Shown here piece by piece: positions 1 through 64,000 of a DNA stretch of 64,000 nt; position 1 is the first letter of the stretch, and each line of letters begins with the position of its first letter. Both the position numbers and the translations under genes were made by a program. Where the stretch lies: assembly GCA_910577075.1 (NCBI GenBank), contig CAJTKV010000005.1:680-64679 (forward strand), given 5' to 3'. The notes below the pieces were generated by a model. That model ran no database searches. It was not told the origin of the DNA and saw nothing but the letters and a program-made list of their open reading frames with translations. This stretch comes from an uncultured Bacilli bacterium (GTDB lineage Bacteria; Bacillota_I; Bacilli_A; RF39; UBA660).

Positions 1-1465
1 TAAAGAATAATTTATTACAATTCATACAATATACTTTATTACTAAATGCGTGAACTTCGCCACCTTGACTACTTCGAGATTTTTCTTGCAATCTTTCTTG
101 TATAGTATAGAAAACATTTTTACTAACAATAGATTCGTGAGTATTATCTTTTCTGATTCTATCTTCATCATCATTTTTAATAACTGTGTGATTTTTGTAA
201 CTTACTGTAGTAGTTTTAAATTGAACTAGATTACCGATATAAACTTCATCGGTTAGTATTTTCTTAACTGTTTGACTAGACCATTTAAACTTTTTTCTTA
301 AATTATGAGAAAACTCTGACTTCAATATTCCGTTTGCTTTATTCATTATAATATTTATTAAGAACTCTTCTTGAGCCCGATTTTCTTTTAATGTAACTTC
401 AAATTGATAATCAATAATATGTGTACGATCGAGTTCTTTAGTATAAGATATTAGCACTTTAGCTGTTTTTGGAAGTAAATCATTTTCTTTTAATAAAATG
501 CAGTCATCTAAACTAAAATTGTTTATATCTAAATTTTCATCTTCACTATAATATATTTTAGTTTTTGTTTCTGTATATTTTTTTAAGACAATATCACATT
601 TATTATTAAGTGTTTTCATATCAGTAGTAATATAATTAAAACTTACTAAATCTTTTAAAATGTGATCTTCATTGTTTGTGAAACTAATATTAAGTATATA
701 TGTACCAGTTTTTTCAATATAACCAAAGTCTAAATATTCTTTTATTAAAGGTATTTTTAACTTACTTCCATTTAGAAGTTTATATTCATAAGGACTTAAT
801 ATCTTATCTTTGTTTAAATTGTTAGCGATTTTTTCTAAACCATTACCAGCCATATACTCATCAAAAATTCTTTTAACAACTTCACAAGCGATAGGATCTA
901 TAAGTAGATGATTTTTATTTTCTGGATCTTTCATTACACCATAACTAGCAAAACTAGCGGTCAATTCGCCATTAGTTCTTTTAGCTCTAAAAGTTTCACG
1001 AATATTTATTGATGTATCTTCTAAATACCACTGATCTGTCATAGCGGTTAATTGACTAGTCTTCTTTGTTTCTTTCCTAGTATTATCGATTTTCTCGATG
1101 TATGTAACAAATCTAACGTTCCACTCGTGGAATAAGTTATGAACATATCTTTCTACCAATTCCATATCACGAGCAAACCTAGACTGTGATTTAACTAAAA
1201 CAATATCAACATTACCTTTTTGACACTCTTTAATCATCTTATTAAAGTCTGGACGTGTAGCGTCTGAACCAGACCAGTCCTCATCATTATAGACACCGAC
1301 AACTTTCCAACCGTTCTCTTCAGCATAGGCCCTTAATAATGTTTCCTGATTTTTGATACTCTCTGATAACTGTTCTTTTGATAATTTGTTTCTGTCTTCA
1401 TCAGACAATCTTAAATATAACACCACCCTTAAAATAGAATTTTCAGCTTTTAATATATTACTCAT
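1..1465 (-). mobile_element. Large serine recombinase (integrase/transposase-type), partial; C-terminus lies beyond the window start
   Basis: The minus-strand ORF starts at ATG 1463-1465. The N-terminal MSNILKAENSILRVVLYLRLSDEDRN contains the Y-x-R-x-S catalytic serine motif of resolvase/invertase-type recombinases. More than 480 aa follow before the window ends, consistent with the large recombinase extension. Confidence 0.8.
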
Positions 1466-1890
1466 AAAAACAACTCCTCATTTTTAGTCGTAATTTCAAG
1501 CTCATATAAATTATAACGCGCGATCACCAAAAATTCAGCCCCCAAGAGTTCTACTTTCGCGTCTTTTTATATATTCAAAATACTTTTTATTAAAAATCAT
1601 TTTTAATTCTTCTTCTGTAGGGGTGGTGTTATTAGTTATAAACTTTTCAGTATATATATATTTTGTTTCCTTTTTATTCTTTTTCTTTATAATTATTACC
1701 CCCCTTAAACTTTTATTAGTGTTTGTAATATAATATTCATACCAATCAAAAAAAGACTAGGCCACTGCCCAATCAATAAAATAAATTATACTAATAAATA
1801 CTAATAAACTAATAGTTTGCAACTCCATCAATTTACTAATAGTATTATACGTGCTATAATATAAGTAATAGTCAAATAAAGGTGATAAAT

Positions 1891-1986
1891 ATGTCAAAGT
1901 GGTTTAAAGAGCATAAAAAAACAATAGGCTGGATAATAATCCTAATAGGTGTAGTTGTTGCTTGTGCAATAAATTTATTGTGGTAA
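1891..1986 (+). CDS. Small hydrophobic peptide (31 aa), KK-rich N-terminus plus one TM
   Basis: RBS AAGGTGA upstream; translates to MSKWFKEHKKTIGWIIILIGVVVACAINLLW; lies immediately downstream of the recombinase. Confidence 0.35.
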   Translation: MSKWFKEHKKTIGWIIILIGVVVACAINLLW

Positions 1987-2015
1987 GTTACAATTTGAAA
2001 GTGAGATGAAATATT

Positions 2016-2160
2016 GTGAAAAATAAAAAACTAAAGAATTGGATAATTGCCATTATAGTTGCAATTTTGTATCTATCAGTAAGTTTTATATTTGATATAT
2101 GGGCATTCTCTTGGTTTATATGGGTTGTCTATGGAATTTATAGATTTATTGTTAAATAAT
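2016..2160 (+). CDS. Small hydrophobic peptide (~47 aa, GTG start), paralogue-like of the 1891 peptide
   Basis: Translates to (M)KNKKLKNWIIAIIVAILYLSVSFIFDIWAFSWFIWVVYGIYRFIVK. It has the same Lys-rich-then-TM layout, and a third similar hydrophobic ORF follows at about 2240-2400. Confidence 0.3.
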
Positions 2161-2621
2161 AAAATTACAAGCTTATCGAGGTGATGAAAATATGAAAAAA
2201 TATATGCTATAAGACAAATTATTGTGTCTTTTACAGCATCTATGTTTCTCACTTGGACTTTTTTTAAAACTGGACTCTGTGGAAAAATAATTATAATTCC
2301 ATTTTTGATATGTTCATTTGCTATGATGATGGAAAAATATTTTTATTACTTAGTAAAAGACAAATATCTAATATCTTTAAATATATATTTCGTATAAGTT
2401 TTTTGTCTGTGTATTTGGACTTTCATCGTATATGATTTATTATTCTATACAAATAAAAGTTATTCAACACTAAGAATCGTAGCAGAATTTATATTATTTG
2501 ATACTCATTTTTTAATAAAAAATGAAAACTTTAAAAGCAAATTTATGAAAAAATTGCTTTTTTTCAAAATTTTGGAACTTTTTTCAAAAAAATATGGATT
2601 ATTATATTGTAGGTGATAAAT

Positions 2622-3164
2622 ATGACTAGTCAATTAAACCTATATAAATTTAATGAGATATATGATAAGACACATTTAGATTTGCTTAAATATGTAGTTA
2701 TCAAATGTCATAACATTAATGATACAAATGACATTATTCAAGAAACATATTTAGAATTTTGGAACATTTTAAATAAAAAAGAATTATCAGATGTTAATAT
2801 TAAAAGTTATCTTATAGGTATAGCAAATAATAAAATTAAAAAACATTATACATTACTTCAAAAGTTTAAAACGATTTCTTTGTTTGAAACAAACGATAAA
2901 GACAAAGAATTAATCGAAACTTTAGAAGATGGTATGAATATAAATGAAATTATTATTCAGATGGACAATTGGAATACAATTTGGCAATTTATAAAAAGCA
3001 AAAAAAATCAAGATATTCCAAAGGTATTTTATTTATACTATAAGTTGGAATTAAGCATCAAAGAAATTTCAAAAGAATTACAAAGAAGTGAATCTTATAT
3101 AAAGCATTTAATTTATAGAAACTTGAAAGAATTACAGAATAATTTTGGAAGTGGGGGGAAGTAA
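2622..3164 (+). CDS. ECF-type RNA polymerase sigma factor (sigma-70 regions 2 and 4)
   Basis: AGGTGA RBS then ATG at 2622. Region-2-like DIIQETYLEFW and a C-terminal HTH LELSIKEISKELQRSESYIKHLIYRNLKEL. About 180 aa. Confidence 0.75.
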   Translation: MTSQLNLYKFNEIYDKTHLDLLKYVVIKCHNINDTNDIIQETYLEFWNILNKKELSDVNIKSYLIGIANNKIKKHYTLLQKFKTISLFETNDKDKELIETLEDGMNINEIIIQMDNWNTIWQFIKSKKNQDIPKVFYLYYKLELSIKEISKELQRSESYIKHLIYRNLKELQNNFGSGGK

Positions 3165-3875
3165 ATGACAAATAAAGAAAAATTAAAACAAGCAATGGAG
3201 CAAGATATAAACCCTCAAGATTACTATAAAGAAATAATCAAAAAGATAGAGAAAGAAGATAAAATGAAAAAAGAAAAGAATTTATGGAAATGGTCTTTTG
3301 TATCAATTTGTTTAATAGCAATTATTAGTGGTGTATTGTTGATTAATGATAACAATAAGCAACTAAAACCTAATATATATAAGCCAAATATAGAAACAAA
3401 AGATAATATTAACTTATATATTAATGACATAAGTAAAATGACTCAAGGAGTATTAAGTAGCGATGCAGATGTTAAAATAACAACTATGGAAAATATTTCA
3501 TATTTTAAAGAAATAGTTGGTATAAAAATTCCAAGTGATTTAGATAATAAAGAAGCACATGAAATATATGTTAAGCCTGATAGGGATAGTCAAGAATATA
3601 ATGTATTGCAAAGTTACGTGGTTAATTATTCAAATACAGAGAATGATAGAAATATAATAGTTTCATTCTCTAAAGATAATAAACCTATTAGAGATTATTA
3701 TTTTTCGGAAGAAGTAAGTAGAACATCTAATATAAATAATCTCGAGTTAAAAATATTCAAATATAACGAATTATATTTTACGGAGTTTAATTATAAAGGT
3801 ATCAACTTCGACATTGAAACTTCAAATATTTCTGAACAAGAATTAACAAATTTATTATTATCTATAATTAAGTAA
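3165..3875 (+). CDS. Putative membrane-anchored anti-sigma factor (single TM, extracytoplasmic domain)
   Basis: Start codon abuts the sigma-factor stop (TAAATG). Cytoplasmic N-terminus, one TM (WKWSFVSICLIAIISGVLLI) and a roughly 170-aa outside domain. This is the typical sigma/anti-sigma operon layout. Confidence 0.5.
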   Translation: MTNKEKLKQAMEQDINPQDYYKEIIKKIEKEDKMKKEKNLWKWSFVSICLIAIISGVLLINDNNKQLKPNIYKPNIETKDNINLYINDISKMTQGVLSSDADVKITTMENISYFKEIVGIKIPSDLDNKEAHEIYVKPDRDSQEYNVLQSYVVNYSNTENDRNIIVSFSKDNKPIRDYYFSEEVSRTSNINNLELKIFKYNELYFTEFNYKGINFDIETSNISEQELTNLLLSIIK

Positions 3876-3886
3876 ATTATCGAGCA

Positions 3887-3917
3887 GATCACATTTAATA
3901 GTGATCTTTTTTCTTAC
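3887..3917 (+). terminator. Rho-independent terminator of the sigma/anti-sigma operon
   Basis: GATCAC-ATTTAATA-GTGATC hairpin followed by TTTTTTCTT. Confidence 0.5.
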
Positions 3918-3943
3918 AAATAAAAAGACTATATATCTTATTG

Positions 3944-4120
3944 TCAGTATTTAAAAAGGAAAAAGAGCTTAAAATTACAATCTTTATTAGAAGAATTAAC
4001 CAATCGTGCAGTTGCGCCTGTTGCTCCGGTTGCTCCAGTTGCTCCTGTAGCACCTCTTGGTCCAGTTGGGCCAGTACATGGTTGTGGACATCTATTTCCA
4101 CATTGACAGCAATTATTCAT
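3944..4120 (-). CDS. Cys-rich micro-protein (58 aa) with seven collagen-like G-X-T/R triplets
   Basis: RBS GGAAAG then ATG at 4118-4120. Translates to MNNCCQCGNRCPQPCTGPTGPRGATGATGATGATGATARLVNSSNKDCNFKLFFLFKY. The DNA carries a 9-nt tandem repeat (GCTCCNGTT). Confidence 0.4.
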   Translation of the reverse strand: MNNCCQCGNRCPQPCTGPTGPRGATGATGATGATGATARLVNSSNKDCNFKLFFLFKY

Positions 4121-4209
4121 CTAATCACTTTCCTTTCTAGTATAATTTATGATTATGCTAGAAAAAAGTATCAACTTTTGTCTTAATTAGAAATAAAATA
4201 TACATATAT

Positions 4210-4239
4210 ATTTAAAAAACACCTTAAGCAAGGTGTTTT
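4210..4239 (-). terminator. Terminator hairpin overlapping the stop of the 84-aa gene
   Basis: AAAACACCTT-GCTT-AAGGTGTTTT followed by TT on the minus strand. Confidence 0.45.
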
Positions 4240-4478
4240 AGTTCTGTATTATATTCTGGGAATAAGCTTAATTTAGAATCGAGAATGTGATTCCACTTAT
4301 TACAAATATCTTCTAATAGATCTGGATCCATTCGAGAAATATCTCCCAATTCAAAGATTTTTGATGCCTCTTCTATGACGCTTTGGATACTTTCTAGTTC
4401 ATCTGGTGATGAAATACTGTCATCATTTGAGTTTGATAAGCAATTTCTTAGTTGGTTTATTTTATCTTGTATAGTCAT
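4224..4478 (-). CDS. Hypothetical acidic protein (84 aa)
   Basis: AAGGAG RBS, TTGTAA-17-TAAAAT promoter upstream, and a terminator at its end. Confidence 0.5.
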   Translation of the reverse strand: MTIQDKINQLRNCLSNSNDDSISSPDELESIQSVIEEASKIFELGDISRMDPDLLEDICNKWNHILDSKLSLFPEYNTELKHLA

Positions 4479-4549
4479 ATCTCTTATCTCCTTAAAATAA
4501 TTTTATCATTTATAGGTCTTTTTTACAATAAAAAAGGGTTAAATTTTTA

Positions 4550-5365
4550 TTAAAATCTAACCTCATTCATATTGGATTGATCATTGTATAAATCTTCGAA
4601 TTTACCTTTGCGACTAGTAAACATTAAGATACCTAGTCCGACGATAAACATTATAACTGAGACAATTTGCGCGATTTTAAATCCACCGAGCATAAGAGCA
4701 TCTGTTCTACTCATTTCAATAAAGAATCTCAAAGTTCCATAGATCACTAAATAGGAAGCTGTAAGTGTTCCAACTTTAATATATTTTCCACGTCTAACTA
4801 AGAGCAATATGATAAAAGCGACAAAGCAGACTAGGGATTCATATAGGAAAGTTGGCGTATAGACAACTCCGTCAATAGTCATTCCATCAATTATGAAATC
4901 AGGAATAGCAAGACGTTTAAGTAACTCGACTGTTGTGGCTGCTCCATGAGCTTCTTGATTGAAGAAGTTTCCCCATCTTCCGATAGCTTGTCCTAGTAAT
5001 AAAGGTACAACGACAAAATCAAGTATGCGAATTGTCCTGACATTGTATTTTTTGCAGTATAGGATTACCGTAATAAGGCCGAATAATAGACCACCATGAA
5101 TAGCTAAACCGCCATTCCATATTTTAAATATCTCTAAGTAATTACCACTAAACATATCCCAGTTAAATACTACATAGTATAACCTTGCTCCAATCACGCC
5201 AAATATTAATGCCCAAAAGAGCATATTAAAGATAAATTCTTTCTTTACTTTAAATCTTTCTGCTTCTTTTTCTACTAGCACTAATACTAAAAAACAAGCT
5301 AGCAATATTAATGCGGAATACCAGCGTACTTCAAAGTTTCCAATCGTCACTAAAACGGGGTTCAT
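4550..5365 (-). CDS. lgt: Prolipoprotein diacylglyceryl transferase
   Basis: Motifs GNFEVRWYS, GGLAIHGG and GRWGNFFNQE; multi-TM protein. The start is placed at MNPVLVTIGN, which has an AGGAGTGA RBS. Confidence 0.85.
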   Translation of the reverse strand: MNPVLVTIGNFEVRWYSALILLACFLVLVLVEKEAERFKVKKEFIFNMLFWALIFGVIGARLYYVVFNWDMFSGNYLEIFKIWNGGLAIHGGLLFGLITVILYCKKYNVRTIRILDFVVVPLLLGQAIGRWGNFFNQEAHGAATTVELLKRLAIPDFIIDGMTIDGVVYTPTFLYESLVCFVAFIILLLVRRGKYIKVGTLTASYLVIYGTLRFFIEMSRTDALMLGGFKIAQIVSVIMFIVGLGILMFTSRKGKFEDLYNDQSNMNEVRF

Positions 5366-5443
5366 TTCTATCACTCCTCTATTCTTAATTATAAAATATA
5401 TATAATTTTTTTGCAATTACAACCAAGAAAAAATGTTAATAAC

Positions 5444-8263
5444 TTATTTGTTATTAACATTTAGTTTTCTCTTTAAAAATTCTCCGGTATAGGATTCTTT
5501 AATTTTGGCAACTTGTTCGGGAGTTCCCGTTGCAACAATGGTACCTCCACCATCGCCTCCATCGGGACCTAAATCAATGATATAATCGGCAACTTTAATG
5601 ACATCAAGATTATGCTCAATTACGATAACTGTATCGCCATTGTCGACGATTCTTTGAAGTATTACTAGTAACTTCTTTATATCATCTGAGTGAAGTCCTG
5701 TCGTTGGTTCATCTAAGATAAATACGGATTTTCCAGTTGGCTTTTTTTGTAATTCTTTGGCTAATTTTACGCGACCTGCTTCTCCTCCAGATAATGTAGG
5801 AGCAGATTGTCCTAATTTGGCATACGATAATCCAACGTCCATTAGAACTTGTAATTTATTTTTTACCTTAGGAACACTGGAGAAAAATTCTATAGCTTCT
5901 TCGACACGCATCTCTAAAACTTCGGCTATATTTTTTCCTTTAAATTTAACATCTAGGGTTTCGGAGTTAAAGCGCGTTCCATGACATACGTCACAAGGAA
6001 CATAGACATCTGGAAGAAAGTGCATTTCAATTTTCTTTACTCCATCTCCCCAGCAGGCTTCACACCTTCCGCCTTTAACATTAAAAGAAAATCTTCCCTT
6101 GTCATAGCCTCGGATTTTAGATTCCTTCATTTCAGCGAAGACACTTCGAATATCATCAAATACACCTGTATAAGTTGCCGGATTACTTCTTGGCGTTCTT
6201 CCTATTGGATCTTGAGTTATTTGTACAACTTTATCAATCTGTTCAAGCCCCTGTATAGATTTATACTTACCTATATTTACTTTTGAATTATAGACACTTT
6301 TTTGAAGGGCTTTGCATAATATTTCATTAACTAAAGACGATTTACCTGATCCAGAGACACCTGTAACACAGGTAAATGTTCCTAGAGGAAATTTAACATT
6401 AATATTTTTAAGATTATTTTCTTTAGCGCCCTTAATAGTAATAAATTCGCCATTTCCTTTGCGGCGCTTTTTAGGTACTTCTATGGACTCTTTTCCCGAT
6501 AAATATCGTCCAGTTATAGAGTTATCACATGCGGCAACCTCTTTGGGAGTTCCAGCAGCAACCACATAGCCACCATTTGCTCCAGCAACTGGACCAATGT
6601 CAATTAAATAATCGGCTTCCATCATCGTATCTTCATCGTGTTCAACAACGATTAGAGTATTTCCCAGATCACGCATTTTCTTTAAACTTGCAATTAGACG
6701 ATCATTATCCTTTTGATGGAGTCCGATACTAGGTTCATCTAAGACATATAATACGCCACTTAATTGAGAACCTATTTGTGTTGCTAGTCTTATTCTTTGC
6801 GCTTCACCGCCCGAAAGAGTACTCGCTGGTCTTGATAATGTCAAATAATTTAAACCAACGTTATCTAAAAAGTTAAGGCGTGATTTAATTTCCTTAATTA
6901 TTAAATTGCTTATTTCCAATTGTGTTTTATTTAATTTTAAATTATCAAAGAAGGCAATCAAGTCTTTAATAGACATGTTAGTTACTTCAAAGATATTCTT
7001 TTTTCCTACTTTAACTGTTAAGATTTTTTCTTGAAGACGAGAACCCTTACAAGTTGGACAGGTGTTCTCCTCCATATATCCATCTATCCAATCGCGAATC
7101 CATCCACTGTTAGTTTCGATATAGCGTCTCTCTAAATTAACTACTATTCCTTCATAATTTTCTGTTGTATATCTCTTATTGCCGTTTTTAGAAGTATATT
7201 CAAAGTTAAATTCTTGCTTAGTTCCATATAGAATTATATCTAATTTATCCTTTGGCAAATCCTTTATAGGCTTACTTAAATCTATATTCAATTCTTTAGC
7301 AATTGTAAATAATCTCTTGGTTTCGATATTATCATCGATAGTCATAGATTTAATGGCACCATCTAATATTGAGATATTTTTATCAGGAATTAGATTATCT
7401 AAAGAGATATGTTTGGTTATTCCCAATCCTTTACACATAGGACAGGCACCATAAGGAGCATTGAAGGAAAATATTCTCGGCTCTAATTCGGGTAAAGAAA
7501 AATCACAGTCAGGACAGGCATATTTCTCACTCATAAGAATCTCTTTGTCCCCAATAACATTAATTATAACTTTTCCATCAGCTAGTTTTGTAGATGTTTC
7601 GATGGCTTCAAAAATTCTACTACGTTCATCTGAGGATACAACAATACGGTCAACAACGACATCAATGTTGTCCTTTTTATTCTTTTCAAGGACTATTTCA
7701 CCTGAAAGATCCTGAGTAGCTCCATTAACTCTTACTCTGGTAAATCCATCTTTTCTTAACTTATCAAATAAATCTTTATGGGTTCCCTTTTCTCCATGAA
7801 CAACGGGAGATAATATCTCGATTTTTGTCTTTTCTTCTAAAGTTAAAACGCGATTTGTCATCTCCTCTATACTTTGGGAAGTTATTGGGATATTATGATT
7901 AGGACAATAAGGAATGCCAATACGTGCAAAGAGCAATCTTAAATAATCGTATATTTCCGTTACTGTTCCTACTGTACTTCGGGGATTATTATTAGTAGTT
8001 TTTTGATCTATGGAAATACTAGGACTTAAGCCTTCAATGGAATCAACATTGGGCTTTTCTGATCCTCCTAGAAATTGACGGGCATATGCTGATAGACTTT
8101 CGACGTATCTTCTTTGACCTTCCGCATAAATAGTATCAAATGCCAAACTACTCTTACCAGAACCAGATACACCAGTTATTACGACTAATTCATTTTTAGG
8201 TATTTCAATATTAATGTTTTTTAAATTATTTTCTCTTGCACCTTTGACAATTATTTTATCCAT
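5444..8263 (-). CDS. uvrA: Excinuclease ABC subunit A
   Basis: Two ABC ATPase modules (GVSGSGKSSL twice; LSGGEAQR and LSGGEAGR signatures) and Zn-finger Cys pairs, in about 940 aa. The start is at MDKIIVKGARENNLKNI. Confidence 0.95.
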   Translation of the reverse strand: MDKIIVKGARENNLKNINIEIPKNELVVITGVSGSGKSSLAFDTIYAEGQRRYVESLSAYARQFLGGSEKPNVDSIEGLSPSISIDQKTTNNNPRSTVGTVTEIYDYLRLLFARIGIPYCPNHNIPITSQSIEEMTNRVLTLEEKTKIEILSPVVHGEKGTHKDLFDKLRKDGFTRVRVNGATQDLSGEIVLEKNKKDNIDVVVDRIVVSSDERSRIFEAIETSTKLADGKVIINVIGDKEILMSEKYACPDCDFSLPELEPRIFSFNAPYGACPMCKGLGITKHISLDNLIPDKNISILDGAIKSMTIDDNIETKRLFTIAKELNIDLSKPIKDLPKDKLDIILYGTKQEFNFEYTSKNGNKRYTTENYEGIVVNLERRYIETNSGWIRDWIDGYMEENTCPTCKGSRLQEKILTVKVGKKNIFEVTNMSIKDLIAFFDNLKLNKTQLEISNLIIKEIKSRLNFLDNVGLNYLTLSRPASTLSGGEAQRIRLATQIGSQLSGVLYVLDEPSIGLHQKDNDRLIASLKKMRDLGNTLIVVEHDEDTMMEADYLIDIGPVAGANGGYVVAAGTPKEVAACDNSITGRYLSGKESIEVPKKRRKGNGEFITIKGAKENNLKNINVKFPLGTFTCVTGVSGSGKSSLVNEILCKALQKSVYNSKVNIGKYKSIQGLEQIDKVVQITQDPIGRTPRSNPATYTGVFDDIRSVFAEMKESKIRGYDKGRFSFNVKGGRCEACWGDGVKKIEMHFLPDVYVPCDVCHGTRFNSETLDVKFKGKNIAEVLEMRVEEAIEFFSSVPKVKNKLQVLMDVGLSYAKLGQSAPTLSGGEAGRVKLAKELQKKPTGKSVFILDEPTTGLHSDDIKKLLVILQRIVDNGDTVIVIEHNLDVIKVADYIIDLGPDGGDGGGTIVATGTPEQVAKIKESYTGEFLKRKLNVNNK

Positions 8264-8365
8264 TTTAACACCACCAAATTTCCTTAATATTTTACCACAA
8301 AAACCCGATTTGCAAACATTAAAATTTGATGTTATAATACGTTTCATTAAGAAAAGGGGAATTTT

Positions 8366-9424
8366 ATGGAGAGTATGTCAACAAATTACGATATGTGGAA
8401 TCCTTATACACTTAGACAAGCTAGAGCTTCTTTGCTAAATATGAACAGTTCTAAGGAAGATAATGACGAGTTAATGATTATTACATACCTTTTAAATAAT
8501 GACTGTAAAATATGTGAAAGAAGTGATGATTCTGACTTTGCTAAAGTGTTTGCTATCAATAATCACTTATTTGAAGAAGATTATAGAGAATATATGAATT
8601 ATATTATCGAGTGTTATGATTTTCAAAAAGATAGAGAGAAAAAGGAACAAGAAGATAATATGGGTGAAAGATTGAATGTTAGACCTTTTGCTAAATTAGA
8701 TGTCTCTTATGAATATATAATGGCTAAATTAGAGAGATTTATGGATAGTCTTGATAATAAATGGTATGATATATTCTATGAACTATATTTAAATAGAAGA
8801 GATATTATTAAATTATCTAAAGATGCAACAGCAACTTTATATCTTCCAGAAAGTGATTTATGGCTTGCCAATGTAGAAAAGAGAGATTCAATTGAGGACT
8901 TTGCAAATGTTGCTCATATCTATGGGGAAGGAATTGCAGCTAAATTACGCAGAAGATGTGAAAAAACACCAGACAGTAATATCTTGATTCAGGCATTTGC
9001 TAAAGCAATACAATATATATTTATTACCAAATTAGATGATTTTGGTATTCAAAGAGAGGTAACAAATTTTTTTACCTATGATTATAATGAATGCAAAAAA
9101 AGAGTTGATGAGGTAATTGATAGATTTGCCATTAATGCATATATTACTAATCCTAAATCAGCTAAAGAAGTTGCTAGTAAATTGAATGCGCGTTTTGGAA
9201 CTCATGTAAGTAAAACCAGTATTGAAAATCTCTACAAGAAATCGGTTAAAAGAGATATTCAAAAAATTATGATTGATTTGATATTAAGAGAGTTATTGGC
9301 AATTTATCAAAATGATCAAGATAAATTTATTAATGATATGAATGCTTTAGTTACCAGCGAAGAATGTCCAACGAAGACATTGGAGAAATTAAATATCGAA
9401 TTGAACTCAATATATAAAAGATAG
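8366..9424 (+). CDS. Hypothetical protein (352 aa), possible C-terminal HTH
   Basis: RBS AAAAGGGGA. Divergent from uvrA. The C-terminal EVASKLNARFGTHVSKTSIENLYKKSVKR resembles a sigma-region-4/HTH segment, but no catalytic motifs were recognised. Confidence 0.45.
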   Translation: MESMSTNYDMWNPYTLRQARASLLNMNSSKEDNDELMIITYLLNNDCKICERSDDSDFAKVFAINNHLFEEDYREYMNYIIECYDFQKDREKKEQEDNMGERLNVRPFAKLDVSYEYIMAKLERFMDSLDNKWYDIFYELYLNRRDIIKLSKDATATLYLPESDLWLANVEKRDSIEDFANVAHIYGEGIAAKLRRRCEKTPDSNILIQAFAKAIQYIFITKLDDFGIQREVTNFFTYDYNECKKRVDEVIDRFAINAYITNPKSAKEVASKLNARFGTHVSKTSIENLYKKSVKRDIQKIMIDLILRELLAIYQNDQDKFINDMNALVTSEECPTKTLEKLNIELNSIYKR

Positions 9425-9463
9425 TCTAGCGACTATCCTTTTTTTATAAAAAATCACAAATAT

Positions 9464-9979
9464 TTATCTGGATATTCTCATGTGAATATCTTCTTCAGTT
9501 TTGCCTATTCCATCTCTTATAAAACCAACTCTTTCATAACAATGAATTGCCTTTGAGTTGGTATCATAGACATTTAATTCCATTCCGTCTAAATCTAATT
9601 CTTCATAAGCATATTTTAACATGGCTTTAATTGATTCTGTACCATAATGCTTATCCTGCTTTGAAGCAGTAATTGAAATTCCTAATTCTCCAATATTGTC
9701 GTTTATTTCCATTATCTCAATATTACCGATATATTCACCTGTGGCTTTTTCTATCATAGAAAAACACAAAGCACCTTCAGCCAATTTGGAATTTACCCAA
9801 TCTAACTCTTGTTCATAAGTATATGTTCGAATTTTATGACTGATTTTGCTAGCTACATCGGGATCATTTACCATTGTCAAATAATCACTTATTAATTTTG
9901 CATCTAATTTTACGTAATAAATATTTTCTGATTCAAAGACAATTTCATACTTTGTATTAATAAAATTTGATTCTTGCAT
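9464..9979 (-). CDS. GNAT-family N-acetyltransferase (RimJ/RimL-like)
   Basis: Acetyl-CoA binding core GNIEIMEI...GELGISI..KHYGTESIKAMLKYAYEELDLDGMELNVYDTNSKAIHCYERVGF. AAGGAGG RBS before MQESNF. Confidence 0.7.
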   Translation of the reverse strand: MQESNFINTKYEIVFESENIYYVKLDAKLISDYLTMVNDPDVASKISHKIRTYTYEQELDWVNSKLAEGALCFSMIEKATGEYIGNIEIMEINDNIGELGISITASKQDKHYGTESIKAMLKYAYEELDLDGMELNVYDTNSKAIHCYERVGFIRDGIGKTEEDIHMRISR

Positions 9980-10072
9980 TTTATATTCCTCCTTGACGTT
10001 CATTATATCATACTTGTTGAGGGAATATGGAGATTTTAAGCAATTTCGAAAATTTCATAAAAAAAGACATCG

Positions 10073-11050
10073 TTAAATGTCCAAATTGTTTAAATAATTG
10101 TCGAGAATATCAAACATCTCTTCTTTGCTCTTAGTCTGGCATATTTGATTCTTTATAGCGGCACTGCCTTTTAAACCTTTAATATACCAAAGGGCGTGAG
10201 TGCGAATCTCTAAGATGGCCTGTTTTTCTGATTTATCGGATACTAACATGGCAAAATGTCTTTTTAACATGGCAATTTTTTCCTCCGGAGTTATCTTTTG
10301 AGGTTCAATGCCCTGTTCCAAGTATTCCACACATTCCTTTATGAGCCATGGATTACCTAATACCCCTCTGCCAATCATGACGGCATCGCATCCTGTTTCA
10401 TCGAGCATTTGTTTAGCGAGATAACAGCTGGTAACATCACCATTTCCAATAACGGGAATGCTGACGCTTTCTTTGACTTGCTTGATAATATTCCAATCGG
10501 CTTTTCCCGCATATCCTTGCGCACGTGTTCTAGCATGAATGGTTATAGCTTTAGCTTCTGCTTTTTCGATTTCTTTTGCCACTTCCACAGCATTTATAGA
10601 ATTATTATCCCAGCCACTTCGAATTTTTACAGTTACTGGTACGTTTACAGCTTCGACAACGGCAGCAACTATTTCTCTTATCTTTTCCGGATTTTTTAGA
10701 AGAGAAGCTCCAGCCTGAGAACGAATGGCAATCTTGGGAACGGGACATCCCATATTGATATCGATGATGTCTGGTTTCATTTCCTTTTCGATTTTTTTAG
10801 CTGCTTCGACGAATGAATCTATATCAGAGCCGAATATTTGCTGAGCAATTGGTCTTTCTGATTCATCCATCTTTAGTAAATCCAAAGTCTTTTCATTGCC
10901 ATAGGTAATGGCTTTATCGCTGACCATTTCGGCATATATTAATCCGGCACCCATTTCTTTAATAATCTTGCGGTAAGATGTATTGCTTATTCCCGCCATT
11001 GGTGCCAAGACAATTCTATTTTTTATTTCTATATTTCCTATTTTCCACAT
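10073..11050 (-). CDS. dusB: tRNA-dihydrouridine synthase (DusB-like)
   Basis: N-terminal IVLAPMAGISNTSYR, INMGCPVPKI and the TIM-barrel FMN-binding pattern, in about 325 aa. Confidence 0.85.
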   Translation of the reverse strand: MWKIGNIEIKNRIVLAPMAGISNTSYRKIIKEMGAGLIYAEMVSDKAITYGNEKTLDLLKMDESERPIAQQIFGSDIDSFVEAAKKIEKEMKPDIIDINMGCPVPKIAIRSQAGASLLKNPEKIREIVAAVVEAVNVPVTVKIRSGWDNNSINAVEVAKEIEKAEAKAITIHARTRAQGYAGKADWNIIKQVKESVSIPVIGNGDVTSCYLAKQMLDETGCDAVMIGRGVLGNPWLIKECVEYLEQGIEPQKITPEEKIAMLKRHFAMLVSDKSEKQAILEIRTHALWYIKGLKGSAAIKNQICQTKSKEEMFDILDNYLNNLDI

Positions 11051-11601
11051 ATTTTAACATCTACTTCCGTACCTGTGTTAAGATTATAAAGTTTTCCTTC
11101 ATCAGTGTCAATATGAAGTTCTAAAGCAGCGGGATCACCTATCTTTACTTTAGCATCAAATAGATGTCTTTCCCCAAGATAAACTGGCAATGGTTCTTTA
11201 TCAACTAAATTTAGATCATTAGCCATTTCGGGAGTCATATGAATGTGCATTTCAGCAAGGATTAGACCACTTTCCAAGTCGACCTTGCCCTTGGGTCCGA
11301 TTAATGTTATAGGCAAGGATCCTTGGACATCGCCACTTTGTCTTCTTGGGGGATTTACTCCTAAAACTCGAGCATCTGATGCCGATATTTCGATTTGATT
11401 ATAATTGCGAATTGGTCCGATTACGCGCACATGTTCAATAGTTACGCCATTGTAGCTAATATCTACTGTTGAAGTTGTGGCAAATTGTCCAGGTTGGCCT
11501 AGATCATTGCGCTTTTCCATAGGGATTTGGCCAAATAAAGACTCCCATACTTCTTTTTTTAAATGAACATGTCTATTGCTGATGCCAATTACTACTTTCA
11601 T
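11038..11601 (-). CDS. PduL-type phosphate acyltransferase (phosphotransacetylase-like)
   Basis: VVIGISNRHVHL and the duplicated PduL fold (HVRVIGP..., AEMHIHMTPEMA); 187 aa. It overlaps the dus start by 13 nt. Confidence 0.7.
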   Translation of the reverse strand: MKVVIGISNRHVHLKKEVWESLFGQIPMEKRNDLGQPGQFATTSTVDISYNGVTIEHVRVIGPIRNYNQIEISASDARVLGVNPPRRQSGDVQGSLPITLIGPKGKVDLESGLILAEMHIHMTPEMANDLNLVDKEPLPVYLGERHLFDAKVKIGDPAALELHIDTDEGKLYNLNTGTEVDVKICGK

Positions 11602-11666
11602 AATATCACCAATATTAGTATATCATTGTTATTTTATTATTGGGATAATAAAGTTAATTTTTGACA

Positions 11667-13583
11667 TTATTCATACCTTAATGTATCAATTATATTATAT
11701 TTTTTTATTCTCCTTATAGGCATAAAGCTTCCAATTAGACTTATTATGATACTTAAACATAGAATGTACTCAGTGTTCTTTAATGTTAGTATTAAAATAT
11801 TAGTCATTCCCGTATAGTGATTTAGAATATCATTGATTGGTATACTTATAGCATAAGTTATTATAAGACTTAATACAGTGGAAGTAATAGCAATAAAAAT
11901 ATTTTCTAAGTAAAAGATAATTTTAATATCACGATTTTTATATCCAAGAGATTTTAAAATACCGATTTCCTTGGTTCTCTCCATTACAGATATGTAGGTA
12001 ATAATGGCAATCATGATGGTTGATACAAAGAGGGAAATAGAACTGAATGCTATTAGGACGACGGTAATAGCTTGCATAATCGTTTTAGACATATCTTTAA
12101 ATGTCGTAGAATAATCGGTATATGCAACACTTTTATAGGTATCTAAATGTTGCTTTATAATCTCTTTATTTTGGTAATCTTTGGGGTATATATATATTTC
12201 TAAGGGGATTAAATCTTTAAAGTTATCGCTTGAAAAGAGAGTTCCCGATGCTTCAGTATAAAAAGAATCTTCAGTACCTTTAACAATACCAACTATTTTA
12301 TATTTATTTTTCTTTATTTTAAAGGTTTTGCCAAGCAGTTTATCATAACTGACGCTTTTTTTATCCAATTTCAAATAATTAATGAAAGATTCATTTATGG
12401 CATTATTGCTATCTAAAAGAATTAATACTTCATTTTTATTGGAAATTTTGTTTCCCTTTATTAACTCAACATTTTTATAGAATTCTTCATTATTTTCAAT
12501 TGTTCGAGCATATATTCCGTTGATGTTATAAGTGTATTCTATAGATGAAGTACTATCCTTTATTTTTTCAACATGCTTAAGATAATCTTTGTTGATGACA
12601 TTTTTATGATTACTATCTACAATATTTACTTGATTACTTGTATCTTCTTGTTTAGGAGAAATAATGTTTTGCAGTTCTTTTCCAATATCTCGACTACTTC
12701 TAGATATATATAATGGATATTGGCTTAGGGATTCTCTTTCTTCACGATCGAGTGCGGCATTGAATCCTGAACTAATTCCTAGAACTAAGAGAAGTGTTAT
12801 CAAACCAACACTGAAAGCAATAGTTGTTAAGATATTGCGTTTGATTTTCGATACTAGATTGTTTTTTACTATATTTAATATTTTAGATAGTTTTATTCCC
12901 TTTTTGGCAAACTTAAAGGTCTTATGGGAAGGTTCCATTTTTCGAGAATTGGTATCGTCAATAATTGATCCATCTTGCATAGTTATAATGCGATCTGCAT
13001 AAGTTTTGGCATGATTTTCATTGTGTGTTATGACAATTACTAATTTATTTAATGATTCCTCTTTTAGTATGTCCATTATTTTAATACCTGTTTTAGAATC
13101 TAAAGAGCCGGTTGGCTCATCAGCTAAGATAAATTCTGATTTACTGACGATTGTTCGAGCAATTGCCACTCTTTGTTGTTCTCCACCACTTAATTTGTTG
13201 ACTTTTTTCTTTTTAATTTTCAAGATTTTTAACTTTTCAAGGATGGGTGTTATATCTTTGTTATTATTTTTAAGACAGACATTTTCTAAGACATTTAGAT
13301 AATTTAAATTGTTGTAGTTTTGATGAATGAATCCTAGAATGTGTTGATGGTAACTATTTAGTTCCCATTTTTTTAATTTGGTTATGTCACGATTATTGTA
13401 AAGGACTTTTCCACTTGTGGGACGAATAAATCCGGCAATAATATTTAAAAGTGTGGATTTACCACTTCCCGATTCGCCAACTATACAAATTAGACCTTTA
13501 TCGGGTAGATTTAAATTGATACCTTTAAGAATAAAATCATCATTTTTTTTGAACTGCATTTTTACATCTTTAATTACTAACAT
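11667..13583 (-). CDS. ABC transporter, fused ATP-binding and FtsX-like permease domains (MacB-like)
   Basis: Walker A GESGSGKSTLLN, signature LSGGEQQRVAIAR and Walker B ILADEPTGSLD, followed by a C-terminal 4-TM FtsX-type domain. Confidence 0.75.
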   Translation of the reverse strand: MLVIKDVKMQFKKNDDFILKGINLNLPDKGLICIVGESGSGKSTLLNIIAGFIRPTSGKVLYNNRDITKLKKWELNSYHQHILGFIHQNYNNLNYLNVLENVCLKNNNKDITPILEKLKILKIKKKKVNKLSGGEQQRVAIARTIVSKSEFILADEPTGSLDSKTGIKIMDILKEESLNKLVIVITHNENHAKTYADRIITMQDGSIIDDTNSRKMEPSHKTFKFAKKGIKLSKILNIVKNNLVSKIKRNILTTIAFSVGLITLLLVLGISSGFNAALDREERESLSQYPLYISRSSRDIGKELQNIISPKQEDTSNQVNIVDSNHKNVINKDYLKHVEKIKDSTSSIEYTYNINGIYARTIENNEEFYKNVELIKGNKISNKNEVLILLDSNNAINESFINYLKLDKKSVSYDKLLGKTFKIKKNKYKIVGIVKGTEDSFYTEASGTLFSSDNFKDLIPLEIYIYPKDYQNKEIIKQHLDTYKSVAYTDYSTTFKDMSKTIMQAITVVLIAFSSISLFVSTIMIAIITYISVMERTKEIGILKSLGYKNRDIKIIFYLENIFIAITSTVLSLIITYAISIPINDILNHYTGMTNILILTLKNTEYILCLSIIISLIGSFMPIRRIKKYNIIDTLRYE

Positions 13584-13628
13584 TTTATCTACTTCCTTTC
13601 TTGGTGTGTTATTATAAAGTATTTTTCA

Positions 13629-13654
13629 TAAAAAAAGAACAGTAAATTTGTTCT
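13629..13654 (-). terminator. Rho-independent terminator after the HAD gene
   Basis: AGAACA-AATTTAC-TGTTCT followed by T7 on the minus strand. Confidence 0.5.
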
Positions 13655-13688
13655 AATTTGGTATTATTTTGTCGAATATCAATAAATT

Positions 13689-14255
13689 TTAATATTTAAC
13701 CTTTATTAGTTTATCTTTTTTTACTATATATTGGTTTTTGGCCAACTGCAAAATAGGAATATCTGATAAACTATCCGAGTACGATGATAATACTTCATAA
13801 TCTTTATATTCCTTATTTAATCTCTTAACCTTTTCTTCCCCATGACAATTTAAACCTTTAAACTTTCCTGTTTTAACATCTACTTTAGAACCAATGAGTT
13901 TTAAGACTTTTAATTCATCCGCAATTGGTTTAAGTAAAAATTCAGGAGATGCGGAGATAATTACATCTTTATCATGATTTGTCTTCATATAAAAATCTTT
14001 TAAATAGCATCTATGAGAATCCCAGAATGACTCAATATGTTCCTTCATATTGGGAATATATTTTACAAAGGAAAAGATTACTTCTTTCATCTCTGTCTTA
14101 CTTCTTTTTTTTAACTTATATTTTATTCCTGCCACGGCGATTTTAGGAAGACAGGTTAGGATACGAGGATATTTCACTAGAGAATAAAAGAAAAAGTCCG
14201 TTGATGAATCTCCATCATAGATTGTTTTATCAAAATCATATAAATTAATCTTCAT
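13689..14255 (-). CDS. HAD-superfamily hydrolase
   Basis: N-terminal DxDxT motif (LYDFDKTIYDG); about 188 aa. Confidence 0.6.
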   Translation of the reverse strand: MKINLYDFDKTIYDGDSSTDFFFYSLVKYPRILTCLPKIAVAGIKYKLKKRSKTEMKEVIFSFVKYIPNMKEHIESFWDSHRCYLKDFYMKTNHDKDVIISASPEFLLKPIADELKVLKLIGSKVDVKTGKFKGLNCHGEEKVKRLNKEYKDYEVLSSYSDSLSDIPILQLAKNQYIVKKDKLIKVKY

Positions 14256-14262
14256 AATTCAC

Positions 14263-15318
14263 CTATTTCTTTTTTTTATTATAATTATGTTCAAATAATA
14301 TATCTGTTTTGAAAACTAGAATAAGGAAGAGGAGTAACAATACAATATATAATATCATACTGATTTTTTTATCTCCCAATGTGTAAAAAATCGATACACA
14401 GGCAAATAAGGCATTAATGGCATACATTAAAAGTACGGATTTACTCGTCGACTTAGTAGTCTTTAATAGTTGGTGATGGAGATGCTCACGATCTGCAGAG
14501 CCAATACTTCTTCCACTGATAACACGCCTTCCCATGGCAAGTATTGTATCTATAATTGGAACAAATAAAAGTAATATTGGAATTATTAAGGATGTAATAG
14601 TTGCCGTTTTAAATCCCAAAAGAGCGATGATGGAGATAATAAGTCCCAAAAACATACTTCCTGAATCGCCCATGAAAATGGATGCAGGAGCAAAGTTATA
14701 TATCAAGAAGCCAAGGCATGCTCCAGCCATTATAAGGCATAGAATCACGTCTAATCCTCCCAACTTGTTCATTATGAAACCAATTATGGCAATCGTGAAG
14801 AAATAGATAGTTGATGTCCCAGCGGCTAGACCATCAAGTCCATCAGCAAAATTGATTGCGTTAATAATGGATATGATAAAGAAGACGGCTAAAGGATAAG
14901 AAAAAATTCCAAATCTAAATTGAACACCAAATATCTTCATATCATCAAAACCAACATTTCCATAGAAAACCACTATGCAAGCCGCAAGAATTTGACCAAT
15001 TAATTTATATTTTGGAGGAAGAGTATGAATATCATCAATCATACCAACTATTATGATAACAAAACCCGCAATTAGTACTGATAACATCTGTGTCGTCTTT
15101 GGAGCAAAGAGCATATAGCCAACTAAAAAAGAGAAAAAAATGGCAAGTCCCCCTAATCTTGGCATCACTGTTGCATGGACCTTTCTCTTATGATCAGGCT
15201 TATCAACAGCATTGACGTGGTGGGCAATCTTTTTAACAATAGGTGTTAAGATAACTGATGATAAAAAAGTTATCAAAACAATTAAGAAGATATTATAACC
15301 ATTTATAAAAAGATTCAT
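14263..15318 (-). CDS. Glycosyltransferase family 4 (WecA/TagO/MraY-like undecaprenyl-phosphate sugar-1-phosphate transferase)
   Basis: Multi-TM protein with NAINFADGLDGLAAG and NFAPASIFMGDSGSMFLG, the Mg-binding DD and DGLDG motifs of the MraY/WecA family. Confidence 0.8.
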   Translation of the reverse strand: MNLFINGYNIFLIVLITFLSSVILTPIVKKIAHHVNAVDKPDHKRKVHATVMPRLGGLAIFFSFLVGYMLFAPKTTQMLSVLIAGFVIIIVGMIDDIHTLPPKYKLIGQILAACIVVFYGNVGFDDMKIFGVQFRFGIFSYPLAVFFIISIINAINFADGLDGLAAGTSTIYFFTIAIIGFIMNKLGGLDVILCLIMAGACLGFLIYNFAPASIFMGDSGSMFLGLIISIIALLGFKTATITSLIIPILLLFVPIIDTILAMGRRVISGRSIGSADREHLHHQLLKTTKSTSKSVLLMYAINALFACVSIFYTLGDKKISMILYIVLLLLFLILVFKTDILFEHNYNKKKK

Positions 15319-15398
15319 TTTATCACTTCCTAAGATTATTATACACTATTAAAAAAATAAAAACAAAAATATTCTCTTATAAAATAAAAAATGGTAAA

Positions 15399-16604
15399 TT
15401 ATTTACCATTTTCTACTTTCATTAGTTGTTTAGCTGTTTCTAATTCATATTGGTATGTATCAGTTTCTGATACATAATTCATAACTTCTTCTAGATATGA
15501 TACGAATTCTTCCATCCATAGAGAATTATCCGCCTCAAATGCCTCATATAATTCATCTAAGTAAGCAATTTGGCCTTCCGATAGATAATATGCTAATTTA
15601 GATTTGAAGGTTTGATATTTGCTTGCTGGATCAGCATTTTTTTTAAGTTCTGAAGTTATCTGTCTTATATATGCTCGTATTGTCTTTAAATCTATATTAA
15701 TTTTTAACATTAGAGAAACTATTTCAAGCATTTTATTATAATCAACTGGTTTAGTTATCTCTTTTTTAGGAATATTGAAGTACTCTCTTATATAATTATA
15801 TATATCCTTTTGTTCCTTGTATGGTATGGTTATCTCTTCTACTTTAGAGGCTGGGCATGAATATTTTGGCTCACTGGAAGTTAATGGTGTTGAAGACTTT
15901 TTACGTGATGTCAATTGTTTATCTAATATATATCTTATCATTTCACATACATTGTTACTGAAAGATAATGCTTGTAAATTGGCAATAATTATTTCAATAT
16001 CTTCTTCATCATATTCTGCCATTTTAGAAAAATAATGCGTTTTAATCGCTTTGTGTTCATCGATTAAATCCTTTATATCAGAAAAGAATTTATCACTGTT
16101 GTCTAATATGGCATCACGGATGAGGATTTCACGAGCACTTAGCTCTTTGTCATCTCCATTGATAATTCTATTGATTTCTCCTGTTGACACTAACATGTCT
16201 ATTTCTTGGGCAGAGATATTTTCAAATTGGTACTTTCTTAATTCAGTGTCATTAATAGCTTTAGTTGCCCTTGCACGATCAATACATTTTATATTTCTCC
16301 TAAGCATATATGTGACGAGATTAAATACTTCCCGACAAGAGAGATTGGCCTCTTCTATGTATCTAGACAAATCTTTAAAATGATAAAAGATTTCCATATG
16401 TTTTAAATACTCTTCATCACTCATTGTTATTCTTTGCAAAATAAAATTTATTTCCATTTCGCGATCAGTTATTTTTTTAGGTAAATCGACCACTTGAGTA
16501 TTTGCTATATCTTTATCTATAGTCATAAATCTAATCGACCTTTTAGCTATTTTTTTCTTTTCCTCCTCCAAGTAATTAGTAAATGTTTCTACGCCTTTAA
16601 TCAT
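15399..16604 (-). CDS. Hypothetical acidic alpha-helical protein (401 aa)
   Basis: AGAGGGGA RBS; no recognisable catalytic motif; lies downstream of the tRNA. Confidence 0.5.
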   Translation of the reverse strand: MIKGVETFTNYLEEEKKKIAKRSIRFMTIDKDIANTQVVDLPKKITDREMEINFILQRITMSDEEYLKHMEIFYHFKDLSRYIEEANLSCREVFNLVTYMLRRNIKCIDRARATKAINDTELRKYQFENISAQEIDMLVSTGEINRIINGDDKELSAREILIRDAILDNSDKFFSDIKDLIDEHKAIKTHYFSKMAEYDEEDIEIIIANLQALSFSNNVCEMIRYILDKQLTSRKKSSTPLTSSEPKYSCPASKVEEITIPYKEQKDIYNYIREYFNIPKKEITKPVDYNKMLEIVSLMLKINIDLKTIRAYIRQITSELKKNADPASKYQTFKSKLAYYLSEGQIAYLDELYEAFEADNSLWMEEFVSYLEEVMNYVSETDTYQYELETAKQLMKVENGK

Positions 16605-16677
16605 TGGTGTCCCCTCTTTCTCATTAGATATTTAGTATATAGAATTTTTTATAAATGTCAATGCTTTTGATATATAA

Positions 16678-16704
16678 ATTTAAAAAGCACGTAAATACGT
16701 GCCT
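16678..16704 (-). terminator. Rho-independent terminator downstream of the tRNA
   Basis: GGCACGT-ATTT-ACGTGC followed by TTTTTAAATTT on the minus strand. Confidence 0.55.
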
Positions 16705-16717
16705 AAAATAACAAAAA

Positions 16718-16794
16718 TGGTGATCTGTATGGGATTCGGACCCATGTATGTAACCTTGAGAGGGTTATGTGTTAAACCACTTCACCAACAGACC
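16718..16794 (-). tRNA. tRNA-Glu (anticodon CUC), 77 nt, with a non-canonical T-loop (TCCGAAT, C at position 55)
   Basis: Hand-folded cloverleaf: acceptor GGTCTGT/ACAGATC plus ACCA, 3-bp D-stem GTG/CAC, anticodon stem TAACC/GGTTA, loop CTCTCAA (U33 and A37 present), T-stem ATGGG/CCCAT. Confidence 0.7.
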
Positions 16795-16862
16795 AAATAA
16801 ATTGATTACCTATATAGTTTAACAAATATTTTGGCATTTGTGTACTCCTTTTTTATAAAAAC

Positions 16863-16890
16863 ATTAAAAAAAGGATATTTAATATCCTTT
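16863..16890 (-). terminator. Terminator hairpin overlapping the stop of the 99-aa gene
   Basis: AAAGGATAT-TAA-ATATCCTTT followed by TTTTTAATG on the minus strand. Confidence 0.45.
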
Positions 16891-17188
16891 ATACACCTAA
16901 AATTATCAAATCTTCTATCGACTTATTGACGACATTGCGAAATAAATTCATATCAATTTTAGAAATAGTCTTTATAATGGTCTCTTTATCATTGAGGATT
17001 AAGTCTGGTCTAGCAACTATTATCTTAGCAATATCTGATGCTATTCCAATACTGTTATAGTATGCTAAATTTTCGCGAACAGTTACTTCAGATAAACCAA
17101 TTAGTTCAATAATATCTGGTTTAACATTATGGGATATATATTCAAAATCCAAGTTTGTCACACCATATTCTTTTATGTATTCTATCAT
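16889..17188 (-). CDS. Hypothetical protein (99 aa)
   Basis: GGAG RBS. The start MIEYIKEYG directly follows the stop of the upstream gene (GAT TAA G ATG). Confidence 0.45.
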   Translation of the reverse strand: MIEYIKEYGVTNLDFEYISHNVKPDIIELIGLSEVTVRENLAYYNSIGIASDIAKIIVARPDLILNDKETIIKTISKIDMNLFRNVVNKSIEDLIILGV

Positions 17189-17189
17189 C

Positions 17190-18569
17190 TTAATCACTCC
17201 AAACAATACGATCATCATTTGATTCATGATAAATCTTTGATATCAATAGTCTATTTATTTGCGCTAAATTTTCGTTTTTAATCTCAATATTATATTTTTT
17301 AGCAATATAATTTAACTTTAATCCCAATTTAGAAACCTTTAAAATATTATAATTAGTACTTTTTAATACAGCATTCATATCAATGTTGTATTTGTATAAT
17401 AAATCGACATTTTCAACGATAAGGGTGGCATCATTAGCCATATTTTTATAACATTTATTGACGATATCGCGCTTATTAATTCCCTTCTGTTCGAGATAAT
17501 TCATCGAATATGTTAGTACTTCGTTATCCGTTATTAGGAATAGAGGATCGCGTTTAATAAGTTCGCGATAATTAACACCTAAATCTTTTAACATTAAGAC
17601 ATTACTCATATAATCATAATAACGCGGCCTGAAATATTCGTTTTTGCGATTAAAGAAAGCCGTAATGGTATTATTTAAGATGATCTTAAGTAAACTAATA
17701 TCAATGATTCCATCTTGATCCTTAACACTGTCGACAACACCTTTAATAGACTCGGGGCTAGAATAGAGAATTAAAACTATTTTGGCATAGAAATTTTCCT
17801 TTTTTATTAAATGTAGTATGCCATATTCTTCGGCTCTATTTTTCTTAACTAGATTATATGTTTCGTATAATTTATTGACATCTGCCCTTTTTAGTTCGCC
17901 AATTAGATAATTAGGTAAATCCTTATAATCAACATTAATCTTGTCTAGCATTTCTAGAACTTTCTCGTCTAATTTTGGTCTCCTTATGTAGCGAAGATCA
18001 AAGACAGCTGTGGTCTTCCTTGGAGTTTTTAGAATTGCCAAATTATGACGATTAATATATTTCATAATCTGGAGCATGTTATTGTCAAATTCAACCAGAT
18101 TATATTCTTTAGTTATCTCTTCAATAAAGTCAAAGTTATTAATCAATTCCTTTTTCTTTAACTTTCTTAAAAGATCATTACATTGTCTTTCTACTTCTTC
18201 AACATTGGTGATGATTGTTCCTTTATTCTCTAAGATATCTTTTAAATTTTCAATAACTTGGTTAACTAATTTAGTCTGAGCAGGAGTTAATTCAATTTTT
18301 AGATTATTCTCTCTTTGATGAGATAAGAAATCACGAAGATTAACTATGTCATTGGCAAAGTTAGGATTATTATGATTACTAGTTTCTGTTGCTAGTTTTT
18401 CAATGATAATGTCAGTCATATCAGAAATAGAATATGGACTAGCAATAATTGATTTAAGCAACTCAACAAGATTAACGTTATCAACAATAATATCATCTTT
18501 ATTTAAGGAACTTACGCGGGCAAGTTTATGTTCAATGATACTATAGAGTAATTTTTTTTCCTCACTCAT
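17190..18569 (-). CDS. Hypothetical acidic alpha-helical protein (459 aa)
   Basis: AGGAG RBS before MSEEKKLLYS; no recognisable motifs. Confidence 0.5.
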   Translation of the reverse strand: MSEEKKLLYSIIEHKLARVSSLNKDDIIVDNVNLVELLKSIIASPYSISDMTDIIIEKLATETSNHNNPNFANDIVNLRDFLSHQRENNLKIELTPAQTKLVNQVIENLKDILENKGTIITNVEEVERQCNDLLRKLKKKELINNFDFIEEITKEYNLVEFDNNMLQIMKYINRHNLAILKTPRKTTAVFDLRYIRRPKLDEKVLEMLDKINVDYKDLPNYLIGELKRADVNKLYETYNLVKKNRAEEYGILHLIKKENFYAKIVLILYSSPESIKGVVDSVKDQDGIIDISLLKIILNNTITAFFNRKNEYFRPRYYDYMSNVLMLKDLGVNYRELIKRDPLFLITDNEVLTYSMNYLEQKGINKRDIVNKCYKNMANDATLIVENVDLLYKYNIDMNAVLKSTNYNILKVSKLGLKLNYIAKKYNIEIKNENLAQINRLLISKIYHESNDDRIVWSD

Positions 18570-18599
18570 CTTATTCAACTCCTATTTTATTCTTTTTTC

Positions 18600-19850
18600 T
18601 TAATATTTTTTTATTCCTTTTTTTTCTAATAATTTATTATATGCTTCAAGTAATTGATTTAGCATATCGATACATAAATTATAATCAGGGTTTTCACTAT
18701 CTAATTTATCGATTTTATCTAAAGTTTCAGACATCGATTTGATTAGAGGCAAAGTCTTATAATCGACGGCTGTTTCATAATCATAGCCCATATCTTCTAT
18801 TTCGGAAATCAATAGGCCAACATACTGATTGACATCATCATCCATTTCAACGGAATTCACATAGAATTCTTGTTTGTCGGCAAGAATGGCACGAGCCTCT
18901 TCAATTATACGATTATCTTCAACTAATTCAATATTTAAAACATCATTAATCTTACTCTTAAATGATTCGATAAATTCTTCACTTTCATCGGCTTCAATTG
19001 CGCGAGTATAACTATTAAATAGGCTATTTAGAATCAAAGCAGAAATGATATTCTTAGTCAAATTGTATTTAAGACCATGTTTTTCGGCAATCTCCTTGGC
19101 AATAGATGGTATTAAATCGATGTCAATATCCATATTTTCTAATTCTTTTTTTATTATATCTTTTTCTTCCGAATTGGCGATAAGATGTTTATCGACAACG
19201 GAAGTAACGTGATGTAAGAGATTGACATAATCCTCATCAAAGATATCATTGTCTAATACTGGCACTTTTAAATTTTGCATGGCAATATATTGCATAATAT
19301 GCTGTCTATCGCTTACAGGTATGGCAAAATTCGTCATCAATTTAAGAAGTTTATCTATCTCCTCTTCTTCAAACAACTTGCTGAAGTTTTCGCGCGTAAG
19401 GACATCAATTAGATGGCGGTATTCACTTACCTTTGTGCTTTGCAATTCTTCTTGATTATTGTGAATTTCTTCATAATCAGTTACATAATCAAGAATCATT
19501 TTAATGATATCTTCAAAATATTTAGAAAGTTCAACGATTCGCGTTTGCAACGACGTATTTTGAATTGAGTATACATTAGAATTATATACTAATAATATTT
19601 TATTTTTCTCATCTTCCTTTAGACCTATTAAGTCTAATATTTTTTCCATATCATCAATTTTAATCTTGATTAATTCATCAACGGTCAATCTACTAGGAGC
19701 GGTATGAATGTAACTATTAATGATATCTAATATTGCATTATAACTATCTTCATTGAGATTGGCTCTAGTTGTGGTACTTGTTAATAATTCGATGCGCTTT
19801 TTTAATTCCTCAACAAAACGAGAAACACTTTCGGCTATTTTTGGGTCCAT
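18600..19850 (-). CDS. Hypothetical acidic alpha-helical protein (416 aa)
   Basis: GAGGAGG RBS; predicted all-helical and D/E-rich; no motifs recognised. Confidence 0.5.
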   Translation of the reverse strand: MDPKIAESVSRFVEELKKRIELLTSTTTRANLNEDSYNAILDIINSYIHTAPSRLTVDELIKIKIDDMEKILDLIGLKEDEKNKILLVYNSNVYSIQNTSLQTRIVELSKYFEDIIKMILDYVTDYEEIHNNQEELQSTKVSEYRHLIDVLTRENFSKLFEEEEIDKLLKLMTNFAIPVSDRQHIMQYIAMQNLKVPVLDNDIFDEDYVNLLHHVTSVVDKHLIANSEEKDIIKKELENMDIDIDLIPSIAKEIAEKHGLKYNLTKNIISALILNSLFNSYTRAIEADESEEFIESFKSKINDVLNIELVEDNRIIEEARAILADKQEFYVNSVEMDDDVNQYVGLLISEIEDMGYDYETAVDYKTLPLIKSMSETLDKIDKLDSENPDYNLCIDMLNQLLEAYNKLLEKKGIKKY

Positions 19851-19992
19851 TCGATATCCTCCTCATTGTATTTATCATAACATATAAATAGCGCAAATGC
19901 AAAGATTATAGGCTGATTTTTTCCATTTTCATGGGTGTTGTATTGATTTAAAAAATGTGTTATTATGTTAAAGATACGAGGAGTTGAAAGTG

Positions 19993-20364
19993 ATGGATAC
20001 AAATACGATAAAATTATTTGATGCTAATAATAATTTGGTCGATAACTTTGATGAAGAAATCGAAAAAATCTTAATAAGTATTCATGGCGAAAATTACTAT
20101 GATACTGATGAGGATTTAGTAAACACAAATTTAATTCCCGTTGCCGAAGAGTTATATAAAGATACTGATTTAGAAAAAACTATTGAAATAGTAGATTCAA
20201 TGACAGAGGAAGCTAAACCAATTACGATAGTAGAAAAGAAAGATACTAAAGTGGGGTTTAAAGATTTCATTCCCGTCTTATTTTTCATTCTAATATTTGC
20301 CGTTATTGTAATTGCTGGATATTATTTTTTAAATACTGTAGATTTAATGGGCTTGCTAAAATGA
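19993..20364 (+). CDS. Hypothetical protein with C-terminal TM anchor (123 aa)
   Basis: GAGGAG RBS; the acidic N-terminus ends in FIPVLFFILIFAVIVIAGYYFL. Confidence 0.45.
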   Translation: MDTNTIKLFDANNNLVDNFDEEIEKILISIHGENYYDTDEDLVNTNLIPVAEELYKDTDLEKTIEIVDSMTEEAKPITIVEKKDTKVGFKDFIPVLFFILIFAVIVIAGYYFLNTVDLMGLLK

Positions 20365-20410
20365 TAAGAAATTATCATTTTTTTGTGGTATAGTATGATT
20401 GGTGATGGAG

Positions 20411-20665
20411 ATGAATTTTGATAATATTGAGGTAGATATAAATCCCGATTATACAATGATGAAAAAAGTTAAAGACAAATTATATCTTTCCCAAGAACAG
20501 ATGGACATATTAAAGGAGTTTAATATTGATTATATGCAATATAACAATTTAAGAGAATTGATATTGGCCCTTGAGGAATTATATGAAACTTCGGGAGATG
20601 AGGCCATAAACAATCTTTTAGATATACTATCTGAAAGGGACTATTACGAAAATTACAATAAATAG
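20411..20665 (+). CDS. Hypothetical small acidic protein (84 aa)
   Basis: GGTGATGGAG RBS before MNFDNIEVD. Confidence 0.4.
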   Translation: MNFDNIEVDINPDYTMMKKVKDKLYLSQEQMDILKEFNIDYMQYNNLRELILALEELYETSGDEAINNLLDILSERDYYENYNK

Positions 20666-20732
20666 TTGTTGATATTCAATAAAAATATGCTATAATTAAG
20701 TATATAAGATGTATATGCATAGGAGGATTATC

Positions 20733-20957
20733 ATGGGATTAGTTATTAGACTAGATCGCATCATGGCTGATCGAAAAATATCTTTAAAGGACCTTGCTTT
20801 AAATGTAGGAATTACTACTGCTAATTTATCTAATCTAAAAACAGGTAAAGCCAAAGCAATTCGTTTTTCAACTTTGGAAGCAATTTGTCATACATTAAAG
20901 TGCCAACCTGGAGATATACTAGAATTTACAGAAGATGATAAAGATGATTTATTATAA
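20733..20957 (+). CDS. XRE/Cro-type HTH transcriptional regulator (YozG-like, 74 aa)
   Basis: AGGAGGA RBS. The HTH is ISLKDLALNVGITTANLSNLKTGKAKAIRFSTLEAICHTL. Confidence 0.65.
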   Translation: MGLVIRLDRIMADRKISLKDLALNVGITTANLSNLKTGKAKAIRFSTLEAICHTLKCQPGDILEFTEDDKDDLL

Positions 20958-20982
20958 AAAGCCGATATAATATCGACTTTTT

Positions 20983-21642
20983 TTATTGTTCAAAAATAGC
21001 AAATTCGCGAGGATGGCGCGTTTCAAAGGTATAAACTTTTTTACTTATAGGATGAATTATCTCAAGTTTTAGAGCATGTAAGCAAATACGCCTTAAAGGG
21101 TTTTTGGTAGATCCATATTTTTTGTCGCCTATTATGGGATGATTGATATTTTGCATAGCGACTCTTATTTGATTTTTACGGCCCGTTTTAATATTTATTT
21201 TAAGTGTTGAGAAAGCCTTACTTCGCTTTATTACTTCGTATTCTGTAATAGCTTCTTTTCCGGAAGAATCATCTGTAGCATAAGTAAGCAAAGTCTTGGT
21301 TTCTTTTAAATATTCTTTGATCGTCTGTTTTACAGGATCAACATATCCTTCGACGACGGCAATATACTCGCGTGTAATAGCACAGTTATTCCAATCATTT
21401 TGAAGGAGTTCTTTTAACTTTTGATTTTTGGCAAATAGAACAATTCCGGATGTATCACGATCAAGACGATGAACAATAAAGACCTTATTGCTTTTATTTT
21501 TTCTTTTTAAGTATTCGTATACTTTGTGATATAGAGTGTTGACTTTTTCATCCTCGGTAGCTATTGTCAACATGTGTGCTGGTTTATTTACGACAATTAA
21601 TTCCTTATCTTCGTATATAATATCTAATTTATCTTTTACCAT
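20983..21642 (-). CDS. RluA-family 23S rRNA/tRNA pseudouridine synthase
   Basis: Catalytic HRLDRDTSGIVLFAKN motif; 219 aa. Confidence 0.85.
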   Translation of the reverse strand: MVKDKLDIIYEDKELIVVNKPAHMLTIATEDEKVNTLYHKVYEYLKRKNKSNKVFIVHRLDRDTSGIVLFAKNQKLKELLQNDWNNCAITREYIAVVEGYVDPVKQTIKEYLKETKTLLTYATDDSSGKEAITEYEVIKRSKAFSTLKINIKTGRKNQIRVAMQNINHPIIGDKKYGSTKNPLRRICLHALKLEIIHPISKKVYTFETRHPREFAIFEQ

Positions 21643-21644
21643 TT

Positions 21645-22298
21645 CTATCCCCTTTTTAATTTAATGAGTAATATACTTAGTAGGACGATTCCCGAATTTA
21701 TAAACAATAAATAATGAAGTGTTCTTTGATCAAACGATTTTATTTTTATAGTATTCTCAGTTTGATTTTGCTCAGTATTATTAATATCTATCCCGCTTTT
21801 ACAGTATTTTTCTTTAATATTTGGATAATTCCATATTCCAAGTTTGGACGTTAAAGCTTCCTTTTGAGAATCACATAAGTTGGTTAAATATTTATAATCG
21901 GAAGTTACATAATTTACTTGGCCATAGCCCTTTTTAATTAAGATATCTTGAAGTAATTTCCCGTCAACATAAACCCAAGCTAATTCGCGATTATATTTAT
22001 CTTTTTTTAATGCTTTTATGTCATATTCAATTTCGATTTTTTTAGCTTCTTTAAGTAACGAACAGGCATATTCATCTATCTCTTTAGATATTTCCCCATC
22101 TTCGGAATCAAATGCTAATAGTCTTATTCTTTTAACTTTGCCATCTACTTCATACCAGGAATTGGTTGCCGATAGACAATTTACTAAACTGACTTCTTTT
22201 TTATCTTCCGTGGGCATAGTTACTTCTTCTGCATAAGTGTTAACCATAAATGCTACTAAAGATATGAATAATAAAACTGCCTTTTTCATATTCTTCAC
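21645..22298 (-). CDS. Secreted, membrane-anchored thermonuclease (SNase-like)
   Basis: Signal peptide and a C-terminal hydrophobic anchor. The SNase core VKRIRLLAFDSEDGE...DKYNRELAWVYVDGKLLQDILIKKGYGQVNYV is present. Confidence 0.75.
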   Translation of the reverse strand: MKNMKKAVLLFISLVAFMVNTYAEEVTMPTEDKKEVSLVNCLSATNSWYEVDGKVKRIRLLAFDSEDGEISKEIDEYACSLLKEAKKIEIEYDIKALKKDKYNRELAWVYVDGKLLQDILIKKGYGQVNYVTSDYKYLTNLCDSQKEALTSKLGIWNYPNIKEKYCKSGIDINNTEQNQTENTIKIKSFDQRTLHYLLFINSGIVLLSILLIKLKRG

Positions 22299-22403
22299 CT
22301 ACTATTGATTATATAAAATTATATGAACTTTGTAAATGAATATGCTTTATTTACTTGTATAAATCAGTGTTTATTTGTATAATTATAATAGAGGTGATAT
22401 TAA

Positions 22404-23138
22404 ATGGCTAACACAGAAGAAACTAAAAAGAAAGGAACAAGCCAAAACAGCAATAAAAATAATACTGCTAAAAATAATACAAACAACAATAAATCTAACA
22501 ATAATAAGAAACAACCTGCTAAAAATAATACTCAACAGAACAAGAATACACAAGCTAAGAAGAATAACCAAAATACAAATAAAAATACACCGAAGAAAAC
22601 TACTAACAATAATAAACCAAAGAAGAAACCAGCAAAGACTGCTGATGAGTTAAAGAGTGTCGTTAATAATAAGGCACCACAAAATAAAAAAGAGAATGTT
22701 CAAGAAAAAAAAGAGGTTGAGGTTAAAGAGGAAGTAAAAGAAGAAACTGTTGTTTTAAAGGAAGAAGTTGCTTCTACGCCAAAAGAAAGCAAGATTGAGG
22801 AAAAAGAAATTATAGAACCTGTAGTTGAAGAACTTCCAGTTGAAGATGAGGTTACAACTACAAAAGTTGAGGAAGAGGATAAGAAGAAGGACGAGAAATT
22901 ATCAGCTGATATGGAAGTGGATAAGGAAAAAGTCGCCTATAATGCTAAAAAGGACAAATTAGTTGATTTAGGTATTTTAGTAATTATTATTGGCTTATTT
23001 ATTCTAGTTCTTACAACTTACTTAACTAGTGCAATGGATTTATCTTATACTGTTACAAATAATTTAGTAATTTTAGCTTTAGTTGTTGAAGCTATTGGAA
23101 TGGCTGTAATCATAGTTAATTCCCTATTTAGAAAATAA
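22404..23138 (+). CDS. Low-complexity (N/K/T/E-rich) protein with two C-terminal TM helices
   Basis: Strong promoter (TTGTAT-17-TATAAT) and RBS GAGGTGA. The N-terminal 190 aa appear disordered. Confidence 0.5.
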   Translation: MANTEETKKKGTSQNSNKNNTAKNNTNNNKSNNNKKQPAKNNTQQNKNTQAKKNNQNTNKNTPKKTTNNNKPKKKPAKTADELKSVVNNKAPQNKKENVQEKKEVEVKEEVKEETVVLKEEVASTPKESKIEEKEIIEPVVEELPVEDEVTTTKVEEEDKKKDEKLSADMEVDKEKVAYNAKKDKLVDLGILVIIIGLFILVLTTYLTSAMDLSYTVTNNLVILALVVEAIGMAVIIVNSLFRK

Positions 23139-23851
23139 TGAACGAAATTGAAAAATTAAAAGAGATAATAAAATCTTCTAAGAGAATCGTCTTCTTTGGA
23201 GGAGCAGGAGTATCTACAGAAAGTGGTATTCCAGACTTTCGAAGCAAAGATGGTCTTTATAATCAAAAATATGATTATAATCCCGAAGAGATATTATCTC
23301 ATTCTTTTTTTATAGATAATCCAGAGTACTTTTATAAATTTTATTTTGATAAAATGATTTATCAGGATATAAAACCCAATGAATGTCATAAATATTTAGC
23401 AAAACTTGAACAAGATAATAAATTATTATGTGTTATTACCCAAAATATCGATAATTTGCATGAACTTGCTGGCAGCAAACGCGTTATTCATTTACATGGA
23501 GAAGTAATGAAGAATCATTGTATGAATTGTAATGCGTTTTATAGTTTAGATGAATTACCAAGAGATGGTGTTCCTAAATGTAAGTGTGGTGGCATTATTA
23601 AACCAGATGTCGTTTTGTATGAAGAACCTTTAAAGGAAGAAGATGTGGAGATGGCAATTGAAGAGATAAGCAAGGCCGATACTTTGATTATTGGTGGTAC
23701 TTCTTTATCTGTCTATCCGGCTGCTAGTTATGTCAACTTTTTTAAGGGTGATAACCTAATTGTTATCAATCGTGATATAATAGGTAGTGTGAAAGCAAAT
23801 TTGCAAATTAACGCTTCAATAAGTGAAGTATTTGCAAAATTAAAGGATTAG
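23138..23851 (+). CDS. cobB: NAD-dependent protein deacylase (Sir2/CobB)
   Basis: GAGVSTESGIPDFRS, QNIDNLHELAG and the Zn ribbon CMNC...CKCGG. Confidence 0.85.
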   Translation: MNEIEKLKEIIKSSKRIVFFGGAGVSTESGIPDFRSKDGLYNQKYDYNPEEILSHSFFIDNPEYFYKFYFDKMIYQDIKPNECHKYLAKLEQDNKLLCVITQNIDNLHELAGSKRVIHLHGEVMKNHCMNCNAFYSLDELPRDGVPKCKCGGIIKPDVVLYEEPLKEEDVEMAIEEISKADTLIIGGTSLSVYPAASYVNFFKGDNLIVINRDIIGSVKANLQINASISEVFAKLKD

Positions 23852-23859
23852 GTGAGTGT

Positions 23860-24882
23860 ATGGAATCAAGTGCTTTAACTAAATTTATTTCAATTATCTA
23901 TTGGATTTTATGTTTTTTATTACCTGTGATATATTTGATAATTTACCACAATAAGGTAAAGAAGAAAAAAAGGAAAAACTATAATAGGGCTTTTGGCGTT
24001 GCTTTTGTTATATTTATTATCCTATTTGGCATAAAATTATTACTGAGATTAAATGTTGCTATTTTTGAATATCCAAATTGTTTAATCAATAATATATGTG
24101 AAGAAGAAGAGGAAGATATACCGGTGAATAAGGAAAATGATAAGACAACTAAGAAAACGACGACAAGTACTAGCACTTCAACGAAAACGACCAATTCGAC
24201 GACGAAGAAAATTACCAACGAAAAAACATATGCAAAGGTTAAAGATATCGATGGAGAAAAGATCAGTAAAGGAAAAACTAGTAAGGGATACGATATTTAT
24301 GAAATCAATGGAGTTACATATGTTGATGGATATTTAATCGCCAATAAGACTTACTTTTTACCAGAAGATTATGCTCCAAGTGATACTTATACTAAAGCCG
24401 ATAAAGAAGCTACTCGTCAATGTGCAACATGCATAAACAATACGGCATATCAAGCTTATAAAGATATGAAAGCTGATGCCAGTGCGCTTAATTTAAATAT
24501 ATACATTTCAAGTGGCTTTAGATCGTTTATAACACAGAGAAATATCTATAATAGAAATGTTAAGAATAATGGACAGCAAAAGGCTGACACTTATTCGGCT
24601 CGTCCAGGTAGTTCGGAACATCAAACAGGTCTATGTTTTGATTTGAATACAATTGATTCATCTTTTGCCAACACGGCAGAAGGAAAATGGGTCAACCAAA
24701 ATGCTTGGAAATATGGATATATTATCAGATATCCTAAGGGTAAAAATGATGAAACAGGCTATATCTATGAACCTTGGCATTTGAGATATGTTGGAACAGA
24801 ACTTGCCCGCAAATTATATAATAATGGTGATTGGATAAGTATAGAAGATTATTTTGGAATAACAAGTAAATATGATGAATAG
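23860..24882 (+). CDS. VanY-like D-Ala-D-Ala carboxypeptidase (peptidase M15B), membrane-anchored
   Basis: N-terminal TM and a Thr/Ser-rich linker. Zn motifs SEHQTGLCFDL, EPWHLRYVG and SGFRSF. Confidence 0.8.
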   Translation: MESSALTKFISIIYWILCFLLPVIYLIIYHNKVKKKKRKNYNRAFGVAFVIFIILFGIKLLLRLNVAIFEYPNCLINNICEEEEEDIPVNKENDKTTKKTTTSTSTSTKTTNSTTKKITNEKTYAKVKDIDGEKISKGKTSKGYDIYEINGVTYVDGYLIANKTYFLPEDYAPSDTYTKADKEATRQCATCINNTAYQAYKDMKADASALNLNIYISSGFRSFITQRNIYNRNVKNNGQQKADTYSARPGSSEHQTGLCFDLNTIDSSFANTAEGKWVNQNAWKYGYIIRYPKGKNDETGYIYEPWHLRYVGTELARKLYNNGDWISIEDYFGITSKYDE

Positions 24883-24949
24883 AGAAGAATCTGATAATAG
24901 ATTCTTTTTTTAATTTTTGTAAAATGTTATAATTTTATTAGGTGATAAT

Positions 24950-27331
24950 ATGGATAATCTAGCAAATTTAGAAAGTAATACAATATTAATTATTCCCAAT
25001 AATATAAGAATGAAAGTGCTCGATAGATTATCAATGGGAGAAACGCCATATAATATAAAAATCATGTCCTTTAATGATTTTAAAAGGGGCTTATTATTTG
25101 ACTATACTAATGAAGCTATATATTCCGTTATGAGGGAATATAACATCAATTATGGTGTGAGCAAAAGTTATATTAATGATCTTTATACCTTAAAGGAAGA
25201 GGATTATACCGAGAAAAAATTAAAGAACTTAATGGAAATTAAAAAATTCTTAGATAGTAAAGGCTTACTCATTAGAGATAATTTATTTGGAAGTATGCTA
25301 AAATCTAAAAAAAAAGTATATGTCTTCGGTTTTGATTATATCAATAAATTTAATAATTATTTACTTGATTTGACAAAGGAATATATCGATGTTGAAATAT
25401 TAGAAAAAGATAATAAGAAATTAAGTTGCAATGTTTATAACTGCCAAACTTTAAACAAAGAAATAGAATTTATAGCAGAAAAGATGGCCGATTTAATAGG
25501 TAATGGTGTTGATGCAAGTAAAATCTTTATTGCCAATTACAGTAATGAGTATTATTTCTCTTTTAAGAGAATATTTAAAGAGTATAATATACCTTTTTAT
25601 ATAAAAGGAGAAACCACTTTGTATACAACTTCTATTGGAAATTATTTTATAAATAACTTATGTGATAATTTAGACTTATTATTGTATAAAATTAGAAAAC
25701 ACTTTGATGTGAATAATAATCCCGTAAATGAAAGTGTTTATAAAGTTTTATCTACCTTAGTTAATAATTATTATTGGTGTGATAATATTTTAGAAATTAA
25801 GGATCTAATTATTGAAGAGATGAGAAATGCGAAGATACCTTGTAAGCATAATAAAAAGGAAATAAGAACTACTAATATATTAGATAATTTTTTTGATGAT
25901 GATGAATATGTCTTTTTAATTGGCTTTAACTTAGGTAGTATTCCTAAATTAAGAAAAGATGAAGATTATCTCAATGATGCGATAAAGCCAGATATTATTG
26001 ATAAAAGTTATGAATATAATAAAAACATTAAGGTAGCGTTACTCAAAGCTTTATCAAACATTAAGAATTTAACTATTACATATAAAGAATCTAGTGCATT
26101 CAATAGTTATTATCCAAGTTTCTTAACAGATTATCCACAGTTTAAAGTTAGCAATATTGAAGAAAGCTATTCTCAGTATTCGGATAATATCAATAAGTTA
26201 AATTATGCCAAGAGTTTGGATAACTTGATTAAATTCAATGAACAAAATGAACTACTACCTATTTATAAAAACAGCTATGATATTCCCTATAACAGTTATA
26301 GTAACGCTTTCACTGGTCTAGATGAAGATGCTTTATTTAAGGCGATAGACAATAAAATTAAATTTTCTTATTCTAATATTATTCACTACTACAAATGTCC
26401 GTTTATGTTTTATGTAAGTGATATTTTAAAAGTGCGAGAATTTGAAAGTACACTTGATCAATTTATTGGCAGTCTATTTCATTATACATTGGAAAAATGT
26501 CTCGATAACGATGATAATATTGATAAAGTTTATGATAGTTATATCACGGAACATAAGCCAATTCGTACTCCAAAAGAGGAGTTTTTCATCAATACTTTAA
26601 GAGATGAAATTCATTTTGTAATTGACGCGATAAGGGAGCAGTATAAACATTCTAAGCATAAAGAAGTATGGATGGAGAAAGAAATAGAAATACCTATAAA
26701 GAGAAAAATTCAAACGACAATTAAGGGTTTTGTCGATAAGATATTGGTGTGTGATAAAAATGTCATAATAATTGATTACAAGACTAGTAATTCACAGACT
26801 ATTAACAAAGACTATTTTGAATTTGGCATAGATATTCAGCTTCCAATATATCTATATCTTTTAAAACAACTAGATAGTAATCTTGAAGTGACGGGGTTAT
26901 ACCTTCAGCATATTCTAAATTTGGATATGAAATATGAACCCAATAAGGATGCGATAAGTGAAAAGAAGAAGAAATTAAAGTTAGACGGCATTACATTTAA
27001 CGATGAACAGACCATTTCTCTATTTGATGATACTTATGAAAAAAGTGAAGTTATTCAGAGTATGAAAGTGACAAAATCCTATGGAGGAATAAAGAACACC
27101 AATCGCATTTTAGACGTATCTGCGCGAGATGAAATTCAAGAAATTATTGAGGGATTAATCCTCAATTGCATAGATAAAGTCGTCGAAGCAGAATTTGATA
27201 TTAGACCTATTGATATAGATTATGGTCAAGTAAATGGATGTAAATTTTGTGAATATCGCGATATCTGTTATCGAAGAGTAAGTGATTTTAATAAGGTTAT
27301 AACTAGCAAGGGAGATGAGGAAAATGAGTAA
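24950..27331 (+). CDS. addB: ATP-dependent helicase/nuclease subunit B (AddB/RexB), short form
   Basis: Degenerate helicase-like N-terminus. The C-terminal PD-(D/E)xK nuclease has an Fe-S Cys cluster (CPFMFY ... GCKFCEYRDICYRR). It is followed, with an 8-nt overlap, by addA. Confidence 0.8.
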   Translation: MDNLANLESNTILIIPNNIRMKVLDRLSMGETPYNIKIMSFNDFKRGLLFDYTNEAIYSVMREYNINYGVSKSYINDLYTLKEEDYTEKKLKNLMEIKKFLDSKGLLIRDNLFGSMLKSKKKVYVFGFDYINKFNNYLLDLTKEYIDVEILEKDNKKLSCNVYNCQTLNKEIEFIAEKMADLIGNGVDASKIFIANYSNEYYFSFKRIFKEYNIPFYIKGETTLYTTSIGNYFINNLCDNLDLLLYKIRKHFDVNNNPVNESVYKVLSTLVNNYYWCDNILEIKDLIIEEMRNAKIPCKHNKKEIRTTNILDNFFDDDEYVFLIGFNLGSIPKLRKDEDYLNDAIKPDIIDKSYEYNKNIKVALLKALSNIKNLTITYKESSAFNSYYPSFLTDYPQFKVSNIEESYSQYSDNINKLNYAKSLDNLIKFNEQNELLPIYKNSYDIPYNSYSNAFTGLDEDALFKAIDNKIKFSYSNIIHYYKCPFMFYVSDILKVREFESTLDQFIGSLFHYTLEKCLDNDDNIDKVYDSYITEHKPIRTPKEEFFINTLRDEIHFVIDAIREQYKHSKHKEVWMEKEIEIPIKRKIQTTIKGFVDKILVCDKNVIIIDYKTSNSQTINKDYFEFGIDIQLPIYLYLLKQLDSNLEVTGLYLQHILNLDMKYEPNKDAISEKKKKLKLDGITFNDEQTISLFDDTYEKSEVIQSMKVTKSYGGIKNTNRILDVSARDEIQEIIEGLILNCIDKVVEAEFDIRPIDIDYGQVNGCKFCEYRDICYRRVSDFNKVITSKGDEENE

Positions 27332-30300
27332 ATTGACGGATGAACAACAATTAGCTGTCGATAAAAAAAATACGAATATTATTGTCTCTGCCGGTGCTGG
27401 TTCGGGAAAAACTACCGTATTAAAAACGCGAGTTTTAAGAGAATTAAAAGAGGGAGTTAACGTCAATAATCTTATTATTTTGACGTTTACTAATAATGCG
27501 GCTCAGGAGATGAAAGAGCGAATAAGAAAGACGATAAACGAGAACCCCGAGGTACAAGAACAAAGTGAACTAATTGATTCTGCCTATATAACGACTTTCG
27601 ATTCTTTTGCCCAAAGTTTGGTAAGAAAGTATAATTACTTATTAAATATCGATAAATCATTCACGATTGTCGATGCAACAATAGTGAATACTGAAACAAG
27701 TAAATTCCTAGATCAAATATTTGAGGAATTATATAAAGGGCATGATGCGCAATTTGAAAAAATGATAAAGGATTTAACAATTAAAGACGATAAAGATATA
27801 AAGTCCGCAATAATCAATGTCTATCATAGTCTGATAAATTTAATAGATCGCGAATATTTCTTAGATACTTATTTGGATAATTATTATAATGAGGAATATG
27901 TTGAAAACCTTTTTAAGGCTTTTGAAGAAGATATTCTCAATAGAACTAGTAAGTTAGTTCATCTATTAGAAGAGTTAGATGAAGAAATTATTGATGGGGA
28001 TAAATTAACTTTGATGATGAAGACAACTGAAGGAATAAGAAACGCCTCAACTTATGATGAAGTATTGGAAAGTCTAGATTTTCATTTAGAGAGAAAGTCA
28101 GATAAAACTTATACGGAAAATGGAATGGATTTAAAAGAAAAAATTGATAAAATTCACAAAGAGCTAAAAGAAAGAATTGTGGATTCAAAACAAAAGTTAA
28201 TAACTCATTATTTGTCAACAAGAGATTATGTTGAAATTATTATTCGAATTTTAAAAGAGCTAGATAAGAGAATAATGACATTTAAAAGAGAACATAATGC
28301 CTATGAATTTAACGATATTGCTCTCAAAGCTATTGAATTGGTAAGAGATCATGATGATGTCAAAGAAGAAATAAAAAATAATACTTTTGAAATAATGATT
28401 GACGAATATCAAGATACTAATGATATACAAGAGACTTTTATTTCCTATATTGAAAATAATAATGTATATATGGTTGGCGATATTAAGCAATCTATTTATC
28501 GTTTTAGAAATGCTAATCCATATATATTTAAGGCAAAGTATGATAAATATAAAGATGGTGTTGCGGGATTTAAAATTGACTTAAATAAAAATTTCCGTTC
28601 GCGAAAGGAAGTAATAAACAATATAAATCTAATTTTTAATAATTTAATGTTTGAAGATATTGGAGGAGCAAACTACGAGAAAGAACACCAAATGGTATTT
28701 GGCAATACGGCATATAATAGCGTGCAGATGAGTAACTATGATATGGAAATATTAAATTATAAAAATGATAAGAAAACATTTAAAAGTGAGGAACTTGAGT
28801 GCTTTATAATAGCTGATGACATCCTAAAAAGAATAAAGAATAAAGAACAAGTTGCATATTTTGATAAGGATGGATTAAAACACCGAGATATAGAATTTTC
28901 AGATATCGTTATACTGGTCGATAAAGGAAGAAATTTTGAATTGATAAAAAAGGTGTTAGAGACAAATCATATTGCTGCGACTATTGATAAAGATGTAAGC
29001 ATAAAAGATGAAGATGAAATATATATTCTAAAGAATATTATAAATCTAGTTATATGTATTAAGAAGAATATTTGTGATGGCAATTTTAAACATGCTTTTC
29101 TCTCAATTGCTAGATCTTATGTATTTAAAATGGAAGATGAAGAAATTTTCGAGATATTCACAAATGAAACATGGAAAGAAAGTGAACTATATTTAAAATG
29201 TGAAGATATTGCTAGAGTAATTGATGGAATGTCTAACAAGGAAATATTAACCTACATAATAGAAAGTTTTGATATAGTTAACAAATTGGTAAGTGTTGGC
29301 AATATTGAAGAAAGATTATCTAAATTAGAGTACTTTATTAATAATGCCATTTCTCTTAATAAGTTTGGTATGGATATATATGATATGAGTAGCTATTTTG
29401 AAGAGATTTTAAATGGGGATAATGATATTAAGATGTCTTCAACAAAGGCAAATGGCAATGCTGTTAAGATAATGACGATTCACAAATCTAAGGGATTGGA
29501 ATTCAATTATGTATATTTACCTTTTTTAACAAGTGATTTCAACAAAAAAGTTTCTAATTCTAAATTTAAATTCTCTAATAAATATGGAATAATTACACCT
29601 TTTTACGATAATGGTAGAGGCGAGACTTTTGTAAATGTCTTATATAATCATAACGAGAGAATGGAAGAATTGTCTGAGAAAATACGATTATTTTATGTTG
29701 CTCTTACTAGAGCAAAAGAAAAAGTTATAATGATTACTAGTTTAGACGAAAAGATTGAACCAGTTGAAGGAAATGTTACCATGGATGATTTAAGCGATGC
29801 TAAATCTTATATGCAGCTAATATCTCTATTAAAATATAAATTAAATAATTATATAAAGGATATTGATATTAATGATTTAGATATTGATACAAATTATAAT
29901 GAAGTATTTACAACGAACTATAAAGATAAAATTGCGAGTACTAAGGATACTATTCAAATTAAAAATTTGGAATTGGATAATAGTCTTTTGGATAACAAAC
30001 ATTTTTCAAAGGGATTATCAAAAGTTATAGATAGAGAGTTAAAGAAAAAATTGGATTTTGGAACATTTATGCACTATGTCTTTGAAGTATATGATTTTAA
30101 CAATGACAATATAGATGATTTGAATATCGGTGAGGAATATAAAGATAGAATAAGAAAATTTTTAAATCATGAAGAGACAAAAAATATAAAGAATGCAAAA
30201 GTATATAAGGAACATGAGATATACTTTGAAAGTAATGATGCCTCTTTTCACGGATTTATTGATTTATTAGTAGAATACTCTGATCACTTTGATATTATTG

Positions 30301-30443
30301 ATTATAAATTATCCAATATTAATAGTGAGGAATATAATAAGCAATTACAGGGTTATAAAGATTATATTGAAAACAAATATAAAAAACCAGCAAATGCATA
30401 TCTTTATTCGATAAATAAAGATGAATTAAAAAAAGTAATGTGA
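27324..30443 (+). CDS. addA: ATP-dependent helicase/nuclease subunit A (AddA/RexA)
   Basis: UvrD-like motifs SAGAGSGKTTVL and IMIDEYQDTN, plus a C-terminal RecB-type nuclease (GFIDLLVEYSDHFDIIDYK). Confidence 0.85.
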   Translation: MSKLTDEQQLAVDKKNTNIIVSAGAGSGKTTVLKTRVLRELKEGVNVNNLIILTFTNNAAQEMKERIRKTINENPEVQEQSELIDSAYITTFDSFAQSLVRKYNYLLNIDKSFTIVDATIVNTETSKFLDQIFEELYKGHDAQFEKMIKDLTIKDDKDIKSAIINVYHSLINLIDREYFLDTYLDNYYNEEYVENLFKAFEEDILNRTSKLVHLLEELDEEIIDGDKLTLMMKTTEGIRNASTYDEVLESLDFHLERKSDKTYTENGMDLKEKIDKIHKELKERIVDSKQKLITHYLSTRDYVEIIIRILKELDKRIMTFKREHNAYEFNDIALKAIELVRDHDDVKEEIKNNTFEIMIDEYQDTNDIQETFISYIENNNVYMVGDIKQSIYRFRNANPYIFKAKYDKYKDGVAGFKIDLNKNFRSRKEVINNINLIFNNLMFEDIGGANYEKEHQMVFGNTAYNSVQMSNYDMEILNYKNDKKTFKSEELECFIIADDILKRIKNKEQVAYFDKDGLKHRDIEFSDIVILVDKGRNFELIKKVLETNHIAATIDKDVSIKDEDEIYILKNIINLVICIKKNICDGNFKHAFLSIARSYVFKMEDEEIFEIFTNETWKESELYLKCEDIARVIDGMSNKEILTYIIESFDIVNKLVSVGNIEERLSKLEYFINNAISLNKFGMDIYDMSSYFEEILNGDNDIKMSSTKANGNAVKIMTIHKSKGLEFNYVYLPFLTSDFNKKVSNSKFKFSNKYGIITPFYDNGRGETFVNVLYNHNERMEELSEKIRLFYVALTRAKEKVIMITSLDEKIEPVEGNVTMDDLSDAKSYMQLISLLKYKLNNYIKDIDINDLDIDTNYNEVFTTNYKDKIASTKDTIQIKNLELDNSLLDNKHFSKGLSKVIDRELKKKLDFGTFMHYVFEVYDFNNDNIDDLNIGEEYKDRIRKFLNHEETKNIKNAKVYKEHEIYFESNDASFHGFIDLLVEYSDHFDIIDYKLSNINSEEYNKQLQGYKDYIENKYKKPANAYLYSINKDELKKVM

Positions 30444-30499
30444 GAAAGAAGAAGTAATTCTTCTTTTTTTCGTGTACATATATTATAGGAGGTTTTAAA

Positions 30500-31888
30500 A
30501 TGAATGATTTATTTGTAATAAATGGAAATAGATTAGATGAAACACAAATTGATGCAATAAAGAGTAAAGCTAAATCGACTTTGGTAGTTGCCGGGGCGGG
30601 AGCGGGTAAAACTCTTACCATAATGGGTAAAATTAAATATCTTATATCCGTAGAGGGATTAAAGGAAGAAGAGATACTATGTATATCTTTTACCAATGAG
30701 ACAGTTAAGAGTTTATATGAAAAACTATTAAAACAGGGATATGATATTGAAGTAAAGACTTTCCATAAACTGGGGCTAAAATTATTAGATAACGATAATA
30801 TATCCATTATAAATGATAATTATTTGGATTTTATCATAGATGAATACTTTAAATCCTTTATAAGATTTAACAAAAAAAGATTGAGATCTCTTAAGAATGT
30901 TTTATATACCAATTTATCAATATCGGAAATATTAAGAACGCAGGAATATAAGAATTTAAAAAAATTAATATCAACTTTTATCAAATTAGCTAAGTGCAAT
31001 AATTATTCAATTAAGGATATATTTTATATATATAAAAAGACTTTTTTTAGAGAAAAGGATATTATTCATAATATCCTAGATATCTATATGATCTATGAAA
31101 ATGAATTAAAAAGTTTAAATAAGATTGATTTTGATGACATGATTATTAAAGCTATTGAGAAAGTTAAAGATGCTAATTTGCCCTATAAATTTATTATTAT
31201 AGATGAATTTCAAGATACTTCACAGGTGCGATATGATTTAATAAATGAAATAATTAAGTATACGAGTTCACGGGTATTTGTCGTCGGTGATGATTGGCAA
31301 AGTATCTATCGCTTTAGTGGGTGTAACTTAAATCTTTTTGTGAATTTCAAAAATTTTTTTGATGATAGTAAGTATTATTATTTAAAATATACTTATCGCA
31401 ATAGCAATGAATTAATCCACGTATCATCACAATTTATCATGAAAAATAAAAAGCAATTGATTAAGAATATCGAATCACATATAAACTTGGATAAGCCTAT
31501 CGTAGTAACTTTTAATTATTCCATTGATGACATAACAAATCTAATCGGCAATGAAAGAATCTTAGTTTTAGGAAGAAATAACGCGGATATTGATAATGTG
31601 GATTGGGAAAACAAATTGACGATTCATCGATCAAAGGGATTAGAAGAGGACAATGTCATACTCGTTAATTCTGATTCGATACCTAGCAAAGTGCCAAATG
31701 AAAGATTATTAAGATTTGTCTTAAACGATAATGACTATATCTTGTATGAAGAAGAGAGAAGATTATTTTATGTTGCTCTAACACGCACACGAGAGAAGAT
31801 ATATATTATGGTCAATAAAAGTGTAAGCCCATTTGTTAAAGAGTTGATGCGTGATTATAAAGACTATATTCAAGTATTAAAAAAGTAG
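30500..31888 (+). CDS. UvrD/REP-family DNA helicase, short form (462 aa)
   Basis: VVAGAGAGKT (Walker A), FHKLG, IIDEFQDTS and VVGDDWQSIYRFSG. Confidence 0.65.
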   Translation: MNDLFVINGNRLDETQIDAIKSKAKSTLVVAGAGAGKTLTIMGKIKYLISVEGLKEEEILCISFTNETVKSLYEKLLKQGYDIEVKTFHKLGLKLLDNDNISIINDNYLDFIIDEYFKSFIRFNKKRLRSLKNVLYTNLSISEILRTQEYKNLKKLISTFIKLAKCNNYSIKDIFYIYKKTFFREKDIIHNILDIYMIYENELKSLNKIDFDDMIIKAIEKVKDANLPYKFIIIDEFQDTSQVRYDLINEIIKYTSSRVFVVGDDWQSIYRFSGCNLNLFVNFKNFFDDSKYYYLKYTYRNSNELIHVSSQFIMKNKKQLIKNIESHINLDKPIVVTFNYSIDDITNLIGNERILVLGRNNADIDNVDWENKLTIHRSKGLEEDNVILVNSDSIPSKVPNERLLRFVLNDNDYILYEEERRLFYVALTRTREKIYIMVNKSVSPFVKELMRDYKDYIQVLKK

Positions 31889-31905
31889 AGATTTCTCTCT
31901 ACCTA

Positions 31906-32445
31906 TTAATAATTTTCGGCTTTGATTTCGAAATATGCTTTAGGATGGGCACATACTGGACATACTTCTGGTGCTTCTTTACCAACTACTATATGACCAC
32001 AGTTGCGGCATTTCCAAATACGATCTCCATCTTTAGAGAACACTAATCCGCCTTCAACATTTTCGATAAGTTTGCGATATCTCTCTTCATGTTCTTTTTC
32101 GATTTTGCCAACACTTTCAAATAAGAAGGCAAGACGTTCAAATCCCTCTTCTCTAGCTGTTTTAGCAAATTCATCGTACATGTCAGTCCATTCGAAGTTT
32201 TCGCCATCGGCTGCGGCATTTAAATTTTCTAGTGTTGAAGGAATTTCGCCACCATTTAATTCTTTAAACCACATTTTGGCATGTTCTTTTTCATTTTCCG
32301 CAGTTTCTAAGAATATTGCAGCAATTTGCTCATATCCTTCCTTTTTAGCTTTACTAGCAAAATAAGTATATTTATTTCTAGCTTGAGATTCGCCTGCAAA
32401 AGCAGTCATTAAGTTTTGTTCTGTTTTTGTTCCTTTATAATTCAT
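31906..32445 (-). CDS. Rubrerythrin
   Basis: Di-iron four-helix motifs (ExxH twice) and a C-terminal rubredoxin-like CRNCGH...CPVC. The start is at [12 protein letters not shown], which has a GAGAGGT RBS. Confidence 0.85.
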
Positions 32446-32528
32446 TTTATTTACCTCTCTTTCTATTAATATTTTATATTTTTTTTGCATTTTTTTCAAT
32501 ACTATTTGTGAATTTAGGAGGTTCTTTT

Positions 32529-32810
32529 ATGAATTATTTAACTTGGCAAAATATCAATAAAGACATTGCCAAATTTATTGAATTATTTGTATTACCAAAT
32601 ACTTTAGCTTTTACTTTAGCAAAGTTATATTTTGATGATATAGAGATACAAGATTCTTATAAAGTATTCTATAATACAATAAGAAATCTATTTAATATAA
32701 TTGATGAGGATAAAAATCTCATATTTAAAATTACACGGCAAATATTATATGTTAAGTATGGTCTAGAATTTGAGAGCATAAACCCAATAAAATTAAAAAA
32801 GATAAACTGA
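32529..32810 (+). CDS. Hypothetical protein (93 aa)
   Basis: TAGGAGG RBS before MNYLTWQNI. Confidence 0.35.
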   Translation: MNYLTWQNINKDIAKFIELFVLPNTLAFTLAKLYFDDIEIQDSYKVFYNTIRNLFNIIDEDKNLIFKITRQILYVKYGLEFESINPIKLKKIN

Positions 32811-32812
32811 AT

Positions 32813-34165
32813 TTATCTTAATATTAAAGATTTTTTTATTATTCTTTCATTGTTTCTAGCACCAGTTCCCAATTGAATAATTTCCGTATTGGTGGAACTT
32901 TCAATCCAATATAAGTACTCTTTAATATTTCTTTCAATATCGGCTTCTTCATAGGTACATGATTTATGATAGTAATCTATGGATAATTGTTGAAAGAAAT
33001 TGAGATAGATCCCATAAGAATCATTTAATTGAAGATATCGTTTTAGTTTGTCAATATCCATATTAAATATTCTTCTCTCCTTTTGGGTAACGGTTGTATT
33101 TTCCGATAGATCTTCAATGTAAGGAGATACGTTATCAGAAAATTTAAGGATTCTACTGATATATCGTGGTGTATTATTTTCTTTATAGAAAAGTCTTTCC
33201 ATCTCGAGTGCTTCAAGAACTGTAACTTCGCTAGCATTGATATGCTGATAATTGTCGCCAAATACTTGTTTTAAAGTTGTCTCACTAGATACATCTAATA
33301 GTTCTTCTACGATTTTTCTAGTAAGATGATGATCATAGAAATCTATATCATTCTTAAAAGGAGGAATGCCAAATTTAGATGCTAAGTTGATTTGAGTCCA
33401 AGTTAATTCTTGTCCTTCACCAAATGATCCCGTATAACAAAGTGCTCCCTTTTCACTGATATTACTGATGCGGATGGGAAAAGGTCTTATTGTCATAATG
33501 TTTTCAAGATGACGTGATGGGGATATTCCTGTATCATCTAGCAATCGAGATATCGAAACATTCCTGCTCGTTACATACGGATAATTTCCGCTGTGATTTA
33601 AAGATAAACCGCAGCCTTGGGCTCCCTCTAATAGGACATACTCCTCAGGATTATCTAAGTGGGCATAGAGGCGATCAAACCATTCATCGTTTGTACATCT
33701 TATAGCATTTTTATAGGTTTGAAAGAACTTTAAATTTGGATCACGCATGATCTTTTCTATACTAACAGCTCCACAGCCCTTGTATGTTGAACCTGTTTTA
33801 ATATTTTCTCTTTCATATTCTTTATGGCGCTCCTCTATTAAAGGAACTAATTCGTGAACATATATTTTTCTGTCACCTAAGTAGGGTTCAATTAATCTAT
33901 ACTCTTCTTTAAAAACTGGCATATCGATGGCAGAACCAGAACCTATAAAAAGATCTGTTTGGGGATTAACACTGGCAACAGGTATGTTTCTAAAAACGAG
34001 TTTTTTTCCACGTTCATCAACAAAGGTGTGTCCAGCATTTGTCATGCAATTAGTTACGGATGCTCTTAGGTTGATTGTAATATCCGTTGCTATTTCACCA
34101 ATTACTTTGGCTTTACCACTACTTCCTGCTACACCATCTAAAACTGTTATGACATTTTTATTCAT
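32813..34165 (-). CDS. Adenylosuccinate-synthetase (PurA) family protein, highly divergent at catalytic and substrate-binding positions
   Basis: Conserved NAGHT and LLEGAQGCGLSLNHSGNYPYVTSRN (compare canonical [23 protein letters not shown]), and IQLGTGARNNER (compare STGPDRTET). The P-loop GDEGKGK is replaced by GSSGKAK. The TTGRGIGP loop is replaced by STYKGCGA, and the aspartate loop GATTGRRRR by GSFGEGQEL. Confidence 0.6.
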   Translation of the reverse strand: MNKNVITVLDGVAGSSGKAKVIGEIATDITINLRASVTNCMTNAGHTFVDERGKKLVFRNIPVASVNPQTDLFIGSGSAIDMPVFKEEYRLIEPYLGDRKIYVHELVPLIEERHKEYERENIKTGSTYKGCGAVSIEKIMRDPNLKFFQTYKNAIRCTNDEWFDRLYAHLDNPEEYVLLEGAQGCGLSLNHSGNYPYVTSRNVSISRLLDDTGISPSRHLENIMTIRPFPIRISNISEKGALCYTGSFGEGQELTWTQINLASKFGIPPFKNDIDFYDHHLTRKIVEELLDVSSETTLKQVFGDNYQHINASEVTVLEALEMERLFYKENNTPRYISRILKFSDNVSPYIEDLSENTTVTQKERRIFNMDIDKLKRYLQLNDSYGIYLNFFQQLSIDYYHKSCTYEEADIERNIKEYLYWIESSTNTEIIQLGTGARNNERIIKKSLILR

Positions 34166-34229
34166 AGTATCACCTACTTATATTTTATTATTATAACACG
34201 TTATAAATTTAAGGGAAATAAAAAAGAAA

Positions 34230-35435
34230 CTAACGTCTCCTTTTCTTTCTTGAACTCAATAGACCAAAGCAGATAATTAACAAAAATATAATAGCTGCAA
34301 TAATGAGTATGGGTATTTTATTTGCTTTGATGATTTTTATGGCATCAGGTTCAATAGTCATATCAAGAGTTACTACTTCGGAGCCGATTAATTCATCATT
34401 ATAATAGTACTTAATCTGACCTAGTTCTTCACCTGGTTGATTATTATAATCAATCATATTCTTTCCTTCATATTCAAGAAGAACTAAATCTTTATTATAG
34501 TCTTTAGGTAAAAACTTTTTAAAATTGTTTTTGGTCTTTATTTCATAAGTATCAATTTTAGCTAGTTCAACAGCGATATTTTTAACTACTGTATCTTTGG
34601 GTATTATCTCTTCATATTTATAACTATCTTCTAAGAAGTCAATTAAAGTATTGGCATCTTTAATATTATAAAAATCTCCATAAACATATGGTGCCTTCAT
34701 GGTTATTACAATTACTTCGTGATCTAGGATATTAGTTAAAGCCGAAATGCAAATACCCGCCTTACTTGTGTATCCTGTTTTACTTCCCTTTATTCGCGAG
34801 ACGTCAATATTCATCTTTTGTGAATACATTTTTATTGTTGATTCAACTTTTTGGTTATTAGATAAAAGATATTCCCTAGTACAATAAATTTTTTTGAATG
34901 TGGGATTGCCCAAGGCATACTTTAATATTTTCATGACATCTTTAGCCGTACTATAGTGGTTTTCAACATCTAGGCCGGTAACATTGACAAAATGGGTATT
35001 TGTTACACCAATTTTTTTGGCAATAGTATTCATCTCTTTGACAAAGTTAGAAATACTCCCAGATGTCGATACGGCAATGGACTGTGTAGCATCAGCGCCA
35101 CTTGGAAGAATTGAAGCATATAATAAATCTTCAAAAGTATAGGTCTCCCCGAGGTTTAGATGCGCAATGGAGGCATCAGCCGGAATTCCTGCTAACATTG
35201 ACTCGGATATTTTTATCTTTTTAGATAGATCATTATTTAACTCTAATGCAGTAATAGTTGTCATTATCTTAGTTAAAGAAGCAATATTGGTCTTCTTATC
35301 GCTATTTTTTTCAATAAGGACTTGATCATCTGTTAAATCATAAAGCATGACGATTTCCGAATATGTATTGGGAAGTTCAAGTCCAAATGTTGAAATTGGA
35401 ATTAATAATAGTATAAACAATAATATTTTTTTCAT
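34230..35435 (-). CDS. D-alanyl-D-alanine carboxypeptidase (PBP5/DacA-like, S11) with C-terminal anchor
   Basis: Signal peptide, the SxxK motif ASLTKIMT, and a C-terminal TM. Confidence 0.75.
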   Translation of the reverse strand: MKKILLFILLLIPISTFGLELPNTYSEIVMLYDLTDDQVLIEKNSDKKTNIASLTKIMTTITALELNNDLSKKIKISESMLAGIPADASIAHLNLGETYTFEDLLYASILPSGADATQSIAVSTSGSISNFVKEMNTIAKKIGVTNTHFVNVTGLDVENHYSTAKDVMKILKYALGNPTFKKIYCTREYLLSNNQKVESTIKMYSQKMNIDVSRIKGSKTGYTSKAGICISALTNILDHEVIVITMKAPYVYGDFYNIKDANTLIDFLEDSYKYEEIIPKDTVVKNIAVELAKIDTYEIKTKNNFKKFLPKDYNKDLVLLEYEGKNMIDYNNQPGEELGQIKYYYNDELIGSEVVTLDMTIEPDAIKIIKANKIPILIIAAIIFLLIICFGLLSSRKKRRR

Positions 35436-35470
35436 TTCTTACACCCTTTTATTATCTTAATTATATCATA

Positions 35471-36670
35471 TTAATTAAAATATTTAATCTTAAATTCTGT
35501 CTCATTATTTTGGGATTCAACACTTATGGTTCCCCCGTCTCGCTCAACGATAGTCTTGGACAGAGCAAGTCCAATGCCTACACTGTCCTTGCTGCTATTT
35601 TTCCCCTTATAAAATCTTTCAAAGATATGGGATATTTCCTCTTTGGGTATCGTATTTCCAGCATTTTTTATAGATATAATGGCGAATATGCGATTATCTG
35701 TTGCGGTAATAGATACTGTGCTTTGCTCGTAGGCATGTTCAACACAGTTTTTAACGACATTTGTTAGTGCTTCTATTTCCCACTTTAAATCCCCTTTTAT
35801 CTTTAATGACTTATCGCATTTAACTGCTATTTTGACATCTTTTAAATCCGTCAATGGAAGTACATTTTTAACACTTTCATCTATAATCTTTTGAACACTT
35901 ATATACTCTTCAGAAAAAGTAATAGTATTGGCATCAAATTTAGACAATTTCAAAATATTTTGAACTAAGAAATTGATATTATTTATTTCTCTTTTAATAT
36001 CTAATATAAAATCCTCTCTTACACTTTCTTCCATCATAGGATCGTCGATGATATTATCTAACATAATACCTATTGAAGTTAAAGGAGTCTTTAATTGGTG
36101 AGAGATATCAGATAGCGAGTCTTTAAGTTGCTTCTTATCATTTAAGGAATTATCGGCGGCTTCTTTTAACATTACCATCGTCTTATATATCTCATTTTGC
36201 AGTAATGATAGAGAATTTTCCTTATTAGATAAGATATCTAATTTATAATTCTTGCGGTTTATCTCTTCAACATACTTAGTGATTTCAGTAATTTTATTAT
36301 TTACTATCTTGTTATAAATGAGAAAAAAGATAAGCAATACTGCAGCATATACTATAATAATTATGGCATTAGATATATACATATTGTCAATAGTAGCTTG
36401 GTTGCTAAGACTTACCGATTCTTTGCGAATATCTATTCCATATTCTTTCAAGGCATTATCATCACCTAGATGTTTTTTATTTAAAATTGCTATTATGTTA
36501 TTAGTGGATACTTCGGGATATTCCTTCTTTATTTCAGAAACCAAGTTATTTACTATGATATTATAATTGTAATCATATTCTTTAATGAAGTTATTAGTAT
36601 TTATTGCTAAAAGCATAAGAAAGAAAAGAGATATTATACTACCTATTAGAATTACTATTTTATTTTTCAT
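35471..36670 (-). CDS. Sensor histidine kinase (2 TM, about 75-aa extracytoplasmic loop)
   Basis: H-box SHQLKTPLTSI and a HATPase domain (GIGLALSKTIVERDGGTISV). It overlaps the regulator's stop codon. Confidence 0.8.
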   Translation of the reverse strand: MKNKIVILIGSIISLFFLMLLAINTNNFIKEYDYNYNIIVNNLVSEIKKEYPEVSTNNIIAILNKKHLGDDNALKEYGIDIRKESVSLSNQATIDNMYISNAIIIIVYAAVLLIFFLIYNKIVNNKITEITKYVEEINRKNYKLDILSNKENSLSLLQNEIYKTMVMLKEAADNSLNDKKQLKDSLSDISHQLKTPLTSIGIMLDNIIDDPMMEESVREDFILDIKREINNINFLVQNILKLSKFDANTITFSEEYISVQKIIDESVKNVLPLTDLKDVKIAVKCDKSLKIKGDLKWEIEALTNVVKNCVEHAYEQSTVSITATDNRIFAIISIKNAGNTIPKEEISHIFERFYKGKNSSKDSVGIGLALSKTIVERDGGTISVESQNNETEFKIKYFN

Positions 36671-37303
36671 CTATTCTATAACCTACTCCCTTTAATGTTA
36701 TAATAATATCGCTGGCGAGTTTTTCGCGTATTCTTTTCATATAGACCGTAACAGTATTATCGTACACGTCATTTCCCGTCCATTCCCAAATACGTTCAAT
36801 AATTAACTGTCTAGTGACAACTTTATTCATATTATTAAATAAAAGTGCTAATATTTTTAATTCTAAGCTAGATAGATTAATGGCCTCACCATTCTTGGAT
36901 ACTTCCATCTTATCAAAATCAAAGGTTATATCTTTAATTGTAATTTTATTGTTTTCTTTATTTATGAGTATTCGATTGATCGTGCAAGAAGTTCTCGGGT
37001 AGAAAAAGGCTTAGTTATATAATCATCAGCACCAAGTTCTAGTCCTAAAACAATATCATCTTCGGTATCTCTGGCTGTTAAAAATATCGTTTTAATATTA
37101 TTTACATGATTCTTATATAAATCAAAGCCGTTGCCATCTGGCAAAGAGACATCTAAGATTATTAAATCCACAGGGTTATTTGCGATATAGTCAATAGTAT
37201 CTTTTGCCGTTGTTCTAACAATGACATTGTACTTATTTTGTTCTAAAGCATAAACAAGACCTTTTACAATACTTTGATTATCCTCTACTAGTAATATTTT
37301 CAT
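36660..37303 (-). pseudogene. OmpR-family response regulator interrupted by a frameshift (receiver 37303-36962; winged-helix 36908-36660)
   Basis: The receiver domain ends ...KPFSTRELLARSIEYS*. The DNA-binding domain (INRILINKENNKITIKDITFDFDKMEVSKNGEAINLS...GYRIDEK) continues in another frame from about position 36985. An indel within the ATCAATCG tract would restore the frame. Confidence 0.6.
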
Positions 37304-37361
37304 AGTATCACCTAATTAAATTATAACATATTTTGGCATATAAAAAGCGACTAAGTCGCTT

Positions 37362-38333
37362 CTACTTTGCTGGTTTAGGTATTTCGTCATCATTAAAACC
37401 TATTCTTTCAAATTTCTTATCCATAGTTGAGTCATAAGAATAGTTAACTCGCCCATGAGATAAATCTTTTAATCCCTCTTGAACTTTAGGATTGCTCTCA
37501 CCGCAGATCATTAAATCAAGTTCCCAGTCTTCAACAGGCGGAATAAAGACCTCTTTGGGAAAGTTCATATAGACCTCATCTATATTCATATTTCTTAAAC
37601 CACTTTCCTGGTTTAAAGGAACACTAGAACTAAAGGTGAGATTGTTTGCAAAATCATCGATAAAAAGATGAGCAGTATCTAAATATTCTCTTGAAATAAC
37701 TGTTCTACGGGAACGAAGACTCTCAATATTTTCATCACTAGCTATTAAGGCTTTTCTTGGAATATATAACATGGAATCTATGCTGGCTGTTTTAAAGTTT
37801 TCATTTAGTTCTCCACGAGTATAATGAACAATCTCTTTTTTTAACATTAAACCACAAGAGGAGTATTTTTCTGTTTCTTGCCATACAGAATTATTGCACT
37901 TATCAATTGGACATTGATAATTATCTATTGTTGATCCGAGTGTAGTAATAGAAAGATTGTTTTTTCCCTCTAGAGAAATAGTCTTTTCGATTACACTTCT
38001 TTGATGCATAGGCTCTCCATCCTTAGGAATAGATGATTTTTCTGTTAAAAGGAAGCATTTTATACTATTAGAATCATAGCTTGTTAATCCTAGAGCATAA
38101 GCAATATCTGAATCATCTGTATAAGTAAAAGTTATTGCCTTATCAAATTGTTTTACTTTAGGTTCATCGTCTATATTATCTAGAGGGATATTGTTAATAA
38201 GTCCATTTATTTCCGATAGCGCCGATGAAAAAGCAGGATTTTCTTTAAATTTAGGACTTATGCCTAATTCGTACAATTTAGATAATATACCATTTTTAAG
38301 TTCACTAACTGTATATTCCATATTAGCCTCCAT
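37362..38333 (-). CDS. Hypothetical protein (323 aa)
   Basis: GGAGG RBS; flanked by terminators; no motifs recognised. Confidence 0.45.
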   Translation of the reverse strand: MEANMEYTVSELKNGILSKLYELGISPKFKENPAFSSALSEINGLINNIPLDNIDDEPKVKQFDKAITFTYTDDSDIAYALGLTSYDSNSIKCFLLTEKSSIPKDGEPMHQRSVIEKTISLEGKNNLSITTLGSTIDNYQCPIDKCNNSVWQETEKYSSCGLMLKKEIVHYTRGELNENFKTASIDSMLYIPRKALIASDENIESLRSRRTVISREYLDTAHLFIDDFANNLTFSSSVPLNQESGLRNMNIDEVYMNFPKEVFIPPVEDWELDLMICGESNPKVQEGLKDLSHGRVNYSYDSTMDKKFERIGFNDDEIPKPAK

Positions 38334-38403
38334 TTATATACATAAATTATAACATTTATAAATGCCAATGTGACAATTAATAGTTAATTTGACATTATAT
38401 AGA

Positions 38404-38431
38404 CAAAAAGCAGTGATATGTACTGCTTTTA
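38404..38431 (-). terminator. Rho-independent terminator after the ABC permease gene
   Basis: AAGCAGT-ACATATC-ACTGCTT followed by TTTTG on the minus strand. Confidence 0.5.
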
Positions 38432-41098
38432 TATGTTATCGTTTCTAATTGTTTCTATAGTATTTTGTCTATTAATTTTCTTTATAGAGTATTTCATGAT
38501 GCAGGTTACCAAGATATAGACGGCAAGAATACTCATAATTATGGCAGCATATGGTAGAGTATATGCGTAGCTCCAATAGCCATCCATTAGCGCTTTATAG
38601 ATTAGGTAGGAAAGAAGACAGCCAATAGGTATACCTATTATTAGGGATTTTGTTCCGTAGAATAAACTTTCAAGACTGACCATTCTATTGAATTCCTTTT
38701 TAGTCATTCCAATACTCTTTAACATAGCAAACTCACGACTGCGAAGTTCCATGTTAGTAGTTATCGTATTAAAGATATTAGTTATTCCAATAAGAGCAAT
38801 AACAGTTATAAAACCATATAGAAATATTGCAATTAAGGTAAATAAAGAATTCATAGTTCGTACCTCCTTGTCTAAGTTAAAGATATGATAATTTGAATCA
38901 CCAACACTTGATAATATTTTATCGGCTTCATCTTGGTTTTTATCAGGATTTTCAATATCAGCAACTATTGAAAAGGAATTATCCTCTAAATTCTCATTTA
39001 ACTTAGAATCACTGACAATTAGCAAAGGCGTACCATAATAATTTTCAAGACCTAGAGGTCGTTCATAAGTGACTGCGGCGATAGCAATTTCATAATTTAT
39101 CTCTTTTCTTCCACTGGAGTCGCCAGGATAAATTCTTCCCTTAAGAATATCTCCTGCCTTGTAAGTAAAGAATGGTATTTCTGTTTTCTTGACAGTTGAT
39201 TCGCCATCAGTAGATATCCAATCGATATCGTTGTTAATAAGTATGGCTTTATCGACAACATCATTATAATTTAGACCAATTTTTTTAATAAAGGCTTTGT
39301 ATTCTTCTTCTCCTATGGAATATATTGAGGATGACATAGTGTTACTTTTTTCATCATAATCAAGTTCTCGTAGTTGATTATAGTATTCATCTGTGAACTT
39401 AGGATTATCAATCGTGAATGTAATATCACGTAAAACCGAATAACGATTATAACCTTCTAGCTTTAATAATTGTTCTTTGGCATTATCTGATGCCTCTTTA
39501 TTTTTTATATTAGCAGTTATTTCAAGATTATAATTTTGCTCACCATATTGCATTTCAACAGTTTTAAAAGCCAAATTCATAAACGAATATAGGGCGATAA
39601 ATACAGATACACAGACAATTATAGATACTACCGTTGTTCTATATTTCTTATTATTTCTCTTTAAATTTTTATAGGAAACATCTCCTCCAATGCCAAAGAT
39701 CTTTTTGACCATTTTAGGAGATTTTAATTTTTTAGATTTTATTTTGATATCGTCATTGTTGCGAATTGCTGTTATTGGCGATATACGTGATGCTTTTCTA
39801 GCACTTCTAATGGTCGATAGATAAATTGTTAGAATTCCAAGTATCACAGATACAGCTAAAGAGATAAATGATATAGAGAATACTAGGTTTAGATTTAGAC
39901 TTTCGGCTAAAAAATAATCACAAACAAGAATAAGTATATAAGCGGCTAACAATCCACTTAAGACACCTAAAGGAATACCAATTAGACCAAGAACAAAAGC
40001 CTCATATAAGACATTTTTCTTTATCTGTTTTTTGGTTGCTCCCACACTTGCTAGCATTCCATATTGCTTAGTTTTTTCGGTTATTGATATATTAAAACTA
40101 TTCTTTATGCAGAATACTGATGTTACGATAATAATGATAGATACAATGGCAGCAACAGTGAATAATACACGAATGCTAGGGTCATCATTTGCCCCTCCTT
40201 CAAGGGCTATAAGAGTTTTGTTAGATGATAATATACCATACTTAGAATTCTTCATTTGCTCGCTTAGTTTCTCATTTTTTTTCATATAGTCATTATATTC
40301 TTCTTCTGAGTTGTAGGAATGAAAAGTATTAATATATTCATATAATTCCTCATCAACACCTAATATGTTGGCTGTATTTCGATAAAAATCTTTTAATCCA
40401 TCCTTTTTAAAGCGGACATAAGCATTGTATTTCCCTGTTTCATTGGTATCTAAGCAAGTTATAAAAGTATAACCAGGAGATGAATAATCCTCGATTTTAT
40501 AACTAGGTCTTTCGATGATACCAACAATTTTATATTCTAACTCGGTAGATGGTTCAAATTTTTCTTCATCAAAAGTAAATGGATTAGATTGAAAAAGTTC
40601 ATAGCCATCTAAAGTTAGACGTTTCCCGATATTTAATTTGATACTGTCTCCAACTTTAAGATCGACTCTTCCATTGGTCTTTAGATGCCTTGGTATAACA
40701 ACTTCTTTACTTGTTTTGGGAAGTCTACCTTCTTTTAAGGTTATTCCTAAGTTTTCTAAGGCATCAAAATCATAGGCAGTTACGTAGACAAAGGGTTTAT
40801 CTTCGTTTTTTATTTCTGGTAATTTAGCATAGCCAATTTCTTTAGTAAAAAAGACATCATCTATTTGGCGATTTTCCCTATATTTTTGCCTATCGGATTC
40901 ATCGAGACCAGTGAAAGAGATATGAAAATTACCGGTATTAATTTTTTCATACTTAATCATGGATGATTGAAAACTTACGACTAGACTAGATAGTGCAGAA
41001 ATAAGGGCGACCGATAAGATAATACCAATAACGGTTACAATTGTTCTTTTCTTGTTTAAAAGTAAATTCTTTTTAGTTAATTTATTAAGTAAGTTCAT
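38429..41098 (-). CDS. ABC transporter permease with two FtsX domains (BceB/MacB-like)
   Basis: 889 aa, with an N-terminal TM, a large extracytoplasmic domain and 4-TM FtsX modules. Confidence 0.8.
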   Translation of the reverse strand: MNLLNKLTKKNLLLNKKRTIVTVIGIILSVALISALSSLVVSFQSSMIKYEKINTGNFHISFTGLDESDRQKYRENRQIDDVFFTKEIGYAKLPEIKNEDKPFVYVTAYDFDALENLGITLKEGRLPKTSKEVVIPRHLKTNGRVDLKVGDSIKLNIGKRLTLDGYELFQSNPFTFDEEKFEPSTELEYKIVGIIERPSYKIEDYSSPGYTFITCLDTNETGKYNAYVRFKKDGLKDFYRNTANILGVDEELYEYINTFHSYNSEEEYNDYMKKNEKLSEQMKNSKYGILSSNKTLIALEGGANDDPSIRVLFTVAAIVSIIIIVTSVFCIKNSFNISITEKTKQYGMLASVGATKKQIKKNVLYEAFVLGLIGIPLGVLSGLLAAYILILVCDYFLAESLNLNLVFSISFISLAVSVILGILTIYLSTIRSARKASRISPITAIRNNDDIKIKSKKLKSPKMVKKIFGIGGDVSYKNLKRNNKKYRTTVVSIIVCVSVFIALYSFMNLAFKTVEMQYGEQNYNLEITANIKNKEASDNAKEQLLKLEGYNRYSVLRDITFTIDNPKFTDEYYNQLRELDYDEKSNTMSSSIYSIGEEEYKAFIKKIGLNYNDVVDKAILINNDIDWISTDGESTVKKTEIPFFTYKAGDILKGRIYPGDSSGRKEINYEIAIAAVTYERPLGLENYYGTPLLIVSDSKLNENLEDNSFSIVADIENPDKNQDEADKILSSVGDSNYHIFNLDKEVRTMNSLFTLIAIFLYGFITVIALIGITNIFNTITTNMELRSREFAMLKSIGMTKKEFNRMVSLESLFYGTKSLIIGIPIGCLLSYLIYKALMDGYWSYAYTLPYAAIIMSILAVYILVTCIMKYSIKKINRQNTIETIRNDNI

Positions 41099-41100
41099 AG

Positions 41101-41772
41101 TTAAACCTCCTTAACTATTTGACCATCCTCAATCTTAATTATTCGATCAGCTTTAGCAGCAATATCAAGATTATGGGTAATCATTACTATTGTTTGGTTA
41201 TATTTTTTATTAGACATCTTTAAAAGATCGACAATCTCATCACTAGCCTTAGAATCAAGGTTTCCCGTGGGTTCATCAGCTAAAATAATGGCCGGGTGAG
41301 TAATAAGCGCTCTTCCAATACTCGTTCTTTGTTGTTGACCACCAGACAGTTCATTTGGCAAATGTTTTCTTCTTGATGAAAGACCTAAAGTATTCAAAAG
41401 ACTATTTAGTTCTTTTTCTTCAACCTTTCGACCATCTAATTCTAATGGTAAAGTAATATTTTCTTCAACATTTAGAATAGGGATTAAATTATAAAATTGG
41501 TATATAAGTCCCACTTGTCTTCTTCTAAATATTGCTATCTTGTCATCATTCATAGCAAAAATATCTTTATCGTCAATAAATACTTTGCCACTGGTAGGGC
41601 GGTCTACTCCACCAATTAGATGAAGTAATGTTGACTTTCCACTTCCACTGGCACCAACTATGGCAACAAACTCACCTTTATTAACACTAAATGATACATC
41701 ATCTAGAGCAACAACTTTATTTTCTCCTTTTCCATAAATTTTAGTTAAACCTTCAACTTTTAAAATTTCCAT
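41101..41772 (-). CDS. ABC transporter ATP-binding protein (BceA/LolD-like)
   Basis: Motifs GASGSGKSTLL, LSGGQQQRTSIGRAL and ILADEPTGNLD. Confidence 0.85.
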   Translation of the reverse strand: MEILKVEGLTKIYGKGENKVVALDDVSFSVNKGEFVAIVGASGSGKSTLLHLIGGVDRPTSGKVFIDDKDIFAMNDDKIAIFRRRQVGLIYQFYNLIPILNVEENITLPLELDGRKVEEKELNSLLNTLGLSSRRKHLPNELSGGQQQRTSIGRALITHPAIILADEPTGNLDSKASDEIVDLLKMSNKKYNQTIVMITHNLDIAAKADRIIKIEDGQIVKEV

Positions 41773-41859
41773 AATATTTCTCCTTTCAAAACAATTACAT
41801 TATATGATACTAAAATGACATATAAGTGACATATAAAAAAAACAATTAAATTTGGCACT

Positions 41860-42708
41860 TTAATTGTTTTTACTTAACCAATCTACTATTAGATTAGCAA
41901 CATCTTCTTCATGATGATTATATGTATGTCCTGAATCTTTGATAAAAGATACTTCAAAATCTGGGCAATTGATAGCTTTTTCTTTTAGCAATTCAATCTT
42001 AGAATATGGGCCAGTTTCATTGCTACCGGAAAATGCTAGAGTTTTTACTTTTATGCTATTAAATTGTTCAAAATTTTGGGGATTTCTCTCAATAGGAATA
42101 TTATCTATATTATTGCCTTCTAAATAGAAGTTCAAGAAATTTTCGGAACTTGTATAACTATATCCATCTAATAGCTCGTTCAATAATTTTTTCGGATTGC
42201 CATTATTGACATTTGCTTGAGCCTCTTTGACTAAATCTTCATATGTTGGCTCCTCTAGCAGGGTTAAACCAACCATATCAGGAGGAGAGGCAAGAATTAA
42301 GCCATTTATATGAGGATTCTTTTTATAGATATAGTATATAACTTTGTTACAACCTAAACTGTGTCCCATTAAGATTACTTTCTCATATCCTAGTTCATAG
42401 GCTTTATTTAACCAAAGATCGACATCATACAAGCTCTCTTCAAATATTTCAAAAGTTGCACCACAGCGTTTTAAGTCATCTTCCTTTGTTATAATGTCGT
42501 TTATATGACCATACCCACGATTATGTCCGTAGATAAAACCAATATTATTTTCATTAAATATACGTCCCCATATGTGAGCAAAATAGTTTTCTAAAACATT
42601 TCCGCCTTGACCATGAATAAAGACAATACAAGTACCTTTAGAGATAGTTTCCCAGTGAAAGGCACTTAATCTTAATCCATCACTGGTATAATCATAAATT
42701 TGTTCCAT
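41860..42708 (-). CDS. Alpha/beta hydrolase (GxSxG esterase/lipase family)
   Basis: Nucleophile elbow GHSLGC; 282 aa. Confidence 0.65.
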   Translation of the reverse strand: MEQIYDYTSDGLRLSAFHWETISKGTCIVFIHGQGGNVLENYFAHIWGRIFNENNIGFIYGHNRGYGHINDIITKEDDLKRCGATFEIFEESLYDVDLWLNKAYELGYEKVILMGHSLGCNKVIYYIYKKNPHINGLILASPPDMVGLTLLEEPTYEDLVKEAQANVNNGNPKKLLNELLDGYSYTSSENFLNFYLEGNNIDNIPIERNPQNFEQFNSIKVKTLAFSGSNETGPYSKIELLKEKAINCPDFEVSFIKDSGHTYNHHEEDVANLIVDWLSKNN

Positions 42709-42767
42709 AAAATCACCCTTTATATGTATAGATTATAACATATGTTTTTGAACAATTATCTATTTTC

Positions 42768-43460
42768 TTATTTAACTTTAGTAAAATCAATTTTTACAGT
42801 AACATCATAGGCATCTGAACATTCCTTTTTGGAAAGACCTGTCTCTTGCATTAAAAATTTTATAGCCTCTTCTTTGCTGGGAAATTTAGATATTTCTTCT
42901 TTTAGTTCAGACATTCTTTGCACTGATAATCTAAAGTCGTTAATGGAAATCTTAGACTCTTTTCCATAAGCGTGTGTTTCGATATAGCGCATCATTTGAT
43001 TATATAAAGCAATATAGAAAATACAGGCAAGAAGACCGGCGATGGTACATATCAAATATAAATCTACTTTTTGATAGTTTAAAGCAACTATTAAGACAAT
43101 CCAAGAAATAAAGCTTAGTATTATTTTAGATAGATGTTCTTTTTTCCATTTACTTTTAAAATAGTTTATCTTATCTTTCAAAGTAAATATACTATTTTCT
43201 AAGGCACTAAATAGATTATTATCGGCAACTTCTTTAAATGCAGCATCGGGTAATCTTTCTCCAGCAAAAAACTCATTAAGGGTTATATCTAATATGCGAC
43301 ATATTTCTCTATAAAGAGAAACATCAGGTAGACAAACACCATTTTCCCATTTAGAGACTGACTTATCTGTAACTCCTAACATATTTGCTAGCTCTAGTTG
43401 TGTTATTTTTTTAGCTTTACGACATTCGGCAATTAATTTGCCAATTTTTTCTTGATTCAT
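42768..43460 (-). CDS. XRE-family HTH regulator with C-terminal membrane domain
   Basis: HTH ITQLELANMLGVTDKSVSKWENG, followed by two TM helices. Confidence 0.65.
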   Translation of the reverse strand: MNQEKIGKLIAECRKAKKITQLELANMLGVTDKSVSKWENGVCLPDVSLYREICRILDITLNEFFAGERLPDAAFKEVADNNLFSALENSIFTLKDKINYFKSKWKKEHLSKIILSFISWIVLIVALNYQKVDLYLICTIAGLLACIFYIALYNQMMRYIETHAYGKESKISINDFRLSVQRMSELKEEISKFPSKEEAIKFLMQETGLSKKECSDAYDVTVKIDFTKVK

Positions 43461-43612
43461 AATATCTCTCCTCGTAAAGTATAATACAATATTTCATAAA
43501 TTTCTAACACCCCTTGAAAGTAGAGTTACGCAAATATAATTGTATGTTTATTAGTATTCTAGTATTTATCTTTTGATATATTCCATTACTTTTAATATAC
43601 TGATGACTGTAC

Positions 43613-44281
43613 TTATTTCAAACCATTAGTCCAAGTTTTAATATCAGAACTTGACGCTCCAGAACTAAAACGATGTCCTGACACCCAATTTCCACCTTTT
43701 GCCTCTTGTTTTAGTAAATCACCACTTTGTCCTAGACCGCTTGAAGCAGAAGTGCAGAAAGGAATGACTGTTTTACCATTGAAATCATTAGCTTTAACGA
43801 ATGTATCTACTGGCCATGCGGCAATACCCCACCAGATTGGATAACCAATTAAAACAGTATCATAACTATCCCAAGTATCTACTTTGGTATTTTTTAATTT
43901 TATATCTCTTAGAGATTCATCTTCGTGTTCTTTTGTTACTCTTGAATTATTGTCAGTCCAATCTAAATCGGATGAAGTATAAGGATTGATCGGCTCTATT
44001 TCAAAAAGTTCGGCATTTAAATTATCTGCAACTTGTTCAGCAACCTTTTTAGTTGAACCAGATGCTGAAAAGTATACTACAAGAGTTTTTCCATTAGATG
44101 GTTTTGTTATATCATCTTGTCTCTTATCAATATCTTCTGTAGGTTCGATTACAGTTGGATTTGTAGGAGTATTATTTTCTTTTTCTTGTGGTTCGTTATT
44201 ATTGCTCACTAAAAAATATCCTAGAATTCCTACTACGGCAATTATAATAACTGCGACAATTCCTATAATTACTTTTTTCAT
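43613..44281 (-). CDS. Membrane-anchored flavodoxin-domain protein (extracytoplasmic)
   Basis: N-terminal TM anchor and a Pro/Thr linker. The flavodoxin motif is TLVVYFSASGSTKKVAEQVA ... YDTVLIGYPIWWG. Confidence 0.65.
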   Translation of the reverse strand: MKKVIIGIVAVIIIAVVGILGYFLVSNNNEPQEKENNTPTNPTVIEPTEDIDKRQDDITKPSNGKTLVVYFSASGSTKKVAEQVADNLNAELFEIEPINPYTSSDLDWTDNNSRVTKEHEDESLRDIKLKNTKVDTWDSYDTVLIGYPIWWGIAAWPVDTFVKANDFNGKTVIPFCTSASSGLGQSGDLLKQEAKGGNWVSGHRFSSGASSSDIKTWTNGLK

Positions 44282-44292
44282 TCTAATTCACC

Positions 44293-45183
44293 TTACCAAT
44301 TCTTATTGTCCTTACGGCAATCCTCATTTGTTCTTCTTTCCTTAACAATGTTGTCAAACAATTCAACCATAGTTGGATCTTGGTGATTAAAGAATAAACT
44401 ATCACTTGTATTTAATTTATTGATTTCTTTCATATCTTCATCAGTTAGTCTAAAATCAAATACATTAAAGTTTTGTTCCATTCTTTCCACATGAGTAGAT
44501 TTACAAGCAATGATAACACCTCTTTGAATTATCCATCTTAAAATTACTTGTGCAGAACTCTTATCATATTTTTTACCAATATTAACAAGCGTTTCATTTT
44601 CAAAAAGTCCATTTCTTCCTTCTCCAAATGGAGCCCATGCTTCAATATGTACTCCATACTTTTCCATATTTTCTTGTGCTTTAAATTGGGCATTAATTGG
44701 ATTTGTTTCTACTTGATTTACTGCTGGAATTACTTTTCTATCAAATAAACAAATGTCAGTTAGTCTATCTGGATAAAAGTTAGATACTCCAATTGCTTTG
44801 ATTTTTCCTTCTTCATATAAATCTTCCAAAGCTCTATATGCTCCATAGTAATCACTAAATGGTTGATGAAGTAATACTAGATCAATATAATCAACCTTTA
44901 ACTTCTTTAATGATTCTTCTACAGATTTCTTACAATTTTCATAACCATAATTATCAATCCATACCTTAGTTGTAATAAATAGTTCTTCTCTTGGTACTCC
45001 ACATTCAGAAATTGCCTCTACAACTTCTGCCTCATTAAAATAACTTTGTGCTGTATCAATGCTTCTATATCCCACCTTAATAGCATCTAACACACATCTT
45101 TTTGTTTCTTCCTTAGGTATTTGATAAACTCCAAATCCTAAAATTGGCATTTCTATACCATTGTTCAATTTTACATATTCCAT
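44293..45183 (-). CDS. Aldo/keto reductase
   Basis: N-terminal LNNGIEMPILGFGVYQI and the AKR catalytic tetrad context; 296 aa. Confidence 0.85.
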   Translation of the reverse strand: MEYVKLNNGIEMPILGFGVYQIPKEETKRCVLDAIKVGYRSIDTAQSYFNEAEVVEAISECGVPREELFITTKVWIDNYGYENCKKSVEESLKKLKVDYIDLVLLHQPFSDYYGAYRALEDLYEEGKIKAIGVSNFYPDRLTDICLFDRKVIPAVNQVETNPINAQFKAQENMEKYGVHIEAWAPFGEGRNGLFENETLVNIGKKYDKSSAQVILRWIIQRGVIIACKSTHVERMEQNFNVFDFRLTDEDMKEINKLNTSDSLFFNHQDPTMVELFDNIVKERRTNEDCRKDNKNW

Positions 45184-45200
45184 ATTCTCATCCTTTCCAA

Positions 45201-45320
45201 ATTGACAATAATTTCAATTTACACTATAATTATAAATGTCGTGAGTTACACTCGGTCAATATTTTTTTGTTATTTTGTTAAAATTTTTGTTGACTGTGTG
45301 TAACTCCCTTGTTTTAGAAT
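45201..45320. promoter_or_regulatory. Divergent promoter region with two MerR-type 19-bp-spacer promoters plus a consensus sigma-A promoter
   Basis: The minus strand reads TTGACC-(19 nt, GAGTGTAACTCACGACATT)-TATAAT toward the AKR gene. The plus strand reads TTGACT-(19 nt, GTGTGTAACTCCCTTGTTT)-TAGAAT toward merR. The two spacers share the GTGTAACTC core. A perfect TTGACA-17-TATAAT also occurs on the plus strand at 45201-45229. Confidence 0.45.
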
Positions 45321-45342
45321 GATCTTAGTGGTGAAATTAAAG

Positions 45343-45768
45343 ATGACAAAAACTGATAAATTATATTCAATGAAAGAAACTTGTGAAATGACGGGACTTA
45401 CATATGATGCATTAAAGTTTTATTGTAATGAGGGGTTAATTCCAAATGTAAAAAGAAATAAGAGCAACTATCGGGTATTCGATGAGAATGATATTAATTG
45501 GATTAAAAGTTTATCTTGTCTAAAAAATTGTGGTATGAGTATTGTTGAAATGAAAGAATATCTTGATTTATGCTTAAAAGGAGAACCATCAATACCAGAA
45601 AGGAAAGTTATTTTGGATGCTAAACTTCGTGAGTTAGAACATAAAAAGCAAGAAATTCAAGATAGTATTGATTATATCCATTGGAAACAACAATTTTATA
45701 ATGATGTATTATCTGGAAAAACAAAATATTTCAGTTATTTAATTCCAACAGAAAATGATGACAAGTAA
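45343..45768 (+). CDS. MerR-family transcriptional regulator
   Basis: The HTH MKETCEMTGLTYDALKFYCNEGLIPNVKR is followed by a coiled-coil. Confidence 0.75.
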   Translation: MTKTDKLYSMKETCEMTGLTYDALKFYCNEGLIPNVKRNKSNYRVFDENDINWIKSLSCLKNCGMSIVEMKEYLDLCLKGEPSIPERKVILDAKLRELEHKKQEIQDSIDYIHWKQQFYNDVLSGKTKYFSYLIPTENDDK

Positions 45769-45790
45769 GTCATCATTTTTATATTAAAAA

Positions 45791-45901
45791 TTATTGCTTT
45801 TTTGATTTTTCTTCTTTTTTCTTTTTGCTCCACCAAGTACCAGTAAGTGTACAGCCTCCACCAATAAATATAAATAGTATCATAAATATCCAAAATTCCA
45901 T
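45791..45901 (-). CDS. Small membrane peptide (36 aa)
   Basis: GGAGGT RBS; translates to MEFWIFMILFIFIGGGCTLTGTWWSKKKKEEKSKKQ. Confidence 0.35.
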   Translation of the reverse strand: MEFWIFMILFIFIGGGCTLTGTWWSKKKKEEKSKKQ

Positions 45902-45927
45902 ATTCTACCTCCTAAAATCTTTTTTTA

Positions 45928-46509
45928 CTATAATTTTTTCATTATGAATATTTCAATTATAAAAATAATAAATGTTATTAAACCTGTCAAAATTGCTAAC
46001 AATATTTTTTGATAATTTCTTTTTCCAATTTCTTGTTGTACTTCTTCATAAGATAATGATTTATTTTCCATAAAAGCAATAATCTCTTTAAAGGTTTGAA
46101 TATCATTCTTCTTTTTAAATTTCTCAATGACTATTGCTGTTACAAATGTTATTACAAAAAATAATGTCCAAATAATAACTCCAATGTATCCATCTAAGGT
46201 AAATAATGGATATGCACTAAACATAACAATTAACATTTCTACTATGAAAATATAACTCATTATATTAAAATTTTGTGTTTTTTCTTTACTTACTTTATTT
46301 CTCATCTCCTCTATATCGCCTTTTATAAAATCATCTAGAGTTACATGAAAAATGTTAGATAACATAGTTAAACTTTTTATATCAGGATAACTTTTATTTG
46401 TTTCCCAATTAGATATTGTTTGCCTTGAAACACATACTTTCAATGCTAATTCATCTTGTGAAATATTTTGCTTTTCTCTGTATTTTTTAATTCTTGCTCC
46501 AACATTCAT
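45928..46509 (-). CDS. XRE-family HTH regulator with C-terminal membrane domain
   Basis: GGAGGTG RBS before MNVGARIKKYREKQNISQDELALKV, and three TM helices. Confidence 0.65.
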   Translation of the reverse strand: MNVGARIKKYREKQNISQDELALKVCVSRQTISNWETNKSYPDIKSLTMLSNIFHVTLDDFIKGDIEEMRNKVSKEKTQNFNIMSYIFIVEMLIVMFSAYPLFTLDGYIGVIIWTLFFVITFVTAIVIEKFKKKNDIQTFKEIIAFMENKSLSYEEVQQEIGKRNYQKILLAILTGLITFIIFIIEIFIMKKL

Positions 46510-46656
46510 TTTGCACCTCCAATTACATTTTATATGAAAAAAATATTTTTGTCTGTCAAAAGTCTTTGACATCTAGTTATTAGTAATGAATTATAGTAAA
46601 TTATTTTCCTGAATTATATCAAAAAAAGAGTAAATCTTAAATATTTACTCTAGTAG

Positions 46657-48630
46657 TTATTTTTGTCTCTTATTTTTAATAAAATCACATATTATTTGAG
46701 TTGTCTTTTCAACGCCAATTGAAGAATCAATACATAAATCATAATTATTTACATCGCCAAATTTATTATTGGAAATTAGTTTATAATAATTTGCTCTATT
46801 TCTGTCAGATTTAGTGATGTTCTTTTTTGCATCAGATTCACTATCTCCATACATTTCTATAACGCTATTAATGCGATATTCTTCTGGAGCATAAATAAAT
46901 ATTCTAATTATGTTTTTATTGTTTCTTAAAACGTAATCTGCTGCTCTACCAACAATTACACATGAGCCCTTTTTAGCAATCTTTTTAATTACTTTTTCTT
47001 GGGCTTCTATTGCATATTTTACTGGTGCGGTTGTTAAATATAAGTCGTGTAAAATATTATTTTTTTGATTTAATTTAGAAATAAATTCTTTGTCTAAGCC
47101 ACTGTCTTGGGCAGCAATCGCTGTTAGTTCCTTGTAGTAATATGGAACATCAAGCTTTTTAGCTACTTGTTCACCAATATATTTTCCCTTTGATCCATGC
47201 ATTCTACTAATGGTGATAATAACGCCATCTTTGCTATCCAATATCTTTACATTTTCACTATTTGTTATTGCTTCTTTTCCTAACTTATTAAAGAATAAGG
47301 CTAGTAAAACAATTGTAATGATAATACCAGTTAAGTCTGCAATAGGTGCTGCATATAATATTCCTTCGATGCCCATATACTTTGGCAATATAATTACTAA
47401 AGGAACAAATAGCACAATATCGCGGGCAAGGGAAACGATAGATGCCTTTACTGGATTACCAACAGTTTGAAAGAAAATGCTACTGATCTTAATAGTGCAA
47501 GTAAATACTATAAAGAACAAGAAAATTCTAAATGTTTTGATTGCAAATTCCATATACAAATCAGATTCTGTACCAAACATTTTGATAATAATGCTAGGGC
47601 ATAATTCAAATATAAGCATAGATATAAGACCAACAATAACAGTTGAAATTAATGCTAGTTTGAATGTTTTCTTAACTCGTGTCATTTGTTTTGCTCCATA
47701 ATTATATCCAAGTATTGGCTGAGCTCCTAAAATAATTCCTACTGCTACATTAATGACAATAGTAAATACTTTCATGCAAATTCCAATAACGGCAATTGGT
47801 ATGTCTGCTCCATATTTTGACTGTGCTCCATATTTTGCTAGCATAATATTGCATACTAAACTTATAACCACTATACTCATTTGAGTAATAAATGTCGATA
47901 TTCCTAGTTTTATTACATTACTGAATATTCCGAAATTTACTTTAAAACTAGACCAACTAAGTTTAAATGTCTTCGTCTTAGTAAAATATATTATTGAAAC
48001 AATAAGTGATAGGCATTGTCCAATTACTGTTGCCCATGCAGCACCTTTAATTCCCCACTTAAATGCAAATATAAAGATTGGATCTAAAATTATATTTGTG
48101 ATTGCTCCAATAAGAGTTGATGCCATTGAAAATCCTGGACTTCCATCAGCTCTTATGACGGCATTCATTCCGTTGACCATCATATAAACCGGTATGAATA
48201 TAAGAATTATTCTAAAATAATCTTGCGCTATTGGAAGTGTTACATTACTAGCACCAAATAAGAATAATAATTTATTCATAAAAACATATCCTAAAACAAC
48301 AAATAGAATACTAATAATGAAGTTAATTAAAATTCCCTTACCAATGGCAATATGAGCGTTTTTCGTGTCCTTTCTTCCTTGGCACAATGACAGATACGCA
48401 GCAGAACCATCTCCTATTGCCCAAGCAAATGCGACCGAAATAATTGTAATAGGAAATACAATGCTCGTTGCAGCATTTCCTAGAAAACCTAGTTCACTAT
48501 TTCCAATAAATATTTGATTCACAATATTATAAAGTGAACTAATTAGTAAAGATAAAATACCAGGAATAGAAAATTTAAGTAATAGTTTAGATACACTTTC
48601 TTTTCCGAGATATTTATTGTTACTTTCCAT
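46657..48630 (-). CDS. MATE-family efflux transporter fused to a C-terminal cytidylate-kinase-like (Cytidylate_kin2-type) domain
   Basis: About 450 aa form a 12-TM MATE core. The C-terminal 200 aa (ITISRMHGSKGKYIGEQVAKKLDVPYYYKE...) match the cytidylate kinase-like family. The start is at MESNNKYLG, which has an AAGGAGG RBS. Confidence 0.7.
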   Translation of the reverse strand: MESNNKYLGKESVSKLLLKFSIPGILSLLISSLYNIVNQIFIGNSELGFLGNAATSIVFPITIISVAFAWAIGDGSAAYLSLCQGRKDTKNAHIAIGKGILINFIISILFVVLGYVFMNKLLFLFGASNVTLPIAQDYFRIILIFIPVYMMVNGMNAVIRADGSPGFSMASTLIGAITNIILDPIFIFAFKWGIKGAAWATVIGQCLSLIVSIIYFTKTKTFKLSWSSFKVNFGIFSNVIKLGISTFITQMSIVVISLVCNIMLAKYGAQSKYGADIPIAVIGICMKVFTIVINVAVGIILGAQPILGYNYGAKQMTRVKKTFKLALISTVIVGLISMLIFELCPSIIIKMFGTESDLYMEFAIKTFRIFLFFIVFTCTIKISSIFFQTVGNPVKASIVSLARDIVLFVPLVIILPKYMGIEGILYAAPIADLTGIIITIVLLALFFNKLGKEAITNSENVKILDSKDGVIITISRMHGSKGKYIGEQVAKKLDVPYYYKELTAIAAQDSGLDKEFISKLNQKNNILHDLYLTTAPVKYAIEAQEKVIKKIAKKGSCVIVGRAADYVLRNNKNIIRIFIYAPEEYRINSVIEMYGDSESDAKKNITKSDRNRANYYKLISNNKFGDVNNYDLCIDSSIGVEKTTQIICDFIKNKRQK

Positions 48631-48665
48631 AACTTTCCTCCTTCTTATCTGACCCTTATTGGGCA

Positions 48666-48702
48666 TTAAAAAATGCGCATAAACAGTCTTGTTTATACGC
48701 AT
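48666..48702 (-). terminator. Intrinsic terminator/attenuator hairpin inside the 5' UTR of the MATE-CMK gene
   Basis: On the minus strand, AUGCGUAUAAACA-AGAC-UGUUUAUGCGCAU (13 bp with one G-U pair) is followed by UUUUUU. The hairpin ends 40 nt upstream of the start codon. The flanking gene is divergent, so this cannot terminate an upstream gene. Confidence 0.5.
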
Positions 48703-48889
48703 ATAGCTGGATCAGACATCAATAATTTTATCATATTTATATTTTTTTCGTAAGTTTTTTTATAATTTTTTTAATTATACTTTAATCTTTTATTTGCATA
48801 AGAATATCTGAGCATAAAATAAATTTTACAAATACATATGATGATGATATAATATCTAATCAAATGATGAAAAGGGGAAAGAGACATCT

Positions 48890-49888
48890 ATGAAAAAGTT
48901 TATTGAACTTGGCAATATATTTGATTTTTATGAAAACACAATATTTGGGTATATTGTCTATGATATAGAAAGTAAAGAAGTTAAGTATTATTCTTTTTTT
49001 AATAAAGAAGATATTTATACACCGGGTGTTTTACATGAATTTGATCCATTTAATAAAGATCCTAATTATTATGTTAATGATCATGATTTCTTTGGTAGAA
49101 AAAAGAGAACAACTATATCGCCTAGTTTACCAGAGGAATTAGTTGAATATATTAACTCAGCTATATTACTACATCGATCCTTCAATAAAAATAATAACTT
49201 ACCTACAGAATATTTGGATGAAAATAAAAAGTATATATCTATTGATTATAATATGAGTTTTGGCTCTTTTCTTGATAGAAGTTTAGAACTGTTATCCTCA
49301 GCATTTTATAATGCAGGAGATAACTCAATTAATTTTCACGTTTCTAAGCAGGATTGGTCTTCTTTACCTAAGGAAATTAAAGATAAACTTAAGTATGTAG
49401 CAAGACATGAGGTCGGGCATATGAAAGTTACTAATTATACATTAGATGAAAGTAATAGCAAGTTACTTGTTCAGACGGGATTCAATCACGATTCAATGGA
49501 TGTAAAATTATTTAAAACAGATGATGGAGATGCCGTTTATGTTTTAGGCGAAATTGATTATAATAAGGACAAAGAAATTGAGATTGGCTTGGAAGAAATT
49601 GCCAATGACTTCGATTGCCTTGTGGCTTCAAATGGAGATTTTCCAGTAAGTTATACAGAAATAGGTCGAGATTTGAATCGTTTATTTGGAGGAAAGTTAT
49701 TAGAATTTAGATATAATGCAACTGTTGATGATTTAGTGGCATATCTAAGAGAGATAATTCCAAGTGAAGATATGGCTTACGAACTATTAGATACATTAAC
49801 TCATGTCATATATATTGATGAAAGAGAGAAGTATGAACAAAAGGCCTTATCAATGATGAAAACTTATGAAAAAGAATTAGCAAAATAA
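48890..49888 (+). CDS. Hypothetical cytoplasmic protein with an HExxH motif (putative metallopeptidase-like)
   Basis: The motif is ARHEVGHMKV; there is no signal peptide; 332 aa. Confidence 0.5.
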   Translation: MKKFIELGNIFDFYENTIFGYIVYDIESKEVKYYSFFNKEDIYTPGVLHEFDPFNKDPNYYVNDHDFFGRKKRTTISPSLPEELVEYINSAILLHRSFNKNNNLPTEYLDENKKYISIDYNMSFGSFLDRSLELLSSAFYNAGDNSINFHVSKQDWSSLPKEIKDKLKYVARHEVGHMKVTNYTLDESNSKLLVQTGFNHDSMDVKLFKTDDGDAVYVLGEIDYNKDKEIEIGLEEIANDFDCLVASNGDFPVSYTEIGRDLNRLFGGKLLEFRYNATVDDLVAYLREIIPSEDMAYELLDTLTHVIYIDEREKYEQKALSMMKTYEKELAK

Positions 49889-49927
49889 TATTGCAAAAAA
49901 AGAAGACCATTTATATTTGGTCTTTTT

Positions 49928-51235
49928 TTAATTGTTGATGATTCTTTCAAATCTTTCACAAAATTCCCTATCAAGATCACAAAGTTTGGCGTATTCTAAA
50001 TCACCTTGCTTTTCGATATTATATTGTTTTAGTTTTTCATCAAATTCTTCTAATTCCAGATATGAGTCATTCTCATATTTTTCTATTTTTCCGTTAGCAG
50101 AAGGTGTACTAAAAGTTATTTTCTTTCCATCAATATAAATTCTATAATAAAACTGTCCTTTGCGATTGTAATCAATAAAAGAAAAGTTTTTCTTGCCAAA
50201 TCCTGTTTCGATTTTCGTTACTTCACTTAAATTATATGTGATACCCAAGGGATGAAGGGGACTGTGATAGACGATTTTATCATTAGTTATATAAGTAACA
50301 CTGGTAAAGAAACAATATGTAATAGCAATAATTATAATCATTAATGCATATTTAAATTTTTTCCATATGTCTAAATATACTTCTAAATCCTCTACTTTAT
50401 TCAAATTAAATTTTTTAAAAAAATAGCTAAATAAAACGATAATAATTATAACCATAAGTATAAGCATTAATTTAGAAACAATTAATGAATTTTCAAAAAA
50501 TAAATAGTCTTTAGGAGCGAACAGTTCTAACCCAATATTTAATAATACGAATATACCTATACATAATACAATAGAAATTATCGCGACGGGAATAATTAAT
50601 GAATTATTTTTACTTTTTTCCTTCTGCAGTTCTTCATTATTTTTTCGATAATAAATATAATAACCCCACTCGCTCACTAAAAAGAACATTCCCATTAAAG
50701 CTGATATGCTATTAAATAACATTGTATCCCATCTTTGATTATAGATATTAACAAAAAGCCGGATAATGGGAGCAGCAAAAATCAAGCTTTGAACTATTAC
50801 TGAACTTAGACTCGGACACAAGGAAGATAAAAGTCCGAACTTTAATTCTTTTATTTCGTCATTTTCCAAGAAATCAATAGTCTCACAGTAATCATTAACA
50901 ACTTTTTTAAAGTCTTTCTTTTTATAATCATCCAATAATGAGTTACAGATTGATTGCTTATCTAAGTAGAGATTCTTCTCTTCTTCTAGTTGTTTTGATT
51001 TTTTCTTTAGAGCTTGAGGAAATTCATCATTTTCCAAACAGCCAGATATTTCTTCAACACTGAAATTAATATATCGAAGTAATTTAATTAATTTCAGTCT
51101 TTCTACATCTTCTTCACTGTAGTTTCGATAGGCATTATTTTCATTTCTCTTGATATTTATAAGACCTTTTTCTTCATAGTATCTTACGCTTTTTAGGGTT
51201 AATCCCGTCTCTTTTTCAACATCTTTAATTGTCAT
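49928..51235 (-). CDS. MerR-family regulator fused to a multi-TM membrane domain
   Basis: The N-terminal MTIKDVEKETGLTLKSVRYYEEKGLI HTH is followed by about 6 TM helices. Confidence 0.65.
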   Translation of the reverse strand: MTIKDVEKETGLTLKSVRYYEEKGLINIKRNENNAYRNYSEEDVERLKLIKLLRYINFSVEEISGCLENDEFPQALKKKSKQLEEEKNLYLDKQSICNSLLDDYKKKDFKKVVNDYCETIDFLENDEIKELKFGLLSSLCPSLSSVIVQSLIFAAPIIRLFVNIYNQRWDTMLFNSISALMGMFFLVSEWGYYIYYRKNNEELQKEKSKNNSLIIPVAIISIVLCIGIFVLLNIGLELFAPKDYLFFENSLIVSKLMLILMVIIIIVLFSYFFKKFNLNKVEDLEVYLDIWKKFKYALMIIIIAITYCFFTSVTYITNDKIVYHSPLHPLGITYNLSEVTKIETGFGKKNFSFIDYNRKGQFYYRIYIDGKKITFSTPSANGKIEKYENDSYLELEEFDEKLKQYNIEKQGDLEYAKLCDLDREFCERFERIINN

Positions 51236-51256
51236 AAAATTCCTTCTTTCTATAAC

Positions 51257-51287
51257 AACATACACCCTTCCCCTGGGGTTGAGTCAA
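51257..51287 (-). promoter_or_regulatory. MerR-type promoter with a 19-bp spacer containing a CCCC-A-GGGG dyad
   Basis: The minus strand reads TTGACT-CAACCCCAGGGGAAGGGTG-TATGTT, about 15 nt upstream of the RBS. Confidence 0.4.
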
Positions 51288-51322
51288 GATATTTTTTTTA
51301 TTGTAATATTATTTTATATAAT

Positions 51323-54007
51323 TTAACAATTGGCGAATACGCCATCGATAATTTTTACATGCTCATCTATATGAAAGGTACTTTCCTTAACTAAACGACG
51401 ATTAGTAGTAGATTTGTATTTTTCTTCTATCTTTGGGCTTTTAGCAAGTTCTAATTCAATCCAAGGAGGAAGCGTTCCATAGAAGTGGAAATATAGATAA
51501 TCGACAAATTTCGAAAACTTATCTTCACGAAATTCAGTTGTAACAATTTTTTCCTTAATCGTAGTTAGTTCTTCGATACTCAATTGATCAATTAGGGGCA
51601 TCATCTGCTCATAAGCTAAAATGCGGGCCGGAGTGTCGATATCGAGAATATGTTCTAATTCTCTTTCTTTGTTCATTATATTTATGAATTCCATTATATG
51701 TTCATAATCCGCTTGGGAGATATCTTCATTTTTTAAGCTAGTTTCATAATCTACAAAGTCCGTAAAATCTTCTAAGTAGCTCATTAAAGATCCAATCGAA
51801 TAATTTTCTCTTAACACATAATCTCGTGATTCTAACGTATCTAGTTGTTGCTCTATATCATATTTATGACGGCATTGTTTTGTTAATATGTAATTTTTTA
51901 AAATTTCATAATCTTCAGCACTTAAATTTAGAGAATTCAAAAATAGTTCAATATCCGATAAATACCAGTGAGGATAATCAAGTGATTGAAGTTTATCAGT
52001 TATATCAGGATATTGATTTTCGACATATGAACATATTAATATGTCTTCATCGATTATTGATGCACTTATTTTATCATATTCATCCCATAAATCTAATAAA
52101 TCCTTTATGCTCTTTTTAGTTCTCTCCTGTTCTTTTAAAGGGGTGTTATTTTCCTCAAAGAGATATTCTAAGGGATAATCCAGTATATGAATATCGCGAG
52201 TTCTTTTTAAGGCCTGATAGAGATTATCATCTTCATAAGTAAAACTATCAGGAGCAAAATCGAGATATGTTACTTCCTTACCATCTTTTATCTCTGTGCG
52301 TTCAACTAATCTGTGGATAGGAGCATAGCATAAAATGCTAGTATTACGGAATATATCTCTTGCCAATTCTTCTATTTCTTCACGACGCTTTATAAGAGCT
52401 AGATTTTTATTATAGGTTTCCTCAAAACCTTCTATTTTATCTTCGTATATGTCCTTAATTTTTCGCGATAAGAATGTCAATTTTGTTGGCTCATTAAAGG
52501 TGCGATTGTAGTAATAATCAAAGATATTGTTTTCATTTTCAACGATAATATTTTTTATTTCTTCATAGTGTTCTGGAACGGTTACATCTACTGCTTCACT
52601 CTTTTCAATACTTTCTAAAACTTTTCCATCGGGTCCTAGAATATGATAAACATCGGTATTGTATCCAATGCGTCTTGGTTTTATCAGTCTCTTACCATCT
52701 CTTCCAACTATTGTGGATAAATACTTTTCGTTGATACTTTCTAGTAATATATTAAAGGGGTCAATCTCCGTTGGTGGGATAAAAGTAATATCCTGCTCAC
52801 GTCCTAATTTTTGACGCTCACTCAAAGGAAGTGAAAGCATCTTTTTTATGGATTCCTCATTGCTGTTTTCAATAATGCCTTTATATTTCTCTAATGCGAC
52901 CTTAGATAGATGAAGAGAATCCCAAAATTTCTTGTGTTTTCTTACTTCATCGGACATATGATGGGTAATGAAATTGGCAATTCTATCTTCGCCCTCTACT
53001 TTTTGTCCTTTAAAATGCGCCTGTAATTTTTTTAGAACATCACTTTGAATAATGCGAATGCACCCGCTTAATGATTCCAATTCAGGAAGTTCATCTAAGA
53101 ACTTGTATGATGTCGCCGTTCCATATACCTCTAATTCAACAATGTTATATAGGACAGTTAGCAAATCTATTTCTTGGGGAGTTAATTCTATATCATTTAA
53201 ACTAGCCTTTGTTAATTTATGAAAATTAGTACACAAAAGGAAATGGGCTATATTGATATTTTTCAAATTGTGAAGTTTTAAATCACAAACATTTAAATCA
53301 ACAGATCTTGGAGTATTATCGGAAATTTGACTATTATAGATGGAAAGGATTTTAGCATTCAAATGATCCAAACACTTTAAGTTGGCAATATCGCTTCCGC
53401 CTATAGTCAAAAAAGATAAGGGGATACTGCCAAAATTCGTCGCTTCAACTAGGGAGTTATGAATCTCTAGGGACTTTAAATTTTTATACATTTTTAGATG
53501 TTCAATATCTCTGTTTTTTACTACTGCATCAGATATTTTAACATTTTTAATATTATCTTTTGATAAAATGTTGGCTGGACGATATTTAATGCTTATTTCA
53601 CGATTTCCCGCACATCCATAGATATATTTATTTATCTTTTCATAAAATTCTTTATAGTTGTTTTTTATATATTCGTCGAGTATATCTAAAAGTTCATCTA
53701 TACTAGGGGCATCTTCACCTTGATAAAATTGATCTTTTCCTATGTAAACATCTATATATTTATATTTTTTATTAAAGGGTGTCCCATATACAAGAGTAAG
53801 GATTAATCCCTTGTGACGAAGATATATTCTCTCATCTTTAATGTTCTCTTCTAGGACAACACTGGTCGTTATTTTTCCATTACTATCCTCACTTATTTGA
53901 CGATATAAATCATGGGAAAATGTTTTTTCTTGTTCTCCTTGGTTTCTATCTAAAAAAACTAATCGGTTGTAAAAATTATCAAAATGTTGTTTTATTCTAT
54001 CGTTCAT
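51323..54007 (-). CDS. Large hypothetical cytoplasmic protein (894 aa) with a leucine-rich-repeat-like segment
   Basis: GGTGA RBS. Residues about 170-300 show an LxxLxLxxN-type periodicity. No enzymatic motifs were recognised. Confidence 0.5.
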   Translation of the reverse strand: MNDRIKQHFDNFYNRLVFLDRNQGEQEKTFSHDLYRQISEDSNGKITTSVVLEENIKDERIYLRHKGLILTLVYGTPFNKKYKYIDVYIGKDQFYQGEDAPSIDELLDILDEYIKNNYKEFYEKINKYIYGCAGNREISIKYRPANILSKDNIKNVKISDAVVKNRDIEHLKMYKNLKSLEIHNSLVEATNFGSIPLSFLTIGGSDIANLKCLDHLNAKILSIYNSQISDNTPRSVDLNVCDLKLHNLKNINIAHFLLCTNFHKLTKASLNDIELTPQEIDLLTVLYNIVELEVYGTATSYKFLDELPELESLSGCIRIIQSDVLKKLQAHFKGQKVEGEDRIANFITHHMSDEVRKHKKFWDSLHLSKVALEKYKGIIENSNEESIKKMLSLPLSERQKLGREQDITFIPPTEIDPFNILLESINEKYLSTIVGRDGKRLIKPRRIGYNTDVYHILGPDGKVLESIEKSEAVDVTVPEHYEEIKNIIVENENNIFDYYYNRTFNEPTKLTFLSRKIKDIYEDKIEGFEETYNKNLALIKRREEIEELARDIFRNTSILCYAPIHRLVERTEIKDGKEVTYLDFAPDSFTYEDDNLYQALKRTRDIHILDYPLEYLFEENNTPLKEQERTKKSIKDLLDLWDEYDKISASIIDEDILICSYVENQYPDITDKLQSLDYPHWYLSDIELFLNSLNLSAEDYEILKNYILTKQCRHKYDIEQQLDTLESRDYVLRENYSIGSLMSYLEDFTDFVDYETSLKNEDISQADYEHIMEFINIMNKERELEHILDIDTPARILAYEQMMPLIDQLSIEELTTIKEKIVTTEFREDKFSKFVDYLYFHFYGTLPPWIELELAKSPKIEEKYKSTTNRRLVKESTFHIDEHVKIIDGVFANC

Positions 54008-54069
54008 ATTTTCACCTTTTATCGTCTATTATACAATGATAAAAAGATTCACACAATAAAAAATTATCT

Positions 54070-54870
54070 TTATTTAAAATTAAAAGATAATTGATTAACA
54101 TCTTCCTCTGGTCTCGTTTCCCAAGCAACAACGGCTTTAGCAAAAAGTGAAATAAGACTTTCATATATGGTATTTTTTAATAATTCTTTATCACTTAGCG
54201 AACTTTGATCGATAATGTTGATTACTTCTTGGATAAACTTCTCTAGGGTTTCCTCATCATAATTGTCAGTAACAAATTCTTCTAGGTTTCGGCGAATATT
54301 TTCTTTACGATTAGTATTTGATCTAGAGATATTTTCTCTTAAAGATATATTTTTAAGTTCGACTCCAGGAATTGTTTCCTGATTATAATTGATACTCTCA
54401 GCAGCGTCCATGCTCGTTAGTATTTTAGGATCAAACATATTCTTTGTCAAATGCGAAATGACAATATCAGGGTTTAATTCTCCGGATTTATGCATATATA
54501 TAAGTTCCATAGTATGTGCTAAGGTCTCAGTTTGTGCGCGTCTTTTGATATCTGGTACCATGTCTCCAAGACATCCATTTTTTAATAGACGAGATATTGC
54601 CTTAAAATTAGTATTGGCTTTGGTTGATTCAATGATATAGTCTCCCAAATCATTTAGATCTTTTAATATTCGATAGTAAGGGAAGATGGAAAATAGTGTA
54701 GAGAGAAGAGAGGCTTGTAGATAGGCATTTTTATCCTCGTCATATTCTTCGGTTTCAATATTATCAAGAATGTTGATTATATAAATGTAGGTAAATTTAT
54801 CATCAATGTATAAATCGATAAGATTTTTTAATATTTTTGTTAAGACCATCCTATTCATACAATCACCCAT
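54070..54870 (-). CDS. Hypothetical protein (about 262-266 aa)
   Basis: Open frame with two candidate ATG starts (54870 or 54858). Confidence 0.45.
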   Translation of the reverse strand: MGDCMNRMVLTKILKNLIDLYIDDKFTYIYIINILDNIETEEYDEDKNAYLQASLLSTLFSIFPYYRILKDLNDLGDYIIESTKANTNFKAISRLLKNGCLGDMVPDIKRRAQTETLAHTMELIYMHKSGELNPDIVISHLTKNMFDPKILTSMDAAESINYNQETIPGVELKNISLRENISRSNTNRKENIRRNLEEFVTDNYDEETLEKFIQEVINIIDQSSLSDKELLKNTIYESLISLFAKAVVAWETRPEEDVNQLSFNFK

Positions 54871-54981
54871 AGTTCTTTATTATATATTTTTAATGGCTTA
54901 TTGTAAAGTTTTATTTGACACTAAAAAACTTTTGTTAATGAAATATGACCGAGAATATTTTATAATTATAGTGGTGATACT

Positions 54982-55839
54982 ATGAAATTATTAGAAATGT
55001 GGGAAGTGCAGGTTGCTATTTATTTGCTATCAGCTTGTATATTTGCAAGGACTTTTAAAGCAGCCAATAGGGAGATGAAAGATGCCAATAGTCTTACTAT
55101 TTTATTGGAATTAACAACAGCTTTTTTTGCAATTTTTCTAATACCTCTTTTTCCAATTAAGTTTCCCAGTGATATAAAAATATATCTTACTTTATTTGTA
55201 ACGACTATTCTATATGCATTTACAGATAGATTAAATACTGGGGCAAGATATGGGCTTAAACCATCGACATTTAGCATGCTCAAGCAACTTTCGACTGTAT
55301 TCATGATTATATTTGGTCTAACCTTCTTAAAGGAAGCAATTGTTCCGATAAAAATAGTTGGTGCTATCTTGATAATTAGTGCTAATATCTTAATAAGTTA
55401 TGATAAGGGTAAATTTGAAATCAATAAGTATTTTATTATGTCATTTATATCCAACTTCTTATTTGCTGTAGCGATGCTTATTAATGTTAATATCTCGGAT
55501 TATTTCAACATTGCCATTTATACGATTATAACAGTTTCTTTCCCCGCATTGTTTATTGCTTTATTTAAAAGAATAAAAATTAAGAATTTAAAAGAAGAAT
55601 TTGCTCTATATAAGAAAAAGGAATTTATATTAGCGGGTTTTACTTGGTGTTTAATGCTAATATCTTCAGTAAAGGCCTATCAATTAAAGAGCGTTACTGT
55701 TGTTGCTCCTCTATTTGCTCTAACTTCAATTATAAATGCCATCGTCGAATTAATCTTTGATAAAGATCGCAAGGGATTTTTAATAAAAATGATTGCTGGT
55801 ATCTTAATTATTATAGGTGTTATTTTAATAAAAATATAA
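54982..55839 (+). CDS. DMT/EamA-like 10-TM membrane protein
   Basis: Two 5-TM halves; hydrophobic throughout. Confidence 0.5.
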   Translation: MKLLEMWEVQVAIYLLSACIFARTFKAANREMKDANSLTILLELTTAFFAIFLIPLFPIKFPSDIKIYLTLFVTTILYAFTDRLNTGARYGLKPSTFSMLKQLSTVFMIIFGLTFLKEAIVPIKIVGAILIISANILISYDKGKFEINKYFIMSFISNFLFAVAMLINVNISDYFNIAIYTIITVSFPALFIALFKRIKIKNLKEEFALYKKKEFILAGFTWCLMLISSVKAYQLKSVTVVAPLFALTSIINAIVELIFDKDRKGFLIKMIAGILIIIGVILIKI

Positions 55840-55871
55840 AAAGTAGCGAAATACGCTACTTTTCTTATTAA

Positions 55872-56771
55872 TCAAAACTTTCTCGATGATCCTCCACCAG
55901 AGAAACCACCGCCACCTCCGCTAGAATGTGATGAGTGGGATGAATGTGAACTCGAACTATAACCACCCGAGTAGCCGCCTCCGCTACCACTAACGCTGTA
56001 TGGCATCATTTTTAAAGTGACAAAACGGCCAATTAGAAAGCCAATCATGTGAATTGCAAAAAGGAAAAAATAGATTTTATTGCTGTTATATAAGACAAGA
56101 AGAATAATGAGACCAATGATTAAATAACTTGCGGTTAATTTGTCTTTAATTGATTTAGCAAATCGCGCTACTTGTCCAATAACGAATCCAACAAAGCCGA
56201 TAATGAGCATCATATTTAGAGAGATAGTATAATCTCTTTGGTTTTTTTTTCTTAAATTGGCTGTTGCTAAATTTAAATTATTTAATTTTACTATTTCATT
56301 AAATAAGGCATCATAGCCATTCTTTATTCCCGTATCAAAATCGTTGGTTTTAAAATAAGGTATCATATATTGATCTTGAAATCTTCCCGTTTTACCATCG
56401 GGTAAAATACCTTCTAGTCCTGTTCCTACTTCTATTCTTGATTCTCTTTCTTCTAGGGCTAAAAGTATTAGTAAGCCATTATTTTTATCTTTTGAGCCAA
56501 TACCAAATTCGCGAGCTAAATTAAGAGAAAAGTCTTCAATACTAGAATTTTCTAAATTGCGAACCGTTACAACAACGATTTGGGTGCCATCGACTTTATA
56601 TAATTCTTTACTTTTTTCTATAATATACTTTTCTGTTTCTGAGCTTAAGACATTGGCATAATCATTAACATAAAACTCACTTGTTGGTGAAACAAGGGCA
56701 TTAACATTCGGGATAAACAGACAAGAAAAAAGAAGAAGGATTAATAAATTAATCCTCGTCAAACGATACAT
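55872..56771 (-). CDS. TPM-domain protein (YgcG-like) with a Gly/Ser-rich C-terminal tail
   Basis: Signal peptide, a TPM fold, a TM helix and a GGGYSGGYSSSSHSSHSS tail. The start overlaps the lemA stop by 23 nt. Confidence 0.7.
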   Translation of the reverse strand: MYRLTRINLLILLLFSCLFIPNVNALVSPTSEFYVNDYANVLSSETEKYIIEKSKELYKVDGTQIVVVTVRNLENSSIEDFSLNLAREFGIGSKDKNNGLLILLALEERESRIEVGTGLEGILPDGKTGRFQDQYMIPYFKTNDFDTGIKNGYDALFNEIVKLNNLNLATANLRKKNQRDYTISLNMMLIIGFVGFVIGQVARFAKSIKDKLTASYLIIGLIILLVLYNSNKIYFFLFAIHMIGFLIGRFVTLKMMPYSVSGSGGGYSGGYSSSSHSSHSSHSSGGGGGFSGGGSSRKF

Positions 56772-57321
56772 TAGGTACCTCACTTGCTGATTCTTTAGCT
56801 TCAAAATATTCCTTTTTCTCAAAATTAAACATACCTGCTAAAATATTTTTAGGAAAACTCTTAATAGCTTTATTATATTCGCTTACTGTATTGTTATAAT
56901 CTTTACGAGATGCTGCTATTCTATTTTCTGTTCCAGCTAGTTCATCAGATAGATTAATAAAGTTAGTATTGGATTTTAAATCAGGATAGTTTTCAACTAA
57001 GGCAATTAAGTTATTTAACGAAACTGTTAATTCTTCATTGGCTTTAGCTTTATCTGTTAAAGATTTGGCATTTACTAAATTTTCTCTTGCTGATGTAACA
57101 CTTTCAATGACTTTTTCTTCATGTTTCATATATCCTTTAACTGTACTTATCAAATTAGGTATTAAGTCTGCTCTTCTCTCTAATTGAACAGAGATATCAG
57201 AATATTTGTTTTCAACATTTTCACTCTTTTCAACTAAATCATTATATCCTCCAACCAAAGTTATTCCGAGGATAAGTACTACTGCTGCGATGACAATACC
57301 GATTATTGTTCCTTTTTTCAT
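56749..57321 (-). CDS. LemA-family membrane protein
   Basis: N-terminal TM and the LemA core (LVEKSENVENKYSDISVQLERRADLIPNL...). Confidence 0.8.
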   Translation of the reverse strand: MKKGTIIGIVIAAVVLILGITLVGGYNDLVEKSENVENKYSDISVQLERRADLIPNLISTVKGYMKHEEKVIESVTSARENLVNAKSLTDKAKANEELTVSLNNLIALVENYPDLKSNTNFINLSDELAGTENRIAASRKDYNNTVSEYNKAIKSFPKNILAGMFNFEKKEYFEAKESASEVPNVSFDED

Positions 57322-57414
57322 TTTTTCACCTTCCTAATTTAAGAATACTATAGTGTAGTGATGAAGTAAACATAATAATTATAAATTATGTAAAGAGGAA
57401 CAAGAAAAAAGACA

Positions 57415-59586
57415 TTATTTAATGTCTTCAAATTCTTTTCTTTCACTTATTATATCTATATCTTTAATGTCTACTTCTTTATTTTCATATTTTTCTCGTA
57501 TAAACTCTAAAAATTTTTGTTCTAAATCGCCGGTGTTTTTTACTTTATAATCATTATTTTTTATGGATTTTTCCATCATTCCCCTTAGGCGCTTCCACTT
57601 ATCATAATATGCAGTTTTGGTTTTTACCATAAATGATTTATTATCCTCTAAAACAAATCCTTCGATGAAGTGGCCATTTAATTGATAGTCATCTCCCGTT
57701 ATTTGATTGTAAATATCTTTAAATTCTTCTGGGTTGTTTGCCGTATAGATTAGTTCTTTTACTTCAATGGCGTTATTATTACTAAAATATTTTAATTCAT
57801 CATAACTTACTTTGTCGTATTCATGCGTATTATAAATCATATCTAAAAGAATGAGATTTTGTTCTCTATATTCAATGATGTGTGGGTCATTTATTGGATC
57901 AATCACTTCAAAAACAAAGGATAAATTATCGGCAAGCATTTTATTCTTAATTGCAGATATTTGATCTTCACTGAAGATATTATAAAATATATCTGTAAAA
58001 TATGTAACAAATGGTCCTTCATTTGTCGATTTGGAAGCGAAGAAGAGTTCGCCATCTTTTGTAGATAAGATTCCCAAAAAGCCATTATATTTTAAATAAA
58101 AGTTAACAGGAAAATTTAAGGTATTAATTAAATCTTCTATTTGTGTTTCTCTACGTTCATTTATTTTAAAGAACTTATTATAACTTCTAGCAATTATTTT
58201 ATTGTTCAATGTATCAATAAATAATCCTCGAGCTTTAGTAGTCATATTATCCCATATGTGATTAGCAAATGCTTCTTTAGAAAAATTAAATGATGAGATA
58301 TTGTTTCCTAAATCCTTTTCAATAATATATTTATTATTTTTAAAATCATTTATCAAATTATAAATAGTTGTTTCCTCTATTAAGTTAGGATTGTATATGT
58401 CATTTTTTATTTCTGTACAAGAAATTCCAGTTGGTGAGATATTTAAAACACGAAGATGTCCTCCATGTTCAATATCACCTTCAAGATTTAAAGAAAGAGG
58501 ATATTCATCATACTTAATTTTATAGTAATTGCGATGAGCATGGATTTGAATTACTTTATTTTCTTGGTTTTCCATATACTCGTTATATATAGAATCTATA
58601 TTAACATCATATTTATCGATACCATAGATAAAGGAATTGGTGCTGTATAGATCTAGCGACTTTGATGGAAAATATGGTATTCCTCCATGAGATATTAAAT
58701 ATTTTTGGTCGTTAAATTCGATAAAAGATATCTGAGCTAATTTTTTAACAAAGCCACGAAGAAGACTTTTTTCGAGTTTATTATCTTCAAACTCTTCAAT
58801 AGTGTTTTTAATATCATAATCCATTTTAAATTCATCACCGCAGGCATATTTATATAATTTATCTTCATGATTGCCAACTAAGAATATCATATTATCGTTT
58901 TTCATTAATTCTAATAGATAATTAAATGTTTCATAATTTTCTATGCCACGATCAAAGTAATCACCAGTAAAGATATATGCATCTTTGTCTTTTATTGGAT
59001 TATCAGTAAAATATTTTTTTAAAGCGCTTAGGCAACCATGAATATCACCAATCACATGAATATTTTCATATTTATTAAAATCTCTTGGTATAGTCTTTAT
59101 TATATCTTGAAAGTTTTCTGGTTTGATAACTTGAAAAGATGATGGTACGGATTCTTTGGCAAATAGACGATAAGATTTGTCAATAGAACTTTCAGGAACT
59201 TGTTTATAGCTTTCACGAGCATTATTTCGCTCATAAACTATTTCTTTAGGAATATCAGTGAAATCTAAGAGATAGAGACGATAGCGATATTTTTCTGCTA
59301 ATTTTTTATAGTTTGATAACGATTCTTTAACGTTTGCATGAACGGCATCAATTATAGTGAATTCTCCTCTTCGCATTCTATCTTCTAATATCTCATATAA
59401 AAGATTCCAGATTTTTTTATTATTGAATTGAGGTATTGTTTCATTATAGTTTACAGTCATTTCAGGCGAAGAATACATAAGTCTTATTTTATCAGCGCAT
59501 AATGTATAGGCTTCTAAATTATTTTCTTGAATAAATGTGCTCTTTCCACAGCCCTGGGCTCCTCTTAGAATTACTAATTTTCGCAT
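57415..59586 (-). CDS. pnkp: Bacterial polynucleotide kinase-phosphatase-ligase (Pnkp-like, three domains)
   Basis: The N-terminal P-loop kinase (GAQGCGKST) is followed by a calcineurin-like phosphoesterase (GDIHGC, GDYFDRG, GNHE). The C-terminal nucleotidyltransferase has ligase motif I KYNGF, motif IV EGFVL and motif V FMVKTK. The start is at MRKLVILRG, which has an AAGGAGG RBS. Confidence 0.7.
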   Translation of the reverse strand: MRKLVILRGAQGCGKSTFIQENNLEAYTLCADKIRLMYSSPEMTVNYNETIPQFNNKKIWNLLYEILEDRMRRGEFTIIDAVHANVKESLSNYKKLAEKYRYRLYLLDFTDIPKEIVYERNNARESYKQVPESSIDKSYRLFAKESVPSSFQVIKPENFQDIIKTIPRDFNKYENIHVIGDIHGCLSALKKYFTDNPIKDKDAYIFTGDYFDRGIENYETFNYLLELMKNDNMIFLVGNHEDKLYKYACGDEFKMDYDIKNTIEEFEDNKLEKSLLRGFVKKLAQISFIEFNDQKYLISHGGIPYFPSKSLDLYSTNSFIYGIDKYDVNIDSIYNEYMENQENKVIQIHAHRNYYKIKYDEYPLSLNLEGDIEHGGHLRVLNISPTGISCTEIKNDIYNPNLIEETTIYNLINDFKNNKYIIEKDLGNNISSFNFSKEAFANHIWDNMTTKARGLFIDTLNNKIIARSYNKFFKINERRETQIEDLINTLNFPVNFYLKYNGFLGILSTKDGELFFASKSTNEGPFVTYFTDIFYNIFSEDQISAIKNKMLADNLSFVFEVIDPINDPHIIEYREQNLILLDMIYNTHEYDKVSYDELKYFSNNNAIEVKELIYTANNPEEFKDIYNQITGDDYQLNGHFIEGFVLEDNKSFMVKTKTAYYDKWKRLRGMMEKSIKNNDYKVKNTGDLEQKFLEFIREKYENKEVDIKDIDIISERKEFEDIK

Positions 59587-59702
59587 ATTTTTTCCTCCTT
59601 GATGCTTTATATTATACCATTTTTTTACCAACTATGATATTAGATGACAAGATTATTTTTAAATAATAAAAAGAGTCTATATAGACTCTTCCTGTTTTGT
59701 TA

Positions 59703-60318
59703 TTATAATAATGAACTTAGACCTTGATTTTTTAGGGGTTTACTTATTTCTAAAAATGCCTCTTTGTCTAATTCGTGAACGACATTTTCTTCTTCCCTTG
59801 AATAATCATAAATCGGAAGTTCGCATTTCAATTGTTGCATTATTTCAAGCATCGTACGAAATCTTTTTAATAAAAATAAATTACCACTTTTAGCCCAGTC
59901 ATAGACCATGCATTCAAAGCCAATAATCTTGTCTGGCGATATTTTGTCATATACCTGATACTCATCGGACCAAGCGGTATAACGCAATGGCAAAGGAGTA
60001 CGATTAAATAGACGATAGAAGTTGGATTTTTTGCATTTTATGACCTTTAGATTATCTAAAATTACAAGTGGCCCTGAATTTTTATATCTTGTTAGTGCAC
60101 GATCTTCTCCATCAATATCTTTGGCAATGCTAACGTAATATTTGCCATTTAAACCAAAATTGGGACACGGAAAACTCAAATGGCGCTTTGATAAAATTCC
60201 TTTTTCTAAGATATCAGAGACAAGAGCAAAGTCAAAGCCGTGATAAAACCAATCCGGGTTTTTTTATAATGATATCTTTTTCAATTTTATCTAATTCGCC
60301 TAAATCAATACTATCCAT
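59703..60318 (-). pseudogene. PARP-like (H-Y-E class) mono-ADP-ribosyltransferase, about 204 aa, split by a frameshift at an A7 tract (possibly phase-variable or a sequencing error)
   Basis: GAGGGA RBS before MDSIDLGELDKIEKDIIIKK. After the A7 tract the frame shifts into ..PDWFYHGFDFALVSDILEKGILS (compare PARP1 [22 protein letters not shown]). Further motifs are [11 protein letters not shown] (compare FGKGIYFA) and WSDEYQVYD (compare LYNEYIVYD, the catalytic Glu). Confidence 0.55.
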
Positions 60319-60472
60319 AATTATCCCTCGGTTGTGTATTTTAACATATTTATGATATTTTAACAAATTATAAAGGAGGGATTTTTAATCTCTAATATAA
60401 ATAGTGTTACTAGTTTTTGACAGCGATAAAAAAGAATGTTAAAATAGGTTCCAACAAACGGAAGGTGATTGT

Positions 60473-61030
60473 ATGTTTGATTTGAAAGATCTATTAGAAG
60501 TGTTAGAAAGTATTTTATCAGAAGATCTCAGTAAACCCTTTGTCTTTGGACATGGAATAATAACTGAGCAACAAATTGCCTTTGATAAAGAAGCTTTGGA
60601 GAATAATAAGGCAAGAATTGCTTCCTTGCTTAAATACCTTGGGATTGCTGGACTTTCATCTGTGACTTTAGAAAGATTAACTAAGTTAAAAAATGGAGAT
60701 ACATGGAATGAACTGCAAACTAAAGAAGAATTTGAGGCTTTAGAATATTTACTAGCTTGCTCTGATGCTTGTGGTTTCATCGTCAATAATATTTTGACAA
60801 GTCAAAAAAATTGTTTTGAACTAGGTAGTATAAGTTCTATTTTAACGTCTGATTTTGGAGAGAGATTTTATAACGGTATTACTGGAGAATGGTTAAAAAC
60901 GTTAAGAGAAGAAGTAATAGGAAAAATGCATTTTTCTGTCAATGGTGAAAAGATTAACGAATATGCAACCTTGGAAAACTCTTCTGCTAATAAAAGTTTA
61001 GCAAAGACGATAGAGCAAGCACAGATTTAA
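60473..61030 (+). CDS. Hypothetical protein (185 aa), divergent from the ART gene
   Basis: TTGACA-17-TAAAAT promoter and a GGAAGGTGA RBS. Confidence 0.45.
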   Translation: MFDLKDLLEVLESILSEDLSKPFVFGHGIITEQQIAFDKEALENNKARIASLLKYLGIAGLSSVTLERLTKLKNGDTWNELQTKEEFEALEYLLACSDACGFIVNNILTSQKNCFELGSISSILTSDFGERFYNGITGEWLKTLREEVIGKMHFSVNGEKINEYATLENSSANKSLAKTIEQAQI

Positions 61031-61099
61031 ATTTTTGATTCATCTTTATTATTAAGCATTTTAAAAGGTAGTTGGAAATAATGAATTTCAGCTACCTTT

Positions 61100-61681
61100 T
61101 TATTTTAATGAGTTTTGTTGAATTGATTTACTCAAATGCTCTTCTTCAAATTTTTTAATTGATTCTCTTGTGTTTATTAGATATCTACAACTTGGTTCTT
61201 CATTATCATCTATCTTGTCTTTAAAAGTTCCAAAGTTGTTTTCTATTACCTTTTTTGAGGGAGTATTCCAACCTCGACAACTTATCATAACCTCCTCTAT
61301 TCCCAACTCAAAACACTTCTTTATAAGTAAGTGACAGGCGATTGTTCCATAACCTTGATTTCTATATTTGGGATGGATTGAATAACTAATATGACCAGCA
61401 TAGTTTTTAAATTTTTCATCTAATTCAGGGTTGGCATTGTAAGTACATAAACCGATTATTTTATTATTGTCAATTAGCCAGCAAAAATTATTGCTAACTC
61501 CATTTGTACCGATTCCTCTTCTATGCTCATCCCATACTTTTAATTTCTCTTCATAGTTTTCTCTTGAAACTCCATGATAATTGGGAAACATTTTTTTGTA
61601 TTCTTCCTCATATTCAATAAGCATATTCATATCTTCAATGCTTGGATACTTTAGATACACTGATTTTAATTTTTCTCTCAT
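61100..61681 (-). CDS. GNAT-family N-acetyltransferase
   Basis: Acetyl-CoA binding segment HRRGIG...QGYGTIACHLLIKKCFELGIEEVMISC. Confidence 0.7.
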   Translation of the reverse strand: MREKLKSVYLKYPSIEDMNMLIEYEEEYKKMFPNYHGVSRENYEEKLKVWDEHRRGIGTNGVSNNFCWLIDNNKIIGLCTYNANPELDEKFKNYAGHISYSIHPKYRNQGYGTIACHLLIKKCFELGIEEVMISCRGWNTPSKKVIENNFGTFKDKIDDNEEPSCRYLINTRESIKKFEEEHLSKSIQQNSLK

Positions 61682-61708
61682 TTAAAATCACCTCAAATTG
61701 ATATTTTC

Positions 61709-62371
61709 TTAAGAATTCATATTTTTCTTAGCTTCTTTATTCCACTTGATTATTCCATAAAAATTTATTACTAAATAAGAAATAGAAACGAGTAACATCA
61801 TAAATGAGCCCTCGCCCTTGGATATAAAAGTTATAAGCCATATGGAGAGGTCAATAGTATTATTTATTAACCATATCCACCAACATTCTTTAAATCTTAG
61901 AATACCTAAAATTACAGCACATAGGTTTATCGTGTTGGATGAGGCATCCATGAATGCTATTCTTTGATCAGGAATGAGGGTTAATAAGTAACTTATTATT
62001 AGACTTCCAAGAATACAAGATATGGTTATGATAATAGAATTTCTTAAAGTGAATTCGCGAACTTTAACATTTTTATTTTCATCTAGGTTTTTTCCCCAAG
62101 ATATATATCCTTGTATTTGAATTATGGGACAAACGATCATGCCAAAGAAAAATAACCCATAAAGATGATTTTTAAAGGAAATCAAACCAATAAGCAAGTA
62201 GTTAATTAAACCATAGATATAACTTATTCTTTTGCCTTCACTAGAAAAATAGGAACACATAAGGGCTGTAAAAAGAGCAAGACCTCCTATTAATAAATCA
62301 TGCGACATTAAACCAGTAGTTATCGATAATAACATAAATATTATTGTTATTGTAGTACTTTTCCTGTCCAT
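61709..62371 (-). CDS. PnuC-family nicotinamide-riboside (or related vitamin) transporter
   Basis: About 220 aa and 7 TM helices, with Trp-rich segments (ECWWIWLINN, YGIIKW) typical of PnuC. Confidence 0.5.
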   Translation of the reverse strand: MDRKSTTITIIFMLLSITTGLMSHDLLIGGLALFTALMCSYFSSEGKRISYIYGLINYLLIGLISFKNHLYGLFFFGMIVCPIIQIQGYISWGKNLDENKNVKVREFTLRNSIIITISCILGSLIISYLLTLIPDQRIAFMDASSNTINLCAVILGILRFKECWWIWLINNTIDLSIWLITFISKGEGSFMMLLVSISYLVINFYGIIKWNKEAKKNMNS

Positions 62372-62462
62372 TTTGATGCTCCTTTTTTTGATTATAACAA
62401 AACCCTAAAATAAAAAGCAAATAATAATTGTCTTTTTGATTTATTATAATTAATTTGTGTAT

Positions 62463-62490
62463 AAAAAAAAGCGAGAGCTTACGCTCTCTT
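62463..62490 (-). terminator. Rho-independent terminator between recG and pnuC
   Basis: GAGAGC-GTAA-GCTCTC followed by GC and U8 on the minus strand. Confidence 0.45.
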
Positions 62491-62597
62491 CAGGGGGTTT
62501 TGGTTGATCTAGCTTAACATTAGTATAATCGTTAAACTAGGATCAGTATGATATTGCTACCATACTATACTAAGTTTATATGATTTTGGGTTGTTTG

Positions 62598-64000
62598 TCA
62601 ATTGTTATTCATTAATTGGTCGACAATATGACGGTAATATGCGTAATCTCTAAAGTTGTTTTCGATATTATTATCGAGAAATTCTTGACTATCTGACTTG
62701 CATTGAAGAAGAATTTTATAATCATTATGAATATCAGCTATTTTAAATACCATATCTCCACTTTGACGTATACCAAACAAGTCACCGCTTCCTCTTAGTT
62801 TAAAGTCACATTCAGATATATAAAATCCATCATTGCTCTCTTCTAAGACATGTAGTCTTTCTGATTCTTTGTCACTTATCAATAAACACTTGGATTGAAG
62901 ACTATTTCTTCCTACTCGACCACGTAGCTGATGTAATGTCGCTAGGCCAAATCTTTCGGCATTGAAGATGGCTATCATAGTAGCATTTTGGACATCCACA
63001 CCAACTTCAATAACAGTTGTCGATACTAATACTTCTAATTTACCAGATTTGAAATTGTTCATTATCGCATCTTTTTCTGATGCTTTCATCTTACCATGAA
63101 GTGTTCCTATATTATGCTTGTTTTTAAAATGGCTTTTTAGTATTCCTTCTATTTTTAAGATATCGTTTAATTCGGTGTCCTCGTTTTCTTCAATAAGGGG
63201 AGCGATGACATATACTTGGTGTTTTAAACTTAATTCTTCTTCTATCTCTTGAATTATCTTAGTTATTTCATCAAACTTGTAGACTTTCGTCAAGATATCT
63301 TTTCTTCCCGAAGGTTTTTGTTTAATCATGGAGATGTCCATGTCGCCATAGATTGTTAGGGCATAGGTTCTTGGTATAGGTGTTGCTGACATGTAAAGAA
63401 CATCAACTGCCTGACCCTTATTTTGGAGTTTCTTGCGCTGATTAACGCCAAAACGATGTTGTTCATCCGTTATTACTAGGCCAATATTTTTAAATTCGAC
63501 ATTTTCTTCTAAAATAGCATGTGTTCCAATTAACAAATCGATGTTTCCTTGTTTTAATTCTTCGATGATGGTTTCTTTTTCCTTTTTAGTTTGGGAGCCA
63601 ACTAAAATGGCAACATTGATATTGGGAAATAAACTTTTAAAATTATCATAATGTTGATGAGCTAATACTTCAGTAGGAGCAAGCATAGCACTTTGATATC
63701 CTACCTTTTGATTTAACAAGATGGCAATAAAACTAACTATGGTTTTACCACTTCCAACATCCCCAAGAATAAGACGATTCATTCTTCTTTCATGATTAAA
63801 ATCACTAATTATATCTTTAACTGCTTCTAATTGATCACTCGTTAGAGCAAAAGGAAGGTTATCTATGACATCGTCAAGATATTCTGGTTTGATATTTTTT
63901 ATGACAAAATTATCAAATATTTGATTCTTAAATTTCATAAGATTTATCTTGAACATAAAGGCAAACAGTTCTTCATATTTTAATTTCAACTTTGCCTGTT
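62598..64000 (-). CDS. recG: ATP-dependent DNA helicase RecG (C-terminal helicase part; N-terminus beyond the window)
   Basis: ILGDVGSGKT (Walker A), DEQHRFGV (DEQH box) and helicase C motifs. The reading frame is open to the window end. Confidence 0.8.
   Translation of the reverse strand, partial: QAKLKLKYEELFAFMFKINLMKFKNQIFDNFVIKNIKPEYLDDVIDNLPFALTSDQLEAVKDIISDFNHERRMNRLILGDVGSGKTIVSFIAILLNQKVGYQSAMLAPTEVLAHQHYDNFKSLFPNINVAILVGSQTKKEKETIIEELKQGNIDLLIGTHAILEENVEFKNIGLVITDEQHRFGVNQRKKLQNKGQAVDVLYMSATPIPRTYALTIYGDMDISMIKQKPSGRKDILTKVYKFDEITKIIQEIEEELSLKHQVYVIAPLIEENEDTELNDILKIEGILKSHFKNKHNIGTLHGKMKASEKDAIMNNFKSGKLEVLVSTTVIEVGVDVQNATMIAIFNAERFGLATLHQLRGRVGRNSLQSKCLLISDKESERLHVLEESNDGFYISECDFKLRGSGDLFGIRQSGDMVFKIADIHNDYKILLQCKSDSQEFLDNNIENNFRDYAYYRHIVDQLMNNN

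Follow-up and report, generated by a model that had tools for sequence, protein, structure and literature searches.

A chromosomal PurZ-like gene of the adenylosuccinate synthetase superfamily in uncultured gut Bacilli

RESULTS

The gene and its surroundings

The window analysed here, the whole 64-kb stretch of DNA, carries on its minus strand an intact ORF of 450 aa at 32813–34165, whose product matches PF00709 with 86.5 bits and E = 2e-24, a value that excludes a chance match to the superfamily. The NCBI annotation of the protein reads adenylosuccinate synthetase. A rubrerythrin gene (31906–32499) adjoins it on one side and a DacA-like S11 carboxypeptidase gene (34230–35435) on the other; of the three flanking genes listed by an earlier sequence-only reading, these two do adjoin, whereas VanY (23860–24882) lies ~8 kb away. 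The base composition of the gene is native and its surroundings are those of an ordinary chromosome. No DatZ, MazZ, DpoZ or phage gene was detected within the 64-kb window, which bears out the earlier remark that DatZ/MazZ-type partners and phage genes are absent nearby. A second PF00709 gene or purB was likewise absent from the window and its 10-kb flanks, and tblastn of the window and 1.08 Mb of relatives' loci found no canonical purA or purB; as chance alone would place only ~0.7 copies of purA in the 1.08 Mb, their absence there is weak evidence and is silent on whole genomes.

The intergenic region upstream of the gene contains a predicted extended −10 element (TGTTATAAT) at 34190–34198 and a predicted Shine-Dalgarno sequence, AGGTGA, at 34170–34175, ending 4 nt ahead of the ATG. 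A consensus promoter and terminator scan gave matches at background level only, and did not list the extended −10 because its −35 is poor. The search for riboswitches and regulatory RNAs with Rfam in the window and 10 loci returned tRNAs only. The features referred to below are the following.

34166–34229, minus strand: upstream intergenic region, 64 bp (read from the sequence)
32813–34165, minus strand: CDS of the Ser-type PurZ-like adenylosuccinate-synthetase-superfamily enzyme, 450 aa (ORF, profile matches, AlphaFold2 and Foldseek)
34106–34132, minus strand: P-loop VAGSSGKAK, residues 12–20 (alignments)
34025–34039, minus strand: NAGHT, residues 43–47 (alignments; conserved in 79/79)
33770–33793, minus strand: GSTYKGCG, residues 125–132, the PurZ-type 'ST' form of PurA TTGRGIG (alignment)
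33563–33628, minus strand: EGAQGCGLSLNHSGNYPYVTSR, residues 180–201 (alignments)
33398–33409, minus strand: ELTW, residues 253–256 (alignments)
33110–33382, minus strand: family-specific helical insertion of 91 residues (262–352), a gap relative to PurZ in alignments
33068–33103, minus strand: aspartate-binding loop ENTTVTQKERRI, residues 355–366 (alignments)
32990–33004, minus strand: LNFFQ, residues 388–392, replacing the PurA guanine-specificity motif TKLD (alignment)
32846–32869, minus strand: GTGARNNE, C-terminal nucleotide-binding motif, residues 433–440 (alignments)

Residue map of the protein

The PurA hallmarks named in the sequence-only reading are all present, namely NAGHT (43–47), EGAQG...YPYVTSR (180–201) and the C-terminal GTGARNNE (433–440), in which G433 and G435 are conserved in 79/79 family sequences. 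Within NAGHT, N43 and A44 belong to the base pocket and H46 is the equivalent of the catalytic acid His41. The replacement of the P-loop GDEGKGK by GSSGKAK was also correctly read: S15 aligns with the catalytic Asp13 of E. coli PurA and K18 is the equivalent of Lys16, both being conserved, together with G14 and G17, in all 79 sequences. Of PurA proteins 99% have Asp13, and of phage PurZ/PurZ0 100% have Ser there (PMC12884076), and dZ phages have been defined by Ser at this position (bioRxiv 10.1101/2025.10.22.683976). The change described as TTGRGIGP to STYKGCGA holds as well, with E. coli GTTGRGIG aligning to GSTYKGCG; here S126 and T127 (E. coli Thr129, S-2L T132) are invariant in 79/79, as is Q183 (E. 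coli Gln224, S-2L Q190) in the EGAQG region.

The supposed conversion of the aspartate-binding loop TTGRRRR into SFGEGQEL resulted from a misalignment, since it is TTVTQKERR (residues 357–365) that corresponds to E. coli ATTGRRRR. SFGEGQEL (residues 245–252) was rejected as the aspartate loop, being part of a PurZ-type element that is closed by ELTW and comes after the PIRIS strand, where I233 corresponds to S-2L V241. Neither E. coli nor P. horikoshii PurA has ELTW; every Ser-type representative has an ExxW element, and W256 is conserved in 79/79 family sequences. In the genuine loop, T357 equals S-2L T273, and T360, K362 and R364 correspond to E. coli Thr301, Arg303 and Arg305, respectively. 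T357, V359, T360, E363 and R364 are invariant in the 79 sequences, and the position of Arg303, Lys in our protein, is Met in 67/79 relatives. The idea of a different amino donor had rested on the loss of this loop and falls with it, the loop being retained and 100% conserved. In the LNFFQ motif, N389 and F390 are found in 79/79 and Q392, equivalent to S-2L Q308 and to E. coli Asp333, in 73/79; PurZ0 and PurA carry Asp at this last position.

That every element defining the chemistry of the enzyme has changed was therefore an overstatement, as the equivalents of His41, Lys16, Asn38, Thr129, Arg143, Gln224, Thr301 and Arg305 are kept. The residues S23, T273 and Q308, which contact the substrate and are unique to PurZ in S-2L numbering (PMC8342488), are S15, T357 and Q392 in this protein, and the S-2L dGMP pocket G22/S23/N49/A50/T132/Q190/V241 reads G14/S15/N43/A44/T127/Q183/I233, with V241 to Ile as the one conservative change. 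At every diagnostic residue mapped, including S15, T357, Q392, the dGMP pocket and the loss of Arg303 and Asp333, the protein is thus of PurZ type, and the 92–100% conservation of these residues among 79 sequences indicates an enzyme under constraint. E363, A19 and K20 are invariant and unique to the family, with no PurZ counterpart.

A family-specific insertion on a short PurA fold

Just N-terminal of the aspartate loop lies the 91-residue insertion, which the earlier reading overlooked. It measures 83–110 aa across the family, contains the conserved motifs LKQxFG and ALELERLxYK, and is modelled with pLDDT of 87–96 in the full AlphaFold2 model and of 94 when modelled alone. No structural neighbour of the insertion was found in the PDB (best E = 1.4). 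The whole-protein model (pLDDT 85, pTM 0.86) matches short PurA and PurZ in Foldseek with target TM of 0.75–0.85, which establishes the fold.

Profile scores and comparison with known enzymes

Among NCBIfam models the best score was obtained with PurZ NF038379 (181.6 bits), followed by archaeal PurA (146) and canonical purA (99.8); PHROG 1211 scored 162.7 bits, and the top PDB sequence matches were to phiVC8 PurZ. The protein nonetheless misses the 300-bit cut-off of NF038379, also after removal of the insertion (200.3 bits), whereas the positive controls phiVC8, S-2L and Archimedes PurZ0 reached 397, 350 and 325 bits. It also misses the cut-offs of TIGR00184 (EC 6.3.4.4; 99.8 bits, or 106.8 without the insertion, against 395.55) and of the archaeal short PurA model NF003295 (146–152 against 368). 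Defence models of PADLOC (PADLOC-DB v2) matched neither the protein, nor its relatives P0121 and P0124, nor the Ppx-like partner described below, and identity as a defence system was rejected on this basis.

Phage PurZ (N6-succino-2-amino-2'-deoxyadenylate synthase; phiVC8 6FM1/6FKO, S-2L 7ODX; NF038379) shares with the Bacilli protein the short PurA fold (target TM ~0.8), Ser for Asp13, 'ST' for 'TT', the ELTW element, the TTVT loop tip, LNF..Q/N for TKLD and the dGMP base pocket. Despite being the best-scoring curated model (182–200 bits), it shows only 31–35% identity, and it differs from the Bacilli protein in the helical insertion, the GKAK P-loop and the invariant E363. Moreover, phage PurZ is encoded by phages together with the dATP- and dGTP-hydrolysing partners DatZ, MazZ, DUF550 and DutZ, often with DpoZ, whereas the Bacilli gene is chromosomal and has no DatZ, MazZ or DpoZ beside it. 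PurZ0 of Gordonia phage Archimedes (7VF6), a GTP-using PurZ variant, has the Ser-type P-loop, TTVT loop and short fold in common, but keeps the guanine-reading Asp (E. coli Asp333) where the Bacilli protein has Gln392, like the ATP-using S-2L PurZ; its gene is carried by a phage, accompanied by those of DutZ and DmtZ (PMC12884076).

The nearest cellular structure is the PurA of Pyrococcus horikoshii (5K7X/2D7U; NF003295; target TM 0.82–0.85); both proteins have the two deletions seen against long PurA. This closest cellular short PurA keeps GDEGKG with Asp13, GTTG, GRRRR, TMLD and GTVTGRRRRVGW, in all of which the Bacilli protein differs. E. coli PurA (b4177; TIGR00184) belongs to the same superfamily, PF00709, and has NAGHT, EGAQG, YPYVTS and the Arg143, Arg305 and Thr301 equivalents in common, but identity is ~25% and target TM only ~0.6; the Bacilli protein lacks the long-form inserts and has Asp13, Arg303 and Asp333 substituted.

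Phylogeny and distribution

All of the ~134 nearest full-length cluster representatives, drawn from 1.84 billion clustered proteins, are of the Ser type, carrying GS...TTVT...LNF. In the PurA/PurZ phylogeny the protein falls inside this Ser-type clade, from which the PurA proteins of E. coli and P. horikoshii are left out in 58/60 bootstraps. The family forms a monophyletic group, in 60/60 bootstraps, with an insertion-less sister clade of 360–395 aa from other uncultured Bacilli (P0124, P0295 and relatives), with which it shares 45–49% identity and the motifs AGS(C)GK, SGSTFKG and TTVTKK.RR. The sister clade is also cellular, being found on contigs of up to 355 kb, but has 10–26 residues at the site of the 91-aa insertion and GKG instead of GKA. 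The Ser-type PurZ-like clade of Bacilli is well supported and under purifying selection. One degenerate relative, P0142, was seen.

The gene is present in ~100 genomes, each representing a species of uncultured gut Bacilli, from one broad lineage; among them are OZ006970.1, a closed chromosome of 1.52 Mb, GCA_026339395.1 and GCA_949456105.1. Family-specific patterns did not occur in 2.9 million viral contigs of IMG/VR, and viral proteins reached at best 36–38% identity to the sister group; the distribution is hence cellular and not viral, and the idea that the locus stems from a prophage or phage was rejected on this absence together with that of phage genes from the window. Cultured Rhizobium and Ralstonia, genera that possess canonical purA, also carry Ser-type PurA-like paralogues on their replicons, so that a cellular Ser-type enzyme need not be the housekeeping PurA. 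These distant paralogues adjoin AAA ATPases and transposases, and the Ralstonia one lies near a TIGR02677-family gene.

Phosphohydrolase genes upstream of the relatives

Gene context was compared in 84 loci, 82 of which carry the PurZ-like gene. A Ppx/GppA-like phosphatase gene lies directly upstream in 38 of these 82, on the same strand and with a gap of 12–33 bp; the upstream slot is held by a NUDIX gene in L005 and L018, by an HD/SpoT-like protein in L041, and also by a HAD phosphatase. Near sister-group genes, an HD dGTPase-like+CYTH protein and NT5C were seen, and no Ppx-like partner was observed in the three sister-clade contexts examined. The copy in the window lacks the Ppx-like partner too. 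The lack of phage partners had led the sequence-only reading to consider the protein not obviously PurZ, an argument weakened by the frequency of nucleotide phosphohydrolases directly upstream in relatives, which resemble in this the phage MazZ, DUF550 and DutZ that supply dGMP to phage PurZ. On the other hand, the Ppx-like partner is itself strongly conserved and found throughout the lineage (at least 1,060 homologues, 84–90% identity among the best 120), and its adjacency may therefore not signal a common pathway. A conserved operon was rejected, since across the 84 loci only the Ppx/GppA-like gene recurs and other neighbours vary. No linkage to purB was found across 91 loci, and genomic position varies among relatives, one copy lying amid serine recombinase and Mob genes.

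DISCUSSION

The view that this is a non-canonical PurA-fold enzyme resembling PurZ now stands more firmly than when it was proposed, owing to its PurZ-type residues at every diagnostic position and its place within the Ser-type clade. Our leading, still tentative, interpretation is that the gene product is a cellular Ser-type ('PurZ-like') member of the superfamily, inherited with the chromosome and bearing a lineage-specific insertion, and that it aminates a guanine (deoxy)nucleotide. The most likely chemistry would be an amination requiring ATP and aspartate. By analogy with the solved PurZ structures, the enzyme would act as a dimer, as the retention of R141, the Arg143 equivalent, suggests, and would bind ATP rather than GTP given Gln392 in place of the guanine-reading Asp333. 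A 6-oxopurine nucleoside monophosphate with a 2-amino group, dGMP or GMP, would be held in the PurZ-identical pocket; the gamma-phosphate would pass to O6, with His46 as the putative catalytic acid, aided by Lys18 and Mg2+, and L-aspartate held on the TTVT/R364 loop would then replace the phosphate, yielding N6-succino-2-amino-(deoxy)adenylate. On the identity of the substrate, the preference for its deoxy or ribo form and the physiological purpose we can only infer; the enzyme might serve to convert purine pools in an AT-rich bacterium that salvages purines and has a reduced genome, or to make 2-aminoadenine nucleotides. We found nothing specific in the literature on the purine metabolism of RF39-like Bacilli.

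Several observations count against this PurZ-like interpretation. The protein misses the PurZ cut-off even without its insertion (200 versus 300 bits) and is only 31–35% identical to characterised PurZ; no DatZ, MazZ, DpoZ or phage gene lies nearby, nor does the window copy have the Ppx-like partner; and constitutive synthesis of Z nucleotides is toxic in E. coli (PMC8342488).

A serious competitor, which we consider somewhat unlikely, is that the protein serves as the lineage's working adenylosuccinate synthetase (IMP + Asp to adenylosuccinate), a divergent Ser-type enzyme having replaced canonical PurA, or descending independently of it, in reduced-genome gut Bacilli, with the insertion and the substitutions as drift. 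The presence of the gene in ~100 species-representative genomes of one broad lineage is typical of a kept core function, and a housekeeping role fits this conservation in reduced genomes at least as well as a PurZ-like one. Its absence from viral contigs, its native base composition and ordinary chromosomal surroundings, the retention of all catalytic residues except Asp13, the NCBI label and, weakly given the ~0.7 copies expected by chance, the failure to find a canonical purA in the window and in the 1.08 Mb examined from relatives are also in its favour. It has to contend with the substitutions themselves: Asp13 is the catalytic base of PurA, 99% conserved and kept in the closest cellular short PurA (PMC12884076), and is Ser in 100% of the sequences here; Met or Lys stands in place of Arg303, the residue with which PurA reads aspartate and the ribose 2'-OH; the guanine-specific Asp333 is gone; and all characterised Ser-type enzymes use dGMP. 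The variable position of the gene, with one copy amid recombinase and mobilisation genes, and purB linkage in 0/91 loci argue in the same direction.

It is improbable, in our estimation, that PurZ-like chemistry is directed to another 6-oxopurine nucleotide, such as dIMP, XMP or a (p)ppGpp-derived guanine nucleotide, with a role in balancing deoxynucleotide pools, detoxification or signalling and with the insertion adapting the binding of substrate or partner. The genes of the upstream slot vary yet are nucleotide-directed (Ppx/GppA-like, NUDIX, HD/SpoT-like, HAD phosphatase), as are the HD dGTPase-like+CYTH protein and NT5C near sister-group genes; the invariant E363, A19 and K20, the well-folded and conserved insertion adjoining the aspartate loop, and a score far under the PurZ cut-off could also be so understood. 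The base pocket, however, matches that of PurZ residue for residue, favouring guanine, no riboswitch or regulator indicates a particular metabolite, and the observations on neighbours are mostly single cases.

We regard as very unlikely that the gene is phage-derived, either as a prophage PurZ remnant or as part of a system that depletes or modifies nucleotides to counter phages, and not metabolic. Its closest characterised relatives are all phage enzymes, its position varies, with the one copy amid serine recombinase and Mob genes, and the distant Rhizobium and Ralstonia paralogues have AAA ATPases, transposases and, in Ralstonia, the TIGR02677-family gene as neighbours; against this, 64 kb contain no phage gene, family patterns are absent from the viral contigs, whose best identity to the sister group is 36–38%, PADLOC gave no match for protein, relatives or partner, and the family, monophyletic with its sister, is broadly and stably present across ~100 species. 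A catalytically dead pseudoenzyme, its fold kept for a structural or regulatory role, is hardly credible: Asp13 is lost and P0142 is degenerate, but this Ser leaves phage PurZ fully active, and all 79 sequences share His46, Lys18, Gln183, Thr127, Arg364 and the nucleotide-binding motifs.

In the literature found, PurZ-type enzymes come from phages only, apart from four archaeal sequences (PMC12884076). The carrier cells described here may thus handle guanine nucleotides in a manner so far known from viruses only. If the PurZ chemistry of the preferred interpretation is kept, this would be the first indication of 2-aminoadenine nucleotide metabolism in cells. A bolder and rather doubtful extension is that a PurZ-type enzyme has been domesticated in a whole lineage of uncultured gut Bacilli with reduced genomes, where Z nucleotides would be made from guanine nucleotides in normal physiology; surplus dG would then be turned into a base pairing with T in an AT-rich, nucleotide-salvaging cell, and Z, so far known only from phages, would occur in cellular DNA or in the nucleotide pool. 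If the protein is instead the PurA of the lineage, adenylosuccinate synthesis would be feasible without the 'essential' Asp13, and the Ser marker for calling Z-genome phages in metagenomes would need a different use. Either outcome affects annotation, the NCBI label now being simply 'adenylosuccinate synthetase', and concerns roughly 100 species of gut Bacilli with chromosomal PurZ-like genes, together with the insertion-less sister clade of other Bacilli.

The gene and its branch of the superfamily

The gene is an intact ORF whose product can be aligned from its N-terminus with every homologue compared, and a gap of 64 bp separates it from the upstream DacA-like gene.

32813-34165, minus strand: PurZ-like protein, 450 aa
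34190-34198: putative extended -10, TGTTATAAT, within the 64-bp upstream gap
4 nt ahead of the ATG: Shine-Dalgarno AGGTGA, in the same gap

The protein matched Pfam PF00709 (adenylosuccinate synthetase) with 86.5 bits (E = 2e-24), and all the PurA hallmarks named in the sequence-only reading were found (NAGHT, EGAQG...YPYVTS and the C-terminal GTGARNNE). Alignments also bore out the proposed changes of the P-loop (GDEGKGK to GSSGKAK) and of the TTGRGIGP loop (GTTGRGIG to GSTYKGCG). SFGEGQEL (residues 245-252), which had been taken for the altered aspartate loop, does not align with that loop. The HMMER alignment with PurZ of phage phiVC8, an enzyme of 2-aminoadenine (Z) synthesis acting on dGMP, ends at residue 260 and restarts at 353 (chain positions 276 to 278), revealing an insertion of 91 residues (262-352). 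The true aspartate loop is ENTTVTQKERRIF (355-367), downstream of the insertion, which pairs in the alignments with ELTTVTKKVRRVF of PurZ and EFGATTGRRRRTG of E. coli PurA.

The top PDB sequence matches were phiVC8 PurZ, Archimedes PurZ0 (the GTP-using variant), Pyrococcus horikoshii PurA and S-2L PurZ; the match to E. coli PurA was far weaker. The AlphaFold2 model (pLDDT 85, pTM 0.86) superposed on P. horikoshii PurA, PurZ and PurZ0 with target TM of 0.75-0.85, versus ~0.6 for long PurA. The PurZ PHROG gave 162.7 bits.

Bit scores against curated models; the known PurZ and PurZ0 proteins are the positive controls with which NF038379 was calibrated
Protein under study, PurZ model NF038379 (cut-off 300): 181.6
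Same protein without the insertion, NF038379: 200
Family member P0121, NF038379: 176
Sister-clade members, NF038379: 194-210
phiVC8 PurZ (positive control), NF038379: 397
S-2L PurZ (positive control), NF038379: 350
Archimedes PurZ0 (positive control), NF038379: 325
Protein under study, archaeal-type PurA model NF003295 (cut-off 368): 146
Protein under study, canonical purA model TIGR00184 (cut-off 395): 99.8

Since its scores lie below the NF038379 cut-off that true PurZ proteins reach, the protein is PurZ-like and does not belong to the curated PurZ family. Searched exhaustively, 1.84 billion cluster representatives yielded 2,121 matches, and every one of the ~134 full-length top matches has the ExxW element, TTVTxxxRR, LNF and a P-loop of the form G-S-x-G-K. 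Unlike the protein under study, P. horikoshii PurA keeps GDEGKG, GTTGSG, GTVTGRRRRVGW and TMLD, so that the features common to those top matches are not general 'archaeal-type' traits. In a neighbour-joining tree of core columns with 60 bootstraps, the insertion-bearing family was monophyletic in 44, its clade with an insertion-less sister group from other uncultured Bacilli appeared in all 60, and E. coli and P. horikoshii PurA fell outside the Ser-type supergroup (Ser at the position of E. coli Asp13) in 58.

The closest phage homologue, from Bacillus phage vB_BpsS-140 (L011:5962-7083, 34.7% identity), is of the Ser type with the P-loop VGSEGKG. It reached 233.9 bits with the archaeal-type PurA model and a lower 211.5 bits with the PurZ model, below the cut-off in each case, and no DatZ or MazZ is annotated near it.

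Active site and helical insertion

Residues were mapped onto S-2L PurZ, phiVC8 PurZ, Archimedes PurZ0, E. coli PurA and P. horikoshii fragments. The three substrate contacts described as unique to PurZ, S23, T273 and Q308 in S-2L numbering (PMC8342488), correspond to S15, T357 and Q392, and the dGMP base pocket G22/S23/N49/A50/T132/Q190/V241 to G14/S15/N43/A44/T127/Q183/I233. Asp13 is 99% conserved in PurA, its replacement by Ser being universal in phage PurZ and PurZ0 (PMC12884076) and a defining mark of dZ phages (bioRxiv 10.1101/2025.10.22.683976). E. coli Arg303 is replaced by Lys362 (Met in 67 of 79 relatives), and the guanine reader Asp333 by Gln392; the ATP-using S-2L PurZ likewise has Gln there, whereas the GTP-using PurZ0 keeps Asp. 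Equivalents of the catalytic His41 and of Lys16, Asn38, Thr129, Arg143, Gln224, Thr301 and Arg305 are retained. Among 79 genome-derived family sequences, 17 residues are fully conserved (S15, K18, N43, H46, S126, T127, Q183, R232, I233, W256, T357, V359, T360, E363, R364, N389 and F390), which argues for a constrained and presumably active enzyme. Two metagenomic relatives may be decaying copies: P0127 has a P-loop reverted to GD and a degenerate aspartate loop, and P0142 keeps a 79-aa insertion with nearly all catalytic motifs gone.

The insertion, of 83-110 residues in all family members and with the conserved motifs LKQxFG and ALELERLxYK, is confidently predicted to fold into a compact subdomain of helices, with a pLDDT of 87-96 within the full model and of 94 when modelled alone; Foldseek found no structural neighbour for it in the PDB (best E-value 1.4). 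Its location directly before the aspartate loop makes a lid, regulatory or partner-binding role plausible. Most family members have one to four cysteines in the insertion, and the protein under study has none. These cysteines recur at set positions, for example YPCCGDVDCY...CHCP in P0121, and hint at a metal or disulfide site; the closest relatives of the protein under study have few or none of them.

Distribution and genomic context

An identical protein is recorded as MCX4365187.1 in the MAG GCA_026339395.1 ('Bacilli bacterium'). When one genome was scanned for each GTDB species, 103 stretches with a family gene were confirmed, and the 80 retained, all 50-62% identical to the protein under study, come nearly all from uncultured gut 'Bacilli', 'Tenericutes', 'Mollicutes' or 'Mycoplasmatota' MAGs of human, rabbit, mouse, chicken (Ca. 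Onthousia, Ca. Ventrenecus) and rumen origin; one is a closed chromosome of 1.52 Mb. Their names and genome size suggest that the carriers belong to RF39, an order with reduced genomes characterised by Nayfach et al. (PMC6784871). The sister group is cellular too, on contigs up to 355 kb, its best viral relatives reaching only 36-38% identity. The window is ordinary chromosome (UvrA, Lgt, Dus, RecG, an AddAB-like pair, a two-component system, ABC transporters), and no phage or purine-pathway genes were found in its 64 kb.

The gene's position is not conserved between loci, except that 38 of the 82 loci with a PurZ-like gene have, 12-33 bp upstream and on its strand, a gene for a ~300-aa protein. 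The product, a divergent ASKHA phosphatase of the Ppx/GppA type (PF02541, 34 bits; TIGR03706, 45 bits with a cut-off of 307), has invariant ASKHA motifs and pairwise identities of 72-99.7%. At least 1,060 homologues exist (84-90% identity in the best 120), so that the gene is important lineage-wide by itself and the adjacency is no more than suggestive. In one example (L053:5081-5977, ~298 aa) the phosphate-2 motif reads INMGGKTTE, versus VDQGGGSTE in Aquifex Ppx. Other loci have different genes in the upstream slot: for a small NUDIX hydrolase in L005 and L018, for an NrtR-like Nudix protein in L019, for an HD plus SpoT-like hydrolase in L041 and for a HAD phosphatase in L073. These recurring nucleotide-phosphohydrolase neighbours parallel MazZ, DUF550 and DutZ, the dGMP suppliers of phage PurZ (PMC8342488, PMC12884076); no Ppx/GppA-like or comparable partner occurs in the entire window. 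No Rfam element was found near the PurZ-like gene or the Ppx-like/PurZ-like pair.

32427-32810, plus strand: small convergent ORF, 127 aa if begun at a TTG and 93 aa as called elsewhere, no Pfam match

Only 2 bp separate the end of this ORF from the PurZ-like gene's stop codon; in L015 a homologue occupies the same position, and the upstream DacA-like gene is also shared.

Candidate function

The best-supported reading, to which we give somewhat less than an even chance, is PurZ-type chemistry in a cell. If the residues identical to those of solved PurZ complexes are a guide, the enzyme would phosphorylate O6 of a guanine (deoxy)nucleoside monophosphate with ATP, and L-aspartate would then displace the phosphate. 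Expression of the Z cluster is toxic in E. coli (PMC8342488), which constrains any model of cellular Z synthesis.

The main rival, that this is the working PurA of the lineage, is unlikely though serious: the gene is conserved broadly across reduced genomes, but Asp13, Arg303 and Asp333 are universally lost. Neither canonical purA nor purB was found in 1.08 Mb of sampled DNA, a sample too small to inform on whole genomes. The same chemistry on another 6-oxopurine nucleotide, which the nucleotide-directed enzymes encoded nearby and the invariant residues peculiar to the family would allow, is less probable still, as the base pocket favours guanine. An origin as a phage-derived or defence gene is very improbable, given that family-specific peptide patterns had no match in 2.9 million viral contigs and PADLOC none for the protein, its relatives or the Ppx-like partner. 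That it is a pseudoenzyme is hardly credible in view of the residue conservation across the 79 sequences.

The PurZ group has been described as phage sequences plus four archaeal ones (PMC12884076), and we found no earlier report of a bacterial chromosomal PurZ-like clade in the literature accessible to this analysis. What is new here is a cellular gene, maintained vertically, whose product pairs the active-site architecture of a PurZ-like enzyme with a new subdomain. Such a gene in Bacilli should surprise specialists and is directly testable, and a mundane outcome remains quite possible.

Kinase-fused paralogues and other genes

Ser-type paralogues of 533-571 aa, annotated 'adenylosuccinate synthetase', occur on large plasmids of cultured Proteobacteria, with further matches in Sinorhizobium, Agrobacterium, Methylobacterium and Burkholderia.

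L182:6461-8062: paralogue, Rhizobium leguminosarum pRLN3
L183:6437-8152: paralogue, Ralstonia solanacearum SY1 megaplasmid

They join an N-terminal P-loop kinase-like domain (~180 aa) to a short Ser-type PurA domain (YGSEGKG, PNAGH, GST, LTFAD), and show that a Ser-type enzyme in a cell is not necessarily its housekeeping PurA. Genes for a small AAA ATPase, for a hypothetical protein of 200-230 aa and for transposases lie next to them, with a TIGR02677-family gene nearby in Ralstonia; PADLOC contains none of these.

Four further loci of the window deserve mention.

51323-54007, minus strand: 894-aa ORF without Pfam match, occurring on many contigs
37362-38333, minus strand: 323-aa ORF without Pfam match
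57415-59631, minus strand: 738-aa ORF (723 aa in L181), AAA_33 kinase, metallophosphatase and T4-type RNA ligase
36660-37303, minus strand: response regulator adjoining a histidine kinase, present as two ORFs, a receiver of 113 aa and a Trans_reg_C domain of 82 aa

By its domain content the 738-aa protein is a predicted Pnkp-like RNA repair enzyme, with no Hen1 noted adjoining it. The response regulator split recurs in GCA_026339395.1, two other assemblies having one 170-aa product, and may reflect a frameshift, a pseudogene or strain variation.
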